Under the pieces are notes generated by a model. The model ran no database searches and was not told where the DNA came from. It saw only the letters and a program-made list of their open reading frames with translations. Shown piece after piece: positions 1 to 64,000 of a stretch of DNA of 64,000 nucleotides; within the stretch, counting starts at the first letter, position 1, and the number at the start of each line of letters is the position of its first letter. Source of the stretch: Escherichia coli (GTDB lineage: Bacteria; Pseudomonadota; Gammaproteobacteria; Enterobacterales; Enterobacteriaceae); the NCBI RefSeq assembly GCF_044647545.1, contig NZ_CP172818.1; one strand, written 5' to 3'. The position numbers and the translations under genes were made by a program.

Positions 1-267
1 AAAGCGGTAGGTTTCCGGGAACAGATAGCCGGTATCGGTGAGGATCACTGGAATATCCGGGTGAATCTGATTCACCAGATGCAGGCTCACCGCCGCCTGA
101 ATGCCAAAGCTGGAAGAAAGTACATATTCACCAGGCAGATTATCCAGCGCCCAGGCAACGCGGCCTTCAGCGTCCAGTTTTTCCAGTTCGGCGTTAGTTT
201 CCGCCAGCGCCAGAATGCGATCTACCTTCGGCAGTTCGTTCAGGGCGTTTAGATCGAGTTTGGACAT
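1..267 (-). CDS. cysH: phosphoadenosine phosphosulfate (PAPS) reductase, 3' end beyond window
   Basis: Reverse-strand translation from the ATG at 265-267 gives [32 protein letters not shown]..., recognised as the CysH N-terminus; lies downstream of cysI on the same strand. Confidence 0.9.
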
Positions 268-283
268 AGATTCCTCACTGTTT

Positions 284-323
284 GCCTTGCCTGATGCGAC
301 GCTCACGCGTCTTATTAGGCCTA
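284..323. repeat. REP (repetitive extragenic palindromic) element between cysI and cysH
   Basis: gccttgcctgatgcgacgctcacgcgtcttattaggcctac matches the REP consensus (GCCTGATGCGACGCT...CGTCTTATCAGGCCTAC). Confidence 0.7.
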
Positions 324-340
324 CAAGACCGGGCTGATGG

Positions 341-2053
341 TTAATCCCATAAATCGCGCGCCGGATCGAGCACCGGGCGAATGATGCCCGCACGCACCGT
401 AAAGTCGCCGAAGCCTTCACCCGCTTCGCGCTCTTTCGCCCAGCGCCCTATCAGTTCATCAAGCGACGCCAGGATTTCCGGCTCGGTGATGTTTTCTTTA
501 TACATCCGTGGGATACGTGTCCCAATGCGGTTGCCGCCAAGATGCAGGTTGTAGCGACCCGGCGCTTTCCCCACCAGGCCCACTTCCGCCAGCATCGCGC
601 GACCACAACCGTTCGGGCAGCCTGTTACACGCATCACGATATGCTCATCGCTGACACCATGTTTCGCCATTAAATTATCGATGTTGTCGATAAAAGACGG
701 CAGGAAACGCTCCGCTTCCGCCATCGCCAGCGGGCAAGTCGGGAATGACACGCAGGCCATTGAGTTTTCACGCTGCGGCGTGACGGCATTCATTAACCCG
801 CTTTCTTTGGCGATCTTCTCGATCTTCGCTTTCTCGCTTTCCGGCACGCCGGCGATGATCAGATTCTGGTTCGCCGTAATGCGGAAATCACCTTTGTGGA
901 TCTTCGCGATCTCCAGCAGGCCAGTTTTCAGCGGACGCCCCGGATAATCAAGGATGCGACCATTTTCGATAAATAGCGTCAGGTGCCAGTTATCATCAAT
1001 GCCCTTAACCCAACCAATACGATCGCCGCGTCCGGTGAACTCATACGGACGGATCGGTTCAAATTTGATCCCCGCGCGACGCTCCACTTCCGCTTTAAAC
1101 GTCTCAACCCCCACGCGCTCCAGCGTGTATTTGGTTTTGGCATTTTTACGATCGGTTCGGTTACCCCAGTCACGCTGAGTTGTCACGACGGCTTCCGCCA
1201 CCGCCAGCGTATGCTCCAGCGGCAGATAGCCAAACTCACTCGCCGTGCGGGCGTAGGTTTTCTTGTTGCCGTGTTCGATAGAAAGCCCACCCCCCACCAG
1301 CAGGTTAAAGCCCACCAGCTTGCCGTTTTCGGCGATTGCCACGAAGTTCATGTCGTTGGCATGCAGATCGATATCGTTCTGCGGCGGGATCACTACCGTG
1401 GTTTTGAATTTACGCGGCAAATAAGTCTGACCGAGGATCGGTTCTTCATCGGTGGTGGCGACTTTTTCCTGATCGAGCCAGATCTCCGCATACGCGCGGG
1501 TACGCGGCAGCAGATGTTCAGATATTTTCTTAGCCCATTCATAGGCTTCCGCGTGCAGCTGCGACTCGTAAGGGTTCGAGGTGCAGAGTACGTTACGGTT
1601 CATGTCGTTAGCAGTCGCCAGCGCATCAAGACCGACCGAGTGCAGCATCTGGTGCACCGGTTTGACGTTCTTTTTCAGAATGCCGTGGAACTGAAACGTC
1701 TGGCGGTTGGTCAGGCGAATGCTGCCATAGATGGTGTTTTCACCGGCAAATTTATCGATCGCCTGCCACTGTTTGGTGGTAATCACCCCACCCGGCAGAC
1801 GACAGCGCAACAGCATCGCGTGGCGCGGCTCCAGCTTCTGTTCAGCACGTTCGGCGCGGATGTCGCGGTCATCCTGCTGATACATGCCGTGGAAGCGGAT
1901 CAGCAGGAAGTTGTCGCCCTTAAAGCCGCCGGTCAGACCGTCGTTTAAATCTTCCGCAATGGTGCCGCGCAGGTAGTTGCTTTCAAGCTTCATGCGCTCG
2001 GCGTCTGTCAGTTTTCCTTCGACCACTAAAGGCCCTGGATGTTTTTCGCTCAT
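341..2053 (-). CDS. cysI: sulfite reductase hemoprotein beta subunit
   Basis: 570-aa ORF; sequence recognised as CysI; stop overlaps the cysJ stop/start junction. Confidence 0.95.
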
Positions 2054-3852
2054 TAGTAGACATCTCGCTGATAACGGCGCTCTACGCGCAGCTCACTTAA
2101 AAATTCATCCGCCGCTTCGGTGTCCATGCCACCAAATTCGGCAATCACTTCCAGAAGTGCCTGTTCAACGTCTTTCGCCATGCGATTAGCGTCGCCGCAG
2201 ACATAAATGTGGGCACCGTCATTGATCCAGCGCCACAGCTCTGCGCCCTGTTCGCGCAGTTTGTCTTGTACATAAACTTTTTCTTTTTGGTCGCGCGACC
2301 AGGCAAGATCGATACGCGTCAGCACGCCCTCTTTGACGTAGCGCTGCCATTCCACCTGGTAGAGGAAATCTTCCGTAAAGTGCGGGTTGCCAAAGAACAA
2401 CCAGTTTTTCCCCGGCGCTTCGTCGGCGGCGCGTTGCTGCATAAAGGCGCGGAACGGCGCGATGCCGGTGCCTGGGCCAATCATAATGACCGGCGTTTCC
2501 GGGTTCGCCGGCAGACGGAAGTTGTCGTTGTGCTCGATAAAGACGCGAACTTCGCCCTCCTCTTCGACACGGTCAGCCAGGAAGCTGGATGCACCGCCCG
2601 CGCGAGCACGGCCTTCGATGTCATAACGCACCACACCCACGGTCACGTGGACTTCGCTTTCCACTTCCGCCTGCGAAGAGGCGATAGAGTAAAGACGCGG
2701 CGTCAGTGGACGTAACAGGCCAACCAGCGCTTCTGCATCCAGCTGTGCTGGCGCGAAACGCACCATATCAACAATCGGCGTGGTGGCCGCATAGTGCTGC
2801 AACTTCGCTTTATCGCCCACTAACGGCAGCAAGGATTCGCTGCGCGTCAAGGTGGCGTAATTCTCAACGATGTTGGCCGTGTTGACGGTCAGTTCAAAAT
2901 GCCACTGTAGCGCCTCATTCAGCGGCAGGGTTTTGCCCTCAACGGTGACAGGTTCATCACCTTTCAGCCACAGCAGTTCGACAAGTTCTTTCACCAGTGC
3001 CGGATCGTTCTGATACCAGACGCCCAGCGCGTCACCCGGCTGGTAACGCAGGCCCGAGTCACCTAAGTCAATTTCGATATGGCGAACGTCTTTTTCAGAG
3101 TTACGCCCGGTAATTTTCTGGTTAACAGAGAGGCTCGCCACCAGCGGCGCGTCTTTGCTGTACGGGCTGGTGTGGATTTCATTTACCGCGCCAGTAGCGA
3201 CGGATTGCGAAGGTGCCGCGACAGGCGCACGCGATTTAAGCGCATCAACCACGCGGGCGCGCCACTCGCTGGCAGCGGCCTGATATTCAACGTCGGCATC
3301 GACACGGTCGAGCAGGCGTTCACCGCCCTGTTCCGCCAGCTTGCTGTCAAAATCTTTCCCGGACTGGCAGAAAAATTCATAAGAGCTATCGCCGAGGCTA
3401 AACACGGCAAATGCGGTGTTTTCCAGCTTCGGCGCTTTTTTGGAGAACAGGAACTTATGCAGCGCGACGGCTTCTTCCGGCGGTTCCCCTTCCCCTTGCG
3501 TTGACGTCACCACGATGAGCAGTTTTTCGCTGGCGATTTGTTTGAATTTATAGTCGCCCGCGTTCACCAGCTTAACGTTCAGTTTTGCCGCCAATAAATC
3601 ATCGCGTAATGCTTCAGCAACCCGGCGCGCATTGCCGGTTTGCGAGGCGGAGATAATAGTTATACCCGGCATTTCTGCGGCGGGCGCTGGCGTCGCTGCA
3701 AGCGCAGCAGGCTGCTGGTTGAGCACGCCCCAGAAATAGCCAGAAACCCAGGCAAGCTGGGTAGGAGTTAAATCGGTCGTGGCCGCCTGAAGGCGTGCCA
3801 GTTGCTCCGGGTTCAACGGAAGCAACGCGGAAGGTGGGACCTGTGTCGTCAT
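2053..3852 (-). CDS. cysJ: sulfite reductase flavoprotein alpha subunit
   Basis: 599-aa ORF with flavodoxin-like and FAD/NADPH-binding regions; immediately upstream of cysI on the same strand. Confidence 0.95.
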
Positions 3853-4167
3853 GCGTCGTTATGTTCCAGTAAGCAAAGCTGTTTCTGCGCCCTGTCAGCG
3901 CCCATAAAACAGAAGAGAAGGTAAGGTTAACGGGGTGAACGGTGTGGATTAAAGACGGGATAGCGATAACTAATAACCAAATCGACTAACCTGTTTTAGC
4001 AATAGTCTTTAACAACAAAATAGATTAACCAACCCAATGAAAAACAAATGAATATTGCCCATCAATAAGATAAATCAGCGATTTTGCGCAACAAAGTCGT
4101 TTTAGATAATGCGAAAAAACAGCCTTTCCGGTACTCTACGGCGGTTTTATCGTCATGTAGAGAAATT

Positions 4168-4533
4168 ATGATGTCCACCACGTTATTTAAAGATTTCACC
4201 TTCGAAGCCGCTCACCGCTTGCCGCACGTCCCACAAGGGCATAAATGTGGTCGCCTGCACGGGCATTCCTTTATGGTGCGACTGGAAATTACCGGGGAAG
4301 TCGATCCGCATACGGGCTGGATTATCGATTTCGCTGAACTGAAAGCGGCGTTTAAGCCAACCTACGAGCGCCTCGATCACCATTATCTCAATGATATTCC
4401 AGGTCTGGAAAACCCAACCAGCGAGGTTTTAGCAAAATGGATTTGGGATCAGGTTAAACCGGTTGTTCCGCTGTTAAGTGCGGTTATGGTGAAAGAAACC
4501 TGCACCGCAGGTTGCATCTATCGCGGCGAATGA
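4168..4533 (+). CDS. queD: 6-carboxy-5,6,7,8-tetrahydropterin synthase
   Basis: ORF track 4084-4533; the known protein begins [18 protein letters not shown] at the ATG at 4168 (121 aa); the CxxxHGH motif is present. Confidence 0.85.
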
Positions 4534-4610
4534 TAAGAGTGTGTCGGCGGTCAATTTCCCTTAAGTAACGCTATGTTAGGGTGTTGTGTTCTGGATATTT
4601 GGGGCATGAC

Positions 4611-5882
4611 ATGGAAGACGACTGCGACATTATTATTATTGGTGCCGGTATTGCAGGCACCGCTTGCGCGTTACGCTGCGCGCGAGCGGGTTTATCCGTT
4701 TTGTTACTGGAACGCGCTGAAATCCCCGGCAGCAAAAATCTTTCCGGCGGGCGTTTATATACCCAGGCGCTCGCGGAACTCCTCCCACAATTTCATCTGA
4801 CCGCGCCTCTTGAACGACGCATCACTCACGAAAGCCTTTCCCTGTTAACGCCGGATGGCGCAACGACGTTTTCCAGCTTACAGCCCGGCGGTGAATCCTG
4901 GAGTGTATTACGTGCACGGTTCGATCCGTGGCTGGTTGCCGAAGCCGAAAAAGAAGGTGTCGAATGCATCCCCGGTGCGACGGTGGATGCGTTGTATGAA
5001 GAAAACGGCAGGGTGTGTGGTGTCATTTGTGGTGACGATATTCTCCGCGCCTGTTATGTGGTGCTGGCAGAAGGTGCCAACAGCGTCCTGGCTGAACGTC
5101 ACGGGTTAGTGACTCGTCCTGCTGGCGAAGCGATGGCGTTGGGGATCAAAGAAGTGCTGTCGCTGGAAACATCCGCTATTGAAGAACGTTTTCATCTGGA
5201 GAATAACGAAGGCGCAGCGTTGCTGTTCAGCGGCGGGATCTGTGATGACTTACCCGGCGGCGCATTTCTTTATACTAATCAACAAACGCTCTCGTTAGGG
5301 ATTGTTTGCCCGCTCTCTTCCCTTACGCAAAGTCGTGTTCCGGCAAGCGAGCTGCTGGCTCGCTTTAAAACGCATCCGGCAGTGCGCCCGCTTATCAAAA
5401 ACACGGAATCACTGGAGTATGGTGCGCATCTGGTGCCAGAAGGTGGCTTGCACAGTATGCCGGTGCAATACGCCGGTAACGGCTGGCTGCTGCTGGGCGA
5501 TGCGTTGCGCAGTTGCGTCAATACCGGAATTTCCGTGCGCGGCATGGATATGGCGCTAACTGGCGCGCAGGCGGCGGCACAAACGCTGATAAGCGCCTGC
5601 CAGCACCGCGAGCCGCAAAATCTGTTTGCGCTTTATCATCACAACGTAGAGCGCAGCCTGCTGTGGGATGTTCTACAACGTTATCAGCATGTTCCGGCGC
5701 TTTTGCAACGCCCTGGCTGGTATCGGGCGTGGCCTGCGTTAATGCAGGATATTTCCCGCGATTTATGGGATCAGGGTGATAAACCTGTTCCACCGCTGCG
5801 CCAGTTATTCTGGCGTCATTTACGTCGTCACGGCCTGTGGCATCTGGCGGGCGATGTTATCAGGAGTCTGCGATGTCTGTAG
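4611..5882 (+). CDS. ygcN: FAD-dependent oxidoreductase, FixC-like electron-transfer flavoprotein-quinone oxidoreductase
   Basis: ORF track 4581-5882 (alternative start); ATG at 4611 gives MEDDCDIIIIGAGIAGTACA with a Rossmann GxGxxG FAD-binding N-terminus. Confidence 0.85.
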   Translation: MEDDCDIIIIGAGIAGTACALRCARAGLSVLLLERAEIPGSKNLSGGRLYTQALAELLPQFHLTAPLERRITHESLSLLTPDGATTFSSLQPGGESWSVLRARFDPWLVAEAEKEGVECIPGATVDALYEENGRVCGVICGDDILRACYVVLAEGANSVLAERHGLVTRPAGEAMALGIKEVLSLETSAIEERFHLENNEGAALLFSGGICDDLPGGAFLYTNQQTLSLGIVCPLSSLTQSRVPASELLARFKTHPAVRPLIKNTESLEYGAHLVPEGGLHSMPVQYAGNGWLLLGDALRSCVNTGISVRGMDMALTGAQAAAQTLISACQHREPQNLFALYHHNVERSLLWDVLQRYQHVPALLQRPGWYRAWPALMQDISRDLWDQGDKPVPPLRQLFWRHLRRHGLWHLAGDVIRSLRCL

Positions 5883-6133
5883 CCCGTAATCTCTGGCGCG
5901 TTGCCGATGCGCCGCACATTGTTCCGGCTGACTCCGTTGAGCGTCAGACGGTACAATGGTTGATTAACGCTTGTCCGGCTGGTCTTTTTTCGCTCACACC
6001 AGAAGGTGACTTACGTATTGACTATCGCAGTTGCCTGGAGTGTGGCACCTGCCGTTTGCTGTGCGACGAAAAAACACTACAACAGTGGCGCTATCCACCT
6101 TCCGGATTCGGCATCACCTACCGTTTTGGATAA
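5873..6133 (+). CDS. ygcO: ferredoxin-like protein (FixX-like)
   Basis: ATG at 5873 gives MSVARNLWRV...CLECGTCRLLCDE with a cysteine cluster; overlaps the ygcN 3' end as in fixCX pairs. Confidence 0.8.
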   Translation: MSVARNLWRVADAPHIVPADSVERQTVQWLINACPAGLFSLTPEGDLRIDYRSCLECGTCRLLCDEKTLQQWRYPPSGFGITYRFG

Positions 6134-6149
6134 ATAATAAGGATAATTT

Positions 6150-6725
6150 ATGCCCCTCTTACACCTGCTCCGCCAGAATCCGGTGATTGCTGCCGTTAAA
6201 GATAATGCCAGCCTGCAACTGGCAATCGACTCTGAATGCCAGTTTATTTCCGTGTTGTACGGCAATATCTGCACCATCAGTCATATCGTCAAAAAGATTA
6301 AAAGTGCCGGGAAATATGCCTTTATTCATGTCGATTTGCTGGAAGGCGCATCGAACAAAGAAGTGGTGATTCAGTTTCTGAAACTGGTGACCGAGGCGGA
6401 CGGCATTATCAGCACGAAAGCATCGATGCTGAAAGCAGCAAGAGCGGAAGGTTTTTTCTGTATTCATCGCCTGTTTATTGTTGATTCGATTTCGTTTCAC
6501 AACATTGATAAGCAAGTTGCGCAATCGAATCCGGATTGTATTGAGATCCTGCCTGGCTGTATGCCCAAAGTGCTGGGCTGGGTGACGGAGAAAATCCGCC
6601 AACCGCTGATTGCTGGCGGGCTGGTGTGCGATGAAGAAGATGCGCGTAATGCGATTAACGCAGGTGTCGTGGCGCTTTCCACCACGAATACCGGGGTCTG
6701 GACGCTAGCGAAAAAATTGCTTTGA
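6150..6725 (+). CDS. ygcP: GlpP-like glycerol-3-phosphate-responsive antiterminator family protein
   Basis: 191-aa ORF; protein recognised as YgcP (GlpP family). Confidence 0.8.
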   Translation: MPLLHLLRQNPVIAAVKDNASLQLAIDSECQFISVLYGNICTISHIVKKIKSAGKYAFIHVDLLEGASNKEVVIQFLKLVTEADGIISTKASMLKAARAEGFFCIHRLFIVDSISFHNIDKQVAQSNPDCIEILPGCMPKVLGWVTEKIRQPLIAGGLVCDEEDARNAINAGVVALSTTNTGVWTLAKKLL

Positions 6726-6764
6726 CGGGATAATCGTAACGAATTGAATTTGTGTGATTTGTAG

Positions 6765-6830
6765 GCTGTACGCCACATCGGACATTCAGCGCCTGATGCG
6801 ACGCTTGACGCGTCTTATCAGGCCTACAAG
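6765..6830. repeat. REP element between ygcP and ygcQ
   Basis: gcctgatgcgacgcttgacgcgtcttatcaggcctac at 6791-6827 is a near-perfect REP consensus. Confidence 0.75.
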
Positions 6831-6871
6831 TCCCCAGGCCAGAACCGTAGGCAGGATCATCCAGCAACACG

Positions 6872-7732
6872 TTATTGGCAATCTGCGTGAATGTTTGTCA
6901 CCATTGCCTCCAGCACCACTTTCCAGTCATCAACCACGCCAACATCTGCCTGTGAAAATACCGCTGCGCTGGCGTCATGATTAATCGCCACCACAAACTT
7001 GCTATTGCATACGCCCGCCATTAACGCTGCTGCGCCAGAAGCGCCAACAACAATACACACCTCAGGTGCCAGCAGATGTCCGGAAATACCAATCACTTTT
7101 TCAGCATCAACGCCACCGTTCATCACTCGCGCCCGACTGTAGCCCACTTCGGCTCCCAGCTTTTCTGCCAGCATAGCGATTTCCTGGTTATCTGCCTCTC
7201 CGCCCTGCCCCACCACCAGCACCCGTCTGGCTTCAGCTAATGGGTCGCGGGTAACATTTTTCAGGTTTTCTAGGCTAACCAGCCAGTCGGGAAGCGCGCC
7301 GGGGACAATGTTCAGTTGCTGCATCCCAGAGGGCAACGTGGCGTTTTTATCTGCTCCCGCCTGACGCGCCAGCGAAAGGCATAGCGGGCGTTTGTCTGTT
7401 TGCAGCGTCGCCGTCAACGCATTTCCCCAGTGGGATTTGCGCACGCTTACGGTTGGAATATCTAACGAAGTCACCTGGCAGATGCTTGCACCATGTAAAC
7501 GCCAGGCCAGCCGGGTCGACAGTTCATCGCCAAACGTTCCCGGCGGAAAGAGAACAACGTCCGCAGGCGTTCGCTGCCACTGTTCCACCAACGCATCCAG
7601 CACCTGTTCCGCCACTACGGGCTGAGGTTCAATCTGCCAGTGCGCCAGGGTACAACCGCTGAAATCCTGCGCCGCCAGCCAGCTCGCTATTGCGGCATTC
7701 TCCTGATTTATTGTCACAATTGCGATATTCAT
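6872..7732 (-). CDS. ygcQ: electron transfer flavoprotein alpha subunit-like (FixB-like)
   Basis: ORF track 6872-7765; likely start at MNIAIVTINQENAAIASWL (286 aa). Confidence 0.8.
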   Translation of the reverse strand: MNIAIVTINQENAAIASWLAAQDFSGCTLAHWQIEPQPVVAEQVLDALVEQWQRTPADVVLFPPGTFGDELSTRLAWRLHGASICQVTSLDIPTVSVRKSHWGNALTATLQTDKRPLCLSLARQAGADKNATLPSGMQQLNIVPGALPDWLVSLENLKNVTRDPLAEARRVLVVGQGGEADNQEIAMLAEKLGAEVGYSRARVMNGGVDAEKVIGISGHLLAPEVCIVVGASGAAALMAGVCNSKFVVAINHDASAAVFSQADVGVVDDWKVVLEAMVTNIHADCQ

Positions 7733-8508
7733 GGCTGCATCCTTTGGCGTAAATAGTTCTGCCATAGCTTTTGCGCTTTTTCTGCTACCGTTTGCCCATC
7801 AATCAGCGTCGCTCCGCGTCGTTGCTCTGCTCTTGCCAGATGCAGACACTGCATCGCTGGCAATTCGACAGCAACAGTTTTACGGATAATTGCTGCTTTC
7901 CCCGCAGCCATTCGCTGGCGCATTCCCGGTACTGGCAAGGCCACTTCACCACACTGGCGCACGGCAATCACCGCAGGCAAGCGAACCCGGCAACAGCGCA
8001 GCCCGTTTTCAGTACGCTGTTCAAGGGTGATAAACGGCGCGTCGAGAGTAAAACGCTCCACCTGGGTGAAGCAGGGCCAGCCCAGCATTTCCGCCAGCAA
8101 AAATGGCGTTTGCCCATTCTGCCCTTCGCTGCTTTGGCAGCCGGTAATGATCAGATCCAGCGGATTCTGACGCTGCCATTCGGCAATATGGCGAGCGACA
8201 AATTCCGGCGCAAAGCGCAGATCTGCCACCGTCTCCAGCAATACAGCGTCCTCAAACCCAAGAGCCATGAGATAGCGCAGCCAGTGCAACGCCCGTTCAT
8301 CCCCCATGCTCAACGCGGTTAAAGACATCGGCGTACCGTTTTTTCTCTGCGCCAACAGCAGCGCGGCGGCAGCCTGTTCATCAGCACCGAGTAAACTTCG
8401 CAGTAGCGAAACATCTGGTCCAATATTACCCTGAGCCGCCGCCTGCCACTCTTTTTCCGCCAGCATTCCGGCATCCGGTTCGGCTTTAAACGCTAACAGA
8501 ATGTTCAT
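7729..8508 (-). CDS. ygcR: electron transfer flavoprotein beta subunit-like (FixA-like)
   Basis: ORF track 7729-8514; begins MNILLAFKAEPDAGM; overlaps the ygcQ start. Confidence 0.8.
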   Translation of the reverse strand: MNILLAFKAEPDAGMLAEKEWQAAAQGNIGPDVSLLRSLLGADEQAAAALLLAQRKNGTPMSLTALSMGDERALHWLRYLMALGFEDAVLLETVADLRFAPEFVARHIAEWQRQNPLDLIITGCQSSEGQNGQTPFLLAEMLGWPCFTQVERFTLDAPFITLEQRTENGLRCCRVRLPAVIAVRQCGEVALPVPGMRQRMAAGKAAIIRKTVAVELPAMQCLHLARAEQRRGATLIDGQTVAEKAQKLWQNYLRQRMQP

Positions 8509-9823
8509 TCGCACCTCCTACATTTCCCGCCGCCACCAGCGGGAGTGCTTTGGTTTCTGGTGCCCATAGCCAGGTCACAACAAAACCAACCAACAACACT
8601 GCCGCCAGGAGCAATAAGGTGGCTTGCATTCCCCACTGCGCCAGCACCCACGGCAGCAGGCCAGTACTTACCGCCGCCCCCAACCGACTCATGGCGGTGG
8701 CAAAACCGACGCCCAGCGAGCGAATGTCAGTAGGAAAACTTTCCGCAGGCAAAATGCCCACCAGATTACTGACTGCCGAAATGGTGGTGCTGAAGAGAAC
8801 AAAAAGCAGCAGCGTTAATGAACTGCCGGAAGGCAAACAGGCCATCACTACCAGCGTTGCCGCCAGCAGCAAAAAACTTCCCAGCAAAAACTTGCGATGT
8901 GCCAGCAGGTGCGTCAGAACTAATCCCAGCAGCGCGCCCACAATTAACAACGCATTAAGCATCAGGCTGGCGGTCAGCGCATCCTCCAGACCAATAGTCT
9001 GGGCGATGGTCGGCAGCCAGGTATAAATCACAAACCATGGGATTACGAGGCAGACAAAGAAGACGCTGTTAAACGCCGTGCGTCGCCAGTAGCGCGAAGA
9101 AAACAAGGTTTTGATGTGTTTATGGGTCGCCGCTGCCACTTCATCGCCCAGTAAAACATGTGGCCCCAAATAGCGATGCACAATAGCGTGAGCTTCAGCA
9201 AAACGTCCCTGGCGCAGTAGCCAGCGTGGCGATTCCGGCGTGCCCCAACGTAGCAGCGTAATCAGCAAGGCTGGTAACGCCGCTGATGCCAGCAGCCAGC
9301 GCCAGGCCTCCGGGTTTTCGGAAATAAAGTGATGTCCGGCAATACTTGCCAACACATAGCCTACGGTCCACACCACGCTGAATGCGCCCAGTAAAATACC
9401 GCGATGGCGGCGCGGGGAAAATTCAGCCAGCAAGGTGTGACCGACTGAGTAATCGCCTCCCAGACCAATGCCGATCAAAATGCGCAGCCCAATAAGATGC
9501 TCTGGCGTGGTGGCAAAAAATTGCAAGAACGAAGCGAGCGTAATCAGCAAAAAGCTGAAGGTGAAGATTTTTTGCCGACCAATATGGTCGGAGATCCATC
9601 CAAGAACCAGGCTGCCAAGAAACAAACCAAGGAGTGCTGAGCCGCCAATCATTCCCGCCATAAACGGCGTCAGTTGCATGGCTGGAGTAAGCTGAATAAT
9701 GGCGTAACCAATGACGCCGAGGACATAACCGTCGGTCAGGTGCGCACCGAAAGTGAGCGCAGCAATGCGGCAGTGAAAACGGTTAAGTGGTAAATCATCC
9801 ATTCGCACCGGTGAAGTGTTCAT
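8486..9823 (-). CDS. ygcS: MFS transporter (sugar-porter-like)
   Basis: ORF track 8486-9913; likely start at MNTSPVRMDDLPLNRF (ATG at 9823; the long form is an alternative); multiple hydrophobic TM segments. Confidence 0.8.
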   Translation of the reverse strand: MNTSPVRMDDLPLNRFHCRIAALTFGAHLTDGYVLGVIGYAIIQLTPAMQLTPFMAGMIGGSALLGLFLGSLVLGWISDHIGRQKIFTFSFLLITLASFLQFFATTPEHLIGLRILIGIGLGGDYSVGHTLLAEFSPRRHRGILLGAFSVVWTVGYVLASIAGHHFISENPEAWRWLLASAALPALLITLLRWGTPESPRWLLRQGRFAEAHAIVHRYLGPHVLLGDEVAAATHKHIKTLFSSRYWRRTAFNSVFFVCLVIPWFVIYTWLPTIAQTIGLEDALTASLMLNALLIVGALLGLVLTHLLAHRKFLLGSFLLLAATLVVMACLPSGSSLTLLLFVLFSTTISAVSNLVGILPAESFPTDIRSLGVGFATAMSRLGAAVSTGLLPWVLAQWGMQATLLLLAAVLLVGFVVTWLWAPETKALPLVAAGNVGGANEHSVSV

Positions 9824-9916
9824 CTTTACCCCTTCATTGTCCGGTAATAAGAACGGCTTCTCGCCTGAGAAGCCGAAAAGGCAACGCCCCGTCATCGCGG
9901 AACGCTGCCTCACACA

Positions 9917-11371
9917 TTATTTTTCAATCGGATAGATAGTACCCGTATTCATAATGCCGTTAGGATCGAACTGTTTTTTCAGCCCTTCCAGCAACGTCCA
10001 CGCGCTGCCGTGTTCCAGTTTGCTCCAGTGAACGCGATGTTTACCAATACCGTGGTGGTGCACCATCGAACCGCCGAGACGAATGGTTTCTTCGCAGATG
10101 ATTTTGTTGAGCGGATTGTGGTACTTGTCGATTTCCTCTTCCGGCTTACAGTCAACGACGTTGTAGTCGTAGACGAAGTACATGTTGGTACCGTTCTGAT
10201 AGCTATGAGAGGAGTGACCGCCCAGCATGGTGATGTCGTCGGCGTGCGGGAACTCGGTACGAATACGGTTAATAACGCTTTCGTAGATTTCGTGGATGCA
10301 GCTCCAGCAGCCGGACACTTCGGTGGTAAAGCCCATGTTGCCGGTTTTGAGGATCTGCACACGTTCAGCGGCCACTTTATCCGGCCCCCAGTTCAGGTGA
10401 TTAAACCAGGTTTCGATCAGCTTGCTGTCCACGCGCTGGCATTGCGGGTAACGTGCCACGATTTCAGCAATCCCTTCGCCCGTCGCCTTCGCAATGCGAG
10501 GGTTACCTTCAGCCATAAAGATCAGCACGCATTTACCATCGGCAAAATGGGTGAAGTGTTGGGTGCCATCTTCAACGTCATATAAACGAGCGATCGACGG
10601 ACGATACCCTTCCACCATGATTTCACGCAGGATGTTGAAGCCGGTTTTCATATCTTCCAGGATATAGCCGTAGAAGAGGTTGTTTTCCGGGGTGAATTTA
10701 AAGATTTTCACTGTTACTTCAGTGATATAGCACAGTGCACCTTCGTTGCCGATGATGATGTGACGAATGTCCGGGCCAGCCGCGCGGCGTGGCACGTTTT
10801 TAATACGTGTGACGGTACCATCTGCCAGTACCGCTTCCAGACCAACGACCATATCTTCGATTGCGCCGTAGAGTGTGGAGAACTGCCCGATACTGCGGGT
10901 TGCTACCAGGCCGCCCATCTGCGCCAGCGGTTTTGATTGCGGTGAATGCCCCGTGGTGTAACCTTTTTCACGCAACGCGTTTTCCAGCACCTCCAGCGGA
11001 ACGCCACATTGCGCCGTGGCCTGCATATTCTCAATATCAATATTAATGATTTGATTCATGGCAGAGCCGTCGAGCACCACCGAGTTTTCCACAACGGTTT
11101 CCAGCCCGCCTTCAGTGGCGGAAGCACCGGTACGCGGCACACCGTTAATTTTGTGCGCATTCATAAAATTCAGCACACGGGACACTTGTTCTGTGGAACC
11201 GAGTTTTACGACCGCTGCCGGAATCGGCAAAGTATAAATGCCATGAATATCCGGAAATTTGCGAAAACGGTCAATACTGTTTTTCTTTAATACTGTTTCA
11301 TCGGTAATTACGCGATCTGCACCAACAATTTCCTTTAGCTGGTCGACAATCGCTGCGCGAGATAAAGACAT
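9917..11371 (-). CDS. ygcU: FAD-linked oxidase (GlcD / alkyl-DHAP-synthase-like)
   Basis: 484-aa ORF; FAD-binding PCMH-type N-terminal region; recognised as YgcU. Confidence 0.85.
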   Translation of the reverse strand: MSLSRAAIVDQLKEIVGADRVITDETVLKKNSIDRFRKFPDIHGIYTLPIPAAVVKLGSTEQVSRVLNFMNAHKINGVPRTGASATEGGLETVVENSVVLDGSAMNQIINIDIENMQATAQCGVPLEVLENALREKGYTTGHSPQSKPLAQMGGLVATRSIGQFSTLYGAIEDMVVGLEAVLADGTVTRIKNVPRRAAGPDIRHIIIGNEGALCYITEVTVKIFKFTPENNLFYGYILEDMKTGFNILREIMVEGYRPSIARLYDVEDGTQHFTHFADGKCVLIFMAEGNPRIAKATGEGIAEIVARYPQCQRVDSKLIETWFNHLNWGPDKVAAERVQILKTGNMGFTTEVSGCWSCIHEIYESVINRIRTEFPHADDITMLGGHSSHSYQNGTNMYFVYDYNVVDCKPEEEIDKYHNPLNKIICEETIRLGGSMVHHHGIGKHRVHWSKLEHGSAWTLLEGLKKQFDPNGIMNTGTIYPIEK

Positions 11372-11440
11372 AGTAATTCCTTCCTGATAATAAAAATGGA
11401 ATAATCATTAATAAGAGAAAACAGAAACCACCGTTATGGA

Positions 11441-12226
11441 TTAGCGCACTAAATAACCGCCATCGACCACTAATAAATGCCCGTTAACATAATTTGAAGC
11501 CGGACTTGCGAGGAAGACGGCTGCGCCCATTAAATCCTGTGTATCGCCCCAACGGTTTGCCGGAATATGATCAAGAACGCGCTGATTAGTTTCAGGATTA
11601 CTGCGTGTCGCCAGCGTAATATCTGTTGCATAATAACCTGGAGCAATACCATTTACCTGAATATTATATTGACCTAGTTCATCACAATAAGCTTTGGTGA
11701 ATCCAGCAAGAGCATGTTTAGTTGCAGAATATGCAGGTGACCATTGTCCACCTAAGTAAGAGAACAATGAACAGATATTAATAATTTTACCGCTTTTCTG
11801 CGGGATCATAATTTTTGCCGCTTCGTAGCTTAACTCGAATGCGGCGGTCAGGTTCACATCAATCATCGGGTCCCAGTCGGCACGACCGAAGTCCAGCACC
11901 TTATTCAGCTTACAAATACCGGCATTGTTAACCAGAATATCTACGGTACCGAAGCGCTCACAGCAGGCAGCGATAATCTTCTGCGGCGCGCCTTCTGCGG
12001 TGATATCCACCTGCATAAAATCAACTTCGACACCCTGTTTTTCAATCATTTCCTTTGTTTCGCCGTTATCTTTGACGAAGCTAGGGATAAAGACATTTGC
12101 GCCAGCTTTGGCCAACGCCATGGCAAATGCCTGGCCTAAACCGCTATTCCCGCCGGTAACAATTGCTGTTTTACCTTTCAGGGAGAAAAAATCCATTGAG
12201 AACGCATTGAGAGATTCGATTGACAT
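11441..12226 (-). CDS. ygcW: short-chain dehydrogenase/reductase (SDR)
   Basis: ORF track 11441-12301; likely start MSIESLNAF...; TGGNSGLG cofactor motif and Y..K catalytic pair. Confidence 0.85.
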   Translation of the reverse strand: MSIESLNAFSMDFFSLKGKTAIVTGGNSGLGQAFAMALAKAGANVFIPSFVKDNGETKEMIEKQGVEVDFMQVDITAEGAPQKIIAACCERFGTVDILVNNAGICKLNKVLDFGRADWDPMIDVNLTAAFELSYEAAKIMIPQKSGKIINICSLFSYLGGQWSPAYSATKHALAGFTKAYCDELGQYNIQVNGIAPGYYATDITLATRSNPETNQRVLDHIPANRWGDTQDLMGAAVFLASPASNYVNGHLLVVDGGYLVR

Positions 12227-12544
12227 AGTTAGCTCCAATTTCCGTAAGGCAAAAAAAAAGAAAGGTAACTTCCCCCGCGAGAGGGAAGTTACCTTTCTCA
12301 TTATCTCTGGTAACTGGAGATAATTTTTAGCATAAGGGCATAAGCGCTAATGTGATCGTAATCACAGTGTGATATTCGTATTATCAAATAATTTTAAAAA
12401 GCAGAAGCGTGACTACTCTCACACAACACCACTGCTTTCCATGTTATTTCTTATTGCAATTACTAGAGACCTGAGAAAAGTAATCCACCTGAAAGGGCGG
12501 CTTACTTTTCTCTTTTTTTTGTCTATTACAAATGGGAATACGAT

Positions 12545-13822
12545 ATGCAACACAACTCATATCGCCGTTGGATAACCCTCGCGATAATTAGTTTTAGCGG
12601 CGGCGTTAGTTTCGACCTGGCTTATTTACGTTATATTTATCAAATTCCCATGGCGAAATTTATGGGATTCAGCAATACCGAGATAGGTTTAATAATGAGT
12701 ACCTTTGGTATTGCAGCTATTATTCTTTATGCGCCCAGTGGCGTTATTGCCGATAAATTCTCACATCGCAAAATGATTACTTCCGCGATGATCATTACCG
12801 GATTACTGGGTCTGTTAATGGCAACTTATCCACCGCTGTGGGTAATGCTCTGTATTCAGGTCGCCTTTGCGATAACGACGATTTTAATGCTGTGGTCGGT
12901 GTCGATTAAAGCCGCATCGTTGCTGGGCGATCATAGCGAGCAAGGGAAAATTATGGGCTGGATGGAAGGGCTGCGCGGCGTCGGTGTAATGTCGCTGGCG
13001 GTGTTTACCATGTGGGTCTTTTCTCGCTTTGCACCGGATGACAGCGCCAGCCTGAAAACGGTCATTATCATCTATAGTGTGGTTTACATCTTGTTGGGGA
13101 TTCTGTGCTGGTTTTTTGTTAGCGATAACAACAACCTGCGCAGTGCCAATAACGAAGAAAAACAATCATTCCAGCTTAGCGACATCCTGGCTGTTTTGCG
13201 CATCAGCACCACCTGGTATTGCAGCATGGTGATTTTTGGCGTCTTCACCATCTACGCCATTCTGAGTTACTCCACCAACTATCTCACCGAAATGTACGGC
13301 ATGTCGCTGGTGGCGGCGAGCTACATGGGGATTGTGATCAACAAAATATTCCGCGCGCTGTGTGGTCCACTTGGCGGCATTATCACCACCTACAGTAAAG
13401 TGAAATCCCCTACCCGCGTAATTCAAATCCTTTCCATCATCGGCCTGCTGGCACTGACTGCCCTGCTTGTTACCAACTCTAACCCGCAATCGGTCGCTAT
13501 GGGGATTGGCCTGATTTTACTACTGGGATTCACCTGCTACGCCTCACGTGGACTGTACTGGGCCTGCCCCGGCGAAGCGAGAACACCGTCTTACATTATG
13601 GGCACCACGGTAGGTATTTGTTCGGTGATTGGATTCCTGCCGGATGTCTTCGTTTACCCGATTATCGGCCACTGGCAAGACACCCTGCCCGCTGCAGAAG
13701 CCTACCGCAACATGTGGCTAATGGGCATGGCCGCGCTTGCCATGGTGATCATCTTTACCTTTTTGCTGTTCCAAAAAATTCGTACTGCTGATAGCGCCCC
13801 CGCAATGGCTAGCAGCAAGTAA
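12545..13822 (+). CDS. yqcE: MFS transporter
   Basis: 425-aa ORF, very hydrophobic with about 12 predicted TM segments. Confidence 0.85.
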   Translation: MQHNSYRRWITLAIISFSGGVSFDLAYLRYIYQIPMAKFMGFSNTEIGLIMSTFGIAAIILYAPSGVIADKFSHRKMITSAMIITGLLGLLMATYPPLWVMLCIQVAFAITTILMLWSVSIKAASLLGDHSEQGKIMGWMEGLRGVGVMSLAVFTMWVFSRFAPDDSASLKTVIIIYSVVYILLGILCWFFVSDNNNLRSANNEEKQSFQLSDILAVLRISTTWYCSMVIFGVFTIYAILSYSTNYLTEMYGMSLVAASYMGIVINKIFRALCGPLGGIITTYSKVKSPTRVIQILSIIGLLALTALLVTNSNPQSVAMGIGLILLLGFTCYASRGLYWACPGEARTPSYIMGTTVGICSVIGFLPDVFVYPIIGHWQDTLPAAEAYRNMWLMGMAALAMVIIFTFLLFQKIRTADSAPAMASSK

Positions 13823-13848
13823 GCCAGGAAAATTACAGGAGAAAAATC

Positions 13849-15327
13849 ATGTCGAAAAAATACATCATAGGGATTGATGGCGGAAGTCAGAGCACAAAAG
13901 TGGTGATGTACGATCTGGAAGGTAATGTGGTTTGCGAAGGCAAAGGCTTATTGCAGCCGATGCACACGCCAGATGCCGATACCGCAGAACATCCTGACGA
14001 CGATTTATGGGCATCATTATGTTTTGCCGGTCACGATTTGATGAGTCAGTTTGCCGGAAATAAAGAAGATATTGTCGGTATTGGTCTGGGATCCATCCGT
14101 TGCTGCCGTGCGTTATTGAAAGCCGATGGCACGCCAGCTGCGCCGTTGATTAGCTGGCAGGATGCACGCGTTACACGCCCTTACGAACATACGAATCCTG
14201 ACGTGGCATATGTCACCTCTTTTTCAGGTTATCTGACGCATCGCTTAACCGGCGAGTTTAAAGACAATATCGCCAACTATTTTGGTCAGTGGCCGGTGGA
14301 TTATAAGACCTGGGCATGGAGTGAAGATGCCGCAGTCATGGAGAAGTTTAATATCCCCCGTCATATGCTGTTTGATGTGCAAATGCCGGGCACTGTTCTT
14401 GGGCATATCACTCCTCAAGCCGCGCTGGCGACACATTTCCCAGCTGGGCTGCCGGTTGTTTGTACCACCAGTGATAAACCGGTAGAAGCTCTGGGAGCCG
14501 GATTACTGGATGATGAAACGGCGGTGATTTCTCTTGGCACCTACATCGCGCTGATGATGAACGGTAAAGCACTGCCGAAAGATCCGGTGGCGTACTGGCC
14601 GATTATGTCTTCTATTCCGCAAACATTGCTGTATGAAGGTTACGGTATTCGCAAAGGCATGTGGACGGTGAGCTGGCTGCGCGACATGTTAGGCGAGTCG
14701 TTAATTCAGGATGCCAAAGCACAGGATCTTTCACCGGAAGATTTGCTCAACAAAAAAGCGTCTTGTGTGCCGCCTGGCTGTAATGGTCTGATGACGGTGC
14801 TGGACTGGCTGACCAATCCGTGGGAACCATACAAACGCGGGATTATGATCGGCTTTGATTCCAGCATGGATTACGCATGGATATATCGTTCGATACTGGA
14901 AAGCGTGGCGCTGACGCTGAAGAACAATTACGACAATATGTGTAATGAAATGAATCACTTTGCAAAGCATGTGATCATTACTGGCGGCGGTTCGAACAGC
15001 GATCTGTTTATGCAGATTTTTGCCGACGTGTTCAACCTTCCGGCACGCCGTAACGCCATTAATGGTTGTGCAAGTCTGGGGGCAGCGATCAATACGGCGG
15101 TAGGTCTGGGGCTATACCCGGATTACGCAACGGCTGTCGACAAAATGGTTCGCGTGAAAGATATCTTTATGCCTGTTGAGAGCAACGCCAAACGCTACGA
15201 CGCGATGAATAAAGGCATTTTCAAAGACCTAACCAAGCACACTGATGTGATCCTGAAAAAATCGTATGAAGTGATGCATGGTGAGCTGGGGAATGAAGAT
15301 TCGATCCAGAGCTGGTCGAATGCGTAA
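13849..15327 (+). CDS. ygcE: FGGY-family carbohydrate kinase
   Basis: 492-aa ORF; N-terminal IGIDGGSQSTKVV sugar-kinase motif. Confidence 0.85.
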   Translation: MSKKYIIGIDGGSQSTKVVMYDLEGNVVCEGKGLLQPMHTPDADTAEHPDDDLWASLCFAGHDLMSQFAGNKEDIVGIGLGSIRCCRALLKADGTPAAPLISWQDARVTRPYEHTNPDVAYVTSFSGYLTHRLTGEFKDNIANYFGQWPVDYKTWAWSEDAAVMEKFNIPRHMLFDVQMPGTVLGHITPQAALATHFPAGLPVVCTTSDKPVEALGAGLLDDETAVISLGTYIALMMNGKALPKDPVAYWPIMSSIPQTLLYEGYGIRKGMWTVSWLRDMLGESLIQDAKAQDLSPEDLLNKKASCVPPGCNGLMTVLDWLTNPWEPYKRGIMIGFDSSMDYAWIYRSILESVALTLKNNYDNMCNEMNHFAKHVIITGGGSNSDLFMQIFADVFNLPARRNAINGCASLGAAINTAVGLGLYPDYATAVDKMVRVKDIFMPVESNAKRYDAMNKGIFKDLTKHTDVILKKSYEVMHGELGNEDSIQSWSNA

Positions 15328-15373
15328 GTGAGGAAGACCGGGCGGGAAACTGCCCGGCCTGAACATACCTGAA

Positions 15374-15510
15374 TGGTTATCCCCGCTGACGCGGGGAACA
15401 TAAGTTCGACAACTTAAAAAATGATAACAAGTCCGGTTTATCCCCGCTGATGCAGGGAACATAATAAAAACTTTAACTAGTTCGTTTATCCCTGTTGTTA
15501 CAAGGAATAT
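15374..15510 (-). CRISPR. Decayed CRISPR remnant: three degenerate type I-E repeats
   Basis: tggttatccccgctgacgcggggaacat (15374-15401), cggtttatccccgctgatgcagggaacat (15434-15462) and tcgtttatccctgttgttacaaggaatat (15482-15510) are mutated copies of the downstream repeat. Confidence 0.7.
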
Positions 15511-15964
15511 TAACTACACTCGATGTCTTTAGAATAAAAGACAATACGAATCGCACTTTATCAATTTTCACTTAAAGTATGAACTGGATATCTTTATTCA
15601 TAAGAACTATTCATCAACAGCGTATAGAGGCGGTTATGTAAAACCACTCATTAGCCTCAAAACAAAGACAAACTTCCAGATTTATTACTTAATCAATGAA
15701 TAACAAGCTTAAAAAATACACTGTTATTCTAAAGAAAAAATTAACAGGCATTAATTAATATTAAAAAAAATAATATATTAAAATTTCTTAACGGTTTAAG
15801 GATTATACAAATAACACTTTGATTAAATTTGATTTTTTGTATCGATAATTGTGAACTTATCTGGCATGGAGAACTATTTTGAACATGAGGTGTTATGTGG
15901 ATATGTTGCTTATTACAAGTACAGCTAATATAAAAACTTGAGAAAGAGATAACGGGTTATATGG
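15511..15964. other. AT-rich non-coding spacer between the CRISPR remnant and the intact array (possible fossil leader)
   Basis: No credible ORFs; strongly AT-rich; sits on the leader side of the degenerate repeats by analogy with the intact array. Confidence 0.4.
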
Positions 15965-16367
15965 TGGTTCATCCCCGCTGGCGCGGGGAACACGTCTTTT
16001 TGACCGGCCGGTAAATCGTCTGCCTGCGGTTTATCCCCGCTGGCGCGGGGAACACAAACCATTCTCGCAATCAAGGACTATTCCTAGACGGTTTATCCCC
16101 GCTGGCGCGGGGAACACGGTCGCAGGGAATACAAAGCCGTGCATCCTGCTCGGTTTATCCCCGCTGGCGCGGGGAACACTGGCTCTGCAACAGCAGCACT
16201 ATGACCCCGTCGGTTTATCCCCGCTGGCGCGGGGAACACGAAAAGCTTATGATCGTTAATGCCGCAAACACCGGTTTATCCCCGCTGGCGCGGGGAACAC
16301 ATTACACCTATGTGCGAGCGCCCGGTTTTTGCCGCTAGCGGTTTATCCCCGCTGGCGCGGGGAACAC
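15965..16367 (-). CRISPR. Type I-E CRISPR array, 7 repeats and 6 spacers, no adjacent cas genes
   Basis: Repeat cggtttatccccgctggcgcggggaacac (29 bp) at 16027, 16089, 16151, 16211, 16272 and 16339, plus a degenerate terminal copy at about 15965; spacers 31-38 bp; orientation inferred from the AT-rich leader on the high-coordinate side. Confidence 0.95.
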
Positions 16368-16600
16368 TCTAAACATAACCTATTATTAATTAATGATTTT
16401 TTAAGCCAGTCACAATCTACCAACTTTATAGTATCACACAAACAACACATCCATTATGTTAAAGAGCACTTAATCCATTGATTAAAAAGGTAAATATTTA
16501 AAATAACTCTATACAAACTAAAATCTACCAAACTTTACCGCAATAATTTTCACTCCAGCGAAAAATTAACGCCACAGAATTTGTAGAGAATGATAATGAT
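16368..16600 (-). promoter_or_regulatory. Putative CRISPR leader (AT-rich, promoter-containing)
   Basis: AT-rich ORF-free stretch directly abutting the best-conserved repeat; the degenerate repeat lies at the opposite end of the array. Confidence 0.6.
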
Positions 16601-16706
16601 TAGTTCAGGATGGGCAAGATGGATGAGTTTTCAGAGGCGACAAACAATATAAATGAGTAGAAGTCTTTACAGGTTCCACCCATTTATAACGCTTATAAAT
16701 GTTTAA

Positions 16707-17378
16707 TCAGGCAATATTTAGATATTTATGTGTTTGCATCGACAAACGCCAATTACGCGCAATGCAGGTTTCAATGCACAAACGTGTGGCATCATCCTTT
16801 TGGCTAATCGGCTGCAGTGCAATGACTCGCGGTTTATCATCGGTCAGCGTTGCCAGTAGTTCATCCAGTGCTTCAATATCACGTACGCGCCCCACTGGAT
16901 GCTTGATTTCGTTGGCTCGCTCCAGTGCCTGTGACAACACTTCATAGCCGCCGCGCATGTTCAACTTTGGTGATACGGTAACCCAGGTATTCGGTGTGCA
17001 GCGTACCTCATGAGTACCACTGGTTTCGATCTGGCAGCTAAAACCGTTCTTTTCGAGCAGATCAGTCAGTGGCAGCAAATCATGAATGCAAGGCTCACCA
17101 CCCGTAATCACCACATGCCGTGCGGTGTATCCCTGGCGACCAATGACAGCCAGCAAATCTTCACTGCTCGCAGCCCCCCACTTATCACTCTCTTTGGTCT
17201 TCGCCAGAATGCTGAAAAGGGAGACTTCCCGATCCTCAAGCTTTTCCCAGGTGTGTTTGGTGTCGCACCAGGCACAGCCAACCGGGCATCCCTGTAAACG
17301 AATAAAAATGGCGGGGACGCCGGTAAAGTAACCCTCACCTTGCAGGGTCTGGAACATCTCGTTAATCGGGTACTGCAT
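16707..17378 (-). CDS. queE: 7-carboxy-7-deazaguanine synthase (radical SAM)
   Basis: 223-aa ORF; CxxxCxxC-like radical-SAM motif (QGCPVGCAWCDTKH) near the N-terminus. Confidence 0.9.
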   Translation of the reverse strand: MQYPINEMFQTLQGEGYFTGVPAIFIRLQGCPVGCAWCDTKHTWEKLEDREVSLFSILAKTKESDKWGAASSEDLLAVIGRQGYTARHVVITGGEPCIHDLLPLTDLLEKNGFSCQIETSGTHEVRCTPNTWVTVSPKLNMRGGYEVLSQALERANEIKHPVGRVRDIEALDELLATLTDDKPRVIALQPISQKDDATRLCIETCIARNWRLSMQTHKYLNIA

Positions 17379-17671
17379 AGCATTCTCTGTGAAGTGGATA
17401 ATTGTTAATTATTGCAGATCCTGCCACAACAATCATGTCTTATTAACATTCTGTTACAGGCAGGTTTAAAGAAAAATGAGAAACAGATCGTTAATAATAA
17501 AAGGAAGTAACGTATTATGTCAGAAATAAATAAAGTAAAGGGATTTAATCATGTCAAAAACATTCACCGAAATTATACTTATTTTTTCTGTGTTCGTTTT
17601 TAATTATAACGAATCTCAAATTACCGGTGCCGCCGTCAATTTATTTATCCAGCTTTAATGGGACATTTATA

Positions 17672-18544
17672 ATGCGCTATTTCATACTAATATTCACATT
17701 CGTGTGTTCCTTTGTTGCAGCCCAACCAACTATTGTCCCACAATTACAGCAACAAGTTACGGATCTTACGAGTAGCTTAAACTCACAAGAAAAGAAAGAA
17801 CTGACGCGGAAGTTAGAATCTATTTTCAATAATACCCAAGTACAAATTGCTGTATTAATTATTCCCACAACCAAAGACGAGACAATTGAACAATATGCTA
17901 CAAGGGTTTTTAACAATTGGCGTTTAGGAGATGCCAAACGCAATGATGGGATACTGATCATTGTTGCCTGGTCGGATCGCACTGTCCGCATCCAGGTAGG
18001 TTATGGGCTGGAAGAAAAGGTAACCGATGCTCTGGCTGGAGATATCATCCGTAGCAACATGATACCCGCATTTAAACAACAAAAATTAGCTAAGGGATTA
18101 GAGTTAGCTATAATCGCTTTGAATAACCAACTCACTTCACAACACCAATATTCGGCTAATCCTTCAGAAAGTGAATCAGCGTCTTCCAGCGATTATTACT
18201 ACTTTGCTATTTTTTGGGTATTTGCAGTGATGTTCTTCCCTTTCTGGTTTTTTCATCAAGGCAGTAATTTTTGTCGCGCATGTAAAAGCAGTGTCTGTAT
18301 TTCAGCAATCTATCTTTTAGATTTATTCCTGTTCTCCGATAAAACTTTTTCCATTGCTGTATTTTTCTTCTTTTTTACTTTCACCACCATTATGGTCTTT
18401 ACCTGTTTATGTGTACTTCAGAAAAAAGCATCTGGTAGAAGTTATCATTCAGACAACAGCGGTTCCGGTGGCGGCTCAAGTGGCGGCGGATTTAGCGGCG
18501 GGGGCGGTTCTTCTGGCGGTGGCGGCGCGTCCGGTCGCTGGTAA
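17672..18544 (+). CDS. ygcG: TPM-domain membrane protein with glycine-rich C-terminal tail
   Basis: ORF track 17627-18544; probable start MRYFILIF (signal-like); hydrophobic segments; C-terminal [28 protein letters not shown]. Confidence 0.8.
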
Positions 18545-18552
18545 CTCAACCA

Positions 18553-18585
18553 TAAAAAATGCCAGCCCGAAGGCTGGCATTTTTA
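18553..18585. terminator. Bidirectional rho-independent terminator shared by convergent ygcG and eno
   Basis: aaaaaat-gccagcc-cgaa-ggctggc-attttt: a GC stem flanked by an A-run and a T-run. Confidence 0.8.
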
Positions 18586-18603
18586 AATCAGATAAAGTCA
18601 GAC

Positions 18604-19917
<1,314 letters not shown>

Positions 19918-19988
19918 TCACTAGTTAAACTGAAACTCCAGACAAACAACGCGTACCCAGGGTACGCGTTGCCGTTCTAACTTTTTTC

Positions 19989-21641
<1,653 letters not shown>

Positions 21642-21853
21642 TTAGGTTGAAAAGACGATGGAATAACCAGGACGGGAAAGCAGTATACCCGAACATGACC
21701 TGTGCCACAAACTTTCATTATCCCTCCTCTTCGCCAGCGCACTATTGAAATCAGGAGTGAGAAAATAGCCCCTTTGGGGTAAATGTTTTTGACGCAAATC
21801 AAGCGCTTGTCATTTAAAAAATGACACAAATGGCGCTTGACCGCGTAATTCCC

Positions 21854-22645
21854 TTAGAGATCAATTTCCTGCCGTTTTACCTGTTGCCAGACTTCTTCCA
21901 TTGTTTCGAGGTCAACACCTGTCATTTCCAGTCCACGCGCGGCAACAATACGCTCCACTTCGCGAAAACGACGCTCGAATTTTTCGTTCGCTTTTTGCAA
22001 TGCGATTTCCGCTTTTGTCCCTAAATGACGAGCCAGATTGACCGTGGCAAACAGCAGGTCACCCATTTCCTCCTCCAGTTTAGCCTGGTCGACAACAGCC
22101 TGCTGCGCCTCGTACATCACCTCGTCGATCTCTTCGTAGACTTTATCGACTACCGGACCAAGCGTCGTCCAGTCGAAGCCAACGTTGGCGCAACGTTTCT
22201 GGATTTTTTGCGCACGCATTAAAGCCGGTAAACTACGAGGAATATCATCCAGCGCCGAATGCTGTGCTTTCTGCGCGCGTTCTTCGGTTTTGATTTGCTC
22301 CCAACGGGCGAGCACTTCACTACTGTTTTCGGCAGAACTGTCAGCAAAAACATGCGGATGGCGACGCTCTAATTTATCGCTAATAGCAGCGCAAATATCA
22401 TTAAAGTCAAAGCGCCCTTCTTCCTGAGCCATTTGTGCGTAAAACACCACCTGGAACAGCAGATCGCCCAGTTCACCGCGCAGATCGTCAAAATCTTCAC
22501 GGGCGATGGCGTCCAGCACCTCGTAGGTTTCTTCAAGGGTGTAAGGCGCAATGGTGGCAAATGTCTGCTCTTTATCCCACGGGCAGCCGTTTTCCGGATC
22601 GCGCAGGCGCTGCATAATAGTGAGCAAACGGTCGATTTGATTCAT
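21854..22645 (-). CDS. mazG: nucleoside triphosphate pyrophosphohydrolase
   Basis: 263-aa ORF recognised as MazG; directly downstream of mazF. Confidence 0.93.
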   Translation of the reverse strand: MNQIDRLLTIMQRLRDPENGCPWDKEQTFATIAPYTLEETYEVLDAIAREDFDDLRGELGDLLFQVVFYAQMAQEEGRFDFNDICAAISDKLERRHPHVFADSSAENSSEVLARWEQIKTEERAQKAQHSALDDIPRSLPALMRAQKIQKRCANVGFDWTTLGPVVDKVYEEIDEVMYEAQQAVVDQAKLEEEMGDLLFATVNLARHLGTKAEIALQKANEKFERRFREVERIVAARGLEMTGVDLETMEEVWQQVKRQEIDL

Positions 22646-22716
22646 TGAATTGTCCTGAAAATTGCGGGTCTGTCAGGTGGAAACCTGTGACCAGAATAGA
22701 AGTGAGTTAGTAACAC

Positions 22717-23052
22717 CTACCCAATCAGCACGTTAATTTTGGCTTTAATGAGTTGTAATTCCTCTGGGGCAACTGTTCCTTTCTTCGTTGCTCCTCTTGC
22801 CCGCCAGGCGATACTTTTTACCTGATCAGCTAACGCTACGCCATCACGTTCCTGACCGGATAGAACAACTTCGAACGGATATCCTTTTGATTGCGTTGTA
22901 CAAGGAACACACAGACACATACCTGTTTTGTTGTTGTACATGAACGGACTCAGGACAACAGCCGGACGATGTCCGGCTTGCTCGCTACCTTTTGTCGGGT
23001 CAAAATCAACCCAAATCAGATCGCCCGTATCGGGTACGTATCGGCTTACCAT
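22717..23052 (-). CDS. mazF: mRNA interferase toxin MazF (ACA-specific endoribonuclease)
   Basis: 111-aa ORF beginning [36 protein letters not shown]; PemK/MazF fold. Confidence 0.95.
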   Translation of the reverse strand: MVSRYVPDTGDLIWVDFDPTKGSEQAGHRPAVVLSPFMYNNKTGMCLCVPCTTQSKGYPFEVVLSGQERDGVALADQVKSIAWRARGATKKGTVAPEELQLIKAKINVLIG

Positions 23053-23300
23053 TACCAGACTTCCTTATCTTTCGGCTCCCCCCAGTCGATATTCTCGTGG
23101 AGGTTTTCCGGCGTGATGTCGTTGACCAGTTCAGCAAGCGTAAATACGGGCTCTTTACGCACTGGCTCAATAATTAATTTTCCATCCACCAGGTCAATCT
23201 TCACTTCATCATCAATATTCAGATTGAGCGCCTGCATTAACGTAGCCGGGATCCGCACTGCAGGAGAATTTCCCCAACGCTTTACGCTACTGTGGATCAT
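23052..23300 (-). CDS. mazE: antitoxin MazE
   Basis: 82-aa ORF beginning [27 protein letters not shown] (AbrB/SpoVT-like); shares its stop position with the mazF start. Confidence 0.95.
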
Positions 23301-23317
23301 AACCCTTTCCTCAAACC

Positions 23318-23366
23318 GCTATCATATGTAGATACAGTATATATCAATCTACATTGTAGATACGAA
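23318..23366 (-). promoter_or_regulatory. mazEF promoter/operator region with palindromic repeats
   Basis: tgtagatac occurs twice around an AT-rich core immediately upstream of mazE; the known autoregulatory palindrome lies here. Confidence 0.5.
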
Positions 23367-23377
23367 CAAGTTTCGGC

Positions 23378-25612
23378 CTAACTCCCGTGCAACCGACGCG
23401 CGTCGATAACATCCGGCACCTGGTTGAGTTTACCCAGCACGCGGCCCAGCACTTGCAGGTTGTAAATCTCAATGGTCATGTCGATGGTCGCCAGTTGCTG
23501 TTTGGTGTCGCTACGGCTGGCAACGCCAAGTACGTTCACCTTCTCGTTGGCGAGAATGGTCGTGATATCACGTAACAACCCACTACGATCATTAGCCACC
23601 ACGCGGACCACCAGCGAATATCCGGCGGAGTAGCTCTCGCCCCATACCGCGTCAACAATGCGTTCTGGCGCATGGGAGCGCAGTTCCGCCAGTTGTTCGC
23701 AATCGGCGCGGTGTACTGAAATACCGCGTCCCTGGGTAATGAAGCCGACAATCTCATCTCCAGGAATCGGCTGGCAGCAGCGCGCGATGTGGTGCATCAG
23801 GTTACCGACCCCTTCTACCACCACACGACCGTTATCTTTACTGCGGTTTTGCGGCGTGTAGCTTTTTTGCTGAAGCTGTTTCAGCGCGGCGGCATCCTGC
23901 TCTTCGGCACTCGGCTTATTAAATTGCGATTGCAGGAAGTTCACCATCTGATTGAGACGGATATCCCCGCCACCAATTGCCGCCAGCAACTCGTCGACAT
24001 CATTGAAGTTGTAACGCGGCAGCAGATGTTTTTCTGCTTCTTTCAGGCTGATCCCCAGATGTTCCAGCTCGTCGTCAAGGATTTGCCGCCCAGCCAGAAT
24101 GTTTTTGTCACGGTCCTGTTTACGGAACCAGGCGTGAATTTTCGAACGCCCACGGCTGGTTGTGACGTAACCGAGATTTGGGTTTAACCAGTCACGGCTG
24201 GGGTTCGGCTGTTTCTGGGTGATAATTTCAATCTGGTCGCCCATCTGCAGCTGGTAGGTGAACGGCACAATGCGCCCGCCAATTTTTGCCCCGATGCAGC
24301 GGTGTCCGACATCACTGTGGATGTGGTAAGCGAAGTCCAGCGGTGTTGATCCCGCAGGCAAATCAACGACATCACCTTTCGGCGTAAAGACGTACACCCG
24401 GTCGTCAAAGACCTGGCTGCGTACTTCGTCGAGCATTTCGCCGGAATCAGCCATCTCTTCCTGCCACGCAATCAGTTTACGCAGCCAGGCAATTCGGTCT
24501 TCATGTCCCGAACGTGCGCCGCCAGCTGCCGCGCCCTCTTTATATTTCCAGTGCGCAGCAACACCCAACTCTGCATCTTCATGCATCTGTTTGGTGCGGA
24601 TTTGGATCTCAACGGTTTTGCCACCCGGCCCCAGAACCACGGTATGAATAGACTGATAACCGTTTGGTTTCGGGTTAGCGACGTAATCGTCGAACTCATC
24701 CGGCAGGTGGCGATAGTGAGTGTGCACTATCCCCAGTGCGGCATAACAATCCTGTAAACGCTCGGCGACAATACGTACCGCACGCACATCAAACAGCTCA
24801 TCGAAGGCGAGGTTCTTTTTCTGCATTTTGCGCCAGATGCTGTAGATGTGTTTCGGTCGACCATACACTTCAGCTTTAACGCCTTCAGCTTTCATCTCAG
24901 CGCGCAGATGGCCGACAAACTCTTCGATATAGTGTTCGCGGTCGAGACGGCGTTCATGCAGCAGTTTTGCGATGCGTTTGTATTCGGTCGGGTGGAGATA
25001 ACGGAAGCAGTAATCTTCCAGCTCCCATTTCAGTTGCCCAATCCCAAGACGGTTCGCCAACGGCGCGTAGATATTGGTGCACTCTTTTGCCGCCAGTACG
25101 CGTTCATCTTCCGGCGCGTCTTTTACTTCGCGCAGATGAGCAATACGCTCTGCCAGTTTGATGACCACGCAGCGGAAATCATCGACCATCGCCAATAACA
25201 TCCGGCGAACGTTATCGACCTGTTCGGAGGAAACAGAATCGGTATGCGTCGCTTTCAGCTGGCGGATCGCCGCCATATCACGCACGCCGTGAATAAGGTT
25301 AACGACCGACTTACCGACGCTCTCACGCAGCACATCTTCGCTGACTACGTTGGCATCCGCCAGAGGGAACAGCAGCGCCGCCCGCAGCGTGTCAATGTCC
25401 ATACTTAATGTCGAGAGGATCTCCACCATCTCAACACCACGCCACAATAACAGACTGGCATCCGGATGCCCCTGCGTCTGTTGCAGACAATATGCCCAGG
25501 TTTCGGCTAAGCACTCACACGACTTCTGGCTGGTAATACCCAGACTTGCGATCCATTTTTCCGGATCAAATTCACCAGCCTTATTGATATGTGCACTTCT
25601 TACCGCAACCAT
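23378..25612 (-). CDS. relA: (p)ppGpp synthetase I
   Basis: 744-aa ORF; recognised RelA sequence with HD-like, synthetase, TGS and ACT regions. Confidence 0.97.
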   Translation of the reverse strand: MVAVRSAHINKAGEFDPEKWIASLGITSQKSCECLAETWAYCLQQTQGHPDASLLLWRGVEMVEILSTLSMDIDTLRAALLFPLADANVVSEDVLRESVGKSVVNLIHGVRDMAAIRQLKATHTDSVSSEQVDNVRRMLLAMVDDFRCVVIKLAERIAHLREVKDAPEDERVLAAKECTNIYAPLANRLGIGQLKWELEDYCFRYLHPTEYKRIAKLLHERRLDREHYIEEFVGHLRAEMKAEGVKAEVYGRPKHIYSIWRKMQKKNLAFDELFDVRAVRIVAERLQDCYAALGIVHTHYRHLPDEFDDYVANPKPNGYQSIHTVVLGPGGKTVEIQIRTKQMHEDAELGVAAHWKYKEGAAAGGARSGHEDRIAWLRKLIAWQEEMADSGEMLDEVRSQVFDDRVYVFTPKGDVVDLPAGSTPLDFAYHIHSDVGHRCIGAKIGGRIVPFTYQLQMGDQIEIITQKQPNPSRDWLNPNLGYVTTSRGRSKIHAWFRKQDRDKNILAGRQILDDELEHLGISLKEAEKHLLPRYNFNDVDELLAAIGGGDIRLNQMVNFLQSQFNKPSAEEQDAAALKQLQQKSYTPQNRSKDNGRVVVEGVGNLMHHIARCCQPIPGDEIVGFITQGRGISVHRADCEQLAELRSHAPERIVDAVWGESYSAGYSLVVRVVANDRSGLLRDITTILANEKVNVLGVASRSDTKQQLATIDMTIEIYNLQVLGRVLGKLNQVPDVIDARRLHGS

Positions 25613-25659
25613 CGTCCTCTCCTTTAGGGACCAGACCTGCCGAAATCGGCAAATCGCAA

Positions 25660-26961
25660 CTATTTAACGCGCGAGAAAAGTACCATCGATTCCAGATGTC
25701 CCGTGTGTGGGAACATATCCAGCATCGCCAGTCGCGCAATGGTATATCCTGCTTTTAATAACGCTTCGCTATCCCGAGCCAGCGTTGCAGGGTTACAGGA
25801 TACATAAACTATACGAATAGGTTCCAGTTTTATAATTTGCTGCATAACACCTGCGGCACCTGCTCGCGCCGGGTCCAACAACACTTTATCGAAGCCGTTT
25901 TTCGCCCACGGCTGCTTTGTGACATCTTCTTCAAGATTTTCGTGATAAAACGTCACATTGTGTAAGCCATTAAGACGCGCATTCTGCTGGCCTTTTTCAA
26001 CCAGCGCCGGAACGCCTTCTACACCGACCACACTGGCAGCTTGTGTCGCCAATGGCAGTGTAAAGTTGCCCATACCGCAGAACAGATCCAGTACGCGATC
26101 TTCAGGTTGCACATCCAGCCATTCCAACGCACGCGCTACCATTTTTTGGTTCACACCCGCATTGACCTGAATAAAATCGCGCGGGCTAAAAGTTAAGCGC
26201 AACCCATTTGAGTCATACCAGGGCATCTCACCAGAGACGGTTTCGAGTATCTCACTATCGGGGGCGAGATACAGATCCAGTCCTTCAGAATGCGAAAAGC
26301 ATTCCAGTTTTTCGCGATCTGCCGAACTTAGCGGTGCGGTATGGCGCAAAATCATTAGCGTGCCGCTGGTTGCCTGTACCAGTTCAACATGACCAAGATG
26401 GCGCATAGCTTGTAAGCTGCCCAGGCATGCCCTGACTTTGGGCAGCAATGCTTCAAGTTGGGGCACTAAAATGGGGCATTGTTTAACGTCGACAATGTCA
26501 CTGGAGCCCGCTTTGCGAAACCCCATCTGAAGTTGCTGTGTTTTCGGTAAGTAGTTCAGACTTAAACGCGCGCGACGGCGATAGCCCCAGGGAACATCGG
26601 CGATCACTTCAGAGACTTCGTGTTTCATTAATCGGGCGAGTGCCGCACTTTTGCTTCGCTGCTGTAAATCCACACTGGCGTGTTGTTGCTGACAGCCGCC
26701 GCATACGCCAAAATGAGGACAGCGTGGCGTTTCGCGTTCCGGACTATCGCTTAACCGGCGTACGACTTTAGCGCGGGCATACTGTTTTTTATCTTCAGTA
26801 ACAGTAACTTCCGCGTTTTCCTGCGGCAATAATCCGGGGATAAATAATGTTTTGCCGTTATGTCGCGCCACACCCTGACCAAAAGAGTCGAGGTCGTTGA
26901 CTGAAACGGTTATGATCTGACGCGTCGTCGTGCGTCGTTTTGCAGAGTAGAATTGCGCCAT
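25660..26961 (-). CDS. rlmD: 23S rRNA (uracil1939-C5)-methyltransferase
   Basis: 433-aa ORF; TRAM N-terminus, Cys cluster ([11 protein letters not shown]), SAM-dependent methyltransferase C-terminus. Confidence 0.92.
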
Positions 26962-27017
26962 TGGCGAGACTTTCTCAATTTAACAGTGTGACCTTAATTG
27001 TCCCATAACGGAACTCC

Positions 27018-29774
27018 ATGACCAACTACAGCCTGCGCGCACGCATGATGATTCTGATCCTGGCACCGACCGTCCTTATTGGTTTATTGCTGAGTATCTT
27101 TTTCGTCGTGCATCGCTATAACGACTTGCAGCGTCAACTGGAAGATGCCGGTGCCAGCATTATTGAGCCGCTTGCAGTTTCTACTGAATATGGCATGAGT
27201 CTGCAAAATCGCGAATCTATCGGTCAGTTAATAAGCGTACTGCATCGTCGCCATTCCGATATTGTTCGCGCGATTTCGGTTTATGATGAAAATAACCGAC
27301 TCTTTGTCACCTCCAATTTTCATCTTGATCCCTCATCAATGCAGCTCGGCAGCAACGTGCCGTTTCCTCGCCAGCTCACTGTCACTCGTGACGGCGATAT
27401 TATGATCCTCCGCACGCCGATTATTTCTGAGAGTTACTCCCCCGACGAATCGCCCAGTAGCGATGCCAAAAATAGTCAAAATATGTTGGGATATATTGCG
27501 CTGGAGCTGGATCTTAAATCGGTTCGCTTGCAGCAATATAAAGAGATCTTTATTTCCAGCGTGATGATGCTGTTTTGTATCGGTATTGCGCTTATTTTTG
27601 GCTGGCGCTTAATGCGCGATGTAACCGGTCCGATTCGCAACATGGTGAATACCGTCGACCGCATCCGTCGCGGGCAACTCGACAGCCGGGTGGAAGGATT
27701 TATGCTTGGTGAGCTGGATATGCTGAAAAACGGTATCAACTCGATGGCAATGTCGCTGGCGGCTTATCACGAAGAGATGCAACACAATATCGACCAGGCG
27801 ACGTCCGATCTGCGTGAGACGCTGGAGCAAATGGAGATTCAGAACGTTGAGTTGGATCTGGCGAAAAAGCGCGCCCAGGAAGCGGCGCGTATTAAATCCG
27901 AGTTTCTGGCAAATATGTCACACGAGCTGCGTACACCACTGAATGGTGTTATTGGCTTTACCCGCCTGACGCTGAAAACAGAATTAACACCAACGCAGCG
28001 CGATCACCTGAATACGATTGAACGTTCGGCAAATAATTTGCTGGCAATTATTAATGATGTTCTCGACTTCTCGAAACTGGAAGCAGGTAAGCTGATTCTG
28101 GAAAGTATTCCATTCCCACTACGCAGCACGCTGGATGAAGTCGTTACCCTGCTGGCACATTCTTCTCACGATAAAGGGCTGGAACTGACGCTCAATATTA
28201 AAAGCGACGTGCCTGATAACGTGATCGGCGACCCACTACGATTACAGCAAATCATCACTAACCTGGTGGGGAATGCAATTAAATTCACCGAGAATGGCAA
28301 CATTGATATTCTGGTAGAAAAACGTGCGCTGAGTAATACCAAAGTGCAAATTGAAGTGCAGATTCGGGATACCGGCATTGGTATTCCTGAACGCGATCAA
28401 TCGCGCTTATTCCAGGCCTTCAGACAGGCTGATGCCAGTATTTCCCGCCGTCATGGTGGCACCGGGCTGGGGCTGGTGATTACACAAAAACTGGTTAATG
28501 AAATGGGCGGCGATATTTCGTTCCATAGCCAGCCGAATCGCGGTTCAACTTTCTGGTTCCACATTAATCTCGATCTGAACCCGAACATTATTATCGAAGG
28601 GCCATCCACCCAGTGCCTCGCCGGCAAGCGCCTGGCCTATGTCGAACCAAACTCCGCAGCAGCGCAATGCACGCTGGATATTTTAAGTGAAACGCCGCTG
28701 GAAGTGGTTTATAGCCCAACGTTCTCTGCGCTGCCTCCCGCGCATTACGACATGATGTTGTTAGGCATCGCGGTGACCTTCCGCGAGCCGCTAACAATGC
28801 AACATGAGCGATTAGCGAAAGCAGTATCGATGACCGATTTTCTGATGCTGGCACTTCCTTGCCATGCACAAGTCAATGCTGAAAAACTTAAGCAAGATGG
28901 TATCGGCGCGTGTCTGCTGAAACCATTAACACCTACGCGCCTGTTACCTGCCCTGACGGAATTTTGTCATCACAAACAAAACACGCTTTTGCCTGTAACC
29001 GATGAAAGTAAGCTGGCAATGACAGTCATGGCGGTTGATGACAACCCCGCTAACCTGAAACTTATCGGCGCATTGCTGGAAGATATGGTGCAACATGTGG
29101 AACTTTGCGATAGCGGGCATCAGGCGGTTGAACGGGCGAAACAGATGCCGTTCGATTTGATCTTAATGGATATTCAAATGCCGGACATGGACGGCATTCG
29201 GGCCTGCGAACTCATCCACCAGCTCCCCCATCAGCAACAAACGCCGGTTATCGCGGTAACGGCGCATGCAATGGCCGGGCAAAAAGAGAAGCTGCTTGGC
29301 GCAGGGATGAGCGATTATCTGGCGAAACCGATTGAAGAAGAGCGATTGCATAATTTGTTGTTGCGCTATAAGCCTGGCAGCGGTATTTCCTCTCGCGTCG
29401 TGACGCCCGAAGTCAACGAAATTGTGGTGAACCCGAATGCGACCCTCGACTGGCAACTGGCACTACGCCAGGCAGCAGGAAAAACCGATTTAGCGCGCGA
29501 TATGCTGCAAATGTTACTCGATTTCCTGCCTGAAGTTCGCAACAAAGTTGAGGAACAGCTGGTTGGAGAAAACCCGGAAGGCCTGGTTGATTTGATTCAT
29601 AAACTGCATGGCAGTTGCGGCTATAGCGGTGTGCCGCGTATGAAGAATCTCTGCCAACTGATCGAACAACAGCTACGTAGCGGTACTAAAGAAGAAGATT
29701 TGGAGCCGGAGCTGCTGGAACTGTTGGACGAGATGGATAATGTAGCGCGCGAAGCCAGCAAAATTCTCGGGTAA
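27018..29774 (+). CDS. barA: hybrid sensor histidine kinase BarA
   Basis: 918-aa ORF; two N-terminal TM segments, HAMP, H-box (SHELRTPLN), receiver domain, C-terminal HPt. Confidence 0.96.
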
Positions 29775-29848
29775 CGGACGTCTTGTCGAGTAGCAATCGG
29801 CTTTTTATGAAGCTGGTTTCAGACTGGTGACAAAGTGCCTGTGTTTAT

Positions 29849-29882
29849 GCCGGATGCGGCGTTAACGCCTTATCCTGCCTAC
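29849..29882. repeat. REP element downstream of barA
   Basis: gccggatgcggcgttaacgccttatcctgcctac matches the REP consensus. Confidence 0.7.
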
Positions 29883-30004
29883 AAAATCAATTAAATTCAA
29901 TGAATTAAAAAGTATGTTGGCCTGATACGTAGCGCAACAGGCAATTTTGCGTTTGGCATCAGTCTCAAACCGGCTCCTGACAGAGCCGGTTTTTGTTTTC
30001 AGTC

Positions 30005-31345
30005 TTAACGCACCATGCACGGGCGCTTGTTATCAAACGTCCAGCCAGGAATCAGGTACTGCATTCCCATCGCATCGTCACGCGCGCCAAGCCCGTGTTT
30101 CTGATACAGCTCGTGGGCTTTCATCACCTGATCCATATCGATTTCTACGCCCAATCCTGGTTTTTGCGGCACCTGTACCAGCCCGCCTTTGATCTCAAAC
30201 GGTTCTTTGGTCAGACGCTGATTGCCTTCCTGCCAGATCCAGTGCGTATCAATAGCAGTAATTTTACCCGGTGCAGCAGCGGCTACATGGGTAAACATCG
30301 CCAGGGAAATATCGAAGTGGTTGTTAGAGTGTGAACCCCAGGTCAGGCCAAATTCATGGCACATTTGCGCCACACGTACCGAACCTTGCATCGTCCAGAA
30401 ATGCGGATCCGCCAGCGGGATATCAACGGATTGCAGGGAGAGCGTATGGCCCATCTGCCGCCAGTCGGTGGCGATCATATTGGTTGCGGTCGGCAGGCCA
30501 GTCGCGCGACGGAACTCTGCCATCACTTCACGCCCGGAGAAACCTTGCTCCGCACCACACGGATCTTCTGCATAAGCCAGCGAACCTTTCAGGTATTTAC
30601 CAATTTTAATCGCTTCGTTCAGCGACCAGGCACCGTTAGGATCGAGGGTAATACGCGCCTGTGGGAAGCGTTGCGCCAGTGCCACAATAGATTCTGCTTC
30701 TTCTTCCCCGGCCAGTACACCGCCCTTCAGTTTGAAATCGTTGAAGCCATATTTTTCATATGCCGCTTCCGCCAGGCGCACCACCGCATCCGGCGTCATC
30801 GCTTCTTCGTGACGCAGGCGATACCAGTCACATTGATCATCCGGCTGGCTTTGATACGGCAGCGGTGTGGCTTTGCGATTACCGACGAAGAACAGATAAC
30901 CGAGCATTTCGACTTCGCTACGCTGTTGACCATCGCCCAGCAGCGATGCCACGTTAACCCCCAGATGCTGCCCCAGCAGATCCAGCATTGCCGCTTCTAT
31001 CCCGGTAACCACATGAATAGTGGTCCGCAGGTCAAATGTCTGCAAACCGCGCCCGCCGGCATCACGATCGGCAAATGTATTACGCACCAGCGTCAGAACG
31101 TTTTTGTATTCACCCAGCGTTTTACCCACCACCAGCGGAATCGCATCTTCCAGCGTTTTACGGATTTTCTCGCCGCCGGGAATTTCCCCTACCCCAGTGT
31201 GACCAGAATTATCTTTGATAATCACAATATTACGCGTGAAGAACGGTGCGTGTGCACCACTCAGATTCATCAGCATACTGTCATGGCCCGCCACCGGGAT
31301 GACCTGCATTTCAGTAACAACAGGCGTCGTAAATTGAGAACTCAT
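30005..31345 (-). CDS. gudD: glucarate dehydratase
   Basis: ORF track 30005-31369; known start [24 protein letters not shown] (446 aa); enolase-superfamily. Confidence 0.92.
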
Positions 31346-31365
31346 ATTTATGTCCTTTTTCAAAA

Positions 31366-32706
31366 TCAATGACGGCCGAAAACGGGACGTTTACGGTCAA
31401 AGGTCCAGCCGGGGATCAGGTACTGCATCGGGCCCGCGTCGTTACGCGCACCGCCAGGCAGACGTTTATAGGCCTCATGCGCCTTTTGTACCTGCTCCCA
31501 GTCCAGTTCCACGCCCAGACCGGGCGCATCAGGAACGGCAATTTTTCCATTTTTAATCTCCAGCGGATTTTTGGTCAGGCGACAATCGCCCTCCTGCCAA
31601 ATCCAGTGGGTATCGATAGCGGTAGGATTACCCGGTGCCGCCGCGCCCACATGGGTAAACATCGCCAGAGAGATATCAAAGTGGTTATTGGAATGGCAGC
31701 CCCAGGTCAGCCCCCAGTCGTCGCAAAGCTGCGCTACGCGGACTGCACCGGAAAGCGTCCAGAAGTGCGGGTCGGCAAGTGGAATATCTACCGCATTGAG
31801 CATCACCGCATGGCCCATTTCGCGCCAGTTGGTGGCGATCATATTAGTCGCGACGGGCAAGCCGGTCGCCCGCCGAAATTCCGCCATCACTTCACGTCCG
31901 GAGAAACCCTGTTCTGCGCCACACGGATCTTCGGCATAGGTGAGAACATCATTCAGCCCTTTGCACAGAGAAATAGCTTCATCAAGCAGCCATGCTCCGT
32001 TGGGATCAACGGTAATCCGCGCATCCGGGAAGCGTTTCTTCAATGCACGAACAGTGTCGATTTCTTGCTCGCCAGGTAACACTCCGCCCTTAAGTTTGAA
32101 ATCTTTAAAGCCATAGCGATCCTGTGAAGCTTCCGCCAGACGCACAACGGCTTCGCTGTTCATCGCTTTCTGATGCCGCAATTGATACCACTCATGGTTG
32201 CCCGGAGTATTTTCCAGATAAGGAAGATCGGTTTTGGTCCGATCACCGATATAAAACAGATAACCGAGGACGGTAATAGCATCGCGTTGCTTGCCTGGCC
32301 CTAACAGTTCGCAGACCGGAACATTCAGCGCCTGACCTAGCAGGTCAAGCAAGGCGGCTTCCAGCGCCGCCACGGCATTAACGCGCAATTCAAAAGTCCA
32401 GGCACCTTTGCCGAAGGTATCAAAATCGGCTGCCTGATTACCTTTATGCACCTGCTGAACCACTTTATTCAGTCGTGCGATCTCCTGGCCCAACACCATC
32501 GGAATAGCCTCGACCAGTGTTTGATAAATCACCTCTCCGCCCGGCGCTTCACCAATGCCGGTATGCCCGGCGTTATCGGTGAGTACCACAATATTGCGGG
32601 TGAAATATGCGTTATGTGCACCACCAATATTAAGCAACATGCTGTCATGTCCGGCGACCGGAATGACTTTCATATCAGTAATAACAGGACTGGATTGTGT
32701 CGTCAT
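31366..32706 (-). CDS. gudX: glucarate dehydratase-related protein (paralog of GudD)
   Basis: 446-aa ORF beginning [23 protein letters not shown]; colinear with gudD over its whole length. Confidence 0.92.
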
Positions 32707-32707
32707 C

Positions 32708-34060
32708 TTATTGCCCCGCGACAGGTTTCAGCTCAATACGCTTGATATCGCCCACCAGCACCAGGTAGCTGAGTACCGCGATTAAGGCATGAACACCAAC
32801 ATAAATCAGCGCCCCATTAAAGGAGCCAGTCGTGCCAACGATATAACCAATTGCGATTGGCGTGACGATGCCAGAAATGTTACCGAACATGTTGAACAGG
32901 CCACCGGAAAGACCGCTGATCTCTTTTGGCGCGGTATCTGCCATTACTGCCCAACCCAGCGCCCCGATGCCCTTACCGAAGAAGGCCAGCGCCATAAAGC
33001 CGATGATCATCCACTCAACGTTGACGTAGTTGCAGAACACCATCACCATCGACAGCAACATGCCCATTACGATCGGTGTTTTACGCGCAATGTTCAGCGA
33101 TCCCGTGCGGCGCATCAGCCAGTCGGAAATAATCCCACCCAGCACACCGCCGATAAAACCGCAAACCGCCGGAACGGAAGCCACAAAGCCCGCTTTCAGA
33201 ATCGACATCCCGCGTGCCTGCACCAGATAAACCGGGAACCAGGTAATAAAGAAGTAAGTCAGGGCGTTGATACAGTACTGACCGATATAAACGCCGATCA
33301 TCATCCGTGACCCGAGCAGCTGTTTGATCTGCCCCCACTTCACGCTGAACGGTACTTTAACTTTGGTGTTTTGCTGATCCATATTGATCAGCGCGCCACC
33401 CGCCGCGATGTACTCCAGCTCTTTCTGATTTACACCCGGATGTTGATTTGGCTCGTGGATGACTTTCAACCAGATAAAGCTGATGACAATGCCCAGACCG
33501 CCCATAAAGAAGAAGACGTGTGACCAGCCCACTTCATGCGTCAGCCAGCCCATAATCGGCGCGAAGATCACCGTTGCGAAGTATTGAGCGGAGTTAAAAA
33601 TCGACACCGCCGTTCCCCTTTCCTGCGCCGGAAACCAGGCCGCTACAATGCGACTGTTACCGGGGAAAGATGGCGCTTCAGCAAGCCCGACCAGGAAGCG
33701 CAGCGTAAACAGGGCAACGATAATGCCGAATCCACTAAAAATATCGACGAAGCCTTGCAGCAAGGTAAACATCGACCAGATAAAGATCGACCAGAAGTAG
33801 ACGCGTTTTGAACCAAAACGATCCAGCAACCAACCACCAGGGATCTGCCCGATAACATAAGCCCATGAGAAAGCAGAGAACACATAGCCCATTCCCACAG
33901 GATCAAGGCCGATATCTTTGGCCATTTCCGAACCGGCGATAGAGAGCGTAGCGCGGTCGCCGTAGTTGAAGGATGTGACGATAAACAACATCACCACTAT
34001 CCAGTAACGAGCATTCGTGCGTTTTTCCACACTGCTCGCAGCCTGACTTAAAGAACTCAT
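32708..34060 (-). CDS. gudP: glucarate/galactarate MFS transporter
   Basis: 450-aa hydrophobic ORF; first gene of the gudPXD operon. Confidence 0.9.
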
Positions 34061-34494
34061 TGTTGCACTCCTGAAAATTCGCGTTAGCCACGCTCACTCT
34101 GGACTGCGACATCGCCAGGAAATCAGAGGTGACGTAGGGTGTTTTTTGCCGTTTTTATAGGTCGTTCGCCGAATGCGGCGCGTGTTTATATCTGGCAATA
34201 GCAGTATAAAAAGCGCGCCATAGCGGCTCACCGTGCAACAACACAACATTAATGCGTTCAATGAGGCCCGATTTTGGCATTAGCCCTGGACGGTGGAATC
34301 CACTTCACGGAAATGAAAACAAGAACAAGAAAGGAAGGGTTAAAACGAAGAAATAAAGAAGAGTATGAAATGGATCGCTTGACTCCAGGCAAACGCCAGT
34401 AAAAATCCGCACTATGAAGCAGTTTTTACTGGCATTTGCCTGAAAAGATTCGATTCAGCACTGCTAAAACGGCATTTACCGCTCGCTGAACATA

Positions 34495-34944
34495 TCAGGA
34501 CAACAGCGTGCCCCAATGTTCGACCCACGGATTTGATTCCGTTTCCGGTTCCGGGTTCTCACTGGCGTCAATCAACAGCATTTCTCCCACCCGCTGAGCG
34601 CTCTGTTCCTGCAACAAGGTATCGAACTGTTTGCCACCATTGCAGAAATTCACATAACTACTGTCGCCGAGCGCAATCACGCCATAACGCAGATTCGGCT
34701 GGAAGCCCAGGGTATCTTTAATTCCCTGAAAGAGCGGCACAATGCTATCAGGAAGGTCGCCCTGCCCGGTCGTGGACGTAACCACCAGAACATACTTATC
34801 CTGATAGGGCAGCCAGTCGCTTAATTCAGGATCTTCAAATACCGTTGCTTTGTGGCCCTGCGCGGTCAGAATTGCTTCCGCTTCTTCCGCCACTAACAGC
34901 GAATTTCCGTACATAGTGCCGACAAAAATACCAATTTCCGCCAT
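34495..34944 (-). CDS. yqcA: flavodoxin-like protein
   Basis: 149-aa ORF beginning [23 protein letters not shown] with a flavodoxin fold. Confidence 0.85.
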
Positions 34945-34961
34945 ACCGTTTTCTCCCTGGA

Positions 34962-35744
34962 TTAGGAACTTATCTCTCCATCCTGACCCGATGGCGCACT
35001 GAACTCAACCCTTTCATTTTCAGGAAGCAGACCCCGCCAGCCAAATTGTGATAACGCCTGCATCCAGGTGTCGTCCAGGCCCGCGTGAATAGTCAGCGGC
35101 TCGCCAGTAAAAGGATGCGTCAATGACAACTGACTGGCATGCAGCATTAACCGCTGAAGGCCAAAATGTTCAGCACCGCTGCGATTCTGGCGTAAATCAC
35201 CATGTTTGCTGTCGCCAATAATCGGGTGGCGCAAATGGGCAAGATGGCGACGGAGCTGGTGCTTACGTCCGGTTTTCGGCTCCAGTTCCACCAGGCCGTA
35301 GCGCGTGGTCGGGTAACGTCCGGTCGCTACCGGCATTTCTACGGTCGCCAGACCGCGATAATGCGTCACTGCTGGCTGCGGGCCTTTATCTTCGCGGGCA
35401 AATTTATCAGCGATTTTGTCCAGTTCTTCCACCAGTGGATAATCCAGCACCGCTTCTTCCATCAACCAGCCGCGCACAATCGCATGGTAACGTTTCTGGA
35501 TTTGGTGCTGTTCAAACTGTTGTGCCAGCAGCCGTCCGGCCTCGCTGGATAATCCCATCAACAACACACCAGAAGTGGGTCGGTCCAGACGATGAGCAGT
35601 AAACACATGCTGGCCTATCTGGTCACGCACGGTTTGCATGACCACTACTTTCTCGTCGCGATCCAGCCAGCTGCGGTGAACCAGCCAGCCGGAGGGTTTA
35701 TTTACCGCAACCAGCCATTCATCCTGATAGAGTATTTCCAGCAT
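34962..35744 (-). CDS. truC: tRNA pseudouridine(65) synthase
   Basis: 260-aa ORF; RluA-family motif [12 protein letters not shown]. Confidence 0.9.
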
Positions 35745-36073
35745 TAGCTCGCATCATCCGCAAAAAGAGCATCCAGTTTTTCCAGCTCAGCCAGAATAAG
35801 CGCGCGTTGCGGGTGGTCCGTCGCCAGCGCCATTTCATAATAGGGTGCAACGGCAAAAGCGCCCGGTAACGGCTGGTTGTTATCTAACAAATCATGCATT
35901 CGCGGGATCAGCACCCACTGCAACCACTCCAGTGGTTCCATGGTGTCCATAAAGAACGGTTGGGTACTGTTAAATTGATGCGGCTGGGGTTTATCGTTGC
36001 GCCAGTGCTGATGTTCACGCAGTAACGCTTCAAGCGCCTGCAACTGGAGACGAACGCGGTCATGAGTGGTCAT
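35744..36073 (-). CDS. yqcC: DUF446-family protein
   Basis: 109-aa ORF whose stop overlaps the truC start. Confidence 0.8.
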   Translation of the reverse strand: MTTHDRVRLQLQALEALLREHQHWRNDKPQPHQFNSTQPFFMDTMEPLEWLQWVLIPRMHDLLDNNQPLPGAFAVAPYYEMALATDHPQRALILAELEKLDALFADDAS

Positions 36074-36118
36074 AAAGCAACCTCAATAAGAAAAACTGCC
36101 GCGAAGGATAGCAGGAAT

Positions 36119-36483
36119 AAAAAAAGGGAGCACTGTATTCACAGTGCTCCCGGTTCGTTTCGCAGCATTCCAGCTACTTTTGTTGCTCCCTGCTCATCCT
36201 TGACAACTTTTCCTCTGGCCTTGCGGCCAATCGTTCATCCTGAACTATTGCTTCCTGCTCACACCACCCCGATGTGATACTTCATCCTGAAGTGTCCCTG
36301 GCCTTCCTGACCCACCGAATCATCCTGACCGGTTCTCATTCTCCATCCTGGAGGTGTCCTTTAACGCGTCCTGCGTCATCCTCTTCGCTTCATCCAGAAG
36401 CCTTTCCCTGAAACACCATCCTGGTGTGTCCTTCAGAAGTGTCATCATCCTGATGTTCACTTCGTTGTCTGACTCCCTGTCGA
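36119..36483 (-). ncRNA. csrB: CsrB small RNA (CsrA-sequestering)
   Basis: On the + strand, at least 6 perfect CATCCTG (CAGGAUG in the transcript) plus several variant GGA motifs within about 360 nt; terminator gggagcactgtgaatacagtgctccc + U-run at the 3' end (36119-36151). Confidence 0.9.
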
Positions 36484-36694
36484 CGAAGATAGAATCGTCT
36501 TTTTCGCGAAGTCTTACAAGGCGCTTACAGACAATGCCTTAAGGAAAATTTCATATGAAAGTTAAGAATTGACAAGCAATATATTGATTTTAAATGAAAA
36601 TAACGATTCTTATCTTTTTAAGTATTCGCTTATTTCCTGGCGATCTCCTACAGAGTCTGTAAGAGATCTCTCACAACAAGATGGGGTATTTGGA

Positions 36695-37240
36695 TTACAG
36701 AAGAGGCTTAAGTTGATTAAGGAATTCCGCAAGATTTGAGGCTAAATGCGTCCGTTTGCGTGTTCCCAGCGTCTCTTTGCACACTTCACCGGAGAGATTA
36801 CACACCGAGATGACCTCTAACTCTTCTTCCAGCGTCGCGATAAATAGCGTGGGCGGCAGTTTTAGCCTTTTCTGAGTCACCAGATGACCAATCAGATTTT
36901 CCTGCACCCGACGGAAGTCGTCTTCACTCCAGGTTTGCAGCAATGTCAGTTTGATATCGCCAAACTGCGCGTGCATATCCCCGGCAAACTGAGTCGTATA
37001 AAAGGTATGAATTGTGGGTTGTATCACAATATCAAAAGCACGTTCAACCGCGTTTACATTTTGTTCCCCGGTAAACGGCTGGGGTTGCCAGTATACGGCG
37101 TCTTCGGTGGTTGAAATAATGCACGGTGAAGGAACACCGTACAGTTCCTCACTCAACGGCCAGCTTTTATGCTCTTCATGCCACGCATCGCAGTAGCGTG
37201 CAGTAAAATCTTTCAGGGCTTGTGCGGTCAAATCGTCCAC
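36695..37240 (-). CDS. syd: SecY-interacting protein Syd
   Basis: 181-aa ORF recognised as Syd. Confidence 0.88.
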
Positions 37241-37307
37241 TAATTTCTCTCTTCACTTAAACCAGATACACTTGTCGTTTAGTTTATCTGGTTTATGACG
37301 GTGAAAC

Positions 37308-38156
37308 ATGTCTTCTTATGCAAACCATCAGGCACTTGCGGGCCTGACTCTTGGAAAATCAACCGATTACCGGGATACCTATGACGCCAGCCTACTGCAA
37401 GGCGTTCCGCGTAGTCTGAATCGCGATCCGCTGGGTCTGAAAGCGGATAACCTGCCTTTTCACGGTACGGATATCTGGACGCTGTATGAACTTTCCTGGC
37501 TGAATGCGAAAGGTTTGCCGCAGGTCGCCGTCGGTCACGTTGAACTTGATTACACCAGCGCAAATCTGATTGAGTCGAAGAGTTTTAAGCTCTATCTCAA
37601 CAGTTTTAACCAGACGCGTTTTAATAACTGGGATGAGGTGCGCCAGACGCTGGAGCGCGACTTAAGCACTTGCGCTCAGGGTAAGGTTAGCGTGGCGTTA
37701 TATCGTCTTGATGAACTGGAAGGCCAACCGATAGGTCATTTCAATGGCACTTGCATTGATGACCAGGATATCACTATCGATAACTATGAATTCACTACTG
37801 ACTATCTGGAGAATGCCACCAGTGGCGAAAAAGTAGTAGAAGAGACGCTCGTCAGCCACCTGCTGAAATCAAACTGCCTGATCACCCATCAACCAGATTG
37901 GGGATCGATCCAAATTCAGTATCGTGGACGCCAAATTGACAGAGAAAAACTGCTGCGTTACCTGGTCTCTTTCCGTCATCACAACGAGTTCCACGAACAG
38001 TGCGTGGAACGCATCTTTAATGACCTGTTACGCTTCTGCCAGCCAGAAAAATTGAGCGTTTACGCACGTTATACCCGTCGTGGCGGTCTGGACATTAACC
38101 CGTGGCGCAGTAATAACGATTTTGTCCCATCGACCACAAGACTGGTTCGTCAATAA
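37308..38156 (+). CDS. queF: NADPH-dependent 7-cyano-7-deazaguanine reductase
   Basis: 282-aa ORF; two-domain (type II) QueF. Confidence 0.9.
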
Positions 38157-38267
38157 ATTTTTTCTCAATTTTGCGTGCTGGATTCACGCAGAAGGTTGTG
38201 AAAGGTCATCAGGCAGGGCTATTGTAATCAAAGGGAATGACGATATTCGTCCCATAAGGAGTTTTTC

Positions 38268-39632
38268 TTGATTACACATATTAGCCCGCTTGGCTCCATG
38301 GATATGTTGTCGCAGCTGGAAGTGGATATGCTTAAACGCACCGCCAGCAGCGACCTCTATCAACTGTTTCGCAACTGTTCACTTGCCGTACTGAACTCCG
38401 GTAGTTTGACCGATAACAGCAAAGAATTGCTGTCTCGTTTTGAAAATTTCGATATTAACGTCCTGCGCCGTGAACGCGGCGTAAAGCTGGAACTGATTAA
38501 TCCCCCGGAAGAGGCTTTTGTCGATGGGCGAATTATTCGCGCTTTGCAGGCCAACTTGTTCGCGGTTCTGCGTGACATTCTCTTCGTTTACGGGCAAATC
38601 CATAACACCGTTCGTTTTCCCAATCTGAATCTCGACAACTCCGTCCACATCACTAACCTGGTCTTTTCCATCTTGCGTAACGCTCGCGCGCTGCATGTTG
38701 GTGAAGCGCCAAATATGGTGGTCTGCTGGGGCGGGCACTCAATTAACGAAAACGAGTATTTGTATGCCCGTCGCGTCGGGAATCAGCTGGGCCTGCGTGA
38801 GCTGAATATCTGCACCGGCTGTGGTCCGGGAGCGATGGAAGCGCCGATGAAAGGTGCTGCGGTCGGACACGCGCAGCAGCGTTACAAAGACAGTCGCTTT
38901 ATTGGTATGACAGAGCCGTCGATTATCGCCGCTGAACCGCCTAACCCGCTGGTCAACGAATTGATCATCATGCCAGATATCGAAAAACGTCTGGAAGCGT
39001 TTGTCCGTATCGCTCACGGTATCATTATCTTCCCTGGCGGTGTGGGTACAGCAGAAGAGTTGCTGTATTTGCTGGGAATTTTAATGAACCCGGCCAACAA
39101 AGATCAGGTTTTACCATTGATCCTCACCGGCCCGAAAGAGAGCGCCGACTACTTCCGCGTACTGGACGAGTTTGTCGTGCATACGCTGGGTGAAAACGCG
39201 CGCCGCCATTACCGCATCATCATTGATGACGCCGCTGAAGTCGCTCGTCAGATGAAAAAATCGATGCCGCTGGTGAAAGAAAATCGCCGCGACACAGGCG
39301 ATGCCTACAGCTTTAACTGGTCAATGCGCATTGCGCCAGATTTGCAAATGCCGTTTGAGCCGTCTCACGAGAATATGGCTAATCTGAAGCTTTACCCGGA
39401 TCAACCCGTTGAAGTGCTGGCTGCCGACCTGCGCCGTGCGTTCTCCGGTATTGTGGCGGGTAACGTAAAAGAAGTCGGTATTCGCGCCATTGAAGAGTTT
39501 GGTCCTTATAAAATCAACGGCGATAAAGAGATTATGCGTCGTATGGATGACCTGCTACAGGGTTTTGTTGCCCAGCATCGTATGAAGTTGCCAGGCTCAG
39601 CCTACATCCCTTGCTACGAAATCTGCACGTAA
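38268..39632 (+). CDS. ppnN: pyrimidine/purine nucleotide 5'-monophosphate nucleosidase (LOG-like)
   Basis: 454-aa ORF that starts at a TTG codon (ttg att aca cat...); LOG/TIGR00730-like core (PGGxGTxEE). Confidence 0.88.
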
Positions 39633-40187
39633 TCTCCCTCCCCCGGTGACGTTTGTTGCCGGGTTTTCTCGTTTTTGGTCACATACCCATCAATTTATTT
39701 CATTTGTTATATGAATGTTTCTTACCCCCCTCACGCGATAAATATCATTACAGTTAATATGTCATACAATTTATGTTGTAACGCAAACGTTTCCCTATTT
39801 TCATAAACCACATTTTATCGCTATGAAAAAGAAATTATCGCCATGATTAACTAAAAGTATTGATTTTTTCAGTTCAACCTACATATATTGCGCGCCCCGG
39901 AAGAAGTCAGATGTCGTTTAATGGGCAAATATTGCCCTTAAATTCTCTTTTACTTTTGATTTACAGAGTAAAGCGTTGGGATAATCTATCTTCCAAGTAG
40001 ATTATTGTATTTGGGATCAAGATCACTGATAGATACATAACTTGTGTGTATCTTTCCGCCCTCAAATTATTACGGCGGTAAATGATTAAGCCATCGCCGA
40101 TAGACAGATTTCATTTTTACGGTCAGGCACCTTCCCGGGCTGAACTGGCTAAAAGCTGAATTATTTGCATTCCTCCAGGAGAAATAG

Positions 40188-41477
40188 ATGGAAACGACTC
40201 AAACCAGCACGATTGCGTCGAAAGACTCTCGTAGTGCCTGGCGCAAGACAGACACCATGTGGATGCTGGGCCTTTACGGCACGGCAATCGGCGCGGGCGT
40301 GCTGTTCCTGCCAATCAACGCCGGTGTTGGCGGTATGATCCCGCTGATCATCATGGCTATCCTTGCGTTCCCGATGACATTTTTTGCTCACCGCGGCCTG
40401 ACTCGCTTCGTACTGTCTGGTAAAAACCCAGGCGAAGACATCACCGAGGTTGTAGAAGAACACTTTGGTATTGGCGCAGGTAAACTGATTACCCTGCTCT
40501 ACTTCTTCGCTATCTACCCGATCCTGCTGGTTTATAGCGTGGCAATCACCAATACAGTTGAAAGCTTCATGTCTCACCAGCTGGGTATGACACCACCGCC
40601 GCGTGCGATTCTGTCGCTGATCCTGATCGTGGGTATGATGACCATCGTTCGCTTCGGTGAGCAGATGATCGTTAAAGCGATGAGTATTCTGGTATTCCCG
40701 TTTGTTGGCGTACTGATGCTGCTGGCTCTGTACCTGATCCCGCAGTGGAACGGCGCAGCACTGGAAACGCTGTCTCTGGACACTGCATCTGCAACCGGAA
40801 ACGGTCTGTGGATGACCCTGTGGCTGGCAATTCCGGTAATGGTGTTCTCGTTCAACCACTCTCCGATCATCTCTTCTTTCGCCGTTGCGAAGCGTGAAGA
40901 GTACGGCGATATGGCAGAACAGAAATGCTCGAAGATCCTGGCATTCGCACACATCATGATGGTGCTGACCGTAATGTTCTTCGTATTCAGCTGCGTACTG
41001 AGCCTGACTCCGGCAGACCTGGCTGCGGCTAAAGAGCAGAACATCTCGATTCTGTCTTACCTGGCTAACCACTTTAACGCACCGGTTATCGCGTGGATGG
41101 CTCCGATTATCGCGATTATCGCTATCACCAAATCCTTCCTCGGCCACTACCTGGGCGCACGTGAAGGCTTCAACGGTATGGTGATTAAATCTCTGCGTGG
41201 TAAAGGTAAGTCTATCGAAATCAACAAGCTGAACCGTATCACTGCGCTGTTCATGCTGGTAACGACCTGGATTGTTGCCACCCTGAACCCGAGCATCCTG
41301 GGTATGATTGAAACCCTGGGCGGCCCAATCATCGCGATGATCCTGTTCCTGATGCCGATGTACGCAATTCAGAAAGTACCGGCAATGCGTAAGTACAGCG
41401 GTCACATCAGCAACGTATTCGTTGTCGTGATGGGTCTGATTGCAATCTCCGCAATCTTCTACTCTCTGTTCAGCTAA
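40188..41477 (+). CDS. sdaC: serine:H+ symporter
   Basis: 429-aa hydrophobic ORF beginning [31 protein letters not shown]. Confidence 0.95.
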
Positions 41478-41534
41478 GTCCTTTCGCGCCGCTTTCGGGC
41501 GGCGCTTCCTCCGTTTTAACGCGATGTATTTCCT

Positions 41535-42902
41535 ATGATTAGCGTATTCGATATTTTCAAAATCGGCATTGGCCCTTCCAGTTCTCATACCGTTGGACCA
41601 ATGAAAGCGGGTAAACAATTTACCGACGATCTGATTGCCCGTAACCTGCTTAAAGACGTGACCCGCGTGGTGGTTGACGTGTACGGCTCGCTCTCTCTGA
41701 CCGGTAAAGGCCACCACACAGATATCGCCATAATTATGGGTCTGGCGGGTAACCTGCCGGATACCGTGGATATCGATTCCATCCCTGGTTTTATTCAGGA
41801 TGTGAATACTCATGGTCGCCTGATGCTGGCAAACGGTCAGCATGAAGTGGAGTTCCCGGTTGATCAGTGCATGAACTTCCATGCCGACAACCTTTCTCTG
41901 CATGAAAACGGTATGCGCATTACCGCACTGGCGGGCGATAAAGTCGTTTACAGCCAGACTTACTACTCTATTGGCGGTGGCTTTATCGTTGATGAAGAGC
42001 ATTTTGGTCAGCAGGATAGCGCACCGGTTGAAGTTCCTTATCCGTACAGTTCAGCAGCCGATCTGCAAAAACATTGTCAGGAAACCGGGCTGTCACTCTC
42101 TGGCCTGATGATGAAAAACGAGCTGGCACTGCACAGCAAAGAAGAGCTGGAACAGCACCTGGCGAACGTCTGGGAAGTCATGCGTGGCGGTATTGAGCGC
42201 GGTATTTCCACCGAAGGCGTGTTGCCTGGCAAACTGCGCGTTCCACGCCGTGCTGCGGCACTACGCCGGATGCTGGTCAGCCAGGATAAAACCACCACTG
42301 ACCCGATGGCGGTTGTTGACTGGATCAACATGTTTGCACTGGCAGTGAACGAAGAGAATGCTGCTGGCGGTCGTGTGGTGACTGCGCCGACTAACGGTGC
42401 GTGCGGGATTATTCCGGCCGTGCTGGCGTACTACGACAAGTTTATCCGCGAAGTGAACGCTAACTCACTGGCTCGTTACCTGCTGGTAGCCAGCGCCATT
42501 GGTTCTCTTTATAAGATGAACGCGTCGATTTCTGGTGCCGAAGTCGGCTGCCAGGGTGAAGTCGGCGTGGCGTGCTCAATGGCGGCAGCTGGTCTGGCAG
42601 AACTGTTAGGCGCAAGCCCGGCGCAGGTATGCATCGCGGCGGAAATCGCCATGGAGCACAACCTCGGTCTGACGTGTGACCCGGTTGCCGGACAGGTCCA
42701 GGTACCGTGCATCGAGCGTAACGCCATTGCGGCAGTAAAAGCGGTGAACGCCGCGCGTATGGCGCTGCGCCGTACCAGCGAGCCGCGCGTCTGCCTCGAT
42801 AAAGTTATCGAGACCATGTACGAAACAGGTAAAGATATGAACGCCAAGTACCGCGAAACCTCTCGCGGCGGCCTGGCAATGAAGATCGTTGCCTGCGATT
42901 AA
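41535..42902 (+). CDS. sdaB: L-serine dehydratase 2
   Basis: 455-aa ORF beginning MISVFDIFKIGIGPSSSHTVGPM (Fe-S L-serine dehydratase). Confidence 0.95.
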   Translation: MISVFDIFKIGIGPSSSHTVGPMKAGKQFTDDLIARNLLKDVTRVVVDVYGSLSLTGKGHHTDIAIIMGLAGNLPDTVDIDSIPGFIQDVNTHGRLMLANGQHEVEFPVDQCMNFHADNLSLHENGMRITALAGDKVVYSQTYYSIGGGFIVDEEHFGQQDSAPVEVPYPYSSAADLQKHCQETGLSLSGLMMKNELALHSKEELEQHLANVWEVMRGGIERGISTEGVLPGKLRVPRRAAALRRMLVSQDKTTTDPMAVVDWINMFALAVNEENAAGGRVVTAPTNGACGIIPAVLAYYDKFIREVNANSLARYLLVASAIGSLYKMNASISGAEVGCQGEVGVACSMAAAGLAELLGASPAQVCIAAEIAMEHNLGLTCDPVAGQVQVPCIERNAIAAVKAVNAARMALRRTSEPRVCLDKVIETMYETGKDMNAKYRETSRGGLAMKIVACD

Positions 42903-43769
<867 letters not shown>

Positions 43770-43775
43770 CGGCGT

Positions 43776-43858
43776 GCCGGATGCAAACGATTATCAACAC
43801 ATTGAATTTAATGCACTTATATGCCGGATAAGACACGGCTAGCGTCGCATCCGGCATT
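43776..43858. repeat. REP-like inverted repeats between xni and fucO
   Basis: tgccggatgcaaacg ... atgccggataagacacggctagcgtcgcatccggca: paired palindromic units typical of REP/BIME. Confidence 0.6.
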
Positions 43859-43873
43859 ATCACATCAGCGCAT

Positions 43874-45022
43874 TTACCAGGCGGTATGGTAAAGCTCTAC
43901 AATATCCTCAAGCGTTGCTTCACGCGGGTTGCCACCGGTACAAACATCATCCAGTGCCGCCTGCGCCAGTGCCGGAATGTCTTCCTTGCGTACACCAACA
44001 TCACGTAAATGTGGCGGAATACCGACATCACGGTTGAGAGCAAACACCGCTTCAACAGCGGCATTACGCGCCTCTTCCAGGCTCATACCTTCCACTTTCA
44101 CGCCCATAACGCGCGCGATATCGCGGTACTTCTCACCGGTAAAGTCAGCGTTATAGCGCATGACATGCGGTAACAGGATGGCGTTCGCAACACCGTGTGG
44201 CGTGTTGTAAAACGCGCCCAGTGGATGCGCCATACCATGCACCAACCCTAACCCAACATTCGAGAAGCCCATACCCGCAACATACTGCCCGAGCGCCATT
44301 TCTTCTCCGGCATCCTTATCACCAGCAACCGATCCTCGCAGCGCCCCAGCAATGATTTCAATCGCTTTAATGTGCAGTGCATCGGTTAGCGCCCACGCGC
44401 CACGGGTAATATACCCCTCAATAGCATGAGTGAGCGCATCGACACCCGTCGCAGCTTTCAGCGCTGGAGGCATACCATCCATCATGTCAGCGTCAATAAA
44501 CGCCACCTGCGGGATATCATGCGGATCAACGCAAACAAACTTGCGCCGTTTTTCTTCGTCAGTGATCACGTAGTTAATGGTCACTTCTGCCGCAGTGCCT
44601 GCTGTGGTGGGGATTGCCAGAATCGGTACACTAGGTTTATTGGTCGGGGAAAGCCCTTCCAGGCTACGCACATCGGCAAACTCCGGGTTGTTGCTGATAA
44701 TGCCAATCGCTTTACAAGTATCCTGTGGAGAACCACCACCAATAGCGATCAGGTAATCCGCGCCGCTATTCTGGAATACATCGAGCCCTTCTTTGACGAC
44801 AGTAATTGTTGGGTTGGGCACGACGCCGTCGTAAATCGCCCATGCCAGTCCTGCCGCATCCATCTTATCGGTCACTTTCGCCACCACGCCGCATTGCACC
44901 AGCGTTTTATCGGTGACGATCAGCGCCTTCTGATAACCACGGCGTTTCACCTCATCGGTTAAAGCCCCAACAGCCCCCCGACCAAACCATGCCGTTTCGT
45001 TCAGAATCATTCTGTTAGCCAT
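43874..45022 (-). CDS. fucO: L-1,2-propanediol oxidoreductase (lactaldehyde reductase)
   Basis: ORF track 43874-45025; MANRMILNETAWFGRGAVGAL...; iron-containing alcohol dehydrogenase. Confidence 0.95.
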   Translation of the reverse strand: MANRMILNETAWFGRGAVGALTDEVKRRGYQKALIVTDKTLVQCGVVAKVTDKMDAAGLAWAIYDGVVPNPTITVVKEGLDVFQNSGADYLIAIGGGSPQDTCKAIGIISNNPEFADVRSLEGLSPTNKPSVPILAIPTTAGTAAEVTINYVITDEEKRRKFVCVDPHDIPQVAFIDADMMDGMPPALKAATGVDALTHAIEGYITRGAWALTDALHIKAIEIIAGALRGSVAGDKDAGEEMALGQYVAGMGFSNVGLGLVHGMAHPLGAFYNTPHGVANAILLPHVMRYNADFTGEKYRDIARVMGVKVEGMSLEEARNAAVEAVFALNRDVGIPPHLRDVGVRKEDIPALAQAALDDVCTGGNPREATLEDIVELYHTAW

Positions 45023-45049
45023 CATCCTTCTCCTTGTTGCTTTACGAAA

Positions 45050-45697
45050 TTACTCTTCAATCCGTAACCCGTAGGTTTTGAATTTCTCCAGCACTACGGC
45101 AATCTCTTCATCGCTCAGCACTGGCACCGGGTCCGTAATCGCCAGGGTCGTCAGGTAAAGTTGTGCCAGCACTTCAACTTCATGCGCCAGCCATAACGCT
45201 TTCTCCAGATTCGCCTCACAAGCGATAAGCCCATGATGTTGTAACAAAGTTGCCTTACGATTTTTGAGAGCCAGCGCAACATGTTCAGAAAGTTCGCGTG
45301 TTCCAAAGGTCGCATAAGGCGCGCAAGGAATAGAATTACCGCCAGCCGCCGCAATCATGTAGTGAATCGCGGGGATCGGTCGGTTAAGAATGGAAACTGC
45401 CGTACAATGAACGGCATGATTGTGAACAACCGCGTTGGCATCCGGTCTGCTTTGATAGGCCGCCATATGGAAACGCCACTCGCTTGAGGGGAGTTTTCCT
45501 TCCTCATGTTTGCCGTTGCCATCAATAAAGACAATATGCGACTCCGTCAGTTTTTCATATGGAATACCTGTAGGCGTAATCAGCATCCCATCCTGATAAC
45601 GTACACTGACGTTACCCGCTGTCCCCTGGTTCAGCCCCAGGCAAGTCATTTCCAGGCAAGTGTCAATAATCTGACGAGCAAGTTTATTTCGTTCCAT
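45050..45697 (-). CDS. fucA: L-fuculose-phosphate aldolase
   Basis: 215-aa ORF beginning MERNKLARQIIDTCLEMTRLGLNQGTAGNVS (class II aldolase). Confidence 0.95.
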   Translation of the reverse strand: MERNKLARQIIDTCLEMTCLGLNQGTAGNVSVRYQDGMLITPTGIPYEKLTESHIVFIDGNGKHEEGKLPSSEWRFHMAAYQSRPDANAVVHNHAVHCTAVSILNRPIPAIHYMIAAAGGNSIPCAPYATFGTRELSEHVALALKNRKATLLQHHGLIACEANLEKALWLAHEVEVLAQLYLTTLAITDPVPVLSDEEIAVVLEKFKTYGLRIEE

Positions 45698-46243
45698 TAG
45701 CTACCTCTCTCTGATTCAAAACAGGGCAATAATGTTGTTCCTTTCACACTATTGAATTAGCCGTTTAATTACTCACCATATTCTTCCTGATTAACCAGAA
45801 AGAAATTCACAAGCTTATATTTTGTGACCTGGTTCAACTAATCACAGTAAATAACTGCAATTTCTCTTTTTATAACCCCATTAAAAATGACCGCTCTTAA
45901 AAATATTTATCAAAACGGTCATTTTTCTACTCCTCCCTGCCAGGAATGCCCGTTTTCGGCACAAACAATTAATACGGTCATCTGGTTTGTGTTTTTTATG
46001 ATTTATTTTCTGAAACGGGCATGAAATTTCGATTATTAAAGTGATGGTAGTCACATAAAGTCACCTTCCGGCTAATAAGTGTGACCGCCGTCATATTACA
46101 GAGCGTTTTTTATTTGAAAATGAATCCATGAGTTCATTTCAGACAGGCAAATATTCACTGATATGAAGCCCGAACTCGCTGGTTTTGCACTTTTGAAAAC
46201 ATAACCGATTACGTGCTTAAGCTTCTGAACCTAAGAGGATGCT
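45698..46243. promoter_or_regulatory. Divergent fucAO / fucPIKUR control region
   Basis: 546-bp AT-rich intergenic region between divergently oriented operons; individual CRP/FucR sites not resolved by eye. Confidence 0.5.
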
Positions 46244-47560
46244 ATGGGAAACACATCAATACAAACGCAGAGTTACCGTGCGGTAGATAAAGATGCAGGG
46301 CAAAGCAGAAGTTACATTATTCCATTTGCACTGCTGTGCTCACTGTTTTTTCTTTGGGCGGTAGCCAATAACCTTAACGACATTTTATTGCCTCAATTCC
46401 AGCAGGCTTTTACGCTGACAAATTTCCAGGCTGGCCTGATCCAATCGGCCTTTTACTTTGGTTATTTCATTATCCCAATCCCTGCCGGGATATTGATGAA
46501 AAAACTCAGTTATAAAGCAGGGATTATTACCGGATTGTTTTTATATGCCTTCGGCGCTGCATTATTCTGGCCCGCCGCAGAAATAATGAACTACACATTG
46601 TTTTTAGTTGGCCTATTTATTATTGCAGCCGGATTAGGTTGTCTGGAAACTGCCGCAAACCCTTTTGTTACGGTATTAGGGCCGGAAAGCAGTGGTCACT
46701 TCCGCTTAAATCTTGCGCAAACATTTAACTCATTTGGCGCAATTATCGCGGTTGTCTTTGGGCAAAGTCTTATTTTGTCTAACGTGCCACATCAATCGCA
46801 AGACGTTCTCGATAAAATGTCTCCAGAGCAATTGAGTGCGTATAAACACAGCCTGGTATTATCGGTACAGACACCTTATATGATCATCGTGGCTATCGTG
46901 TTACTGGTCGCCCTGCTGATCATGCTGACGAAATTCCCGGCATTGCAGAGTGATAATCACAGTGACGCCAAACAAGGATCGTTCTCCGCATCGCTTTCTC
47001 GCCTGGCGCGTATTCGCCACTGGCGCTGGGCAGTATTAGCGCAATTCTGCTACGTCGGCGCGCAAACGGCCTGCTGGAGCTATTTGATTCGCTACGCTGT
47101 AGAAGAAATTCCAGGTATGACCGCAGGCTTTGCCGCTAACTATTTAACCGGAACCATGGTGTGCTTCTTTATTGGTCGTTTCACCGGTACCTGGCTCATC
47201 AGTCGCTTCGCACCACACAAAGTCCTGGCAGCCTACGCATTAATCGCTATGGCACTGTGCCTGATCTCAGCCTTCGCTGGCGGTCATGTGGGCTTAATAG
47301 CCCTGACTTTATGCAGCGCCTTTATGTCGATTCAGTACCCAACAATCTTCTCGCTGGGCATTAAGAATCTCGGCCAGGACACCAAATACGGTTCGTCCTT
47401 CATCGTTATGACCATTATTGGCGGCGGTATTGTCACTCCGGTCATGGGTTTTGTCAGTGACGCTGCGGGCAACATCCCCACAGCTGAACTGATCCCCGCA
47501 CTCTGCTTCGCAGTCATCTTTATCTTTGCCCGTTTCCGTTCTCAAACGGCAACTAACTGA
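46244..47560 (+). CDS. fucP: L-fucose:H+ symporter
   Basis: 438-aa MFS ORF beginning MGNTSIQTQSYRAVDKDAGQSRSYIIPFALLCSLFFLWA. Confidence 0.95.
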   Translation: MGNTSIQTQSYRAVDKDAGQSRSYIIPFALLCSLFFLWAVANNLNDILLPQFQQAFTLTNFQAGLIQSAFYFGYFIIPIPAGILMKKLSYKAGIITGLFLYAFGAALFWPAAEIMNYTLFLVGLFIIAAGLGCLETAANPFVTVLGPESSGHFRLNLAQTFNSFGAIIAVVFGQSLILSNVPHQSQDVLDKMSPEQLSAYKHSLVLSVQTPYMIIVAIVLLVALLIMLTKFPALQSDNHSDAKQGSFSASLSRLARIRHWRWAVLAQFCYVGAQTACWSYLIRYAVEEIPGMTAGFAANYLTGTMVCFFIGRFTGTWLISRFAPHKVLAAYALIAMALCLISAFAGGHVGLIALTLCSAFMSIQYPTIFSLGIKNLGQDTKYGSSFIVMTIIGGGIVTPVMGFVSDAAGNIPTAELIPALCFAVIFIFARFRSQTATN

Positions 47561-47592
47561 ACATATTTTCCGAATAAAGTGAGGAATCTGTA

Positions 47593-49368
47593 ATGAAAAA
47601 AATCAGCTTACCGAAAATTGGTATCCGCCCGGTTATTGACGGTCGTCGCATGGGTGTTCGTGAGTCGCTTGAAGAACAAACAATGAATATGGCGAAAGCC
47701 ACGGCCGCACTGCTGACCGAGAAACTGCGCCATGCCTGTGGAGCTGCCGTCGAGTGTGTCATTTCCGATACCTGTATCGCGGGTATGGCTGAAGCCGCTG
47801 CTTGCGAAGAAAAATTCAGCAGTCAGAATGTAGGCCTCACCATTACGGTAACCCCTTGCTGGTGCTATGGCAGTGAAACCATCGACATGGATCCAACCCG
47901 CCCGAAAGCCATTTGGGGCTTTAACGGCACCGAACGTCCCGGCGCTGTTTACCTGGCAGCGGCTCTGGCAGCTCACAGCCAGAAAGGCATCCCGGCATTC
48001 TCCATTTACGGTCATGACGTTCAGGATGCCGATGACACATCGATTCCTGCTGATGTTGAAGAAAAACTGCTGCGCTTTGCCCGCGCCGGTTTGGCCGTCG
48101 CCAGCATGAAAGGTAAAAGCTATCTGTCGCTGGGCGGCGTTTCGATGGGTATCGCCGGTTCTATTGTTGATCACAACTTCTTTGAATCCTGGCTGGGAAT
48201 GAAAGTCCAGGCGGTGGATATGACCGAACTGCGTCGCCGTATCGATCAGAAGATTTACGACGAAGCCGAACTGGAAATGGCGCTGGCCTGGGCTGATAAA
48301 AACTTCCGCTATGGCGAAGATGAAAATAACAAACAGTATCAACGCAATGCCGAGCAAAGCCGCGCAGTTCTGCGCGAAAGTTTACTGATGGCAATGTGTA
48401 TCCGCGACATGATGCAAGGCAACAGCAAACTGGCCGATATTGGTCGCGTGGAAGAATCACTTGGCTACAACGCCATCGCTGCGGGCTTCCAGGGACAACG
48501 CCACTGGACCGATCAATATCCCAATGGTGACACCGCCGAAGCGCTCCTCAACAGTTCATTTGACTGGAATGGCGTGCGCGAACCCTTTGTCGTGGCGACC
48601 GAAAACGACAGTCTTAACGGCGTGGCAATGCTAATGGGTCACCAACTCACCGGCACCGCTCAGGTATTTGCCGATGTGCGTACCTACTGGTCACCAGAAG
48701 CAATTGAGCGTGTAACGGGGCATAAACTCGATGGACTGGCAGAACACGGCATCATCCATTTGATCAACTCCGGTTCTGCTGCGCTGGACGGTTCCTGTAA
48801 ACAACGCGACAGCGAAGGTAACCCGACGATGAAGCCACACTGGGAAATCTCTCAGCAAGAGGCTGACGCTTGCCTCGCCGCTACCGAATGGTGCCCGGCG
48901 ATCCACGAATACTTCCGTGGCGGCGGTTACTCTTCCCGCTTCCTTACCGAAGGCGGCGTCCCGTTCACCATGACTCGTGTCAACATCATCAAAGGCCTGG
49001 GACCGGTACTGCAAATCGCGGAAGGCTGGAGCGTGGAATTGCCGAAGGATGTGCATGACATCCTCAACAAACGCACCAACTCAACCTGGCCAACCACCTG
49101 GTTTGCACCGCGCCTCACCGGTAAAGGGCCGTTTACGGATGTGTACTCGGTAATGGCGAACTGGGGCGCTAACCACGGGGTTCTGACCATCGGCCACGTT
49201 GGCGCAGACTTTATCACTCTTGCCTCCATGCTGCGTATCCCGGTATGTATGCACAACGTTGAAGAGACCAAAGTGTATCGTCCTTCTGCCTGGGCCGCGC
49301 ACGGCATGGATATTGAAGGCCAGGATTACCGCGCTTGCCAGAACTACGGCCCGTTGTACAAGCGTTAA
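47593..49368 (+). CDS. fucI: L-fucose isomerase
   Basis: 591-aa ORF beginning [30 protein letters not shown]. Confidence 0.96.
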
Positions 49369-49446
49369 TACATGACTCCCTGATGTGATGCCCGGTCGCT
49401 CCGGCTACCGGGCCTGAACAAGCAAGAGTGGTTAGCCGGATAAGCA

Positions 49447-50895
49447 ATGTTATCCGGCTATATTGCAGGAGCGATTATGAAACAAGAAGTTATCCTGGTA
49501 CTCGACTGTGGCGCGACCAATGTCAGGGCCATCGCGGTTAATCGGCAGGGAAAAATTGTTGCCCGCGCCTCAACGCCTAATGCCAGCGATATCGCGATGG
49601 AAAACAACACCTGGCACCAGTGGTCTTTAGACGCCATTTTGCAACGCTTTGCTGATTGCTGTCGGCAAATCAATAGTGAACTGACTGATTGCCACATCCG
49701 CGGTATCGCCGTCACCACCTTTGGTGTGGATGGCGCTCTGGTAGATAAGCAAGGCAATCTGCTCTATCCGATCATTAGCTGGAAATGTCCGCGAACAGCA
49801 GCGGTAATGGACAATATTGAACGGTTGATCTCCGCACAGCAGTTGCAGGCTATTTCTGGCGTCGGAGCCTTTAGTTTCAATACGTTATATAAGTTGGTGT
49901 GGTTGAAAGAAAATCATCCACAACTGCTGGAACGCGCGCACGCCTGGCTCTTTATTTCGTCGCTGATTAACCACCGTTTAACCGGCGAATTCACTACTGA
50001 TATTACGATGGCCGGAACCAGCCAGATGCTGGATATCCAGCAACGCGATTTCAGTCCGCAAATTTTACAAGCCACCGGTATTCCACGCCGACTCTTCCCT
50101 CGTCTGGTGGAAGCGGGTGAACAGATTGGTACGCTACAGAACAGCGCCGCAGCAATGCTCGGCTTATCCGTTGGCATACCGGTGATTTCCGCAGGTCACG
50201 ATACCCAGTTCGCTCTTTTTGGCGCTGGTGCCGAACAAAATGAACCCGTGCTCTCTTCCGGTACATGGGAAATTTTAATGGTCCGCAGCGCCCAGGTTGA
50301 TACTTCGCTGTTAAGTCAGTACGCCGGTTCCACCTGCGAACTGGATAGCCAGGCAGGGTTGTATAACCCAGGTATGCAATGGCTGGCATCCGGCGTGCTG
50401 GAATGGGTGAGAAAACTGTTCTGGACGGCTGAAACTCCCTGGCAAATGTTGATTGAAGAAGCTCGTCTGATCGCACCTGGCGCGGATGGTGTGAAAATGC
50501 AGTGTGATTTATTGTCGTGTCAGAACGCTGGCTGGCAAGGAGTGACGCTTAATACCACGCGGGGGCATTTCTATCGCGCGGCGCTGGAAGGGTTAACTGC
50601 GCAATTACAGCGCAATCTACAGATGCTGGAAAAAATCGGGCACTTTAAAGCCTCTGAATTATTGTTAGTCGGCGGAGGAAGTCGCAACACATTGTGGAAT
50701 CAGATTAAAGCCAATATGCTTGATATTCCGGTAAAAGTTCTCGACGACGCCGAAACGACCGTCGCAGGAGCTGCGCTGTTCGGTTGGTATGGCGTAGGGG
50801 AATTTAACAGCCCGGAAGAAGCCCGCGCGCAGATTCATTATCAGTACCGTTATTTCTACCCGCAAACTGAACCTGAATTTATAGAGGAAGTGTGA
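49447..50895 (+). CDS. fucK: L-fuculokinase
   Basis: 482-aa ORF (alternative internal start [21 protein letters not shown] at 49477); FGGY kinase. Confidence 0.92.
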
Positions 50896-50896
50896 A

Positions 50897-51319
50897 ATGC
50901 TGAAAACAATTTCGCCGTTAATTTCTCCCGAACTATTGAAAGTGCTGGCAGAGATGGGGCATGGAGATGAAATTATTTTTTCCGATGCTCACTTTCCCGC
51001 CCATTCGATGGGACCGCAGGTGATCCGCGCTGATGGCCTGTTGGTGAGTGACTTGCTCCAGGCGATTATCCCGTTATTTGAACTGGACAGTTATGCACCG
51101 CCGCTGGTGATGATGGCGGCGGTAGAAGGTGACACTCTCGATCCTGAAGTAGAACGACGTTATCGTAATGCGCTTTCACTACAAGCCCCCTGTCCTGACA
51201 TCATCCGCATCAATCGTTTTGCGTTTTATGAACGGGCGCAAAAAGCCTTTGCGATCGTTATCACAGGCGAACGAGCGAAGTACGGGAATATTCTTTTAAA
51301 AAAAGGGGTAACACCGTAA
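50897..51319 (+). CDS. fucU: L-fucose mutarotase
   Basis: 140-aa ORF (RbsD/FucU family). Confidence 0.92.
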
Positions 51320-51376
51320 TCTCATACCGGTACGCCCGCATGACGCGGGCGGTTATCGAATGATGGGGTGAAAAAT

Positions 51377-52108
51377 ATGAAAGCGGCACGCCAGCAAGCG
51401 ATAGTCGACCTGCTGCTGAACCATACCAGCCTGACCACGGAAGCTCTCTCTGAACAGCTAAAGGTCAGTAAAGAAACCATTCGTCGCGATCTCAATGAAT
51501 TACAGACGCAGGGTAAAATTCTGCGCAATCATGGACGCGCTAAATATATCCACCGTCAAAATCAAGACAGTGGCGATCCCTTTCACATCCGGTTGAAAAG
51601 CCATTATGCGCATAAAGCAGATATCGCGCGCGAGGCGCTCGCGTGGATTGAAGAAGGGATGGTAATAGCATTAGACGCCAGTTCAACCTGCTGGTATCTG
51701 GCACGCCAGTTGCCTGACATCAACATCCAGGTCTTCACCAATAGCCATCCGATTTGCCATGAACTCGGTAAACGTGAACGCATTCAACTGATCAGTTCCG
51801 GCGGCACACTTGAGCGCAAATATGGTTGTTACGTCAATCCCTCGCTGATTTCCCAGCTTAAATCGCTGGAAATCGATCTGTTTATTTTTTCTTGTGAAGG
51901 GATCGATAGCAGCGGCGCACTGTGGGACTCCAATGCCATCAACGCTGATTACAAATCAATGCTATTAAAACGCGCCGCACAATCGTTGTTATTGATTGAT
52001 AAAAGTAAATTTAATCGTTCAGGGGAAGCCCGCATCGGGCATCTGGATGAGGTCACGCACATTATTTCTGATGAGCGCCAGGTTGCAACTTCTTTGGTAA
52101 CAGCCTGA
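51377..52108 (+). CDS. fucR: DeoR-family activator of the fuc regulon
   Basis: ORF track 51368-52108; MKAARQQAIVDLLLNHTSLTTEALSEQL with an N-terminal HTH (243 aa). Confidence 0.92.
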   Translation: MKAARQQAIVDLLLNHTSLTTEALSEQLKVSKETIRRDLNELQTQGKILRNHGRAKYIHRQNQDSGDPFHIRLKSHYAHKADIAREALAWIEEGMVIALDASSTCWYLARQLPDINIQVFTNSHPICHELGKRERIQLISSGGTLERKYGCYVNPSLISQLKSLEIDLFIFSCEGIDSSGALWDSNAINADYKSMLLKRAAQSLLLIDKSKFNRSGEARIGHLDEVTHIISDERQVATSLVTA

Positions 52109-52151
52109 CGGAAAGGGTAGCAGGCCGGAGACGACGCCCCGGCCTTGCCTG

Positions 52152-53252
52152 TTATCGCTCGTCGCGACGACCACCCACCGCAGCCCAGATACGGCGGACG
52201 TGCACCGTCACTTCTTCGCGATCGTGATACAACTGCCGCGCCTGGATCTGAGCATTTATGCCATGTTCATCAAGCTGTGCCTGAATATACGCCAGATTGT
52301 GTGACACTTCTTCGTAGCGTTTTTTCATCGGCAGTTTGAGGTTGAAAATGCTTTCACGGCACCAGCCATTAACCAGCCACTGCGCCATCAATGCCGCAAC
52401 TTTCGCCGGTTTTTCAACCATATCGCATACCATCCAGGAGATATTGCTGCGTGTCGGACGGAATTTGAAACCGTCTTCCCGCAGCCACGTCACCTGTCCG
52501 GTATCCATCAGACTTTGCGCCATCGGGCCGTTGTCGACGGAATAAACCCACATGTTGCGCTTCACCAGTTGGTAGGTCCAGCCGCCTGGGCAAGCGCCCA
52601 AATCCACCGCCCACATCCCGTTCGCCAGGCGTTCATCCCACTCATCCGCGGGAATAAACACATGAAATGCCTCTTCCAGTTTGAGCGTGGAACGACTCGG
52701 CGCATCTGCCGGAAATTTCAGGCGCGGAATGCCCATATAGAACGGCGAATTATTGTTGCTGTATGAGTAACCGGTATAGCAACAGCCTGGTGCAATAAAG
52801 AATACATGCACAACCGGACGCTTCGGCGTTTCATAGTTCGCCAGCACCCCCGCATCACGCAAGGCAGCGCGTAGCGGCACGGTGAATTTACGGCAGAATT
52901 TCAGCAACTCTTTGCTTTCGTTGGTATCGGCAACTTCAACACGCAGTTCACCGCCCTTCTCTACTACGCCCTGTAACATACCGACAATGGGGGTAATACG
53001 ATCTTCAGGCGGCAAATGCTGCAGGAGTTCCCCCACCACAAACCACTGGCGGGCAAAAATTAATGAACTGAACGGCAGCTCACGGATTAACTTATCGCCA
53101 TCATCAGGTTGATAACATTCATAAATGACATAACCCGCATTCTCTTTCACGCGGGCAAAACCGAAAATTTCCCGCTGACCGGCTTTATCGGTAATTTCTG
53201 CGGCGCACTCTTTTTCAAAGCCCGGACGGCACAGCAATACAACCTTATTCAT
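52152..53252 (-). CDS. rlmM: 23S rRNA 2'-O-ribose C2498 methyltransferase
   Basis: 366-aa ORF beginning [25 protein letters not shown]. Confidence 0.9.
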
Positions 53253-53640
53253 GACTTACGCCCTTGCGCTTTAAACGGATAGCACCAACTAACATTAACG
53301 CCCAGCCCGCAAGGAAGCTCACGCCGCCAACCGGTGTGACAAACGCCCACAAACGCAGATGGGACAGCGCCAGGCAATAAAGGCTGCCGCTGAACAGCAC
53401 CGTGCCTAACGCGAGGAAAACGCTACTCCAGTAAAACCAGATACTGATGCGACGCTGCATTGCCACCGCCAGACCTAAGATCGCCAGCGTGTGGAACGCC
53501 TGGTATTCGAGACCGGTCTGGATCCAGCCCATCTCAACGGCCCCCATGGTTTTACTTAACACATGCGCGCCAAAAGCGCCCAGAGCCACAAAAATGAAGC
53601 CGCTAATGGCGGCGAAAATCAGCATAAAACGGCTGGTCAT
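53245..53640 (-). CDS. ygdD: DUF423 inner-membrane protein
   Basis: 131-aa hydrophobic ORF; overlaps the rlmM start by 8 bp. Confidence 0.85.
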
Positions 53641-53658
53641 GGTCGTACCCTACGTAAA

Positions 53659-54576
53659 TTATTGTTCATAACGAAAGCGGAATTTTTCTTGTTCAGCAGC
53701 GGCTTTCGCCAGGATCCATTGACGAAAGGCGGCTATTTTACCCAGTTCTGCCTGGCTGTCATGACAAACCAGATAAAAAGCGTTTTTACTGACCAGAACA
53801 TCATTAAACGGGCAAACAAGACGTCCGGCTTCAATTTCAGATTGCGCCATCACGTTATTTGCCAGCGCCACTCCCTGCCCGTGGATAGCCGCTTGCAGCA
53901 CCATGGCGCTATGGCTAAAAATTGGCCCTTGCTGAACGTTGATATGATTTAACCCCAACTGTCGGGTATATGTCTGCCAGTCACGGCGTGACGCATCATG
54001 TAATAACGTATGTTTAGCCAGATCTTCCGGGGTCTTCAAGGGTTTTTCGCCAGTCAGCAGTAGCGGCGAACACACCGGCAATAAATATTCGGCGTACAGT
54101 TTTTCCACCCGTAGCCCCGGCCAGTTGCCACGACCATAAAATATCGCCACATCAACATCATCCGCCAGCTTATCTTCCTGACGATCAACCGCCTGGATTC
54201 GAACGTCAATTCCCGGATAAGCTGAATTAAAGCTGGAAAGTCGCGGAACCAACCAATGAATGGCGAAACTGGGGAGTAAACTGACCGTCAACGCCCCCTT
54301 GGCGCTACGGGCCTGGAGTTTACGCGTCGCTTCGGTTAATTGCGAAAATATCTCTTTGATATCGAGGAAATAGCTTTGCCCTTCCTCGGTCAGCAGGAGT
54401 GAACGATTACGGCGGCGGAACAGTTTTAGCCCCAAAAAATCCTCAAGAGACTTGATTTGATGACTTACTGCGGCCTGGGTCACAAAAAGCTCTTCTGCTG
54501 CGCGAGTGAAACTTAAATGGCGTGCTGCGGCATCAAAAACTCGTAAGGCATTTAGCGGTGGTAATCGTTTAGACAT
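53659..54576 (-). CDS. gcvA: LysR-family regulator of the glycine cleavage system
   Basis: 305-aa ORF; N-terminal LysR HTH (MSKRLPPLNALRVFDAAARHLSFTRAAEELFVTQAAVSHQI). Confidence 0.95.
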   Translation of the reverse strand: MSKRLPPLNALRVFDAAARHLSFTRAAEELFVTQAAVSHQIKSLEDFLGLKLFRRRNRSLLLTEEGQSYFLDIKEIFSQLTEATRKLQARSAKGALTVSLLPSFAIHWLVPRLSSFNSAYPGIDVRIQAVDRQEDKLADDVDVAIFYGRGNWPGLRVEKLYAEYLLPVCSPLLLTGEKPLKTPEDLAKHTLLHDASRRDWQTYTRQLGLNHINVQQGPIFSHSAMVLQAAIHGQGVALANNVMAQSEIEAGRLVCPFNDVLVSKNAFYLVCHDSQAELGKIAAFRQWILAKAAAEQEKFRFRYEQ

Positions 54577-54704
54577 GGCTTTTAAACTTTGATGTTAAAT
54601 GAATTTAACAATTAGATCACACTGTGTAACCTATTAGTTTTTTTAATCTGAGCCATTATAAATTGTCCGTTGAGCTTCTACCAGCAAATACCTATAGTGG
54701 CGGC

Positions 54705-54910
54705 ACTTCCTGAGCCGGAACGAAAAGTTTTATCGGAATGCGTGTTCTGGTGAACTTTTGGCTTACGGTTGTGATGTTGTGTTGTTGTGTTTGCAATTGG
54801 TCTGCGATTCAGACCATGGTAGCAAAGCTACCTTTTTTCACTTCCTGTACATTTACCCTGTCTGTCCATAGTGATTAATGTAGCACCGCCTAATTGCGGT
54901 GCTTTTTTTT
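54705..54910 (+). ncRNA. gcvB: GcvB small RNA
   Basis: acttcctgagccggaacgaaaag...; GU-rich seed gttgtgatgttgtgttgttgtgtttgc; terminator gcaccgcctaattgcggtgc + T8; divergent from gcvA. Confidence 0.92.
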
Positions 54911-54926
54911 ACCTTGCGATCGCGAA

Positions 54927-55154
54927 TTACTGATCCAGTTCGACCATCTCTTTCACGTCAGTACGGTTGATCTGCTGTTTGTTGCCATTAGCGTCTTTAT
55001 ACGAAATCATACCGGTATCGTTATCAGTCTGTGGTTTGCCGTCAGAGACGATGGTACGTCCGTCATTGGTGTGCATCACATAGTTCGAACCGGAACAGGC
55101 GCTCAGGGCAAAAGTCAGCATACAGGCAGAAATAATTGCGGCAGTCTTTTTCAT
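54927..55154 (-). CDS. ygdI: DUF903 lipoprotein
   Basis: 75-aa ORF with lipobox (LSAC) after a signal peptide. Confidence 0.85.
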
Positions 55155-55345
55155 CATCTTCTCCTTAAAGCGATTAATAAATCTTAATAGTATTGATTAA
55201 CAGGCTAAAATTAACGCCTAACACTATTCAGCATATGTTACTGACGCGGCTTCGCCAGGATATCCAGATAATTCTGATGGTTAGCACTCTCCTTGTATCA
55301 AAGTGAATTTTGCGTCACGATCGGTGCATCAAGCCGAGGAGTACC

Positions 55346-56551
55346 ATGAACGTTTTTAATCCCGCGCAGTTTCGCGCCCAGTTTCCCGCGCTACAGGATG
55401 CGGGCGTCTATCTCGACAGCGCCGCGACCGCGCTTAAACCTGAAGCCGTGGTTGAAGCCACCCGACAGTTTTATAGCCTGAGCGCCGGAAACGTCCATCG
55501 CAGCCAGTTTGCCGAAGCCCAACGCCTGACCGCGCGTTACGAAGCTGCGCGGGAAAAAGTGGCACAATTACTGAATGCACCGGATGACAAAAATATCGTC
55601 TGGACGCGCGGCACCACTGAATCCATCAACATGGTGGCACAATGCTATGCGCGTCCGCGTCTGCAACCGGGCGATGAGATTATTGTCAGCGTGGCAGAAC
55701 ACCACGCTAACCTCGTCCCCTGGCTGATGGTCGCCCAACAAACGGGAGCCCAAGTGGTGAAATTGCCGCTTAATGCGCAGCGATTGCCGGATGTCGATTT
55801 GTTGCCAGAACTGATCACACCTCGTAGTCGAATTCTTGCTCTGGGACAAATGTCGAACGTCACTGGCGGTTGCCCGGATCTGGCGCAAGCGATTACCTTT
55901 GCTCATTCAGCCGGGATGGTGGTGATGGTTGATGGTGCTCAGGGGGCGGTGCATTTCCCTGCGGATGTTCAGCAACTGGATATCGATTTCTATGCTTTCT
56001 CTGGTCACAAACTGTATGGCCCGACAGGCATCGGCGTGCTGTATGGCAAATCAGAACTGCTGGAAGCGATGTCACCCTGGCTGGGTGGCGGCAAAATGAT
56101 TCACGAAGTGAGTTTTGACGGCTTCACGACTCAATCTGCGCCGTGGAAACTGGAAGCCGGAACGCCAAATGTCGCTGGTGTTATAGGATTAAGCGCGGCG
56201 CTGGAATGGCTGGCAGATTACGATATCAACCAGGCCGAAAGCTGGAGCCGTAGCTTAGCAACGCTGGCGGAAGATGCGCTGGCAAAACGTCCTGGCTTCC
56301 GCTCATTTCGCTGCCAGGATTCCAGCCTGCTGGCCTTTGATTTTGCTGGAGTTCATCACAGCGATATGGTGACACTGCTGGCGGAGTACGGTATTGCCCT
56401 GCGCGCCGGGCAGCATTGCGCTCAGCCGCTACTGGCAGAATTAGGCGTAACCGGCACACTGCGCGCCTCTTTTGCGCCATATAATACAAAGAGTGATGTG
56501 GATGCGCTGGTGAATGCCGTTGACCGCGCGCTGGAATTATTGGTGGATTAA
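55346..56551 (+). CDS. csdA: cysteine sulfinate desulfinase / cysteine desulfurase
   Basis: ORF track 55310-56551; [16 protein letters not shown]...; PLP-dependent class V aminotransferase. Confidence 0.93.
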
Positions 56552-56994
56552 TGACGAACCCGCAATTCGCCGGACATCCGTTCGGCACAACCGTAACCGC
56601 AGAAACGTTACGCAATACCTTCGCACCGTTGACGCAATGGGAAGATAAATATCGCCAGTTGATCATGCTGGGGAAACAGCTTCCGGCTTTGCCAGACGAG
56701 TTAAAAGCGCAGGCTAAAGAGATTGCCGGATGCGAAAACCGCGTCTGGCTGGGATATACCGTGGCTGAAAACGGTAAAATGCACTTCTTTGGCGACAGCG
56801 AAGGGCGCATTGTGCGCGGCCTGCTGGCGGTGTTGTTGACTGCCGTTGAGGGCAAAACCGCCGCCGAATTGCAGGCACAGTCGCCGCTGGCATTGTTTGA
56901 TGAGCTGGGATTGCGTGCGCAACTTAGCGCCTCACGCAGCCAGGGGTTGAATGCGTTAAGCGAGGCGATTATCGCTGCGGCGAAGCAGGTTTAA
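56551..56994 (+). CDS. csdE: sulfur acceptor protein (SufE-like)
   Basis: 147-aa ORF; start overlaps the csdA stop. Confidence 0.9.
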
Positions 56995-57044
56995 GCACAG
57001 AACCGGGTCGGAAAGGACGTTTGCGTCGCATCCGACCTGATTGT

Positions 57045-57851
57045 TTACCCCTGACGCGCCGCTTTCGCCATCATCTTCTTCAGCGCATGAGAAACCGCAA
57101 CAAAACCAAAGGTGGCGGTCACCATCGTCGCGGCACCAAATCCAGATGCACAATCCATCCGCTTTGGCCCTTCCGCCGTAGCTTTCATTGCACAGACCGT
57201 GCCATCTGACTGCGGGTACACCAATGCTTCGGTAGAGAACACGCAATCCACGCCGAGCTTACCTTTACTGTTTTTCACTATGCCAAAATCGCTTTTCAGG
57301 CGCTCACGCAACTTCGCCGCCAGCGGGTCCTGAATCGTTTTCGCCAGATCGGTAACCTGAATCTGCGTCGGGTCAATCTGCCCACCCGCGCCACCGGTTG
57401 TGACCAGTGGGATTTTATTGCGCCGACAATAAGCAATCAGCGCCGCTTTGGGCCGTACACTATCAATGGCATCAATCACGTACGAATAACCCACGCTCAT
57501 ATACTGCGCTACGTTATCCGGCGTCACGAAATCATCCACCACCGTTACACGGCACTCCGGGTTAATCTGGCGAATACGCTCCGCCATAACTTCCGCTTTT
57601 GCCAGCCCAACGTTATCGCGCAGGGCATGAATTTGCCGATTGGTATTGGTGACGCACACATCATCCATATCGATAAGCGTGATTGAGCCAATCCCCGTGC
57701 GCGCCAGCGCTTCCGCCGCCCAGGAACCGACACCACCGATACCAACCACACAAATATGCGCGTCAGCAAACAGTTGCAATGCTTTTTCACCATACAGACG
57801 CGCTGTGCCACCAAAACGCTGACGCCATGCATCACTAATTACCACAGACAT
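57045..57851 (-). CDS. tcdA: tRNA threonylcarbamoyladenosine dehydratase (E1-like)
   Basis: 268-aa ORF with ThiF/MoeB-like GxGxxG (VVGIGGVGSWAAEALARTGIG). Confidence 0.9.
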   Translation of the reverse strand: MSVVISDAWRQRFGGTARLYGEKALQLFADAHICVVGIGGVGSWAAEALARTGIGSITLIDMDDVCVTNTNRQIHALRDNVGLAKAEVMAERIRQINPECRVTVVDDFVTPDNVAQYMSVGYSYVIDAIDSVRPKAALIAYCRRNKIPLVTTGGAGGQIDPTQIQVTDLAKTIQDPLAAKLRERLKSDFGIVKNSKGKLGVDCVFSTEALVYPQSDGTVCAMKATAEGPKRMDCASGFGAATMVTATFGFVAVSHALKKMMAKAARQG

Positions 57852-57926
57852 AGCACCTCAGAATTAAAAAGGGCGAGGTTTCCCTCACCCTGTCGTATCC
57901 GTCAAAACGGTATACAGAATAACACA

Positions 57927-59024
57927 TCAGCCGCTAAAGACGTTACCTGCGCCCGGGGCGGTTTTCAGCACCCAAACACGTCCATAGTGGTTGTACCAAC
58001 CTGCGCGGTGTCCGGCTTCCGGCCCGATACCTTGATAAATATCGAAGTGTTGGCCTTTGATTGCACCACCGACATCCAACGCCACCATCAGCCGTAGTTC
58101 GTACTGACCGTTAAATTTGCCGTTATTATCCAGCAGCGGCACTTCTGCCAGTAAGGTTGTACCAGGCGGGATAATGGAACGATCGGACGCAACTGAAGCG
58201 CGACCAACCAGCGGCACCGCACTTGCCCCTTTCACCGGAGCAAAAGATTGCGGTTTAAAGAAGACGAAAGACGGGTTCTGTTCCAGCAGCTCGCGAACCT
58301 CGGCTTCACTGTGTGTTTCACCCCAGTGACGAATCGCCTGCATCGACATATCTTCTTTTTTCACTTCGCCACGGTCGATCAGCACCTTACCAATGCTGCG
58401 ATAGGCATGACCGTTTTTCCCTGCATAGCTGAAAAAGTTAAGCGGACTGCCATCACCAAAGTCGATATACCCACTACCCTGCACATCCATAATGAAGTTA
58501 TCCATCAGAGAGTTGCTGTAAGCGAGGATGTATTTATCGCTCAATGCCCCCGCGTAGATCTCCGCACGAGACGGCAGACGACCACGTTTTGGCGGCATAC
58601 GGTAAATCGGATACTGAAACTCGCCCTGGCGGGTATGGCGCGCCTGAATTACTGGCGTGTAATAACCGGTAAACTGCACGTTACCATAGTTGTCGGCACC
58701 TTCCATCTGCCAGGCATCAATGCCGAACTGGCGCATATTGCGGGTATCACCGCCTGCGCGCAGCCACTCTTGCACCGCGTTATAAACATTACTCTGGTTG
58801 CCATACAGACGCGGTGACGAATTACGGATATGGTTAATTTGCTCGGCAAAATCACCGGCGTTAATCGGCGCGCCAACGGCATCTGGCTGGTTCACCAGAG
58901 AGAAAGGCTGGGTAAATTTCCCGTCTTTATATTGCTGTCCGCGATCGGTTGGTTTGGAAGAGCAGGCGGCAAGCATTGCCACAACCGTGCCCATAAGAAG
59001 GTACTTTACCCAACGTCCTTTCAT
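57927..59024 (-). CDS. mltA: membrane-bound lytic murein transglycosylase A
   Basis: ORF track extends to 59306, but the real protein starts MKGRWVKYLLMGTVVAMLAACSS (lipoprotein signal) at 59024 (365 aa). Confidence 0.92.
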   Translation of the reverse strand: MKGRWVKYLLMGTVVAMLAACSSKPTDRGQQYKDGKFTQPFSLVNQPDAVGAPINAGDFAEQINHIRNSSPRLYGNQSNVYNAVQEWLRAGGDTRNMRQFGIDAWQMEGADNYGNVQFTGYYTPVIQARHTRQGEFQYPIYRMPPKRGRLPSRAEIYAGALSDKYILAYSNSLMDNFIMDVQGSGYIDFGDGSPLNFFSYAGKNGHAYRSIGKVLIDRGEVKKEDMSMQAIRHWGETHSEAEVRELLEQNPSFVFFKPQSFAPVKGASAVPLVGRASVASDRSIIPPGTTLLAEVPLLDNNGKFNGQYELRLMVALDVGGAIKGQHFDIYQGIGPEAGHRAGWYNHYGRVWVLKTAPGAGNVFSG

Positions 59025-59232
59025 TGTTCTCTTCTTCAGGTTAAAAAATAAGGCGCAACGAAGATAACAAACCGCCGCGTTTAATGAAATGAGCAGCCTC
59101 TCCCTGACGCAAATTTTGCACAAAAACCAGGCTTTAGTGATTTGTTTTTGCTCAAAATCATACCAAATCCGTGATCTGGGTAAAAAAAAGGTTGCATGAA
59201 AACGCGAGCGGAGTATAGTGCGCATCCACGGA

Positions 59233-59309
<77 letters not shown>

Positions 59310-59342
59310 ATTAAAATTTGATGAAGTAAAGCAGTACGGTGA

Positions 59343-59419
<77 letters not shown>

Positions 59420-59452
59420 ATCAAAATTTAATGAAGTAAAGTAGTACGGTGA

Positions 59453-59529
<77 letters not shown>

Positions 59530-62500
59530 ATTATCTGAATACCCAAGTTTTCACAATCGTTTTTTTTATTTAAATCTTTCCTGAATCACAAAGTTTTTTA
59601 TCTCCCTTCCTCGAATAATCAATTACACTAAATTATCCCTTTCTGTATACTCAATCCCCGATATCCTTGTAATGATATTTTCATTACATCTAAATTCCCA
59701 ACGTTCAACTAAACACATCCACCCCAAAACATTTCTTCTTCAATCACCTAATAAACCCCTCATCCACAACTCCCCCCATTGATGATCAACACATCCATCA
59801 TCACAAATATTTATACTAATAAATCTCCACTCAAAAAAACAAAAAACAATGATGAATCGACTCATAAAATATCTTCAATTATACAAATGAATCCACTTTT
59901 CACAACTAATCTTTTTTCAAAACTAAAACTCAACATCAAAACAATAACCTTCCCATTTTTCCAATATCGTACCAACACAATACGTTTACCTTTAACCCAC
60001 CATCACTCACCCATACCATTTTCATCCATGATACACCGATATTTTCATCCCGAAATAATCCAATGATAAATTCCCAACCATTTGAATTAATCCCAACCAT
60101 TATTACAATAATACTATTCCTCCACGAAATCAATATTTCTATCCCCTCCCGAATCTCGATATTATTTTCACACCAACACAATAACTTCCCCTATAACAAT
60201 CTTCCCAACCCAAATAATCTCTAATCATATTCTATTTAACAATCCCACATTATTCTTAATAATAAATTAAAATTATTCTCTCTACAACCCAAAACACTCT
60301 AAAACACTACCAAACATTTTTATACACACTCACTTCAAAAACCACCCCAAAAATACTTACTGTATTTATATTTTAAATTATGAATTTCTTTAACCATCAC
60401 CCCTGATGATAAACCGAAACACACATAAATTTTTTCAATTCAAATCAACCCACCCATCACCAACAACCAAACAACATCCACACATATCTAAACTAAATTA
60501 TCCCCTCACTTTACGATTTCAACAATAAATCACAACTTACCAACATATATACTAAAAAATCAAATAATTACCCATTTTTTTCAACACATTCCCAATTTCC
60601 CTCTCACACTTTTGAAATAAAATAACAACATCTCTTCCCACATCCAATCCTGTACCCTCCTACCTAACAAAAAACGAATCCTACTCAAAATCCGATTTTC
60701 CAATAAACCGACTTACCAACACCAATAAAAACAACTTTTCCCTACAAATTTATACTTTAATTAAAACGAATCAAAATATCAATAACTCTCTACTTAATTC
60801 TTACATAAAATTTTAATAATATATCTTATTCATTTTTATTCTCCCTGATTAATATTTTTAATTACACTCACAAACCGTAACCCCATATATAATTTTTCTC
60901 ACCCACCATTCAAGAATACCCTCCCCCTCCGTTCCATAACATCCCCCCATAACCATTTCCTTCATGAATTAACACTTAAAATTCATCAAAAGATAACCAA
61001 TACAAACAATCTACCAAAAAAACAACATCACTCCTACATCAATTCAATATTTTATTCAATACTAATTGAATTAACAATATTCTTTAATGATTTACATCCC
61101 AATCTAACAATAAACAATTATATTCATACTATGGATTTACAAAACTATACGATATCTTCTAACTTATGATTAAAATTACTCATTAAATCATAAGATCTTA
61201 TCAAATTAAATTCATATCATTATACTACTACTTTTTCTTTTTTTATTTTAACCGATGTAACTACTCATTAAAAACAAAATCACTATGATTTCATCTAACA
61301 TAACAAATTATCCTTAACCACATTTTATATTCTTCTTCCACCAACTTCCTCGTTATGAGATTACATAATAACACCATCTCTTTTATCTTAAACAAATCCC
61401 ATTATACTACCCCCCTCATTTTTTATAATCAAAACTTCAAATATTCCCTATTTTTTACATCAAAAACATTAAACATTAAAAACAAATATTATCACACGAT
61501 CAATAATCTATTCTTTTCAATAATACATCACATCTATATTATCCATTCATTTTATCTTTTATATTTTATAAACCATTTACTACCATTCAATATTCACATT
61601 CAAACAGTACCTAAAATCTTTCCAAGTTTTCTTAATCCCTACACACTTCTTATCAAATCCATATCTAAATAAAATGTAATACATCTTTTACACCAAATCT
61701 CCCCAAAATCCCATTTACAATATTTCCTTCAAACAGTATTAAAAACATCCATCACATATCCATTATTATCCATATCCACCAACATGACTTTATACCGATA
61801 ATATTTATATTTTATCAATTTAATATAATTCCCCACTCTTTTTATTCTCCTCAATCAACCCATATCGATTTTAAACTAAAGATACCAATTATCCAGATTT
61901 AATATTCTCTTTACCACAATCCTTAACATCTCTCTCTTCACTCTATTTATCAACGTATATCCCTATACTATCCTCATACTTCACTACAATACTCTTCACC
62001 ACTCATCAGTTAAATTTAAAATACAACAACACAAAGTAATAAATAAAAAATACCACTTCGACACACACCTATTCAACTTTCTTCCACCAAACCCAAACTA
62101 ATAAATTGAATCAACCCATAAATCCCATCTTCACCCCATAACAAACACGAATCCATTCATAAATCATAAACAAACACATACTACAAATAAAAAAAATCCA
62201 ACTCCTACCCCCAATAATGATTAACACCCCAAATAACAATCTTTATACTTTTCTTTTACATACATCGATACACCACCCACCACCAACATACTAATCATCA
62301 TTTCTTTCCATTTTCCCCCAAACCACAATACCATTCTCTACACCCATAAAATCATCCATAATACTCTCCCCCAATCACACCTAAACCGACGTAAACAAAA
62401 ATCACCAGATTTTAACCAAAAAACTCACTCCAACTCATAAAAAATAACCGAACAACCGAATATATCATCCAATGACATGAAAATTAAAAACCCAATAAAA

Positions 62501-63641
62501 GAATGATCAACCAAACCATCATCACAATCATTAATAACACAACCTATAAAAACTAATATCTAACTAAATTAACGTCTTTTTAACACCATAATAACCCACA
62601 ACAATTCCTCTAAACCTTATTTAACTGATCCCAAATATTTATCGACATTTACACACCAATAATCTCTTTTAAATAAAATTCTCCCAGACACCCATAAAAC
62701 AATAAAGAAAAACATATTTATCCTCTTTTTTTTAATAACCAAGAATTTACCAAACAAACATAATAACAAACAAACAAACCAAAACAATAAACAATATTTT
62801 TATTATGAAACCAAAATAATTAATCCATATCATCATCTAAACATCCACCTACATCACACATACAACAACAAGAAATAAACCTCATCTAAAAAAAATCCAC
62901 TTTCTTTTATTTCATATAAATTTATATATAAAATTAATACTACGAATAAAATATATTTTCTCTAAATACATATTTAAAACAACAATACTCAATTTATGAA
63001 TTAAAATTCTTTCTCAAAAATCATAATCACAATATTCTTTTTTTTATACATAAAACAAAAAAAATAATCATCATAACTTAAATTAAATAATCTCACTTAT
63101 AAAACCGATAACTTTATTTTTTAATAATAAAAAGCATAACAATGAATTCAATTATTTAAAACAAATAAAATTCATCAAATTAAACTAAATTATAATAACA
63201 CAATATTTACAATTTATCAAAAAAAATTATTATTTTACCAAAAAATAAAACAAAAAACAAAAATTTAATTTTTCAAATACACAAACAACAACAAAACAAC
63301 AAATACATAATAATATAACGGGTGTTTTTTTGTTTCTTGTCTCCCATAAAAGAGCCAGCCATCTCAGACGACATTCCATATTTTTTTTTAACCACCCACC
63401 CAGAAATATAACCTCTCCATTCACACTTACACAATTATTTCATACTTATATCAATACTCCCAAAAAAAACAACACTCAAATAATAATACTCAAACAATAA
63501 CATACAAAATAACAACAAACAAACGAATTTTTAATTAAAAACTTTATTTTCAACGACATTCAAAATCCACATCATCACAAAACATCTAATATTCATAAAT
63601 TTATCTATCAACGAAATATAAATTCATAATAAATAAAAACA
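59530..63641. other. ~4.1 kb compositionally anomalous, non-coding block (G-depleted on + strand), identity unknown
   Basis: Sampled 60-nt lines contain 0-4 G against roughly equal A, C and T; almost no ORFs on either strand; starts the base after the metV CCA and ends the base before the amiC stop codon. Confidence 0.9.
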
Positions 63642-64000
63642 TTATCCCCTTCTCGCCAGCGTCGCCCCATCGGCAAAATACGCTTTAATTCCCGCAAGAA
63701 TAGACTCCGCAACTTCCTGCTGGAAAGTCGCCGTTTTCAGTTTACGCTCTTCCTCAACGTTACTGATAAACGCCGTTTCGACCAGAATGGAGGGAATATC
63801 TGGTGCCTTTAGTACGGCAAACCCAGCCTGTTCAACTTGATTTTTATGCAGCTTGTTGATTTTACCGAGCTTATTCAGCACCGCTTTACCAAACTTAAGG
63901 CTGTCGGCAATGGTCAGCGACTGCACCATATCGAACATAGTGTGGTCGACATAGCGGTCACCGCTTTTGCTTACGCCACCAATCAAGTCCGAGGCGTTCT
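63642..64000 (-). CDS. amiC: N-acetylmuramoyl-L-alanine amidase, C-terminal part (5' end beyond window)
   Basis: Reverse-strand translation ...[52 protein letters not shown] (Amidase_3 C-terminus); position after metV matches amiC synteny. Confidence 0.85.

Follow-up and report, generated by a model that had tools for sequence, protein, structure and literature searches.

The ygc/yqc cluster of Escherichia coli probably contains a conserved RNA switch operated by the cluster's own regulator, YgcP, as judged from leader sequences, their covariation and their distribution. Taking the enzymes into account, we favour, as rather likely, an inducible catabolic system under two layers of control for a small glycerol-like compound, which would be degraded via a DHAP-like phosphate ester with its electrons passing through an ETF to quinone.

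Gene content and family assignments

The cluster occupies positions 4611-15327 of the window (the whole stretch of 64,000 nucleotides analysed), from the ATG of ygcN (4611) to the stop codon of ygcE (15327), and consists of ten intact genes, ygcNOP (+), ygcWUSRQ (-) and yqcE-ygcE (+). RefSeq annotates ygcN, ygcO, ygcP, ygcQ, ygcR, ygcS, ygcU, ygcW, yqcE and ygcE here, under generic product names. The initial annotation had the gene content and families as we find them and spoke of ten genes, but it named nine and omitted ygcP and the probable control by antitermination.

4611..5882, + strand: ygcN, FixC/YdiS-like FAD protein, an ETF:quinone oxidoreductase component (NCBIfam, RefSeq)
5873..6133, + strand: ygcO, FixX-like ferredoxin (NF011993 FixX, E 1e-22; RefSeq)
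6150..6725, + strand: ygcP, GlpP-family (G3P_antiterm) RNA-binding antiterminator (Pfam PF04309)
6872..7732, - strand: ygcQ, divergent ETF alpha-like subunit of 286 aa (weak ETF-alpha matches, E 1e-20)
7729..8508, - strand: ygcR, divergent ETF beta-like subunit (weak ETF-beta matches, E 5e-11)
8486..9895, - strand: ygcS, MFS transporter (TIGR00895, TIGR00879, TIGR00898)
9917..11371, - strand: ygcU, alkyl-DHAP-synthase-like flavoenzyme (Pfam FAD_binding_4 and FAD-oxidase_C)
11441..12226, - strand: ygcW, KduD-like short-chain dehydrogenase (NF005390; PDB 4z9y)
12545..13822, + strand: yqcE, MFS transporter (TIGR00893, E 5e-18; RefSeq)
13849..15327, + strand: ygcE, FGGY-family kinase (weak XylB, LsrK and GlpK model matches, far under cut-off)

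The ygcN and ygcO genes overlap by 10 nt, and YgcN falls in the FixC/YdiS subfamily (NCBIfam NF007450, E 5e-113; FixC NF007542, E 1e-108; both under cut-off), so that the FixABCX-like electron-transfer module proposed earlier is present. YgcW scores 349.9 bits against NF005390, whose cut-off is 369, and matches PDB KduD 4z9y with E 2.5e-58. YgcS resembles the sugar-porter, aromatic-acid and organic-cation transporter families, and YqcE the anion:cation symporter (galactonate transporter) family. YgcR has its nearest PDB matches in the non-bifurcating ETFs 1efp and 1efv, with E about 1e-10. Among PDB entries, YgcE is nearest to the AI-2 kinase LsrK (E 1e-29) and then to glycerol kinases; by these comparisons it is the orthologue of no characterised kinase. 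In the NCBIfam profile comparison none of the cluster's proteins reached a curated equivalog cut-off, and hence no specific function is assigned to any of them. The full-text literature search by gene names found no published substrate, as the initial annotation had stated, and no reported phenotype or inducing condition. Overexpression of ygcS helps nicotinamide-dependent NMN production (PMC8601175). The catabolic look of the cluster was rightly recognised, but not its completeness as a pathway of uptake, phosphorylation and ETF-coupled oxidation: no aldolase, isomerase or other exit enzyme is found among its genes. Its end product would therefore have to be a central metabolite as it stands, unless enzymes from elsewhere in the genome process it further.

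Predicted promoters and leader RNAs of the divergent operons

The 318-bp spacer between the divergent ygcW and yqcE genes contains one perfect CRP palindrome and one CRP site with a single mismatch, and each operon has the same arrangement of a CRP site followed by a leader of about 80 nt in which a weak antiterminator hairpin overlaps a strong terminator.

12351..12366, no strand: CRP palindrome TGTGATCGTAATCACA, 0 mismatches, about 41.5 bp upstream of the inferred ygcW start at about 12317
12332-12324, - strand: ygcW extended -10, TGCTAAAAA (geometry read from the sequence)
12249..12331, - strand: ygcW leader RNA element (terminator scan, fold, motif search, covariance model, covariation)
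12408..12423, no strand: CRP site CGTGACTACTCTCACA, 1 mismatch, about 41.5 bp upstream of the inferred yqcE start at about 12457
12442-12450, + strand: yqcE extended -10, TGTTATTTC (geometry read from the sequence)
12442..12521, + strand: yqcE leader RNA element (fold, motif search, covariance model)

Given this geometry, the CRP sites of both operons are probably at -41.5. The region of the ygcW palindrome is among the top CRP predictions of PhyloScan (PMC1794230), and yqcE-ygcE is listed as Crp-activated (PMC8085971). Evidence against co-regulation had been named beforehand as grounds for giving up the proposal; the shared design of CRP site and leader RNA on both divergent operons speaks for co-regulation.

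In the ygcW leader, the antiterminator stem P1 (12315-12309 with 12293-12287) closes the loop AGAGAUAAUGAGAAA at 12308-12294, and the terminator has a 19-bp stem (12299-12281 with 12276-12258) followed by U9. In the yqcE leader, P1 (12459-12464 with 12479-12484) closes the loop AGAGACCUGAGAAA at 12465-12478, and the terminator (12473-12483 with 12502-12512) is followed by U8. The fold z-scores are -6.45 and -3.84, and the scores with covariance model R1 84.6 and 81.1 bits, for ygcW and yqcE respectively. The conserved loop is AGAGA-N2-3-UGAGAAA, of 14-15 nt; the corresponding DNA motif, AGAGAN2-3TGAGAAA, occurs exactly twice in the 64 kb (0.00 expected), both times in sense orientation and in the leaders. 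The folding energies are -34.2 and -21.6 kcal/mol for the leaders including the terminator and, for P1 alone, -6.7 and -1.4 kcal/mol, the latter, in the yqcE leader, being no better than shuffled sequence. Many E. coli genomes carry the yqcE leader at 100% identity, without annotating it.

The element is found in two copies per locus across Enterobacterales, R1 detecting exactly two sense copies in each enterobacterial locus, and it also occurs in Vibrionaceae and Firmicutes. Beyond its seed set, R1 matched two Firmicutes loci (L058 and L066), and weaker matches of 39-42 bits precede cluster genes, including BCCT transporter genes, in Sporomusa and Enterococcus. In the alignment the paired fraction of the terminator is 91.9%, and at 8 pairs both sides have changed, a number reached by none of 500 shuffles. 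Taking as a position one sequence at one pair, P1 is paired at 84% of positions in the MAFFT alignment and at 93% when its arms are anchored by sequence; three positions show compensatory changes, among them two independent switches from A-U to G-C. One leader column covaries with each of its two alternative partners. Much of the covariation divides the two paralogous leader classes, so that independent events are fewer than the changed-pair counts suggest. The leader element, which appears to be a conserved RNA switch, is unannotated and has no Rfam family.

YgcP as the putative operator of the switch

YgcP matches Pfam PF04309 over its full length (E 2.8e-62) and PDB 3kts with E 5e-28; it is 95-97% identical in Citrobacter, with a dN/dS of 0.015. 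The leader hairpins might nevertheless simply terminate transcription or insulate the divergent promoters from each other, or form a small riboswitch that needs no protein, with ygcP regulating something else or nothing. The pairing of YgcP with the leaders is so far a proposal from sequence, ygcP belongs to a third operon 5.5 kb away from them, and P1 of the yqcE leader is very weak. Yet each hairpin sits between promoter and ribosome-binding site, immediately ahead of the latter and in sense orientation. The loop stays constant as the stems covary, and known metabolite aptamers would need a larger one; the element has no Rfam match; its architecture is that of a canonical GlpP leader; and with model R1 it tracks ygcP across phyla, occurring only where ygcP is present, with none in the six loci without ygcP within reach. 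We regard leaders that act independently of YgcP as improbable.

For a switch operated by YgcP, the effector would most likely be the phosphate ester made by the kinase YgcE, by analogy with GlpP, which responds to glycerol-3-phosphate; it could also be glycerol-3-phosphate itself. The latter would suit a second glycerol/glycerol-3-phosphate pathway, with YgcE as a glycerol or dihydroxyacetone kinase and YgcU-ETF as a glycerol-3-phosphate dehydrogenase. YgcP is indeed a full-length G3P_antiterm protein sharing its leader-loop consensus with the canonical GlpP leader, glycerol kinases are among the nearest solved relatives of YgcE, the Enterococcus canis cluster has a GldA-type glycerol dehydrogenase in place of the SDR, and the related synthase ADPS binds a DHAP moiety. 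We nonetheless hold such a pathway to be quite unlikely: E. coli already has glpK, glpD and glpABC, and to our knowledge mutants in these genes keep their glycerol phenotypes despite the ygc cluster; glycerol-3-phosphate, a lipid precursor, is always present and would be a poor specific inducer; the N-terminal substrate domain of YgcE fails to align with glycerol kinase; and two extra transporters, with BCCT/Opu transporters in the clusters of other phyla, suggest a more elaborate substrate.

YgcU and the electron-transfer genes

YgcU was earlier called an FAD-linked oxidase, a label that its FAD_binding_4 and FAD-oxidase_C domains support but that is generic. Its best PDB match is the alkyl-DHAP synthase (ADPS) 4bby (E 6e-40), and Arg419, Tyr578 and His615-617 (the HHH loop) of ADPS are kept in the alignment; homologues at least 70% identical to YgcU occur in distant phyla. 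This catalytic signature points to a DHAP-like phosphorylated ketone as substrate and not to a free sugar; the initial annotation had proposed a sugar or polyol-like substrate.

YgcU-YgcQR could alternatively be a D-2-hydroxy-acid dehydrogenase/ETF complex of the LctBCD or glycolate-oxidase type that converts a sugar or hydroxy acid to a 2-keto acid, the kinase and the SDR acting upstream on a sugar acid. YgcU shares the GlcD/LctD superfamily (TIGR00387, E 6.5e-42; 7qh2_C, E 1e-21), the adjacency of dehydrogenase, etfB and etfA is like that of lctBCD, YgcW is similar to KduD and gluconate 5-dehydrogenase, and YqcE to galactonate-type anion transporters. However, YgcU is much nearer to ADPS than to any 2-hydroxy-acid dehydrogenase, and it lacks the GlcD-type EHG motif, which is present in a second, GlcD-like oxidase of the Photobacterium cluster. 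YgcQ, unlike LctC-type subunits, has no N-terminal ferredoxin domain, and the GlpP-type regulator and FGGY kinase suggest a phosphate ester. We consider this alternative unlikely.

For the DHAP-like ketone, a pure ADPS-type exchange by YgcU would need no electron acceptor and sits uneasily with a dedicated ETF. The ETF/FixCX module, the headline of the initial annotation, turned out to be the least conserved part of the cluster. Its genes are missing from the orthologous clusters of Erwinia, Pantoea, Izhakiella and some Serratia; its rate of evolution is 5-10 times that of the core genes (dN/dS 0.09-0.15 versus 0.01-0.05; 0.15 for ygcQ and 0.013 for ygcW); and YgcQ and YgcR have diverged at the canonical FAD-binding motifs. 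By sequence comparison YgcW, YgcU, YgcE, YgcP and the transporters form a conserved core, to which the module is a dispensable accessory.

Several aerobes are without the ETF genes, which counts against the ETF-linked scheme.

Conservation and genomic context

The window is E. coli chromosome, and 4611-15327 is matched with 100% identity in strain FDAARGOS_497 and others. Of 5,426 complete E. coli genomes, 5,060 contain at least 80% of this region; the cluster as such is found in about 5,100 of them, or about 94%. It is very improbable that the cluster is a cryptic or decaying remnant without present function in E. coli, a view to which the lack of a reported phenotype or inducing condition in the search by gene names, the fast-evolving, diverged ETF genes and the roughly 6% of genomes without the cluster would lend themselves: all ten ORFs are intact and under purifying selection (dN/dS 0.01-0.24 among Escherichia, Citrobacter and Klebsiella), thousands of genomes share an identical regulatory RNA, and the whole cluster holds the same position in many Enterobacteriaceae genera. 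The order ygcU-etfB-etfA is kept from E. coli to Sporomusa, Photobacterium, Desulfobacterales and Syntrophomonadaceae. The CRISPR locus does adjoin the cluster, as noted before, with two degenerate type I-E repeats at 15375-15460, from 48 nt downstream, and seven repeats at 15967-16365; this adjacency shows no functional link. Outside Enterobacteriaceae the genomic context of the cluster differs.

Proposed regulation and pathway

In the inducible system that we favour, the first layer would be the two back-to-back ygcW and yqcE promoters, each activated by cAMP-CRP, as sequence and some literature suggest, so that the cluster would fire only when preferred sugars are absent. In the second layer, drawn from sequence, covariation and phyletic pattern, the 80-nt leader would by default form a strong intrinsic terminator before the ribosome-binding site. 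YgcP, made from the separate ygcNOP operon, would when loaded with effector bind and stabilise the weak upstream hairpin, in which 6-7 bp of stem close the conserved loop; since the 3' strand of this stem is the 5' strand of the terminator, binding would let the polymerase into ygcWUSRQ and yqcE-ygcE. A small glycerol-like polyol or hydroxy-ketone may then enter through YgcS, YqcE or both, the NAD(P)-dependent YgcW making or using a ketone and YgcE phosphorylating the terminal hydroxyl to yield a DHAP-like, possibly 3-substituted, ketone phosphate. YgcU would act at the carbon next to the carbonyl, by oxidation or by oxidative removal of a substituent, and two electrons would pass to the dedicated ETF YgcQR, the FixCX-like YgcNO and quinone, a branch that appears to be an exchangeable accessory. 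The RNA switch offers a possible handle for finding the substrate of the cluster.

Comparison with known systems

YgcU has the active site of alkyl-DHAP synthase without the lipid-binding N-terminus of that enzyme. The antitermination mechanism of GlpP is established in B. subtilis (PMC9604022, PMC10573289). A canonical GlpP locus, beside glycerol-3-phosphate dehydrogenase, shares the architecture and the loop consensus of the ygc leaders, whereas R1 matches the canonical GlpP leader only weakly (17.6 bits, E 0.06).

Gene content and layout of the ygc cluster

The cluster at 4611-15327, which is 100% identical to E. coli strain FDAARGOS_497 and to several others, comprises the following ten genes.

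Genes of the ygc cluster (RefSeq, window positions)
4611-5882, + strand, ygcN
5873-6133, + strand, ygcO
6150-6725, + strand, ygcP
6872-7732, - strand, ygcQ
7729-8508, - strand, ygcR
8486-9895, - strand, ygcS
9917-11371, - strand, ygcU
11441-12226, - strand, ygcW
12545-13822, + strand, yqcE
13849-15327, + strand, ygcE

The genes form three transcription units, ygcNOP, ygcWUSRQ and yqcE-ygcE, the latter two divergent and separated by a 318-bp spacer. Short overlaps between ygcN and ygcO (10 nt), ygcR and ygcQ (4 nt) and ygcS and ygcR (23 nt) suggest translational coupling. The cluster is flanked by cysJIH-queD on one side and by CRISPR repeats and queE on the other; degenerate repeats begin 48 nt past the ygcE stop codon, which bears out the adjacency described in the initial annotation. 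The coordinates and family calls of that annotation agree with RefSeq and with profile searches, and so does its count of ten genes; its list, however, names nine and omits ygcP.

No substrate had been considered established for the cluster, and this still holds: full-text searching of the literature by gene name turned up no paper that assigns a substrate or a pathway, the RefSeq product names of all ten genes are generic, and none of the ten proteins reached a curated NCBIfam equivalog cut-off. An apparent mention of ygcO (PMC13104625) is a misprint of ycgO and was discarded. A strong CRP site has been predicted within the ygcW/yqcE spacer (PMC1794230), yqcE-ygcE is included in a listing of Crp-activated genes (PMC8085971), and overexpression of YgcS helped nicotinamide-dependent NMN production (PMC8601175). 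The cluster is a known, unassigned part of the E. coli y-ome, so its existence is not new. What seems to be new is the proposed control of both divergent operons by CRP together with a YgcP-type RNA switch, the division into a core and an exchangeable electron-transfer flavoprotein (ETF) branch, and the likeness of YgcU to alkyl-DHAP synthase (ADPS). Ten adjacent genes without a function in the best-studied bacterium, strongly conserved and present in ~94% of E. coli genomes, deserve attention; these three features turn an open question into concrete experiments.

Among 5,426 complete E. coli genomes the cluster is absent or fragmentary in ~325; in NZ_LR883000.1, 231 bases of the ygcQR region are all that is left. 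The allele in the window has ~96-97% DNA identity to most E. coli genomes and at least 99% in only 63-83 of them, and its core proteins are ~99% identical to those of related Escherichia lineages; it appears to come from a divergent lineage or a recombined segment. The neighboring type I-E CRISPR elements consist of two degenerate repeats (15375-15460) and seven repeats (15967-16365). In the otherwise identical FDAARGOS_497 the array spans ~1,250 bp, and therefore the strain of the window differs there.

A predicted terminator-antiterminator element in two leaders

Because ygcP encodes a full-length member of the GlpP family, we examined the leaders of the ygc operons. The ~80-nt leaders of ygcW and yqcE each carry a strong hairpin and a U-tract directly before the ribosome-binding site, with a perfect 19-bp stem and U9 in ygcW (fold z = -6.45) and an 11-bp stem with inner pairs and U8 in yqcE (z = -3.84). 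In both, a segment upstream of the terminator can pair with its 5' arm to form a predicted antiterminator, AGUUACC[AGAGAUAAUGAGAAA]GGUAACU in ygcW and AUUACU[AGAGACCUGAGAAA]AGUAAU in yqcE, such that the antiterminator stem and the terminator 5' arm have 6-7 nt in common. Exactly two copies of the loop motif AGAGA-N2-3-UGAGAAA are found in the 64-kb window (expected 0.00), one in each leader and both in sense orientation. Folding energies of the small hairpin alone are -6.7 (ygcW) and -1.4 (yqcE) kcal/mol, and those of the terminator-containing leaders -34.2 and -21.6 kcal/mol; given a weak small hairpin and strong terminator leaders, termination would be the default and a factor would be needed to hold the antiterminator.

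RefSeq annotates nothing at the element, and an Rfam search of the leaders matched no family. Upstream of ygcN there was neither significant structure (z = 0.23) nor a match to R1, the covariance model that we built for the leader element, so this type of RNA control does not extend to ygcNOP. Many E. coli genomes share the yqcE leader of the window at 100% identity, while the coding DNA of most genomes is only ~96% identical. A BLAST search of this leader against all E. coli genomes returned only itself, at a sensitivity too low for the paralogous ygcW leader, so that the genome may hold further targets.

The only Rfam matches were weak, a chance snoRNA and the REP-derived naRNA4. The latter falls in the convergent ygcP-ygcQ spacer (6726-6871), on a REP/BIME-like palindrome, GCCTGATGCGACGC...GCGTCTTATCAGGCCTAC, with its core at ~6751-6824, and is sub-threshold (31.9 bits against a gathering score of 59.5).

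Conservation and covariation of the element

A scan of species-representative genomes with YgcU gave 63 loci (L numbers below denote individual loci), from which 103 distinct leaders were extracted and 66 aligned. In the alignment, pairing in the terminator amounts to 91.9% (one sequence at one pair being the unit counted), and eight pairs have both partners changed; the observed value was reached in 0 of 500 shuffles, and slid controls were 54-65% paired. The antiterminator stem is 84% paired despite ~10 misaligned rows, and two of its pairs switch, G-C/A-U and U-A/C-G; again 0 of 500 shuffles reached this value, and slid controls gave 17-54%. When the antiterminator arms were anchored on sequence only, 93% of the pair positions paired across 96 distinct leaders, with compensatory changes at three positions, among them A-U to G-C switches of separate origin in an enterobacterial MAG and in a Firmicute. 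One column covaries both with its antiterminator partner and with its terminator partner, as alternative pairing would predict.

R1 finds exactly two sense copies per enterobacterial locus, before ygcW and before yqcE, and none before ygcN, ygcS or ygcP. Outside the seed alignment, it scored 50.7 bits before a cluster gene in a Syntrophomonadaceae MAG (L058), and 54.6 and 44.2 bits in a Firmicutes MAG (L066), the second before a BCCT transporter gene. In Sporomusa (42.3 and 41.0 bits) the second copy likewise precedes a BCCT gene, and in Enterococcus canis both copies (39.2 and 33.4 bits) stand before cluster genes; the Photobacterium leaders (60.6 and 39.9 bits) are members of the seed. Six loci with no ygcP within reach (L003, L005, L055, L057, L065 and L068) gave no R1 match, and in Serratia microhaemolytica the elements are present with ygcP on another contig.

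In Limnobaculum eriocheiris (L039, ~3077-3175) the divergent leaders seem to be merged into one shared palindromic terminator, with an A-run on both sides where the antiterminator 5' arm would be; judging from this sequence, the switch may have been lost. Two further loci, in a MAG labelled Planctomycetota (L007) and in an assembly labelled Chryseobacterium sp. 18061 (L029), carry ygc genes 99% and 89% identical to those of E. coli within enterobacterial flanking genes, and are most likely contaminated or mis-binned assemblies.

Predicted promoters, CRP sites and the proposed role of YgcP

The ygcW/yqcE spacer contains the following predicted elements.

Predicted promoter elements in the spacer
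12332-12324, - strand, extended -10 of the ygcW promoter, TGCTAAAAA
12351-12366, CRP site, perfect palindrome, ygcW side, TGTGATCGTAATCACA
12408-12423, CRP site with one mismatch, yqcE side, CGTGACTACTCTCACA
12442-12450, + strand, extended -10 of the yqcE promoter, TGTTATTTC

Both CRP sites lie ~41.5 bp upstream of the transcription starts implied by the extended -10 elements, a spacing that, if these starts are right, would suit class II activation by CRP. The longest ORF of ygcW (286 aa, 11441-12301, - strand) would start at 12301 and cross the leader terminator; the RNA element agrees instead with the RefSeq start at 12226, which has GGAG upstream of it.

Residues 12-184 of YgcP match positions 1-173 of the 173 of PF04309 (G3P_antiterm) with E 2.8e-62, and its PDB matches are 3kts and 1vkf. 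In B. subtilis, GlpP with glycerol-3-phosphate overrides the terminators in the leaders of glpD, glpFK and glpTQ (PMC9604022, PMC10573289). The YgcP orthologues form a tight subgroup with at least 55% identity from E. coli to Clostridia. A word-indexed protein search returned only these close orthologues, and an exhaustive search reached distant members, of which three loci were inspected; their GlpP-family proteins share ~33-36% identity with YgcP. Two were uninformative, L070 with no glp genes and L071 being a 746-bp contig. In the third, a canonical locus, glpP adjoins a gene for a GlpA-type glycerol-3-phosphate dehydrogenase, and the best R1 match, although weak (17.6 bits, E 0.06), falls exactly in the leader. 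By eye, this leader contains CUGCUA[GAGAGAUGAGAGUA]UAGCGG overlapping the terminator, that is, the same design, with the loop consensus AGAGA..UGAGA.

We conclude that the two divergent operons are co-regulated by CRP and by a GlpP-type switch, almost certainly a YgcP-dependent one, in which YgcP would bind the leader in response to an effector; we hold the regulatory model as a whole with good confidence. If YgcP works as proposed, it would define the RNA target of the GlpP family, for which we found no Rfam model, and as a GlpP-type antitermination system it would, to our knowledge, have no precedent in E. coli. The conserved leader also offers a practical handle, as a reporter fusion should respond only to the true inducer and could serve to screen substrates.

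A conserved core and an exchangeable electron-transfer branch

We mapped the ten proteins onto all loci. The whole cluster lies between queD and queE in many genera of the Enterobacteriaceae (for example Citrobacter, Klebsiella spallanzanii, Raoultella, Enterobacter spp., Pluralibacter, Cedecea, Buttiauxella, Yokenella and Mixta), and at other genome positions in Budviciaceae, Rahnella and some Serratia. Between Citrobacter and E. coli, identity among the core proteins is 97% for YgcW, 95-97% for YgcP, 93% for YgcU, ~90% for YgcE and YqcE and ~88% for YgcS, and among the electron-transfer proteins ~75% for YgcN, 72% for YgcR, ~70% for YgcO and 60% for YgcQ. The corresponding dN/dS values are 0.013-0.050 for core genes and 0.087-0.146 for ETF/FixCX genes, and all ten genes clearly evolve under purifying selection. 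We considered and rejected the idea that the ETF genes are hypervariable within the species: 'E. coli E69' has dS of 0.3-0.5 against the window in all genes compared, and we therefore took it as a separate Escherichia lineage and not as a variant allele. The real signal in the ETF genes is their higher dN/dS, not special recombination.

The genes ygcQ, ygcR, ygcN and ygcO are absent altogether from Erwinia typographi, Pantoea, Izhakiella and Serratia proteamaculans/quinivorans. In most of these ETF-less loci, ygcS has as neighbors an aldehyde dehydrogenase of the succinate-semialdehyde family (TIGR01780, 661 bits, cut-off 646), a LysR regulator, an aldo-keto reductase and a protein resembling the formaldehyde-activating enzyme Fae (TIGR03126, 140 bits against 118). 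Fae homologues above this cut-off are found at 2583-3101 in L043 and 6890-7390 in L055, with equivalents in L037 and L054. The clusters of ygc type that contain them belong to Enterobacterales and to a SAR324 MAG, and each homologue adjoins an aldo-keto reductase and a succinate-semialdehyde-type dehydrogenase; Enterobacterales are not known for tetrahydromethanopterin-dependent methylotrophy.

The initial annotation named a FixABCX-like module in its title. All parts of such a module are present (ETF beta, ETF alpha, FixC-like and FixX-like), with strong matches for YgcN and YgcO and weak ones for YgcQ (E 1e-20) and YgcR (5e-11). None of the cut-offs of the FixA/B/C/X and YdiQ/R/S/T models was reached (FixC 360 against 610, FixX 80 against 166). 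When YgcR was examined for the bifurcating-type signature, a second FAD site in the beta subunit, its segment GCQSSEGQNGQTPFLL gave the best alignments with non-bifurcating ETFs, the bifurcating ones being represented by published motifs. Some E. coli records, NZ_CM176494.1 among them, label ygcR as 'adenine nucleotide alpha hydrolase family protein' and not as ETF beta, a naming that reflects the divergence of the protein from ETF models.

YgcU, the kinase and the dehydrogenase

YgcU has a PCMH-type FAD domain and a cap domain (PF01565 and PF02913), and its best match among solved structures is ADPS (4bby, E 6e-40), followed by glycolate oxidase (1e-25) and LctD (1e-21). Published ADPS structures assign catalytic roles to Arg419, Tyr578 and His615-His617. 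In the residue alignment, Arg419, Tyr578 and the His615-617 loop correspond in YgcU to R262, the Tyr in GTNMYF and GGSMVHHHGIGK. The C-terminal GEHG motif of GlcD/LctD, which carries metal or substrate ligands, is absent from YgcU, with HHHG at that position, where the second oxidase of the Photobacterium cluster has GEHGLG. YgcU is shorter than ADPS (484 against 658 aa), the alignment begins at ADPS residue 215, the N-terminal extension of ADPS (approximately the first 150-200 residues) is absent, and the context is catabolic and not one of ether-lipid synthesis; we therefore filed YgcU as ADPS-like and not as ADPS (EC 2.5.1.26).

The nearest PDB relatives of YgcE are the AI-2 kinase LsrK and then glycerol kinases, with the N-terminal substrate domain unaligned. 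YgcE reached none of the cut-offs of the characterized FGGY equivalogs GlpK, XylB, LsrK, AraB, FucK, RhaB and GntK, the best being XylB (142.6 bits against 380) and LsrK (140.5 against 528). YgcW resembles KduD most closely. Enterococcus canis has, in place of the SDR, a glycerol dehydrogenase of the GldA type (444 bits, cut-off 336).

In Sporomusa, Alkalihalobacillus, Photobacterium and Desulfobacula, YgcU has homologues with at least 70% identity. There, a set recurs of a GlpP-like protein, an SDR, YgcU, EtfB, EtfA and an FGGY kinase, sometimes with a second GlcD-like oxidase. Such clusters are often found beside quaternary-amine genes, namely BCCT transporters (6 loci), OpuAC/ProV-type ABC systems and MTTB methyltransferases; neighbors of the marine and anaerobic cores also include a succinate-semialdehyde-type dehydrogenase and an aspartase-family lyase.

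Possible pathways

The initial annotation read the cluster as uptake, phosphorylation and ETF-coupled oxidation of a sugar or polyol-like substrate; the observation is confirmed, and this interpretation is supported in part. The general catabolic architecture is likely. A GlpP-type regulator, which belongs to a phosphate-ester-sensing family, the order ygcU-etfB-etfA, the ADPS-like active site and the GldA substitution lead us to a glycerol-like substrate, a class that we put forward tentatively and with some doubt. In the most economical reading, a DHAP-like ketone phosphate would be made from a small glycerol-like compound, and YgcU would act on this phosphate, passing electrons through YgcQR and YgcNO to quinone; YgcU could either plainly oxidize the compound or oxidatively remove a substituent. 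For this fold, it would be a new type of reaction if an ADPS-like enzyme worked in catabolism together with an ETF.

A bolder proposal, which we consider unlikely, is an undescribed cross-phylum pathway for the degradation of 3-substituted glycerols, made of the ygc dehydrogenase, the FGGY kinase and the ADPS-like flavoenzyme under a GlpP-type RNA switch. The C2 hydroxyl would be oxidized and C1 phosphorylated, after which YgcU would run ADPS chemistry catabolically, releasing the substituent and a product at the triose-phosphate level with electrons going to the ETF. E. coli would apply the same chemistry to a gut-derived analogue, and the leader, as the site bound by GlpP-type antiterminators, would represent a new RNA family. 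From their neighbors, one may speculate that the non-enteric clusters degrade glycerol-linked quaternary amines, for example deacylated betaine lipids. In marine and anaerobic bacteria, the association with betaine/choline-type transporters suggests relevance to how abundant osmolytes or lipid head groups are turned over. A literature search on bacterial ADPS-like/ETF pathways and on betaine-lipid head-group catabolism returned nothing relevant, for or against.

Comparison with known systems

The regulatory arrangement resembles that of B. subtilis GlpP in the regulator family, in a leader with an intrinsic terminator straight after the promoter, in a layer of catabolite control on top of antitermination, and in a regulon that includes an FGGY kinase and a respiratory flavoprotein dehydrogenase. 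It differs in its Gram-negative host, in a catabolite layer of CRP instead of CcpA, and in the regulated enzymes, which are an unassigned kinase, an SDR and an ADPS-like flavoenzyme instead of GlpK and GlpD; the effector is probably not glycerol-3-phosphate but another phosphate ester.

With FixABCX (linked to caiTABCDE) and YdiQRST the cluster shares an ETF alpha/beta pair, a FixC-like flavoprotein and a FixX-like ferredoxin, and the presumed route from a dedicated dehydrogenase to the quinone pool. Unlike those contiguous genes, the ygc module is split over the convergent operons ygcNO(P) and ygcRQ; its ETF subunits have diverged strongly (E 1e-11 to 1e-20, under every cut-off), its partner is a PCMH/VAO-fold flavoenzyme and not an acyl-CoA dehydrogenase, and it is dispensable in related genera.

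YgcU has the two-domain FAD fold of ADPS/AGPS and keeps its catalytic residues, whereas its context is catabolic and soluble (kinase, SDR, transporters and ETF) and not ether-lipid synthesis; ADPS performs a redox-neutral exchange, and YgcU is paired with an electron acceptor. In Acetobacterium woodii LctBCD, the gene of a GlcD-superfamily flavoenzyme also stands beside etfB-etfA; however, LctD-type enzymes have EHG where YgcU has HHH, YgcQ is without the ferredoxin domain, and the electron sink in E. coli would be a FixCX-type quinone reductase instead of NAD+/ferredoxin.

Finally, GlpK-GlpD (glycerol) and EryA-EryB (erythritol, in Brucella) are polyol pathways of a kinase and a respiratory flavoprotein in which the phosphate ester is the inducer. 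By analogy, the FGGY kinase of the ygc cluster would make a polyol or ketose phosphate, and the flavoprotein would oxidize it and feed the respiratory chain, with a PCMH/VAO fold, an ETF carrier and an SDR step in the ygc cluster in contrast to the DAO/GlpD fold of the two known pathways.

Follow-up and report, generated by a model that had tools for sequence, protein, structure and literature searches.

The closest described relatives of the system considered here are the GlpP-controlled operons of Bacillus subtilis, in which antitermination depends on glycerol-3-phosphate. GlpP is required there to overcome terminators in the 5' untranslated regions of its targets, and such a region is portable (PMC9604022); Term-seq has also located terminators in the glpF and glpT leaders (PMC10573289). 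The B. subtilis regulon consists of several operons (glpD, glpFK and glpTQ), each with its own copy of the leader, in the order promoter, 5'-proximal box, GAGA-rich segment abutting an intrinsic terminator, and gene. In eight leaders beside canonical glpP genes, sampled from five genera (Priestia, Lysinibacillus, Bacillus sp., Paenibacillus and Lentibacillus), the 5' end carries AAGUUAAUA, followed by GGAGAAUnGGAGA abutting the terminator, and Rfam has no family for these leaders; the surroundings of the Listeria glpP gene lack glp genes. To our knowledge, none of the RNA-binding residues of GlpP has been mapped experimentally.

Leader RNAs of this general kind are also read by unrelated proteins. 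BglG, SacY and LicT act on RAT hairpins, as in the E. coli bgl operon, which has more than one terminator. HutP, TRAP and PyrR are small metabolite-activated proteins that choose between terminator and antiterminator on short leader repeats, with HutP recognizing XAG-rich regions (PMC2425495).

YgcP and the layout of the ygc cluster

The window, that is, the whole 64-kb stretch of Escherichia coli chromosomal DNA analysed, contains the ygc cluster in the annotated order queD, ygcN-ygcO-ygcP (plus strand), ygcQ-R-S-U-W (minus strand) and yqcE-ygcE (plus strand). Its genes are as follows:

4611 to 6133, plus strand: ygcN (FixC/ETF-QO-like) and ygcO (ferredoxin-like); annotation, with Pfam for YgcN
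6150 to 6725, plus strand: ygcP coding sequence, 191 aa, ATG to stop; open reading frame, translation, annotation, Pfam and PDB relatives
6872 to 12226, minus strand: ygcW-ygcU-ygcS-ygcR-ygcQ, encoding an SDR, an FAD-linked oxidase, an MFS transporter, ETF beta and ETF alpha; annotation and Pfam
12545 to 15327, plus strand: yqcE-ygcE, encoding an MFS transporter and an FGGY kinase; annotation and Pfam

Gene ygcP starts 16 nt after the ygcO stop codon and is preceded, at 8 nt, by the Shine-Dalgarno sequence AAGGA. Since ygcN and ygcO share its orientation and abut it, the three genes probably form one transcription unit, ygcNOP. The putative regulated operons are ygcWUSRQ, downstream of the ygcW leader, and yqcE-ygcE, downstream of the yqcE leader, and the linkage of both with ygcP is conserved. 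RefSeq records that annotate the coding sequence as ygcP (WP_001130256.1, product name 'glycerol-3-phosphate responsive antiterminator') match the region at 100% identity, and it is widespread, with at least 80% of a 5-kb query found in 5091 of 5426 complete E. coli genomes. Our literature search returned no assigned function for E. coli ygcP or for the ygc cluster as a whole.

Residues 12-184 of YgcP align with positions 1-173 of the 173 positions of Pfam family PF04309 (G3P_antiterm; E 2.5e-62, 209.8 bits against a cut-off of 27 bits), a full-length match far beyond chance. Two solved GlpP-family structures are matched as well, 3KTS from Listeria by residues 11-184 (E 4.6e-28) and 1VKF from Thermotoga by residues 13-186 (E 5.8e-15). 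With about 30% identity to canonical GlpPs, YgcP keeps every residue that is invariant among eight YgcP-type and ten canonical GlpP sequences (K55, D62, G66, G85, I86, S88, R107, F109, D112, P128, E132, P135, G136, G157, L158 and G172). YgcP is a bona fide GlpP-family protein and, judged from its sequence, a putative effector-dependent RNA-binding antiterminator. A search of NCBIfam matched no model of the GlpP family and gave just weak unrelated matches, indicating that the RefSeq name rests on general homology. Pfam reports PF04309 only, with no CAT or PRD domains, which sets YgcP apart from BglG, SacY and LicT.

The preliminary description of this DNA had placed a GlpP-like antiterminator gene at 6150-6725, which is exactly ygcP with PF04309 at full length, and had located it inside the ygc cluster, in agreement with the annotated gene order. 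Its prediction of a terminator/antiterminator structure in the leader of a neighbouring ygc transcript holds as to the structures themselves, which are found before ygcW and yqcE (see below) instead of at ygcN or ygcQ, where it had tentatively placed them. The queD-ygcN spacer (4534-4613), one of its candidate leaders, contains no terminator-like site, folds no better than shuffled sequences (z -0.9) and gives no match to R1, our model of the leader element. The second candidate, 7766-7800, falls within the coding sequence of the overlapping ygcR/ygcQ genes, given that the ygcQ start is at 7732 and not at 7765. As ygcP and ygcQ are convergent, the spacer between them, also put forward for structure prediction, is a 3' region; it holds a REP-type palindrome, with a weak, below-threshold match to naRNA4 in Rfam. 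The attenuators before ygcW and yqcE are about 5.5 kb from ygcP, which in E. coli occupies a separate transcription unit without the element, an arrangement that speaks against the YgcP model discussed below.

Leader elements and transcript ends between ygcW and yqcE

The divergent ygcW/yqcE intergenic region holds two copies of a leader element of about 67 nt, in which a 5' box (AGUUACY) and a GAGA-rich segment precede a strong hairpin followed by a U tract:

12251 to 12318, minus strand: ygcW leader element, whole, with a U9 tract, ending 25 nt before the ygcW ATG (12226); terminator scan, fold and R1
12309 to 12315, minus strand: ygcW leader 5' box AGUUACC, upstream strand of the antiterminator helix; complement of GGUAACU at 12293-12287
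12258 to 12299, minus strand: ygcW leader terminator hairpin, 19-bp stem with a UCGC loop; scan, fold and 96.2% paired lower stem
12351 to 12366: CRP site TGTGAttacgaTCACA, between the two leaders; sequence, published footprint and prediction
12455 to 12520, plus strand: yqcE leader element, whole, ending 25 nt before the yqcE ATG (12545); motif search, R1 and fold
12458 to 12464 and 12479 to 12484, plus strand: yqcE leader 5' box AAUUACU and its partner AGUAAU
12473 to 12512 and 12513 to 12520, plus strand: yqcE leader terminator stem and U8 tract

The ygcW leader folds at -31 kcal/mol (z -6.3 versus shuffles) and scores 73.3 bits with R1 (E 1.2e-14); the corresponding values for the yqcE leader are -20.7 kcal/mol (z -3.7) and 74.2 bits (E 7.3e-15). 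In the 5' arm of the ygcW terminator, GGUAACU (12293-12287) is common to terminator and antiterminator, and its hairpin with the 5' box is the minimum-energy fold of the nascent ygcW transcript (-6.7 kcal/mol). In the nascent RNA the antiterminator hairpin is the structure of lowest energy, but the complete terminator is more stable than this hairpin by 15-19 kcal/mol, implying that termination is the default state.

Across the 64-kb window, which the R1 search of E. coli covered, R1 and the motif search find these two copies and, besides them, solely their reverse-complement echoes. BLAST with the 66-nt element reports one place per genome and misses the sister copy, being too insensitive for genome-wide copies. 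Rfam 15 gave nothing at E<=1 on the leader elements (searched over 3800-16000 of the window), nor anything at the elements of Halobacillus, Clostridia-MAG and Vibrio loci. We considered and rejected a leader peptide, or an extension of the ygcW reading frame, beginning with the ATG at 12301; this ATG is not conserved, many species carrying AAGAGAAAAG or GAGAGAAAAG at its position, and the annotated start is provided with a GGAG of its own.

A premature termination signal in cluster transcripts, which the preliminary description expected, is present in published Term-seq data of strain K-12, with 3' ends at both leader structures. The end at 2900311 (minus strand; window position 12264) lies 38 nt before ygcW with a score of 40640, and that at 2900556 (plus strand; window position 12509) lies 36 nt before yqcE with a score of 1557; their intrinsic-terminator scores are 15.8 and 11.4, respectively, both carry the Rho call 'No', and the sequences printed for them are identical to the two elements. 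Both were called in one of three growth conditions and are listed in that data set solely as unannotated 'orphan' ends; a motif search of its tables yielded no 3' end with the element motif beyond these two. Without inducer, E. coli transcripts end at both leader terminators. The 3' ends fall 4-6 nt inside the terminator 3' arm, outside the U tract, a position that entails the assumption of post-termination trimming and that may alternatively reflect processing.

The inferred start of the ygcW transcript lies about 41 nt downstream of the CRP site. A CRP footprint obtained in vitro, with a Kd of about 1.7 nM, has been assigned to ygcW/yqcE (PMC12871828), the ygcW/yqcE site is among predicted CRP targets (PMC1794230), and TGTGA-N6-TCACA is conserved in Enterobacterales leaders.

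Conservation, covariation and relation to canonical GlpP leaders

Among 80 species loci picked solely for a YgcP relative, 75 have the element, across five phyla (Enterobacterales, Vibrionaceae, Clostridia, Bacilli, Sporomusa, spirochaete MAGs, an Anaerolineaceae MAG and Saccharopolyspora), and R1 finds 144 copies in the 80 loci. Four of the five loci without it are contigs ending before ygcW; in the fifth, from Serratia microhaemolytica, ygcP is present, and the 18 kb examined contain neither an element nor further ygc genes. The elements of the 75 loci precede ygcW, yqcE, ygcE, ygcU or transporter genes and in no case a glp gene, indicating that YgcP belongs to a paralogous system and is not a glp regulator. 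Copies also occur inside operons in Clostridia, between ygcE and ygcU, and in Vibrio hannami and one Clostridia MAG ygcP itself is downstream of an element, which we read as autoregulation there. Among genes that look like regulators, ygcP alone accompanies the element across phyla. A metagenome motif scan gave a similar picture: among the 80 matches listed, 67 are full elements, 64 of them in a ygc context and three on contigs with no detectable ygc gene, and the other 13 were dismissed as chance matches, being about the number expected for 20 specified bases.

An alignment of 112 sequences has an invariant core of UUxC (in the 5' box), GxG and GAG...G. In the 111 distinct sequences the antiterminator helix is 95.1% paired, compared with 15-55% when the strands are slid against each other; pair 5-35 is G-C in 80 and A-U in 31 with no mismatches, and pair 10-30 is U-A in 82 and C-G in 20. 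Because U35 is unpaired in the yqcE-type terminator, the covariation of pair 5-35 belongs to the antiterminator itself. The lower stem of the terminator is 96.2% paired, with double changes at six pairs.

The boxes of the ygc element that correspond to those of the canonical leaders read AGUUACUAGAG-N3-6-GAGAAAAGUAAC. By inspection of the eight canonical leaders, the two sets of boxes resemble each other and appear related, the canonical leaders scoring just 10-15 bits with the ygc model. Pairing of the 5' box with the terminator 5' arm, supported by covariation in the ygc element, has no consistent equivalent in the eight canonical leaders on inspection. The ygc locus otherwise shares the plan of the B. 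subtilis regulon, with a PF04309 protein, several operons that each have their own leader in the same order of parts, and an FGGY kinase that could make a phosphorylated inducer. In contrast to glpFK, glpD and glpTQ, the ygc targets encode an SDR, FAD-oxidase/ETF proteins, MFS transporters and another FGGY kinase, and the hosts, unlike B. subtilis, include the Gram-negative Enterobacterales and Vibrionaceae.

As with BglG, SacY and LicT, the protein would stabilize a weak antiterminator overlapping the terminator 5' arm of a sugar-catabolic operon, though the BglG family responds to PTS phosphorylation and YgcP presumably to a small-molecule effector. That last property is shared with HutP, TRAP and PyrR, whose folds and motifs differ from those of YgcP; TRAP and PyrR, moreover, promote termination, whereas antitermination is proposed here. 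The ygc loop has two GAGA repeats 3-5 nt apart, and oligomeric binding by YgcP is a conjecture.

Proposed control by YgcP and competing explanations

The most likely reading is that the conserved, uncatalogued ygcW/yqcE leader RNA is controlled by YgcP, and we think there is a good chance that YgcP acts in trans to regulate an attenuation system comprising two operons. We infer YgcP-RNA binding, the effector and readthrough from co-occurrence and homology. The ygcW and yqcE operons each open with the leader of about 67 nt, which forms a strong intrinsic terminator shortly ahead of the initiation codon, and the first 7 nt of the element (AGUUACY) can pair with RGUAACU in the terminator 5' arm to form the antiterminator. 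In the proposed mechanism, effector-loaded YgcP would bind the 5' box and the GAGA-rich loop and lock this hairpin, allowing RNA polymerase to read through into ygcWUSRQ and yqcE-ygcE. The most likely effector would be the phosphorylated compound that the FGGY kinase YgcE produces, in analogy to the supply of glycerol-3-phosphate to GlpP by GlpK. CRP would set promoter activity, and YgcP would supply substrate specificity at the elongation step. The effector probably differs from glycerol-3-phosphate: the other FGGY kinase, the SDR, the FAD-oxidase/ETF context and the BCCT, OpuAC and MttB genes in other phyla suggest a different phosphorylated compound. The BCCT and OpuAC-type ABC transporters and the nearby MttB-family methyltransferase of other phyla hint at a quaternary-amine-related substrate, the MttB genes following an element solely on two separate metagenome contigs.

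The leaders might be regulated attenuators controlled by some other factor, such as an RNA-binding protein, an sRNA or a short leader ORF, with YgcP acting elsewhere, for instance on glp genes. The role of YgcP as their regulator is itself deduced, the RefSeq name implies a response to glycerol-3-phosphate, and a frame that starts with the ATG at 12301 continues across the ygcW terminator into ygcW. We nevertheless regard this as unlikely: ygcP has no competitor among regulator-like genes conserved with the element, the 12301 ATG is replaced in many species as described above, the K-12 Term-seq set has no further motif-bearing 3' end, and the repressor GlpR controls the glp regulon in E. coli. 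It is quite unlikely, too, that YgcP binds the leaders mainly to stabilize or process the mRNA instead of preventing termination. Such an effect, besides antitermination, is reported for B. subtilis GlpP at glpD by Glatz et al., and the Term-seq ends inside the stems imply that exonucleolytic trimming or processing occurs. Yet the alternative helix, which covaries, is in direct competition with the terminator 5' arm, an arrangement that is the hallmark of antitermination switches. Each hairpin, moreover, has its U8-9 tract, and neither 3' end depends on Rho, the two scoring 11-16 as intrinsic terminators.

A protein-independent riboswitch, in which the 5' box and GAGA-rich loop bind a metabolite and YgcP, as a phosphate-binding TIM barrel, is enzymatic or accessory, seems very unlikely to us. 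Although the aptamer-like sequence conservation over five phyla, the putative character of YgcP-RNA binding and the distance of E. coli ygcP from the elements would fit it, the conserved part outside the terminator is a single hairpin of about 25 nt with an open loop, leaving little room for a ligand pocket, and no Rfam riboswitch family matches the element. The element also tracks ygcP tightly, and related RNA boxes occur in the paralogous GlpP system, where the protein is genetically required (PMC9604022). The element could finally be a DNA operator for a repressor, or the hairpins constitutive insulators or repeats with no switch, given that the boxes lie just downstream of promoters, a common operator position, and that the hairpins are near-perfect palindromes. 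This we hold to be extremely improbable, as the U tracts are confined to one strand and in every case point to the downstream gene, the sequence changes preserve RNA pairing (G-U wobbles and G-C to A-U swaps) and not DNA sequence, no DNA-binding regulator is conserved in the cluster, and copies occur inside operons as well, between ygcE and ygcU in Clostridia.

Returning to control by YgcP, we lean slightly towards the broader view that the ygc leader is an uncatalogued protein-binding RNA family present in at least five phyla, that together with YgcP it forms an antitermination switch of the GlpP type, the first to be described in Gram-negative bacteria, gating an uncharacterized ETF-linked catabolic pathway, and that the effector is a new phosphorylated metabolite made by YgcE. 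The element is a candidate family for RNA catalogues. The leader would offer a defined RNA of about 45 nt for studying how a GlpP-family TIM barrel recognizes RNA. It would also provide a compact terminator/antiterminator pair of a kind that is already a portable tool in B. subtilis (PMC9604022), and its readthrough may be usable as a reporter to find the inducer and hence the substrate of the pathway. Linking the orphan 3' ends to ygcP would give a concrete regulatory circuit to a cryptic, nearly universal E. coli cluster.

YgcP and its gene neighbourhood

The window belongs to the E. coli chromosome. Its region 4000-9000 is 100% identical to several RefSeq genomes, and at least 80% of this query was found in 5091 of 5426 complete genomes. 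The open reading frame at 6150-6725 (+) has exactly the boundaries of the annotated ygcP CDS.

Annotated genes of the ygc region
4171-4533, + strand, queD
4611-5882, + strand, ygcN
5873-6133, + strand, ygcO
6150-6725, + strand, ygcP
6872-7732, - strand, ygcQ
7729-8508, - strand, ygcR
8486-9895, - strand, ygcS
9917-11371, - strand, ygcU
11441-12226, - strand, ygcW
12545-13822, + strand, yqcE
13849-15327, + strand, ygcE

The match of YgcP to the Pfam profile PF04309 (G3P_antiterm) is end to end, at E 2.5e-62, and the solved family structures 3KTS and 1VKF also match the full-length protein; none of the NCBIfam models searched with YgcP covers the G3P_antiterm family. YgcP shows about 30% identity to canonical GlpPs (B. 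subtilis-type glycerol-3-phosphate antiterminators), and every residue invariant across both groups is kept. The CDS, the Pfam match and the two structures confirm the preliminary description of ygcP as a GlpP-family gene within the ygc cluster, an assignment already in RefSeq.

The leaders that this description proposed were not borne out. In the queD-ygcN spacer (4534-4613), upstream of ygcN, the terminator scan gave no terminator-like site, and the fold (z -0.9) is no better than those of shuffles. The position 7766-7800 falls within the ygcR/ygcQ overlap. Because ygcP and ygcQ converge, their spacer is a 3' region; it holds a REP/BIME-type palindrome at 6751-6824 (GCCTGATGCGACGC...GCGTCTTATCAGGCCTACA), and an Rfam naRNA4 match there is sub-threshold (31.9 bits versus a gathering score of 59.5, E 0.015).

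Published Term-seq data (PMC7815308) list a 3' end flagged as Rho-dependent ('Yes', Rho score 3.67) 84 nt into ygcN (window ~4694; K-12 2892741 (+)) and a further Rho termination region (K-12 2893051); by ending transcripts early, Rho could hold down the expression of ygcNOP, ygcP included. In the RefSeq annotation of an identical genome, a type I-E CRISPR-Cas locus flanks the ygc cluster: cas3 and casA follow beyond cysHIJ (window ~15965-17215), and a CRISPR array lies at the opposite end, before window position 1 in locus L001; strong orphan 3' ends in the array are listed by Term-seq (PMC7815308).

Terminators and alternative helices in the ygcW and yqcE leaders

The strongest site of the terminator scan lies at 12299-12258 (-) in the divergent ygcW/yqcE intergenic region, where a 19-bp stem with a tract of nine Us behind it (-31 kcal/mol, z -6.3) is directed into ygcW, 25 nt ahead of its ATG. 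A motif search revealed a diverged second copy at 12455-12520 (+), directed into yqcE and ending 25 nt ahead of the ATG. Both copies start with a 5' box (AGUUACC or AAUUACU), AGAG and 3-6 variable nucleotides, followed by GAGAAA(G/A)GUAAY as the 5' terminator arm; a variable apical stem, the 3' arm and a U tract complete the element. An ATG at 12301 (-), in frame with ygcW, opens a 286-aa ORF through the terminator hairpin; this ATG is probably unused, because it is not conserved elsewhere and the ygcW start annotated at 12226 is preceded by its own GGAG.

In Adams et al. 2021 (PMC7815308), the Term-seq tables print two K-12 'orphan' 3' ends with sequences identical to those of the two elements.

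Term-seq 3' ends in the leader elements
K-12 2900311, (-), read score 40640, 38 nt upstream of ygcW, Rho-dependent No, intrinsic-terminator score 15.8
K-12 2900556, (+), read score 1557, 36 nt upstream of yqcE, Rho-dependent No, intrinsic-terminator score 11.4

They supply the premature termination signal expected in transcripts of the cluster. The printed sequences run 10 nt beyond each 3' end, and the ends are therefore at window positions 12264 and 12509, 4-6 nt within the 3' arms, from which we infer that exonucleases trim the A/U-rich lower stem once transcription has terminated. The ygcW score in LB is in the range of the adjacent printed secG and rpsG entries. The terminated ygcW leader (12264-12318 (-)) is abundant and therefore accumulates as a stable RNA, ~55 nt long or up to ~65 nt without trimming. 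A motif search of the data set found the element at these two 3' ends only. Both ends are called in just one of the three growth-condition tables, apparently the LB OD 0.4 one; catabolite control would explain why they are missing from the glucose minimal table. The text of PMC7815308 does not discuss these ends.

A perfect CRP site, TGTGAttacgaTCACA, lies at 12366-12351 between the two leader copies, ~41 nt upstream of the expected ygcW transcript start, and is common to the divergent ygcW and yqcE promoters; TGTGA-N6-TCACA is kept across Enterobacterales leaders. This site is reported as a CRP site (Kd ~1.7 nM) in a Footprint-seq preprint (PMC12871828) and was predicted in an earlier study (PMC1794230).

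The 5' box is complementary to RGUAACU within the 5' arm of the terminator. Across 111 distinct element sequences, 95.1% of cells in this antiterminator helix are paired, compared with 15-55% when the partner is slid by 1-3 columns. Pair 5-35 is G-C in 80 sequences and A-U in 31 with no mismatches, pair 10-30 is U-A in 82 and C-G in 20, and pair 8-32 shows one G-C swap; in the terminator lower stem 96.2% of cells are paired, with double changes at 6 pairs. The A-U state of pair 5-35 arose more than once, because it is present in Enterobacteriaceae yqcE leaders, several Firmicute copies and spirochaete copies. Position 35 of the yqcE-type leader is a U that the terminator leaves unpaired, and the covariation of pair 5-35 therefore belongs to the antiterminator itself. 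Nascent RNA whose 3' arm has yet to emerge folds as the antiterminator hairpin (ygcW -6.7, yqcE -1.4 kcal/mol), and the full leaders give -34.2 and -22.3 kcal/mol for the terminator versus -15.6 and -7.3 kcal/mol for the enforced antiterminator. By these energies, both leaders terminate by default, and holding the antiterminator requires a factor. The terminator/antiterminator structure proposed for ygc leaders thus stands for ygcW and yqcE, on folds, covariation and Term-seq 3' ends, and falls at all three sites originally named.

Linkage of the element with ygcP

Eighty species loci were gathered on the sole criterion that they encode a YgcP relative (49-99% identity). The partners of ygcP across them are ygcW (SDR), ygcU (FAD-linked oxidase), ygcE (FGGY kinase) and usually also ETF genes, in Enterobacterales, Vibrionaceae, Clostridia, Halobacillus, Gracilibacillus, Thalassobacillus, Sporomusa, spirochaete MAGs, an Anaerolineaceae MAG and Saccharopolyspora. 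Nearly all loci carry a hairpin and U tract upstream of ygcW, with a sequence almost as in E. coli. A covariance model made from 112 distinct element copies identified two true copies and no more in the 64-kb window (74.2 and 73.3 bits) and 144 matches in the 80 loci, with at least one in 75. Four of the five unmatched loci are contigs ending ahead of ygcW; the only genuine exception to the protein-RNA linkage is Serratia microhaemolytica (L049), where an orphan ygcP homologue (70% identity) stands without ygc genes or a leader element in the 18 kb covered.

Enterobacterales have two copies, one per operon (ygcW, yqcE). Clostridia have up to three, including an internal ygcE-ygcU copy, which is a second checkpoint inside one operon, and divergent pairs ahead of BCCT transporter genes; the internal copies (L060, L062, L066, L067, L071, L078), which separate the kinase gene from the FAD-oxidase/ETF genes, have a longer apical stem. 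An element precedes ygcP itself in Vibrio hannami and in one Clostridia MAG. The ygcW-yqcE intergenic region of Limnobaculum eriocheiris (L036) is only ~130 nt, with both 5' boxes missing and a single terminator-like hairpin (13889-13948) between A9 and T9; it is therefore readable on both strands and looks like a collapsed form of the two-element arrangement.

The linkage was also tested from the RNA side with a 20-base pattern against metagenome contigs. Among the 80 matches listed of 119, 63 are in ygc gene context, four are further full elements (L103, L091, L102, L119), and 13 are chance matches in which the full element is missing. The L103 contig also has ygcE, ygcU and ETF genes; the other three show no ygc gene. 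Two of these elements lead into an MttB-family gene and one into an OpuAC-type ABC transporter. Outside Enterobacterales the element stands ahead of genes for BCCT transporters, an OpuAC-type glycine-betaine ABC system and MttB-family methyltransferases (Firmicute loci L066, L067, L069, L075, L078; metagenome contigs L103, L119, L091); in their place, E. coli has the MFS transporters YqcE and YgcS. This context hints at a pathway substrate related to quaternary amines.

Between E. coli and Clostridia, Bacilli and Sporomusa (L060-L081), identities are 53-62% for YgcP, 66-80% for YgcW and 56-73% for YgcU. Such unusually high protein similarity, together with a nearly identical RNA element, suggests that the whole ygc module, RNA switch included, has passed between phyla.

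Comparison with canonical GlpP and proposed mechanism

In B. subtilis, GlpP with glycerol-3-phosphate overcomes 5' UTR terminators of glpD, glpFK and glpTQ, the glp UTR is portable, and glpP deletion abolishes induction (PMC9604022); terminators in the glpF and glpT leaders are seen by Term-seq (PMC10573289). We compared eight leaders adjoining canonical glpP genes from Priestia, Lysinibacillus, Bacillus sp., Paenibacillus and Lentibacillus. All eight open with AAGUUAAUA a few nucleotides past the -10 box, followed after 6-10 nt by GGAGAAUnGGAGA, which continues into the 5' arm of the terminator; the ygc counterpart is AGUUACUAGAG-N3-6-GAGAAAAGUAAC. Visibly related RNA boxes thus adjoin paralogous proteins, although the ygc model gives canonical leaders only 10-15 bits.

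The best-supported interpretation is that the ygc cluster has its own GlpP-type effector-dependent antitermination system. In this system CRP-dependent promoters fire and transcripts stop in the ygcW and yqcE leaders, steps that are shown or strongly supported; YgcP carrying a phosphorylated intermediate, probably the YgcE product, may then bind and stabilise the antiterminator. It is less likely that the leader is itself a riboswitch or that its terminators answer to a factor other than YgcP. Readings in which YgcP acts mainly via mRNA stability, or in which the conserved leader sequence is a DNA operator, are likewise less probable than GlpP-type antitermination.

Rfam 15 contains neither the ygc element class nor the canonical glpP leader class and gives no family at the element sites of E. 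coli, Halobacillus, a Clostridia MAG and Vibrio; E. coli RefSeq records have no annotated feature under the element match, and our literature search returned no paper tying the elements to YgcP or giving the ygc cluster a function. We therefore regard the system as a new one of the already known GlpP antitermination kind. Its ygc cis elements are unannotated in RefSeq and Rfam, its RNA motif and regulon are distinct, and its host is Gram-negative.

Follow-up and report, generated by a model that had tools for sequence, protein, structure and literature searches.

The CRISPR2.2 mini-array of Escherichia coli: a leaderless, nearly invariant relic and probably the orphaned end of the CRISPR-II array

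In a stretch of 64,000 nucleotides of Escherichia coli DNA (hereafter the window), three mutated copies of a CRISPR repeat lie directly behind ygcE and are separated by AT-rich DNA from a second, longer array of the same repeat. A preliminary description of this locus took the three copies for a fossil array caught in the act of decay and the AT-rich DNA for its dead leader, left behind by the turnover of tandem arrays. The locus thus raises the question of what the separated repeats are, how they lost contact with a leader and whether the AT-rich DNA ever served as one. The analysis reported here indicates with high probability that they make up CRISPR2.2, a mini-array in the CRISPR-II locus (ygcE-queE) of E. 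coli. It is a relic without a leader, has stopped taking up new spacers and probably represents the orphaned leader-distal part of the locus.

The CRISPR-II locus and its three degenerate repeats

The left anchor of the locus is ygcE (13849-15327, plus strand), a 492-aa ORF for an FGGY-family carbohydrate kinase, which is annotated at the orthologous position in the K-12-like, CFSAN061771 and ECONIH1 genomes. The right anchor is queE (ygcF; 16707-17378, minus strand). Between these genes follow the repeats R1 to R3, 454 bp of AT-rich DNA, the CRISPR2.3 array with seven repeats and six spacers (15965-16367, minus strand) and leader 2.3 (16368-16706, minus strand). Leader 2.3 adjoins queE and is the only recognisable leader of the locus; it is 93.5% identical in E. 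albertii and homologous to both types of CRISPR-I leader. On the plus strand the repeats are the reverse complement of GTGTTCCCCGCGCCAGCGGGGATAAACCG and leaders are therefore found on the high-coordinate side, in agreement with the preliminary description. No cas genes and no other repeats are present within the 64-kb window, and the tandem repeats found with TRF are restricted to the array itself; in related genomes the cas operon is located approximately 15-25 kb from the mini-array.

The region 15328-15964 is 100% identical in E. coli CFSAN061771 and ECONIH1 and is therefore genuine sequence. The neighbouring CRISPR2.3 array had been regarded as intact. Its repeats are indeed canonical, but its spacers are abnormal, being chimeric and 31-38 nt long, and in this window the array looks like an assembly artefact. 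Between ygcE and R1, a hairpin with a GAAA loop and an 8-bp GC-rich stem can be read from the sequence (15338-15357), which is conserved beside R1 in E. albertii and E. whittamii. It has no T-run and was not called in a terminator scan; it is probably an end-of-transcript structure common to ygcE and the CRISPR transcript.

All three repeats are encoded on the minus strand and were scored as matches against the 27-nt repeat core. R1, a degenerate terminal "anchor" repeat (15373-15401; crRNA sense ATGTTCCCCGCGTCAGCGGGGATAACCAT), matches at 24/27 positions, R2 (15434-15462) at 23/27 and the strongly degenerate R3 (15483-15510) at 18/27; that mutated repeat copies directly follow ygcE is confirmed. 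The similarity of R1 and R2 to the consensus repeat is still 85-89%. The three repeats conform to type I-E (Kunin cluster 2), 29 nt with a CCCCGC/GCGGGG palindrome; R3 is 29 nt long in the species consensus and 28 nt here, this lineage having lost one G and changed one T to G, and both private changes are common to CFSAN061771 and ECONIH1. R2 is identical at 28/29 positions to the second-oldest (leader-distal) repeat of K-12 CRISPR-I, and judged by this match the repeats of the mini-array are of an old generation. The spacing, which had been described as shortened and irregular, is short between R2 and R3 (period 48-49 bp), but R1 and R2 keep the canonical period of 61 bp. Spacer A (15402-15433, minus strand; crRNA sense GACTTGTTATCATTTTTTAAGTTGTCGAACTT) has the canonical length of 32 nt, and spacer B (15463-15482, minus strand) is shortened to 20 nt.

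This arrangement is already known: descriptions of it for E. coli date back to 2010, and the nomenclature for CRISPR typing makes use of it. As far as the summaries in PMC4489801, PMC3903273, PMC3737337 and PMC10910852 go, CRISPR2.2 (Díez-Villaseñor et al., 2010) is located between ygcE and ygcF/queE; it consists of three repeats and two invariable spacers (PMC4489801) and lies 0.5 kb from CRISPR2.3 (PMC3903273, PMC3737337). The position directly after ygcE, the three type-2 (I-E) repeats and the two invariable spacers are all reproduced here, the gap of 454 bp corresponds to the AT-rich DNA of about 0.5 kb that is reported to lie between the mini-array and CRISPR2.3 with its leader, and the fused CRISPR2.2-3 form of other strains is likewise confirmed. 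Nothing material differs, the two private changes in R3 being the only deviations. The view that a degenerate array that no longer grows stands beside an array of the active type was well founded.

Conservation of the mini-array and a possible regulatory role

The region 15328-15964 is found at a coverage of at least 80% in 4,123 of 5,426 complete E. coli genomes. Positions 15373-15632 have at least 95% identity to the window in all but 5 of 4,164 genomes, and in a spread sample the full-length matches are 98.5-100% identical, which corresponds to approximately four or fewer differences in 260 bp. Nucleotide diversity (pi) is about 0-0.008 (approximately 0.004) for positions 15398-15596, compared to approximately 0.03 in the flanks and the working leader, and five segregating sites were observed there where about 18-22 were expected. 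Within E. coli, the mini-array and approximately 85-120 bp beside R3 are thus less diverse than the flanking genes and the working leader. Both spacers are identical across 12 diverse strains, and spacer A contains no variable site. Strain-to-strain variation of spacers, which is a sign of acquisition, was seen neither in these strains nor in the full-length matches sampled from the approximately 4,160 genomes. The relic is strikingly frozen and held almost invariant, and it is neither decaying nor drifting. This invariance argues against integration of spacers during the diversification of E. coli. The picture of a snapshot of decay does not hold: approximately 4,160 genomes carry the degenerate state in fixed and nearly unvarying form.

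Each of the three repeats forms the canonical hairpin in the crRNA sense, R2 and R3 in that sense only. The R1 hairpin has a folding energy of −15.1 kcal/mol. The R2 hairpin is maintained via a U.G wobble and has −12.1 kcal/mol in the crRNA sense, compared to −8.7 kcal/mol with a broken stem in the plus sense. In the 7-bp hairpin of R3, two C-G pairs are replaced by compensatory U-A pairs and one U.G wobble is present; its folding energy is −7.9 kcal/mol (z −4.2) in the crRNA sense and −4.4 kcal/mol (z −1.4) in the plus sense. R2 contains the intact 8-mer of the 5′-handle, ATAAACCG. In the species consensus of R3 the handle is likewise intact (8/8), whereas 10 of the 21 other positions are changed; the chance of the handle remaining intact given these other changes is approximately 0.02-0.03.

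The near-invariance together with the hairpins in the crRNA sense hints at constraint, possibly on a crRNA-like regulator. If the mini-array were transcribed, by read-through from CRISPR2.3 or from a start within the AT-rich DNA, it could yield two crRNA-like RNAs. CRISPR2.2 and the approximately 85-120 bp beside R3 might then be a selectively maintained gene for a Cascade-loadable, CreR/CreA-like RNA, or another structured non-coding element, with a target outside the regions searched; we consider this an improbable reading of the sequence data. In its more specific version, the mini-array would be a regulator of the CreA/CreR type whose RNA is processed, loaded into Cascade and guides it by partial complementarity to repress some promoter. 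This would be compatible with an origin as orphaned array end, and we regard it as unlikely as well. It could account for the low diversity and the few segregating sites at 15398-15596, for the few differences within the spread sampled from the approximately 4,160 genomes, for the 7-bp hairpins of R2 and R3 that form in the crRNA sense only, and for an R3 that is eroded except for its handle; such a pattern, in which the handle is kept and the rest lost, is described for creA/creR (PMC8501985). In both E. coli and Salmonella, type I-E mini-arrays are known that regulate cas promoters.

The mini-array resembles the CreA/CreR mini-arrays (PMC8501985; bioRxiv preprints 10.1101/2023.03.10.532045 and 10.1101/2023.03.03.530964) in its degenerate repeats, its conserved "spacers", the lack of an IHF-type leader and its conservation in evolution, and here, too, the upstream repeats keep the 5′-handle and the downstream repeats the hairpin. 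In contrast to them it is located outside the cas operon, and neither a PAM-flanked partial target nor an associated toxin was found for it. Neither spacer has a target with a seed of at least 10 nt and a type I-E PAM in the 64-kb window or in the K-12-like, CFSAN061771 and O157 cas loci, which speaks against the regulator, as does the distance of approximately 24 kb from the cas operon, known creR/creA elements being situated inside cas loci. A search of IMG/VR gave no viral protospacer for spacer A, the sole match being the chromosomal locus itself. Furthermore, the mini-array is retained in BL21-type strains that have no cas genes (PMC3737337), Cas6e may not recognise the altered stem of R3, and the low diversity by itself could stem from another constraint, such as a DNA site or a terminator, or from a local sweep. 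Should the conservation nevertheless reflect function, a crRNA-like regulator would have gone unrecognised in E. coli K-12, approximately 24 kb from the cas operon and thus at a position from which CreR/CreA-like elements have not been described. This reading is cheap to test, and E. coli has the best-studied type I-E system.

Origin of the separated repeats

The ATAACCAT end of R1 is also present on the terminal repeat in E. albertii, E. whittamii and the strains Nissle and 19KM1831, whose arrays are unsplit, and unsplit arrays ending in R1 are found in FDAARGOS_1299, DA61218 and FDAARGOS_1253, too. In E. whittamii R1 alone adjoins the leader. Comparison of these loci shows that the locus as a whole ancestrally terminated in R1. 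R1 thereby resembles the degenerate terminal "anchor" repeats (Almendros et al., 2014; PMC3903273): it is degenerate at the leader-distal end, has a fixed place beside the flanking gene and, irrespective of what the array contains, is conserved among Escherichia species. The two-array form differs from the published anchor repeats (PMC3903273) in having two more degenerate repeats after R1 and a leader that is cut off.

None of 80 Enterobacteriaceae queE loci contains the AT-rich DNA; among them are those of three non-E. coli Escherichia lineages, which served as outgroups (E. fergusonii, E. marmotae, E. ruysiae and Shigella lie outside this sample). We propose that CRISPR2.2, with the layout R3, spacer B, R2, spacer A, R1, was once the leader-distal end of a continuous array and was orphaned when, on the E. 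coli stem, the AT-rich segment became part of the array, which would have separated these repeats from the leader. Cas1-Cas2 together with IHF integrates spacers only at the leader-repeat junction, and the relic would therefore have been frozen since the separation. CRISPR2.3, from which about 0.45 kb of AT-rich DNA of the H-NS type separates the relic, has a leader and can acquire spacers. Recombination between R1 and a CRISPR2.3 repeat would delete the relic together with the AT-rich DNA and produce the fused CRISPR2.2-3 form of some lineages; chimeric R1 variants, which are crossovers of R1 with another repeat, were observed.

The outgroups also bear on the idea of tandem array turnover. 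Two findings had been named as speaking against it and against the dead leader: a lack of similarity between the AT-rich DNA and the leader of the neighbouring array, which is what we found (see below), and the lack of an intact array at this position in any relative. An intact array does occupy the position of the mini-array in E. albertii and several E. coli strains, but it ends in R1 and uses leader 2.3. Among the relatives and strains with an R1-terminated array, none has a further array served by a leader of its own. The comparison with the outgroups favours the orphaned array end over turnover.

The history could also have run in the opposite direction: the two-array form could be the ancestral state, with separate losses in E. 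albertii, in E. whittamii and in B2-type E. coli. Deletions between direct repeats occur easily. The two-array form is found together with very divergent leader/queE haplotypes (JCH767) and must therefore be old. None of the single-array strains sampled has kept spacer A beside R1, so that a deletion from the two-array form fits at least as well as an insertion.

The AT-rich DNA and the question of a leader

As described before, AT-rich and ORF-poor DNA separates the mini-array from CRISPR2.3: the stretch 15511-15964 is 454 bp long and has a GC content of 27%, compared to 49% for the whole window. No ORF longer than 25 aa lies wholly within it, and the longest ORF overlapping it (49 aa) extends into the array. 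The stretch has in common with the E. coli type I-E leaders 2.1 (both variants) and 2.3 that it is non-coding and rich in AT and that, in the sense of transcription, it lies directly upstream of a repeat, here R3. Unlike them, it has no sequence similarity to the leaders, lacks the junction and the leader-proximal sequence that leaders 2.1 and 2.3 have in common, and contains no promoter-like site called toward the array.

When the stretch was aligned locally with leader 2.3, the score was 27, compared to 23.3 ± 3.1 for shuffled sequences, and 271 of 500 shuffles attained the score. The CRISPR-I leaders of K-12 and O157 were matched at chance level as well (score attained by 363/500 and 341/500 shuffles, respectively). 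In the positive control, leader 2.3 matched both CRISPR-I leaders (0/500 shuffles), with identities of 62% and 58% in the 60 nt adjoining the repeat. Anchored at the junction, the identity of the AT-rich stretch to the leaders is 22-33%, against 58-62% among true leaders. Neither a global MAFFT alignment nor a BLAST search (word size 7) against all loci compared, among them loci with arrays from other genera, gave a leader signal. A scan of 15511-15964 for sigma-70-like sites on the minus strand (at least 9/12) found none at the threshold; by eye a weak TTCATA-17-TAAAGT with an upstream TG can be seen. The interpretation as a dead leader fails a direct test. By these comparisons the AT-rich DNA is not detectably a leader, although sequence comparison alone could miss one that is fully eroded.

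We regard it as unlikely that CRISPR2.2 was once an independent array, with the 454-bp stretch as its now dead leader, which was superseded by the leader-plus-array module of CRISPR2.3. The stretch is AT-rich, without long ORFs and on the correct, upstream side of R3, its 85-120 bp beside R3 are conserved, and the two-array form is old within E. coli. In addition, R1-R3 share a derived "AT" at positions 1-2 (crRNA sense), and R1 and R2 share a loop variant, both of which are missing from the CRISPR2.3 repeats; these shared derived characters suggest a separate phase in which the three repeats arose as copies of each other. However, the leaders to which the stretch has no similarity (leader 2.3 and the K-12-type and O157-type CRISPR-I leaders) are mutually recognisable, and a leader of the same age as R1 and R2 should have remained recognisable, too, since these repeats are still so similar to the consensus. 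The absence of a promoter-like site reading into R3 at the scan threshold also counts against a former leader, and so does R3 itself, which as the leader-proximal repeat is the most degenerate one. Moreover, at least three independent losses would be needed in the outgroups, and the literature describes leaders only beside CRISPR2.1 and CRISPR2.3 (PMC3903273, PMC3737337). That the three repeats are mere chance resemblances in intergenic DNA can practically be dismissed: R3 taken alone is weak, but dinucleotide shuffles of the 64-kb window gave no match with up to three mismatches, the R3 score was not attained in any of 5,000 shuffles of the 120 nt that follow R2, the spacing of R1 and R2 is canonical and R1 is orthologous to the terminal repeats of other species.

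Several other features of the AT-rich stretch were considered and rejected. Only ORFs of 20-32 aa were seen as candidates for small proteins; the 32-aa ORF on the minus strand is frameshifted between lineages by the R3 indel, and the 20-aa ORF on the plus strand has a variable C-terminus. The best ungapped candidate for a hidden decayed repeat matches at 14/29 positions (p approximately 0.2) and the best gapped one is CTGGCATGGAGAAC (p approximately 0.06). An apparent 161-bp periodicity of CGG(N)TTA (15631, 15792, 15953) was taken for a coincidence, the intervals being 36% identical, which is the level of shuffled sequences. No Rfam family was found at E ≤ 1. Searches for a mobile origin of the AT-rich DNA gave zero phage matches, and the "plasmid" matches are mislabelled E. 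coli chromosomes. A MITE-like inverted repeat of 15 nt (15526-15540 and 15721-15735) matches at 14/15 positions; in AT-rich DNA of comparable size, approximately 0.4 such matches are expected from chance alone.

The stretch consists of two parts. The left part (15511-15632, 32% GC) is nearly invariant along with the mini-array, and the right part (15633-15964) is variable, with a GC content of 26% that falls to 17%, an identity to the window of 90.7-100% in 4,161 genomes and a pi of up to 0.14. A "promoter island" of 347 bp is listed for ygcE/queE in Table 1 of Panyukov and Ozoline (2013; PMC3661553) and is bound by H-NS in all ChIP studies; by a rough cross-check with MG1655 coordinates it would lie at about 15695-16042. 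The right part probably corresponds to the island, as far as overlapping coordinates indicate, and the most AT-rich, hypervariable portion of the stretch fits the description given there for the ygcE-queE island.

The ygcE-queE interval and its two arrays

The non-coding gap between ygcE (13849-15327, + strand) and queE/ygcF (16707-17378, - strand) is 1,379 bp long; the window also contains yqcE. Downstream of ygcE lie a GC-rich hairpin with a GAAA loop (15338-15357) and three degenerate repeat copies, R1 (15373-15401), R2 (15434-15462) and R3 (15483-15510), separated by spacer A (32 nt, 15402-15433) and spacer B (20 nt, 15463-15482). An AT-rich stretch of 454 bp with 27% GC (15511-15964), which contains no ORF of more than 25 amino acids wholly within it, leads to CRISPR2.3, an array with seven canonical repeats (15965-16367), and to leader 2.3, AT-rich as well (339 bp, 16368-16706), which extends up to the queE stop codon. 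Reverse-complementing the + strand repeat gives GTGTTCCCCGCGCCAGCGGGGATAAACCG, thus the arrays are read on the - strand and the leaders lie on the high-coordinate side. The preliminary description had reported this orientation, the mutated copies and the lack of long ORFs correctly; of the irregular spacing it described, the second spacing is indeed shortened, but the first is the canonical 61 bp.

Chance does not explain the three degenerate copies. Shuffles of the window yielded no match to the repeat with three or fewer mismatches, and the weakest copy, R3, scores 18/27, which none of 5,000 shuffled versions of the surrounding sequence reached. The sole other 27-mer in the window with at least 18/27 matches to the repeat core, at 38921-38947, lies inside a coding sequence with no copy nearby and was rejected as a chance match.

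In E. coli type I-E systems CRISPR2.1 adjoins the cas genes, the ygcE-ygcF interval carries either one array (CRISPR2.2-3) or two (CRISPR2.2 and CRISPR2.3) located 0.5 kb apart, and leaders have been reported beside CRISPR2.1 and CRISPR2.3 only (PMC3903273; PMC3737337). The degenerate mini-array is CRISPR2.2 of E. coli, an identity that was already known. Among 5,426 complete genomes of E. coli, 4,123 contain region 15328-15964 at a coverage of at least 80%, and CFSAN061771 and ECONIH1 match it with 100% identity. Fossil array is an apt term inasmuch as CRISPR2.2 has no leader and has stopped acquiring spacers; a dead leader and ongoing decay are not supported.

The CRISPR2.3 array had been called intact, which is true for its repeats, all canonical and exact matches to ECONIH1, but not for its spacers. 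These have abnormal lengths (33, 33, 33, 31, 32 and 38 nt; spacers of real E. coli arrays at this locus have 32 nt, sometimes 33), and the array was found in none of the complete E. coli genomes, the best match being 89.6%. ECONIH1-type genomes match the flanks (15328-15964, 16368-16706 and 17379-42000) at 100% identity, and their true CRISPR2.3 array has 18 spacers. The six spacers of the window agree with K-12 in number and order, each being a blend of ECONIH1/CFSAN061771 and K-12 sequences: spacer 1 is a corrupted form of ECONIH1 spacer 1, and spacers 2-6 correspond to K-12 spacers altered by substitutions and indels, of which spacer 3 resembles an ECONIH1 spacer at both ends and spacer 6 has an ending similar to that of the last spacer of ECONIH1. 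This chimeric region, confined to 15994-16338, looks like an artefact of consensus or reference-guided assembly or a synthetic sequence. The anomaly does not affect CRISPR2.2, the sequence of which is exact.

Leader comparison of the AT-rich stretch

The AT-rich stretch had been proposed to be the dead leader of CRISPR2.2. Global alignment of 15511-15964 with leader 2.3 (16368-16706) revealed common AT-richness and nothing more, and the local alignment score of 27 was reached by 40 of 300 dinucleotide shuffles (23.3 ± 3.1). The repeat-adjacent 150 nt were also compared in transcription sense with 500 shuffles each, including the leaders of CRISPR-I, the array beside the cas genes. The candidate stayed at shuffle level against leader 2.3 (271/500 shuffles reach the score), the K-12 CRISPR-I leader (363/500) and the O157-type CRISPR-I leader (341/500); in the positive control, leader 2.3 against both CRISPR-I leaders, 0/500 did. 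In the junction register the last 60 nt of leader 2.3 are 62% and 58% identical to the CRISPR-I leaders, those of the candidate 22-33% identical to true leaders. R1 and R2 are still 85-89% alike to the consensus repeat, so that an equally old leader of the same family should have stayed recognisable. The dead-leader proposal is not supported, since the three true leaders resemble each other and the candidate resembles none of them above shuffle level.

No promoter-like site directed into R3 was called in a scan of the stretch, which contains neither significant cryptic repeats nor an Rfam family. BLAST searches with word size 7 found it in E. coli only; it was absent beside the arrays of other genera, near K-12 CRISPR-I, in phages and, except for three mislabelled chromosomes, in plasmids. 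The Rfam 15 scan of 15200-16800 (E ≤ 1) returned no matches at all, canonical CRISPR repeats included; CRISPR repeat families seem either to lack representation in Rfam 15 or not to score in this region.

Conservation of the relic and possible function

Nucleotide diversity was determined along an alignment of twelve two-array strains picked for divergence. The 3′ coding sequence of ygcE has a pi of 0.015-0.064, the hairpin with R1 about 0.035 and the repeat-proximal part of the working leader 0.02-0.03. In 15398-15596, which comprises spacer A, R2, spacer B, R3 and about 85 bp beyond, pi is 0-0.008 (about 0.004), with five segregating sites, mainly singletons, in about 200 bp. The relic is thus better conserved than the adjacent coding sequences, and being nearly invariant it is not the snapshot of ongoing decay suggested previously. 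Region 15373-15632 is at least 95% identical to the window in all but 5 of 4,164 genomes, and full-length matches in a spread sample are 98.5-100% identical. The window has two private changes in R3, therefore most genomes are identical to each other over this region. For 15633-15964 identity to the window is 90.7-100%.

This sharp low-diversity valley has as its neighbour a hypervariable segment (15717-15876, pi 0.07-0.14) with two deep haplotypes, for instance TGGC versus ATAT at 15862-15865. A promoter island presumably lies at about 15695-16042, as converted from MG1655 positions; the sole check of this conversion was that the casA/cas3 island agrees with the cas position in a related genome. 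The island would correspond to the most AT-rich, hypervariable part of the stretch. This 347-bp island between ygcE and queE is bound by H-NS across all ChIP data sets (PMC3661553).

In crRNA sense R1, R2 and R3 each fold into the canonical hairpin with a 7-bp stem and a 4-nt loop in the canonical register (-15.1, -12.1 and -7.9 kcal/mol; z = -4.3, -3.3 and -4.2). Read in the other direction, R2 and R3 have broken stems (z about -1.3 to -1.4). The R3 hairpin is retained by two compensatory changes from C-G to U-A and one U·G wobble. The species consensus of R3 has kept the 5′ handle ATAAACCG in 8/8 nucleotides and differs from the repeat at 10/21 other positions; the chance of an intact handle is about 0.02-0.03, computed for a version with nine changes. 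For the complete minus-strand RNA of 301 nt the folding z is -4.9.

The crRNA-like regulators CreA/CreR are reported to keep handle and hairpin, to have lost the rest and to have no IHF-type leader, with type I-E examples in Salmonella and among E. coli cas3-cas8e spacers (PMC8501985; bioRxiv 10.1101/2023.03.10.532045; 10.1101/2023.03.03.530964). CRISPR2.2 resembles them in all three respects, and because of this pattern spacers A and B were screened for seed matches next to a PAM. Seeds of 7-10 nt, at chance level and in unsuitable context, were all that this screen returned from the 64-kb window and from three cas/CRISPR-I loci, those of CFSAN061771, O157 and a K-12-like strain. A Cascade-style search of IMG/VR with spacer A, in which every sixth base was disregarded, matched nothing but the chromosomal locus: IMGVR_UViG_2531839665_000019 (11700-12500) is the E. 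coli ygcE-CRISPR2.2-CRISPR2.3 locus, either mis-binned host sequence or prophage-flank carry-over. CRISPR2.2 also lies a long way from the cas genes and is retained in cas-less strains (PMC3737337), which makes a function as a CreA/CreR-type regulator speculative and, in our estimate, rather improbable. The conservation itself is solid; the remaining interest of CRISPR2.2 lies in this strong, strand-specific conservation.

Distribution and origin of the two-array form

Leader 2.3 is present in 4,562 of 5,426 E. coli genomes and the two-array form in about 4,120-4,140; about 860 (about 16%) have queE but neither leader 2.3 nor an array. The site of yqcE-ygcE and the CRISPR locus is occupied in MCJCHV-1 by genes for sucrose utilisation (PTS IIBC, sucrose-6-phosphate hydrolase and a LacI-type regulator). 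In M6 and NCTC9113 a large deletion fuses queD to a 5′-truncated ygcE pseudogene, without loss of CRISPR2.2, the AT-rich stretch or CRISPR2.3. OkiPb01688 carries IS1 in place of ygcE to most of the AT-rich stretch, of which the last 62 bp are left, and in Ec-U3 the IS66-family element ISCro1 lies between array and queE, with the first approximately 86 nt of the leader gone.

A QueE scan of one genome per species gave 80 Enterobacteriaceae loci. Several genera have a type I-E array with an ordinary degenerate terminal repeat right after queE, thus the queE-side leader position is old. In E. albertii the order is ygcE, hairpin, R1, spacer, repeat, spacer, repeat, leader 2.3 and queE; in E. whittamii leader 2.3 directly adjoins R1, and a third Escherichia lineage, SCPM-O-B-8794 (ygcE 93% identical), lacks repeats altogether. 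Single arrays with R1 as the last repeat occur in E. coli Nissle 1917, 19KM1831, FDAARGOS_1299 and DA61218, and FDAARGOS_1253 (L092) has one chimeric repeat, ATGGTTATCCCCGCTGGTGCGGGGAACTC, adjoining the leader. All single-array genomes keep the distinctive ATAACCAT end of R1, and the first two or three bases of R1 in crRNA sense are those of the local repeat variant, as expected for products of crossovers between R1 and other repeats. The chimeric variants (loci L092, L004/L090/L091 and L005) indicate such crossovers at differing points.

R1 is the ancestral terminal repeat of the locus, and in this sample the AT-rich DNA is specific to E. coli. Parsimony favours a split that arose once, on the E. 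coli stem, with a direction of change that we infer. Three points speak against a single stem origin: a segment between direct repeats is easily deleted, the most divergent leader/queE haplotype in the sample (JCH767) also has the two-array form, and spacer A is kept in no single-array strain. The second-oldest repeat in the CRISPR-I array of K-12 matches R2 in 28/29 positions, which is consistent with CRISPR2.2 holding old-generation, leader-distal repeats. The middle repeat of E. albertii NBRC 107761 (7071-7099, beginning with GGGGGCCCCGCG) has a G/C run in place of GTTCC, possibly a draft-assembly error.

Follow-up and report, generated by a model that had tools for sequence, protein, structure and literature searches.

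Probable non-orphan status and probable artefactual spacers of a canonical Escherichia coli CRISPR2.3 array

We found that the CRISPR array in a 64-kb stretch of Escherichia coli DNA (the whole of which is called the window here) is CRISPR2.3, which together with its leader and a CRISPR2.2 remnant represents the canonical and already known CRISPR-II locus of this species. Judged from the closest relatives of the window, the array appears not to be an orphan but to belong, as second array, to a single complete type I-E system. Its sole unusual aspect is the spacer content, for which a sequence artefact is very probably the best explanation. A canonical CRISPR-II that is not orphan and that is shown here with artefactual spacers is, with high confidence, the best explanation overall.

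In E. coli, the type I-E system is laid out in two parts, CRISPR-I and CRISPR-II (Almendros et al. 2014; PMC3903273). CRISPR-I is situated between iap and cysH and contains CRISPR2.1 and the eight cas-E genes, and CRISPR-II is situated between ygcE and ygcF and contains CRISPR2.2 and CRISPR2.3, which are 0.5 kb apart, CRISPR2.3 having its own leader; the array promoters are carried by the leaders of CRISPR2.1 and CRISPR2.3 (PMC3903273). The gene order of the window, cysH'-cysIJ-queD-ygcNOPQRSUW-yqcE-ygcE-[array]-queE-ygcG-eno-pyrG-mazGFE-relA and then onward, is that of the E. coli chromosome. Gene positions confirmed the statement of the initial annotation that the array lies between ygcE and queE (formerly ygcF), and both the ygcE-ygcF/queE position and the gap of 0.5 kb between CRISPR2.2 and CRISPR2.3, by which CRISPR-II is defined, were found. 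The features of the locus are as follows.

1..267, minus strand: 5' part of cysH, which borders the CRISPR-I/cas locus; identical to relatives
13849..15327, plus strand: ygcE, left boundary gene of CRISPR-II, from gene order
15373..15510, minus strand: CRISPR2.2 remnant with three degenerate repeats (15373-15401, 15434-15462 and 15484-15510), from repeat search
15965..16367, minus strand: CRISPR2.3 array of the CRISPR-II locus, seven repeats and six spacers, from repeat search
15965-15993, minus strand: degenerate terminal repeat of CRISPR2.3 with two mismatches, at the end far from the leader
16339-16367, minus strand: leader-proximal repeat of CRISPR2.3
16368..16600, minus strand: AT-rich CRISPR2.3 leader, from identity to ECONIH1 and K-12
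16707..17378, minus strand: queE, right boundary gene of CRISPR-II, from gene order

On the plus strand, CGGTTTATCCCCGCTGGCGCGGGGAACAC occurred seven times, starting at 15965, 16027, 16089, 16151, 16211, 16272 and 16339. Six of the seven copies were exact and the first copy, 15965-15993, carried the two mismatches, while 0.00 repeat matches were expected by chance in 100 shuffled controls, which confirmed the earlier reading of a type I-E array with seven 29-nt repeats. In the crRNA sense the repeat is GTGTTCCCCGCGCCAGCGGGGATAAACCG, the reverse complement of the plus-strand copies and the canonical type I-E repeat. The minus-strand repeat RNA folds into a stem of 7 bp closed by a loop of 4 nt (-15.2 kcal/mol, z = -3.2); this stem-loop is of the type that Cas6e recognises, and binding of Cas6e is predicted here. 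RefSeq annotates 'CRISPR' at the homologous position in relatives, and no Rfam family matched the repeat when the whole window was searched at the gathering threshold and 15300-16700 at E <= 1, an uninformative outcome. The spacing of the repeats was irregular, at 62, 62, 62, 60, 61 and 67 nt. The CRISPR2.2 repeats, the irregular spacing and the start of the window within cysH are points absent from the initial annotation.

As previously described, the leader flanks the array towards queE and the opposite end carries the degenerate repeat, and because of this placement the minus-strand reading proposed before is right. The leader was 100% identical to that of ECONIH1, and its first 150 to ~200 nt were identical to the K-12 CRISPR2.3 leader. 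A sigma-70 scan of the leader gave four sites against 3.9 expected; since this is at chance level, the placement of the promoter rests on the identity to the K-12 leader. No terminator was found in a scan of the leader, and a search for the IHF consensus gave one site with a single mismatch, which lies 116 nt upstream of the repeat and is shared with K-12. The CRISPR2.2 remnant has no leader of its own and contains a single spacer of 32 nt. ST648 has an identical remnant, and that of K-12 differs slightly, twice, in the third and most degenerate repeat. The window and K-12 CRISPR-II share the chromosomal position, the 29-nt repeat, the count of seven repeats and six spacers, an identical leader over ~200 nt, the CRISPR2.2 remnant 0.5 kb off and, judged from the relatives, cas3 16.8 kb off. 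Unlike K-12, however, the window has spacers 2-6 that are only 66-91% identical to those of K-12, with indels, a spacer 1 and a terminal repeat of the ST648-lineage type, and flanking DNA that is just 96-97% identical (96.3% on the left and 97.2% on the right). The biological weight of the locus is small, as it is a textbook second I-E array whose architecture, leader and H-NS silencing have long been established.

The array had been called an orphan. As stated in the initial annotation, no cas gene lies within the window: when the eight Cas proteins of K-12 were used as tblastn queries, no homologue was detected in the 64 kb (best E = 0.2), whereas the same query in a close relative detected eight of the eight Cas proteins with 96-99.5% identity to K-12. 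Over its first 6 kb, the window showed 100% identity to a group of genomes, among them that of a strain named ST648, and the five nearest genomes (ST648, FDAARGOS_497, 1428, ECONIH1 and CLSC36), whose flanks are 99.99-100% identical to those of the window, were examined. In all five, the start codon of cas3 is found 827 bp left of window position 1, and cas3 is followed, again in all five, by casA, casB, cas7, cas5, cas6e, cas1, cas2 and CRISPR2.1, so that in this lineage, too, operon and CRISPR2.1 are placed between cysH and iap. The distance from array to cas operon in these relatives is 16.8 kb, equal to the K-12 layout. Because the cas operon begins 827 bp beyond the left edge in the relatives, we read 'orphan' as a window-edge effect; a full I-E operon at this place in all five nearest genomes contradicts the orphan call, and so does the split into CRISPR-I and CRISPR-II, which is the standard architecture of the E. 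coli I-E system (PMC3903273). An orphan array belongs to a genome that lacks the cognate cas genes, and the five relatives, taken as a proxy for the source strain, indicate that these genes would be present. Genuine orphan arrays, such as CRISPR-II in E. coli without cas-E, resemble the window in having a leader and an array with no cas gene in view, but differ from it in that every close relative of the window has the cas operon 16.8 kb away on the same chromosome.

It could still be supposed that the cas-E genes, which many E. coli have lost, are gone from the source strain as well and that its CRISPR-II is an inert relic. The 64 kb free of cas genes is in keeping with such a loss, as are the persistence of CRISPR-II leaders and arrays in E. 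coli that lack cas (PMC3903273) and the frameshifted cas3 of one close relative. However, the start of cas3 lies 827 bp from the window edge in every one of the five genomes with 99.99-100% identical flanks, and the portion of cysH in the window is identical to that of these five genomes, so that we consider a loss in the source strain very unlikely. The relative with the frameshift is strain 1428, whose annotation lists cas3 as a pseudogene owing to a frameshift (9509-12174 of its examined stretch); therefore, I-E interference competence, or else assembly quality, would seem to differ within the lineage. With regard to method, our data illustrate that the call of an 'orphan array' from a fixed window may be a pure edge effect, here one of 827 bp.

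Since leader and repeat are 100% identical to those of K-12, and the Cas proteins of the relatives 96-99.5% identical, the function of the array may be read from K-12. As in K-12, the leader would drive minus-strand transcription of a pre-crRNA, and Cas6e would cleave this RNA at the base of each repeat hairpin, giving crRNAs with an 8-nt 5' handle. These crRNAs would then be loaded into Cascade, which would recruit Cas3, and new spacers would be added at the leader end by Cas1-Cas2. H-NS acts in K-12 as a repressor of the Cascade-cas1-cas2 operon and of CRISPR2.1 (PMC4782391), and H-NS silencing is likewise stated in another source (PMC12248084). By analogy, we assume that the cas operon and CRISPR2.1 would be largely silent here as in K-12. 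The system should not be taken to be active in the source strain.

The flanks of the array do not differ at all from those of ECONIH1, the left flank (15,964 nt) and the right flank (1,907 nt) both being 100.000% identical (0 differences in 17,871 nt), and positions 1-59231 without the array showed ~6 differences from the ST648 assembly. The CRISPR2.3 arrays of the relatives begin with GTCCTGTTTTTGACCGGCGGTAAATGTTGCCTG and end at the leader with ACACCGGCGAGATCGTATTTTTTGCCGCTGAG. They contain 11-20 spacers, all of 32-33 nt (120 of 120); spacers that the five relatives share are the same to the letter, and only whole units distinguish one array from another. Spacers of the K-12 type behave in the same way: in 30 independent public contigs that carry them, 29 from metagenomes and one from a MAG, K-12 spacers 1-6 occurred 114 times, 113 times exactly and once with a single SNP, and 277 of the 279 spacers were 32-33 nt long. 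A uniform length of 32-33 nt is set by the Cas1-Cas2 ruler. The spacers of the window, designated w1-w6, measure 33, 33, 33, 31, 32 and 38 nt and depart from this length and from the 61-62-nt period that goes with it. Taken in sequence, they correspond one by one to the six spacers of K-12 CRISPR2.3 with 66-91% identity and with indels, w1 excepted, and have the following composition, where lineage denotes ST648/ECONIH1.

15994..16026, minus strand: spacer w1, 33 nt; lineage spacer 1 with six indel edits, 30/36 (83%)
16056..16088, minus strand: spacer w2, 33 nt; the half on the ygcE side resembles lineage spacer 2 and the rest resembles K-12 spacer 2
16118..16150, minus strand: spacer w3, 33 nt; K-12 spacer 3, all four differences matching lineage spacer 3
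16180..16210, minus strand: spacer w4, 31 nt; K-12 spacer 4 with three edits
16240..16271, minus strand: spacer w5, 32 nt; K-12 spacer 5 with four substitutions
16301..16338, minus strand: spacer w6, 38 nt; K-12 spacer 6 blended with the newest spacer of the lineage

The bases inserted in w1 match K-12 spacer 1, and 8 of the 10 non-K-12 positions in w2 match lineage spacer 2. Counted from the leader, the third lineage spacer fits both of the non-matching positions in w4, and the second matches all four substitutions in w5. The odd 6-nt tail of w6, ...GCCGCTAG, corresponds to the end of the newest lineage spacer, ...GCCGCTGAG. Over 200 nt of spacer, ~40 edits separate the window from its best natural parents. 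K-12-type spacers are recognised as a group by exact sharing, and every spacer of the window falls below 95% identity. None of w1-w6 was found at >= 95% identity among 5,426 complete E. coli genomes, and exact scans of metagenome and genome collections with w4 and w5 returned no spacer match. Compared with the lineage as represented by the five genomes, the window has flanks that are 99.99-100% identical, the same terminal repeat, and traces of lineage spacers 1-3 in w1-w3 and of the last three in w4-w6; unlike the lineage, it has six spacers against 11-20, none of which is identical to those of the lineage.

When the lineage spacers were counted inward from the nearer flank, with the first three assigned to w1-w3 and the last three to w4-w6 (two-sided register), 196 of the 200 spacer positions matched the equally ranked K-12 spacer or the assigned lineage spacer. 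The lineage partner accounted for 40 of the 44 non-K-12 positions, against 22.1 +/- 3.1 for random lineage spacers (0 of 5,000 controls, z = 5.8); with w1 left out, it accounted for 27 of 31 positions against 15.5 +/- 2.6 (0 of 5,000 controls). This statistic is based on six spacers and on flexible pairwise alignments, in which a random spacer matches about half of the positions, and the control covers this. The contribution of the lineage fades inward across w1, w2 and w3, and its mirror image was predicted from the leader side and then found. A one-sided blend, in which lineage spacers 1-6 are counted from the left, fits w1-w3 but not w4-w6, whereas the two-sided blend fits all six. Because intra-spacer mosaics that fade from both flanks are a product of consensus or alignment of two arrays, we conclude that the spacers are very likely to be position-wise chimeras of the K-12-type six-spacer array, which is widespread, and the lineage array, in other words a sequence artefact. 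Such mosaics are not made by integration, by repeat-mediated recombination or by point mutation. Consensus, alignment and in-silico reconstruction are candidate sources of the artefact. The artefact model is incomplete, as a plain consensus referenced to K-12 would lose the lineage-specific flanks and the accessory island described below. The real strain most likely carries the 11-20-spacer array of the lineage.

Three other origins of the edits were considered and rejected: neutral drift, given 0 differences in the 17,871 nt of the flanks; adenine-specific (DGR-like) mutagenesis, given that all four bases are substituted and that indels occur too; and introgression from other Escherichia species, given an identical leader and no exact match in species-representative genomes.

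A natural history can also be proposed, in which a strain of the ST648 lineage took a K-12-type array by recombination within the repeats and its spacers then diversified specifically or recombined with the resident spacers. That the spacers differ while repeats and leader are intact agrees with this proposal, and repeat-mediated recombination between arrays is plausible in itself. CRISPR loci of E. coli are documented to exchange modules (PMC3903273). Symmetric, indel-bearing mosaics within spacers are, however, foreign to repeat-mediated recombination, and spacers of 31 and 38 nt stand against 32-33 nt in 277 of 279 natural ones. Furthermore, no intermediate was present among the 5,426 genomes or the 30 contigs, the flanks show zero divergence, and elsewhere in the window there is a tract of G deletions that is plainly not of biological origin. 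We regard such a history as very improbable. That the spacers are real in a more general sense, the lineage array having been rewritten as intra-spacer mosaics of two lineages while its repeats stayed perfect, is in our judgement extremely improbable. If it were true, it would be remarkable, as it would mean a novel process of spacer-level recombination or diversification in type I-E arrays.

The initial annotation had taken the six unique spacers for a record of past invaders. A search of w1-w6 against 50,697 phage and 72,556 plasmid records gave no match at E <= 10, and together with the chimeric composition this disagrees with that view. Natural K-12 and ST648 spacers, searched with identical settings, served as positive control. 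Among them, K-12 spacer 5 (29287-29318 of the K-12 stretch) matched, after extension, genes for the portal protein in siphophages of Escherichia and Klebsiella at 29 of 32 positions. The bases adjacent to these phage portal protospacers (61-92 of the extracted phage stretches) are CGC and not the CTT PAM. Against the portal protospacer, w5 matched at 25 of 32 positions, as compared with 29 of 32 for K-12 spacer 5, and the phage agreed with K-12 at all four of the changes. Since all four changes move off the phage protospacer, w5 is better read as a degraded derivative than as an independent acquisition.

Independent acquisition of all six spacers from relatives of the donors of the K-12 spacers, which would make them real invader records, would be helped by the existence of variants in the portal protospacer family of K-12 spacer 5. 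Independent events cannot, however, yield six homologous spacers in an unchanged order; the changes in w5 increase the distance to the known protospacer, the unrelated spacers of the lineage, and not phage variants, account for the non-K-12 positions, and phage or plasmid matches were lacking even at E <= 10. Such an origin is scarcely conceivable. As far as can be read from their composition, w1-w6 do not appear to be sequences that Cas1-Cas2 integrated.

A self-matching spacer was observed among the natural spacers of the relatives. Spacer 7 of the lineage, GGATGAGCAGGGAGCAACAAAAGTAGCCGGAA, matched the host csrB sRNA gene at 31 of 32 positions (window 36168-36199, minus strand), and the same self-match occurred at 36360-36391 of a comparison sequence (L001). 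csrB lies ~20 kb from the array, the match is without the canonical CTT/AAG PAM, and this spacer is absent from the array of the window.

A second aberrant tract was found at 59544-63628, which in ECONIH1 is a five-gene accessory island between three tRNA-Met genes and amiC. Compared with ECONIH1 and ST648, the island has lost ~88% of its plus-strand G's with almost no substitutions, and is also short of ~10% of its T's and C's and ~2% of its A's. It has thereby shrunk from ~5.2 kb to ~4.1 kb, with a G content of ~2.5% and a GC skew of -0.8. Seven start-codon variants of three ORFs of the island had no counterpart on record among 15 billion proteins, and the protein look-up identified no public assembly that shares the corruption. 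No biological process removes G's in this way, and the loss is a non-biological corruption. A second corrupted tract in the same window supports the artefact reading of the spacers. Both aberrant stretches consist of strain-variable sequence, and the conserved core is perfect. Findings that rest on the strain-variable segments of this window, namely the spacers and the five-gene island, should not be trusted, and it needs to be checked where the sequence came from.

Several minor observations concern the remainder of the window. Three identical tandem tRNA-Met (CAT) genes at 59233-59529, upstream of the corrupted island, are present in ECONIH1 and missing from the ST648 assembly NZ_CP008697.1, where they have probably been collapsed. 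The break at 59.2 kb relative to the ST648 assembly was considered as a further anomaly and dismissed as natural, ECONIH1 having the same order. Single-base indels relative to the ST648 assembly were located at window positions 12251, 31550, 57881 and 59182, at least one of them within gudX, which is annotated as frameshifted in the ST648 assembly; this suggests that the indels are errors of the ST648 assembly and not of the window. The CsrB and GcvB sRNA genes, at 36116-36475 and 54705-54910 of the window, gave high-score Rfam matches and are ordinary core features of E. coli.

Follow-up and report, generated by a model that had tools for sequence, protein, structure and literature searches.

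The chromosomal mazEF toxin–antitoxin module of Escherichia coli at its usual position between relA and mazG

Introduction

The mazEF (chpA) module of Escherichia coli is among the most studied of all toxin–antitoxin systems. [quoted passage not shown] 2003, as cited in PMC4803016 and PMC5888573). A catalytic Arg/Thr pair is conserved in MazF toxins (PMC10893535), and an E24A variant of MazF has been used as an inactive mutant (PMC5888573). [quoted passage not shown] The DNA that MazE binds was described as an "alternating palindrome" by Marianovsky et al. 2001, according to the account given in PMC4803016, where the same study is cited for the placement of promoters P2 and P3 in the spacer between relA and mazE. 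This "cab" operator has since been defined experimentally by Zorzini et al. 2015 (PMC4333400), with three sites for MazE dimers and with MazE binding demonstrated; site a is the one of highest affinity (PMC4333400, PMC4803016).

Two further features of the locus have been published. The ACA-rich mazF message is cut by MazF itself, which constitutes a negative feedback (PMC5888573), and an antisense RNA, aMEF, arises from a promoter inside mazF on the opposite strand (PMC8749433). The physiological role of mazEF is disputed, with programmed death, stasis, phage defence or no role at all having been put forward (PMC7167474).

Here, we describe a mazEF locus found in a 64-kb stretch of E. coli DNA (hereafter the window). 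A sequence-only reading had proposed a mazEF module nested between relA and mazG, with an autoregulatory operator upstream of mazE and a link to (p)ppGpp synthesis. From the follow-up analysis reported below, we conclude that the locus is the chromosomal mazEF (chpA) type II toxin–antitoxin module of E. coli in its usual relA–mazE–mazF–mazG position, and we put the probability of this at about 0.97.

Results

Open reading frame coordinates place the four genes of the locus on the minus strand in the order relA, mazE, mazF, mazG. The gene for the GTP diphosphokinase RelA (23378–25612, minus strand; 744 amino acids) was recognized by the NCBIfam equivalog model NF008124 (1678 bits) and by the Pfam models HD_4, RelA_SpoT, TGS and ACT. 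It is separated by a 77-nt spacer (23301–23377, minus strand), which contains the mazEF promoter–operator region, from mazE (23052–23300, minus strand; 82 amino acids). The toxin gene mazF follows (22717–23052, minus strand; 111 amino acids) and, after a 71-nt spacer (22646–22716, minus strand), mazG (21854–22645, minus strand), which encodes a nucleoside triphosphate pyrophosphohydrolase of 263 amino acids (TIGR00444, 418 bits; NF007113, 370 bits; two PF03819 stretches). Both spacers were read directly from the sequence. No terminator-like site was predicted on the minus strand in either of them, nor was any significant RNA structure seen in the mazF–mazG spacer (z = −0.58).

The proposed overlap of mazE and mazF at position 23052 was borne out: the two genes meet in a TAATG junction, in which the mazE stop codon TAA (23054–23052) and the mazF start codon ATG (23052–23050) have the A at 23052 in common. 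To judge from this layout, the two-gene order, with the antitoxin first and a one-base overlap, is an arrangement for translational coupling as in type II toxin–antitoxin modules. The proposed position between relA and mazG was likewise confirmed, both by the same-strand open reading frames and by the RefSeq annotation of identical DNA. Several complete E. coli genomes, one of them named as ST648, match positions 22600–23500 (901 bases) with 100% identity, and the RefSeq labels on the identical DNA are mazF, mazE, relA and mazG. Over the longer interval 21800–25700 there are zero differences from E. coli strain FDAARGOS_497. The locus is surrounded by housekeeping genes, namely eno, pyrG, relA and rlmD.

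Assignment of the two small open reading frames to the MazE and MazF families, as the sequence-only reading had it, was upheld by matches to solved structures and by family models whose cut-offs were well exceeded. MazE is 100% identical over its 82 amino acids to E. coli MazE in PDB entries 1MVF (chain D) and 1UB4 (chain C). It scored 52.9 bits against Pfam PF04014 (MazE_antitoxin; cut-off 24.7) and 196.2 bits against the NCBIfam equivalog NF007312 (cut-off 113), the latter match covering residues 1–82 of 82. Its layout is that of a DNA-binding N terminus of the AbrB/SpoVT type followed by a C-terminal tail that binds MazF. [quoted passage not shown]

MazF (the M9T allele, WP_000254750.1) is identical at 110 of 111 positions to E. 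coli MazF in PDB entry 3NFC (chain A), with M9T as the sole difference, and shows the same 110/111 identity to the solved E. coli MazF chains 5CK9_A and 1UB4_A. Scores were 85 bits against PF02452 (PemK_toxin; cut-off 23.1; residues 9–109) and 226.4 bits against the "endoribonuclease MazF" equivalog NF007386 (cut-off 120; residues 1–111 of 111). Given this identity to solved chains, the fold is the SH3-like barrel of the CcdB/MazF type. By alignment, Glu-24, Arg-29 and Thr-52 are present and are invariant among the homologues. Arg-29 aligns with Arg-25 of Bacillus subtilis MazF, and the gap placed by BLAST leaves Thr-52 not exactly on B. subtilis Thr-48, which we take to be its equivalent from the published structures. 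From the 99% identity to the characterized protein we infer that the MazF encoded here is an ACA-specific, ribosome-independent endoribonuclease.

Upstream of mazE, the sequence-only reading had identified palindromic repeats and had placed the autoregulatory operator at 23318–23366. The 64-kb window has exactly two copies of TGTAGATAC, at 23327–23335 and 23355–23363 (plus strand), both of them upstream of mazE; about 0.13 copies would be expected by chance. The location and the repeat therefore stood, but the description of the two copies as palindromic did not: the two are direct repeats, with a distance of 28 bp, and do not form a palindrome with each other. The palindrome is supplied by an inverted arm at the centre, ATCTACA(T) (23347–23354; the ATCTACAT arm), which pairs with either copy of TGTAGATAC. 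When the 77-nt spacer was shuffled with its dinucleotides preserved, a three-arm layout with arms of at least 7 nt appeared in 1 of 20,000 shuffles.

The interpretation of this region as the autoregulatory operator proved correct, in that it coincides with the published cab operator. The oligonucleotide of Zorzini et al. 2015, an "alternating palindrome" with three sites for MazE dimers, matched at 49 of 51 positions to 23316–23366 on the minus strand; the two mismatches are terminal, the first close to the 5′ end and the other at the 3′ end. With the site sequences given in PMC4333400, all three sites could be placed on the minus strand. Site c (GTATCTACAATGTAGATTG; 23345–23363) is made up of the upstream GTATCTACA arm and the central TGTAGAT arm, site a (TTGATATATACTGT; 23334–23347) has an ATATAT core, and site b (ATATACTGTATCTACATAT; 23324–23342) includes the downstream GTATCTACA arm. 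Of the two repeat copies first noticed, one thus falls in site c and the other in site b, with the strongest site, a, in between. Both the palindrome arms and the core of site a are identical in the K-12-like, UTI89 and O157:H7 alleles, and allele differences within the span of the cab oligonucleotide are found near its ends only (at 23366, and at 23318–23319 in UTI89 and O157:H7). A scan with the sigma-70 consensus returned only one weak candidate, which overlaps the start codon of mazE, with no convincing site in the operator and none matching P2 or P3.

The distribution of the mazEF cassette (22717–23377) was established over 5,426 complete E. coli genomes, of which 4,418 carry it. Where present it is always chromosomal, with one copy in the typical genome, and no match was found at the DNA level on E. 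coli plasmids among these genomes. In the other 1,008 genomes (18.6%), mazEF is missing and a 95-nt spacer is all that separates relA from mazG; examples are O25:H4 strains of the ST131 type (such as O25:H4 CU568-3) and NRZ14408. RefSeq annotates mazG of O25:H4 CU568-3 as a frameshifted pseudogene. Absence of mazEF from the entire B2 phylogroup was considered and ruled out, since UTI89 has the module and the O25:H4 strains are without it. In UTI89 (NC_007946.1, 3065213–3065873), mazEF lies between relA and mazG and encodes the T9 allele of MazF, which contradicts the citation of this strain in PMC7167474 as an example lacking these systems.

Alignment of genomes with and without mazEF gave the boundaries of the cassette at base resolution. 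Its left edge falls at the final base of the relA stop codon, which reads TAG when the cassette is present and TAA when it is absent. The whole promoter–operator is therefore part of the cassette, and nothing corresponding to the 77-nt relA–mazE spacer is seen in mazEF-less genomes. Its right edge is reached about 42 nt before mazG starts, these ∼42 nt being common to the mazEF-less genomes. At the empty site, 53 nt unrelated to the cassette stand between relA and the shared sequence. They contain a perfect 12-bp hairpin, GCUGGAUAUGGC-GUCA-GCCGUAUCCAGC, and after it a second hairpin (−33.3 kcal/mol, z = −5.8), and could represent a REP-like element or a terminator or attenuator of relA.

One disrupted copy was seen in strain SW07163 (NZ_CM129852.1), in which an IS1 element is located 33 nt upstream of mazF, with only the last 18 nt of mazE left, and is followed by a truncated xni. 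Here, mazF is without an adjacent mazE or relA because IS1 cuts the module, and a further partial match at another place in the chromosome points to the module having been split by an IS1-mediated rearrangement.

For the ACA content of the genes, depletion in mazF and relA had been proposed as a check, and it was found to be absent. The mazF gene is instead rich in ACA, with 9 occurrences (26.8 per kb, against 12–15 per kb for the window). This compares with 4.5 expected by codon resampling (z = +2.7) and 9.2 by synonymous shuffling. The remaining genes were close to expectation: 36 ACA in relA against about 33, 2 in mazE against about 3, and 10 in mazG against about 10–11. The counts for mazE and mazF equal the published ones (2 and 9, respectively; PMC5888573), and the ACA richness of mazF fits the published self-cleavage by MazF.

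Elsewhere, the window is nearly identical to FDAARGOS_497 outside two regions, with single mismatches at 15780 and 33803. A type I-E CRISPR array with seven copies of CGGTTTATCCCCGCTGGCGCGGGGAACAC and six spacers is located at 15965–16367 (plus strand), between ygcE and queE. Compared with FDAARGOS_497, whose annotated array measures 1,251 bp, the array region is shorter by 848 bp and its spacer content is different; no cas genes were found within the window. Non-coding genes expected of this chromosomal region were present, namely those for the small RNAs CsrB (36116–36475, minus strand; 383 bits) and GcvB (54705–54910, plus strand; 199 bits) and three tandem, identical tRNA-Met(CAT) genes (59233–59529, plus strand), which by their position are presumably metZWV.

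Directly after the third tRNA-Met gene begins a stretch of about 4.1 kb (59531–63627, plus strand) with extreme depletion of G (GC skew about −0.8, GC content 14–35%). It is a near-perfect subsequence of the 5.55-kb island that extends in FDAARGOS_497 from the third tRNA-Met gene to amiC: 880 of the 998 G residues of the reference (88%) are missing, as are 315 T, 227 C and 39 A, and the mismatches number only 23. The stretch contains no open reading frame of at least 200 amino acids, and the five genes that the reference has there are destroyed. As such, it occurs in none of the 5,426 complete E. coli genomes. It looks like an artefact of data or assembly, or a deliberate alteration, rather than biology.

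Discussion

Judged by every family-defining feature that can be tested on sequence, the locus is a true member of E. coli mazEF, and no observation speaks against this identification. Its proteins, their structures, the operator and the genomic context have all been published already, and the locus itself is a textbook, ordinary one. What the analysis adds is a tally of genomes with and without the cassette (present in 4,418 of 5,426 complete genomes, always on the chromosome), the boundaries of the cassette at base resolution, the lack of ACA depletion in mazF or relA, and the presence of mazEF in UTI89, a strain listed in one review as lacking such systems. Beyond correct annotation, this matters little.

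A mechanism for the module can be proposed from the near-identity of its proteins to characterized ones and from the literature (PMC4803016, PMC4333400, PMC5888573). MazE dimers would bind operator sites c, a and b, which overlap promoters P2 and P3, and transcription would thereby be repressed. MazF would strengthen repression and operator binding at balanced ratios and, when in excess, relieve or abolish them. In the MazF2–MazE2–MazF2 complex, the disordered C-terminal tail of MazE would block the MazF dimer. Proteolysis of MazE by ClpAP or Lon would then free MazF to cut RNA at ACA, its targets including its own ACA-rich message, so that a negative feedback would result. Downstream of mazF is mazG, for which co-transcription has been reported. 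The cassette itself is best regarded as a self-contained unit with its own promoter–operator, lodged between relA and mazG.

Whether this copy works, and what for, can be weighed against two other explanations. The one amino acid by which it differs from K-12 MazF could be taken as a sign that the copy is decaying or inactive owing to M9T. We consider this highly improbable: mazE and mazF are both full length, Glu-24, Arg-29 and Thr-52 are intact, and the antitoxin, the palindrome arms of the operator and the core of site a are unchanged. Position 9 is occupied by Thr, Met, Ser or Ala among the homologues, so M9T is best seen as a neutral polymorphism, and it was rejected as an inactivating change on the same ground; the T9 allele is moreover shared with UTI89 and FDAARGOS_497. 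A different proposal assigns the module anti-phage abortive infection as its main role, in place of a function in the stringent response. An increase in P1 infection after deletion of mazEF, as cited in PMC7167474, and the modification of MazF during T4 infection (PMC4803016) are in keeping with such a role, as is the patchy distribution among strains, which is typical of defence genes. MazE, MazF and MazG, however, match no defence-system model in PADLOC-DB, and the locus lies in no defence island, having eno, pyrG, relA and rlmD as neighbours. Abortive infection as the main role thus appears unlikely, though with a better claim than loss of function.

The meaning of the position between relA and mazG is a more evenly balanced matter. 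The sequence-only reading had held that the arrangement links an mRNA endoribonuclease to (p)ppGpp synthesis and to MazG. The physical linkage of mazEF with relA and mazG is beyond doubt, but a functional one is contested in the literature (PMC7167474), and 18.6% of complete genomes have no mazEF. It could be that the position is without functional meaning and that mazEF is a horizontally acquired addiction cassette, which landed in the relA–mazG spacer or replaced part of it. That explanation contests only the claim of a functional link and leaves the identification of mazEF untouched. It draws on the 1,008 of 5,426 complete genomes in which relA and mazG are neighbours without mazEF, on the promoter and operator lying inside the cassette boundary, and on the empty site, where 53 unrelated nucleotides that include a 12-bp hairpin take the place of the cassette. 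Plasmid-borne relatives also exist, with MazF 71–74% identical and the same one-base overlap, some of them beside partition genes, and insertion independent of relA and mazG function has already been argued in PMC7167474. Set against this, Gross et al. 2006, in the summary provided by PMC4803016, reported that mazG is co-transcribed with mazEF, that the MazEF complex inhibits MazG and that MazG lowers ppGpp. There is, in addition, no terminator-like site between the genes, and the cassette is fixed at one site, in single copy and off E. coli plasmids, which implies a long vertical residence. On this evidence, we regard a position without functional meaning as having roughly an even chance of being right.

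Among known systems, the closest is E. coli K-12 mazEF (chpAI/chpAK), which agrees with the window in the genes, their order and strand, in the one-base overlap, in the lengths of the spacers and in the operator, and has an identical MazE. In K-12-derived strains, the mazEF DNA is 98.0–98.3% identical to the window. The window differs from K-12 by MazF M9T, by C/T at 23370 and T/C at 23366 (in the spacer upstream of the palindrome) and by a few synonymous changes.

More distant are the mazEF homologues on plasmids of Enterobacterales, found on Citrobacter freundii pF1917-3, Providencia rettgeri p06-1619-1, Rahnella aceris pPlas1 and a Pantoea dispersa megaplasmid. [quoted passage not shown] Unlike the mazEF of the window, they do not lie between relA and mazG, and their repeats are arranged differently. 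The Citrobacter and Providencia modules adjoin parA/parG, and hok is also nearby on the Providencia plasmid. In the 100 nt upstream of mazE that were examined, the plasmid homologues have related GTATC(T/A/G)ACA inverted repeats: C. freundii has TGTAGATACA/TGTATCTACA, P. rettgeri has ATCAACA-A-TGTTGAT and R. aceris has GTATCAACAA/TTGTTGATAC. Within the half-site, the central base co-varies with its dyad partner, as can be seen from ATCAACA-A-TGTTGAT in Providencia versus ATCTACA-A-TGTAGAT in the window. Such co-changing dyad partners in Providencia and Rahnella may run against the older view that operator structure counts over sequence. Taken together, these comparisons allow a tentative proposal, which we hold at somewhat less than even odds: that the cassette is a plasmid-derived, horizontally acquired addiction module whose adjacency to relA and mazG is a historical accident, and that a GTATC-N-ACA half-site is recognized sequence-specifically across the MazE subfamily. 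Either, if true, would refine a well-studied system only slightly.

Further removed still are E. coli chpBIK (ChpS/ChpB), pemIK of R100 and kis–kid of R1, which share with the module described here the MazF/PemK toxin fold family and an AbrB-type antitoxin. The proteins of the window matched the ChpB and ChpS equivalog models weakly (55 and 35 bits, against cut-offs of 129 and 101, respectively), and the match of MazF to Kid (PDB entry 1M1F) was likewise weak (E = 8e-9). As the scores are far below the cut-offs, chpBIK, pemIK and kis–kid are paralogous systems at other loci.

Follow-up and report, generated by a model that had tools for sequence, protein, structure and literature searches.

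The tandem paralogs gudX and gudD of Escherichia coli: an old duplication and a possible partner subunit of glucarate dehydratase

D-glucarate dehydratase of E. coli (GlucD, encoded by gudD) is represented in the PDB by 1EC7, 1EC8, 1EC9 and 1ECQ, and its activity is established through the product and analogue complexes 1EC8 and 1EC9. A second E. coli protein, GlucDRP (encoded by gudX, b2788 in strain K-12), is represented by 4IL0 and by chains C and D of 4GYP. The latter, deposited as 'heterotetrameric complex of GlucD and GlucDRP from E. coli K-12', includes chains of both sequences. According to what Hubbard et al. reportedly described in 1998, GlucDRP is about 65% identical to GlucD and its activity is strongly impaired. 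Other structures of the family come from Pseudomonas putida (GlucD, 1BQG) and Actinobacillus succinogenes (3N6H, 3N6J and 4G8T). Low-activity paralogs are found elsewhere in the enolase superfamily, for example in the low-efficiency D-mannonate dehydratase subgroup, where the catalytic residues are kept and the substrate of the name is turned over poorly. We know of no report that such low-efficiency paralogs are encoded beside, or form a complex with, a high-activity paralog.

The pair of genes described here is the already known E. coli gudX and gudD, for which both protein structures have been solved and a heterocomplex has been deposited in the PDB. Both genes were already annotated in E. 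coli in the 1990s, and they offer little for discovery in themselves. The remaining value lies in the role of GudX, which is unpublished.

In the window, a 64,000-nt stretch of E. coli DNA, gudD (D-glucarate dehydratase) occupies positions 30005–31345 and gudX (glucarate dehydratase-related protein GlucDRP) positions 31366–32706. Both ORFs lie on the minus strand, consist of 446 codons plus a stop, and carry these gene names in the RefSeq annotation. They close the gudP-gudX-gudD operon, whose first gene, gudP (32708–34060, minus strand), encodes an MFS glucarate/galactarate transporter (TIGR00893, 538.6 bits; Pfam MFS_1; RefSeq gudP). Of 5426 complete E. coli genomes, 5403 have the operon and 5408 have at least 80% of the interval 29800–34300. 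Several E. coli chromosomes are 100% identical over this interval and are annotated there with gudP, gudX and gudD. The order of genes between positions 26000 and 37000 is rlmD, barA (+), gudD, gudX, gudP (all minus strand), yqcA, truC, yqcC, CsrB and syd. The CsrB small RNA is located at 36116–36475 on the minus strand, between yqcC and syd (Rfam RF00018, 382.9 bits). The Rfam search gave no match inside the gud genes.

The gudP stop codon ends 1 nt ahead of the gudX ATG, an arrangement consistent with translational coupling at this junction. The spacer between gudX and gudD is 20 nt long (31346–31365, minus strand) and contains a Shine-Dalgarno-like AAGGA at 31357–31353, 7 nt before the gudD ATG. 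This ATG, at 31345, is the start used in RefSeq and in the 446-aa form of PDB 1EC7; the alternative in the list of ORFs is a TTG at 31369, which would give 454 aa. GudX would be co-transcribed, and probably co-translated, with GudD. By position, the intergenic region upstream of gudP (34061–34494) presumably holds the promoter and regulatory sequences of the operon. No match to a minus-strand sigma-70 consensus was found upstream of gudP, as is expected of a promoter that depends on an activator. A G+C-rich hairpin with a 10-pair stem (29967–29992) begins 12 nt past the gudD stop codon and is likely the end of the operon transcript; in the terminator scan its T-run was stronger on the plus strand. 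The spacer between barA and gudD also includes a REP-like palindromic element, gccggatgcggcgttaacgccttatcctgcctac, at about 29848–29885.

A preliminary description made from the window had presented gudD and gudX as adjacent, colinear 446-aa paralogs of the enolase superfamily, and we confirmed its coordinates, the lengths and every peptide that it quotes. Both proteins contain the MR_MLE_C domain (PF13378) with scores of 163.7 bits for GudD and 173.5 bits for GudX against a cut-off of 29.4, which places them in the MR/MLE type of the superfamily, and GudX additionally matches PF02746 (MR_MLE_N). Superposition of the AlphaFold model of GudX on structures of the GlucD family gives TM scores of 0.91–0.95. 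The description had named pairwise alignment as a check, with low identity as the outcome that would speak against it. BLASTP aligns the two proteins colinearly with 284 identities in 448 positions (63%), 78% positives, 571 bits and E = 0, with five gap positions in two small indels, and a global alignment gives 284 of 443 (64%). The similarity of GudD and GudX is far beyond chance.

The same description took the duplication to be old, and the DNA agrees. Nucleotide identity between the genes is 65.6%, and the Nei-Gojobori estimates are a saturated dS of about 1.7 and a dN of 0.29. The long identical peptide blocks, one of which extends over 27 residues, could be taken as signs that the genes duplicated recently or that gene conversion between the copies is still going on, and a chimeric gene in Pantoea stewartii (see below) shows that two such copies can recombine. 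However, codons differ even inside the 27-residue block, the same codon is used at only 132 of 267 identical residues other than Met and Trp, and in the most conserved window at 12 of 28; the longest exact run of DNA common to the two genes is 20 nt. Moreover, the identity of X to D within a genome is 61–66% in all nine genomes compared and never exceeds the values between genomes, and we found no gene-conversion tract between gudX and gudD. Recent duplication or conversion has practically no chance of being the explanation, and for E. coli we regard it as refuted by the differing codons, the 20-nt longest run and the saturated dS.

We built a bootstrapped neighbour-joining tree from the X and D proteins of nine genomes and three PDB sequences. 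The X proteins and the D proteins, drawn from several bacterial orders, each form a clade with 100% bootstrap support and are thus reciprocally monophyletic, and the single-copy P. putida GlucD joins the D clade at 95%. The two clades span the Enterobacterales, Pasteurellaceae, Orbaceae, Tolumonas, Entomomonas and Neisseria. Given these separate clades, and the within-genome identity of 61–66% everywhere, the split must predate these lineages. GudX orthologs with 84–100% identity occur across the Enterobacterales, and with PDB 3N6H as the query X-type proteins were also identified in Pasteurellaceae, Orbaceae, Entomomonas and a Neisseria. The X-type proteins are slightly more divergent than the D-type proteins, with a mean identity of 78% compared with 83%.

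Against distant outgroups, the monophyly of X and D together receives 23% bootstrap support. These outgroups were taken from a library of representatives at 50% identity, which does not tell X and D apart and served for outgroups alone. At the 23 positions that discriminate the clades, the closest outgroup has the D state at eight, the X state at three and neither at twelve. Because the rooting is weak and the polarity mixed, we do not claim that GudX is overall the derived copy.

Only one of the two copies was said in the preliminary description to be the bona fide glucarate dehydratase, and the profile scores bear this out. The NCBIfam model TIGR03247 is the glucarate dehydratase equivalog, with a curated whole-protein cut-off of 828.7 bits. 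GudD passes it with 899.2 bits, whereas GudX fails with 750.7 bits and is therefore not to be filed as a glucarate dehydratase equivalog. The same division is seen in other genera: D-type partners in Pantoea, Gallibacterium and Entomomonas score 867–892 bits, and X-type proteins from six other genera 703–746 bits. RefSeq likewise names the gudD product 'glucarate dehydratase' and that of gudX merely 'enolase C-terminal domain-like protein'. GudD matches PDB 1EC7 over its full length (residues 1–446, 1030.7 bits, E = 0). GudX is about 98% identical to 4IL0 and to chains C and D of 4GYP ('Glucarate dehydratase-related protein'), with about eight residues different. It is the same gene as in K-12, likewise situated between gudP and gudD, and the differences are allelic alone. 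Its place in the GlucDRP orthogroup is supported by the X-type loop signature (G28, E296 and C337 plus the loop), by clustering with 4IL0 and by its tandem position directly upstream of a D-type gene. The role of this second copy had been called less clear, a judgment that still applies: the PDB name is simply 'glucarate dehydratase-related protein', and a literature search on GudX/GlucDRP found nothing substantive.

The A. succinogenes structures fall on both sides of the division. 3N6H reproduces the X-type loop letter for letter and belongs to the X clade, as an X-type entry together with 3N6J, and 4G8T is placed in the D clade among other sequences of Pasteurellaceae type. Structures of the same two-paralog system are thus available from another order as well. 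The PDB names ignore the X/D split, as 4G8T is titled 'glucarate dehydratase related protein' though it is D-type in the tree.

Comparison of active-site residues, also proposed in the preliminary description, showed that the catalytic residues are kept in both proteins. Sixteen catalytic or ligand positions are invariant in ten X-type and eleven D-type sequences (N27, H32, T103, Y150, K205, K207, D235, N237, E260, N289, D313, H339, N341, D366, H368 and R422). Gulick et al. (2000) reportedly assigned Asp235, Glu260 and Asn289 as metal ligands and Asp313 and Asn341 as further parts of the machinery. The machinery of the glucarate dehydratase subgroup is present in GudD and GudX alike (Lys205-x-Lys207, Asn237, His339, Asp313, Asp235/Glu260/Asn289 and Asn341). 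K205, K207, N237 and H339 are the residues listed for 1ECQ in the Catalytic Site Atlas (PMC4922564, Table 3). Several of the catalytic residues have been lost in distant full-length relatives with 38–46% identity (P0240, P0243 and P0255), for example K207, replaced by V, H or N, and H339, replaced by Q or N.

GudX has the fold, the length and all catalytic residues in common with the GlucD enzymes of E. coli and P. putida. It is 63–65% identical to them, fails the equivalog cut-off and carries 23 clade-fixed differences. These 23 discriminating positions cluster at residues 81–116, a segment about 99% conserved within the X clade. In the 100s loop, an 18-residue stretch of the D-type proteins corresponds to a 17-residue stretch in the X-type, the latter preceded by a 2-residue insertion; a +2/−2 pair of indels in the 90s–100s loop distinguishes GudX from the GlucD enzymes. 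Among the fixed differences from D to X, S29G lies in the 20s loop, D294N and Q297E follow the Asn289 ligand and S338C adjoins His339; M319L, S322A and N439R are fixed as well. The AlphaFold model of GudX has a pLDDT of 84 and its lowest confidence at residues 93–105, as would be expected for a mobile lid. PDB entries 3PWG and 3PWI are the GlucD mutants S29G.P34A and P34A. As these changes are GudD-to-GudX substitutions, the loops have already been probed by others.

We looked at the gene order in eight genomic contexts (Pantoea, Erwinia, Enterobacter, Buttiauxella, Gallibacterium, Gilliamella, Entomomonas and Neisseria). An MFS transporter, an X-type gene and a D-type gene lie on one strand in all eight, and garD, garL, garR, garK and a CdaR-like regulator are often found alongside the pair. 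The spacer between X and D is 10–47 nt in seven of these eight other genera. One genome per GTDB species was also scanned for DNA encoding a 16-residue X-specific motif, which yielded at least 120 loci. The arrangement was assessed, at the level of the locus, in the 92 species genomes among the matches listed that have at least 400 nt after the X gene. A D-type gene is directly downstream of X in 88 of these 92, with a median gap of about 24 nt. Among the matches listed, the tandem occurs in several families of Enterobacterales, in Pasteurellaceae and Orbaceae, in Tolumonas and in Neisseria perflava.

The other four of these 92 genomes comprise one with the D gene near but divergent (Acerihabitans), one with a single X/D chimeric gene (Pantoea stewartii) and two with a solo X-type gene at the level of the locus (Kushneria and Paludibacterium). 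In Acerihabitans arboris (L018), the D-type gene at about 3650–4978 (−) and the X-type gene at 6895–8238 (+) form divergent units; the transporter precedes X, and garD adjoins D. For the X-type gene of Kushneria pakistanensis (L049:5891–7231) no D-type gene was found within 2.5 kb downstream, and for that of Paludibacterium yongneupense (L052:1141–2472) none within 1.1 kb downstream. Next to the Kushneria gene are TRAP and TTT transporter genes and a gene of the NAD-dependent epimerase/SDR family.

Pantoea stewartii subsp. stewartii CCUG 26359 has one GlucD-family gene (L023:4089–5423) where other Pantoea have two. Its product is X-type to about residue 275 (80–98% identical to Pantoea GudX) and D-type thereafter (84–96% identical to Pantoea GudD), and scores 764 bits with TIGR03247. 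The crossover falls within the 27-residue block common to both paralogs. The ORF is intact and is flanked by a transporter and garL, garR and garK. The gene looks like a product of unequal recombination between tandem copies. In Leclercia adecarboxylata NCTC13032 (L088:5716–6922), the X-type gene was matched by tblastn as two overlapping pieces, which suggests a frameshift or a sequencing error.

Both gudX and gudD are under purifying selection, and GudX is not decaying. Among five E. coli alleles dN/dS is 0.02–0.08 for gudX and 0.02–0.11 for gudD, and between genera it is 0.03–0.06 for either gene. One could imagine GudX as a redundant copy of GudD, weakly active, serving as a back-up and on its way to being lost, a notion encouraged by its score below the equivalog cut-off and by the slightly greater divergence of the X-type proteins (78% compared with 83%). 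However, its dN/dS resembles that of gudD, the 446-aa gene is intact in about 5400 E. coli genomes, the X clade has been kept since before several orders diverged, and its catalytic residues are invariant whereas the three distant relatives have lost some of theirs. We consider a back-up of this kind very improbable. Decay of gudX into a pseudogene is effectively refuted by the low dN/dS and the invariant catalytic residues. Taken with the clade-specific loop and the adjacency of X and D in 88 of the 92 genomes among the matches listed, these two observations argue that GudX is a functional, co-evolving partner and not a relic.

In sum, gudX and gudD are ancient tandem paralogs of the glucarate dehydratase subgroup, distal in gudP-gudX-gudD. 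GudD is a Mg2+-dependent D-glucarate/L-idarate dehydratase that forms 5-dehydro-4-deoxy-D-glucarate. GudX keeps the whole catalytic apparatus, with its metal ligands, Lys-x-Lys motif and His-Asp dyad, and bears remodelled capping loops that are nearly invariant across the X clade. GudX is most likely a partner subunit of GudD in a GudX2GudD2 heterotetramer within the hexarate pathway, and not a spare copy; we assign this reading a probability of about 0.55. It is the best-supported reading because the genes are coupled in an operon, are adjacent almost universally and are under equal purifying selection, and because the heterotetramer has been solved (4GYP). A literature search found no paper for this entry. 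The analysis shows the identity of the genes, their paralogy and its age, purifying selection, the kept catalytic residues, an almost universal order of X before D, and that a heterotetramer crystal exists; the heteromer as the form at work in the cell, and the contribution that GudX makes to it, are inferred.

Some observations count against a partner subunit. Crystals of GudD as a homo-oligomer, with no GudX present, are known (1EC7 and others), and GudX also crystallises alone with eight chains (4IL0). The heteromer is therefore not obligatory in vitro. The strict retention of every catalytic residue exceeds the needs of a purely structural subunit, and the solo X-type genes of Kushneria and Paludibacterium (at locus level) and the divergent arrangement in Acerihabitans are also contrary to it. 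Some of the same evidence would suit an independent homo-oligomeric enzyme for a different acid sugar, such as another stereoisomer of a hexarate or diacid, brought in by GudP or formed within the pathway, with the changed specificity encoded in the altered capping loops. Purifying selection is strong, and none of the catalytic and metal residues varies. The fixed differences are found in the 20s and 100s capping loops and beside His339, which are the usual determinants of specificity in the enolase superfamily. That GudX crystallises alone, and that Kushneria (beside its SDR/epimerase-family gene and TRAP/TTT transporters) and Paludibacterium have solo X-type genes, also fits such an enzyme. 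However, X lies directly before D, about 24 nt away, in 88 of 92 genomes among the matches listed, and in the contexts looked up no extra pathway gene travels with X, its neighbors being known glucarate/galactarate genes alone. A heterotetramer with GudD has been solved (4GYP), the literature search found no such substrate, and we know of no separate acid-sugar substrate of GudX. We consider a separate enzyme less likely than a partner subunit, but a live rival to it.

A stronger form of the partner-subunit reading is that, in E. coli and in most Gammaproteobacteria with gudP-X-D, glucarate dehydratase works physiologically as the GudX2GudD2 heterotetramer rather than as the long-studied GudD homotetramer. 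This we can offer only tentatively, as a possibility to which we give somewhat less than even odds. If it is correct, GudX would be an enzyme-like subunit fixed long ago, with an invariant capping loop that adjusts activity, stability or the range of substrates. The natural chimera of P. stewartii, and the X-type genes that stand alone in Kushneria and Paludibacterium, would then be exceptions from which something could be learned.

Within E. coli, the gudXD allele of the window is a minority type, with 96–97% DNA identity to most E. coli and a dS of about 0.14; it is at least 99% identical in 177 of 5422 records. In strain GN05505, gudD is close to that of the window (dS 0.036) and gudX is far (dS 0.138), which places a recombination breakpoint in or between the two genes. 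The chromosome NZ_AP022098.1, otherwise 100% identical to the window, has 37 bp of gudD duplicated in tandem near codon 280 (about 30460–30504 in the window); RefSeq flags its gudD as frameshifted, and gudX is intact. Such a strain would be a natural gudD knock-out. The same 37-bp difference in length was seen in the gud region of strain 4973 (NZ_CP103468.1) by genome comparison.

Rare long gene calls join pieces of GudX and GudD (P0001, P0003, P0004, P0005 and P0008), for example GudX 1–443 with GudD 1–228. The E. coli call P0008, which consists of GudX 1–229 and GudD 92–446, is found on 23 contigs. The joined calls are variants with a frameshift or deletion, or else assembly artefacts.

ORFs are also present on the plus strand, antisense to gudD and gudX, at 30356–31372 (338 aa) and 31369–32079 (236 aa), and are probably spurious. 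Two shorter antisense ORFs, at 30222–30575 and 31571–31939, have near-identical C-termini because they mirror the paralogy of gudX and gudD on the sense strand.
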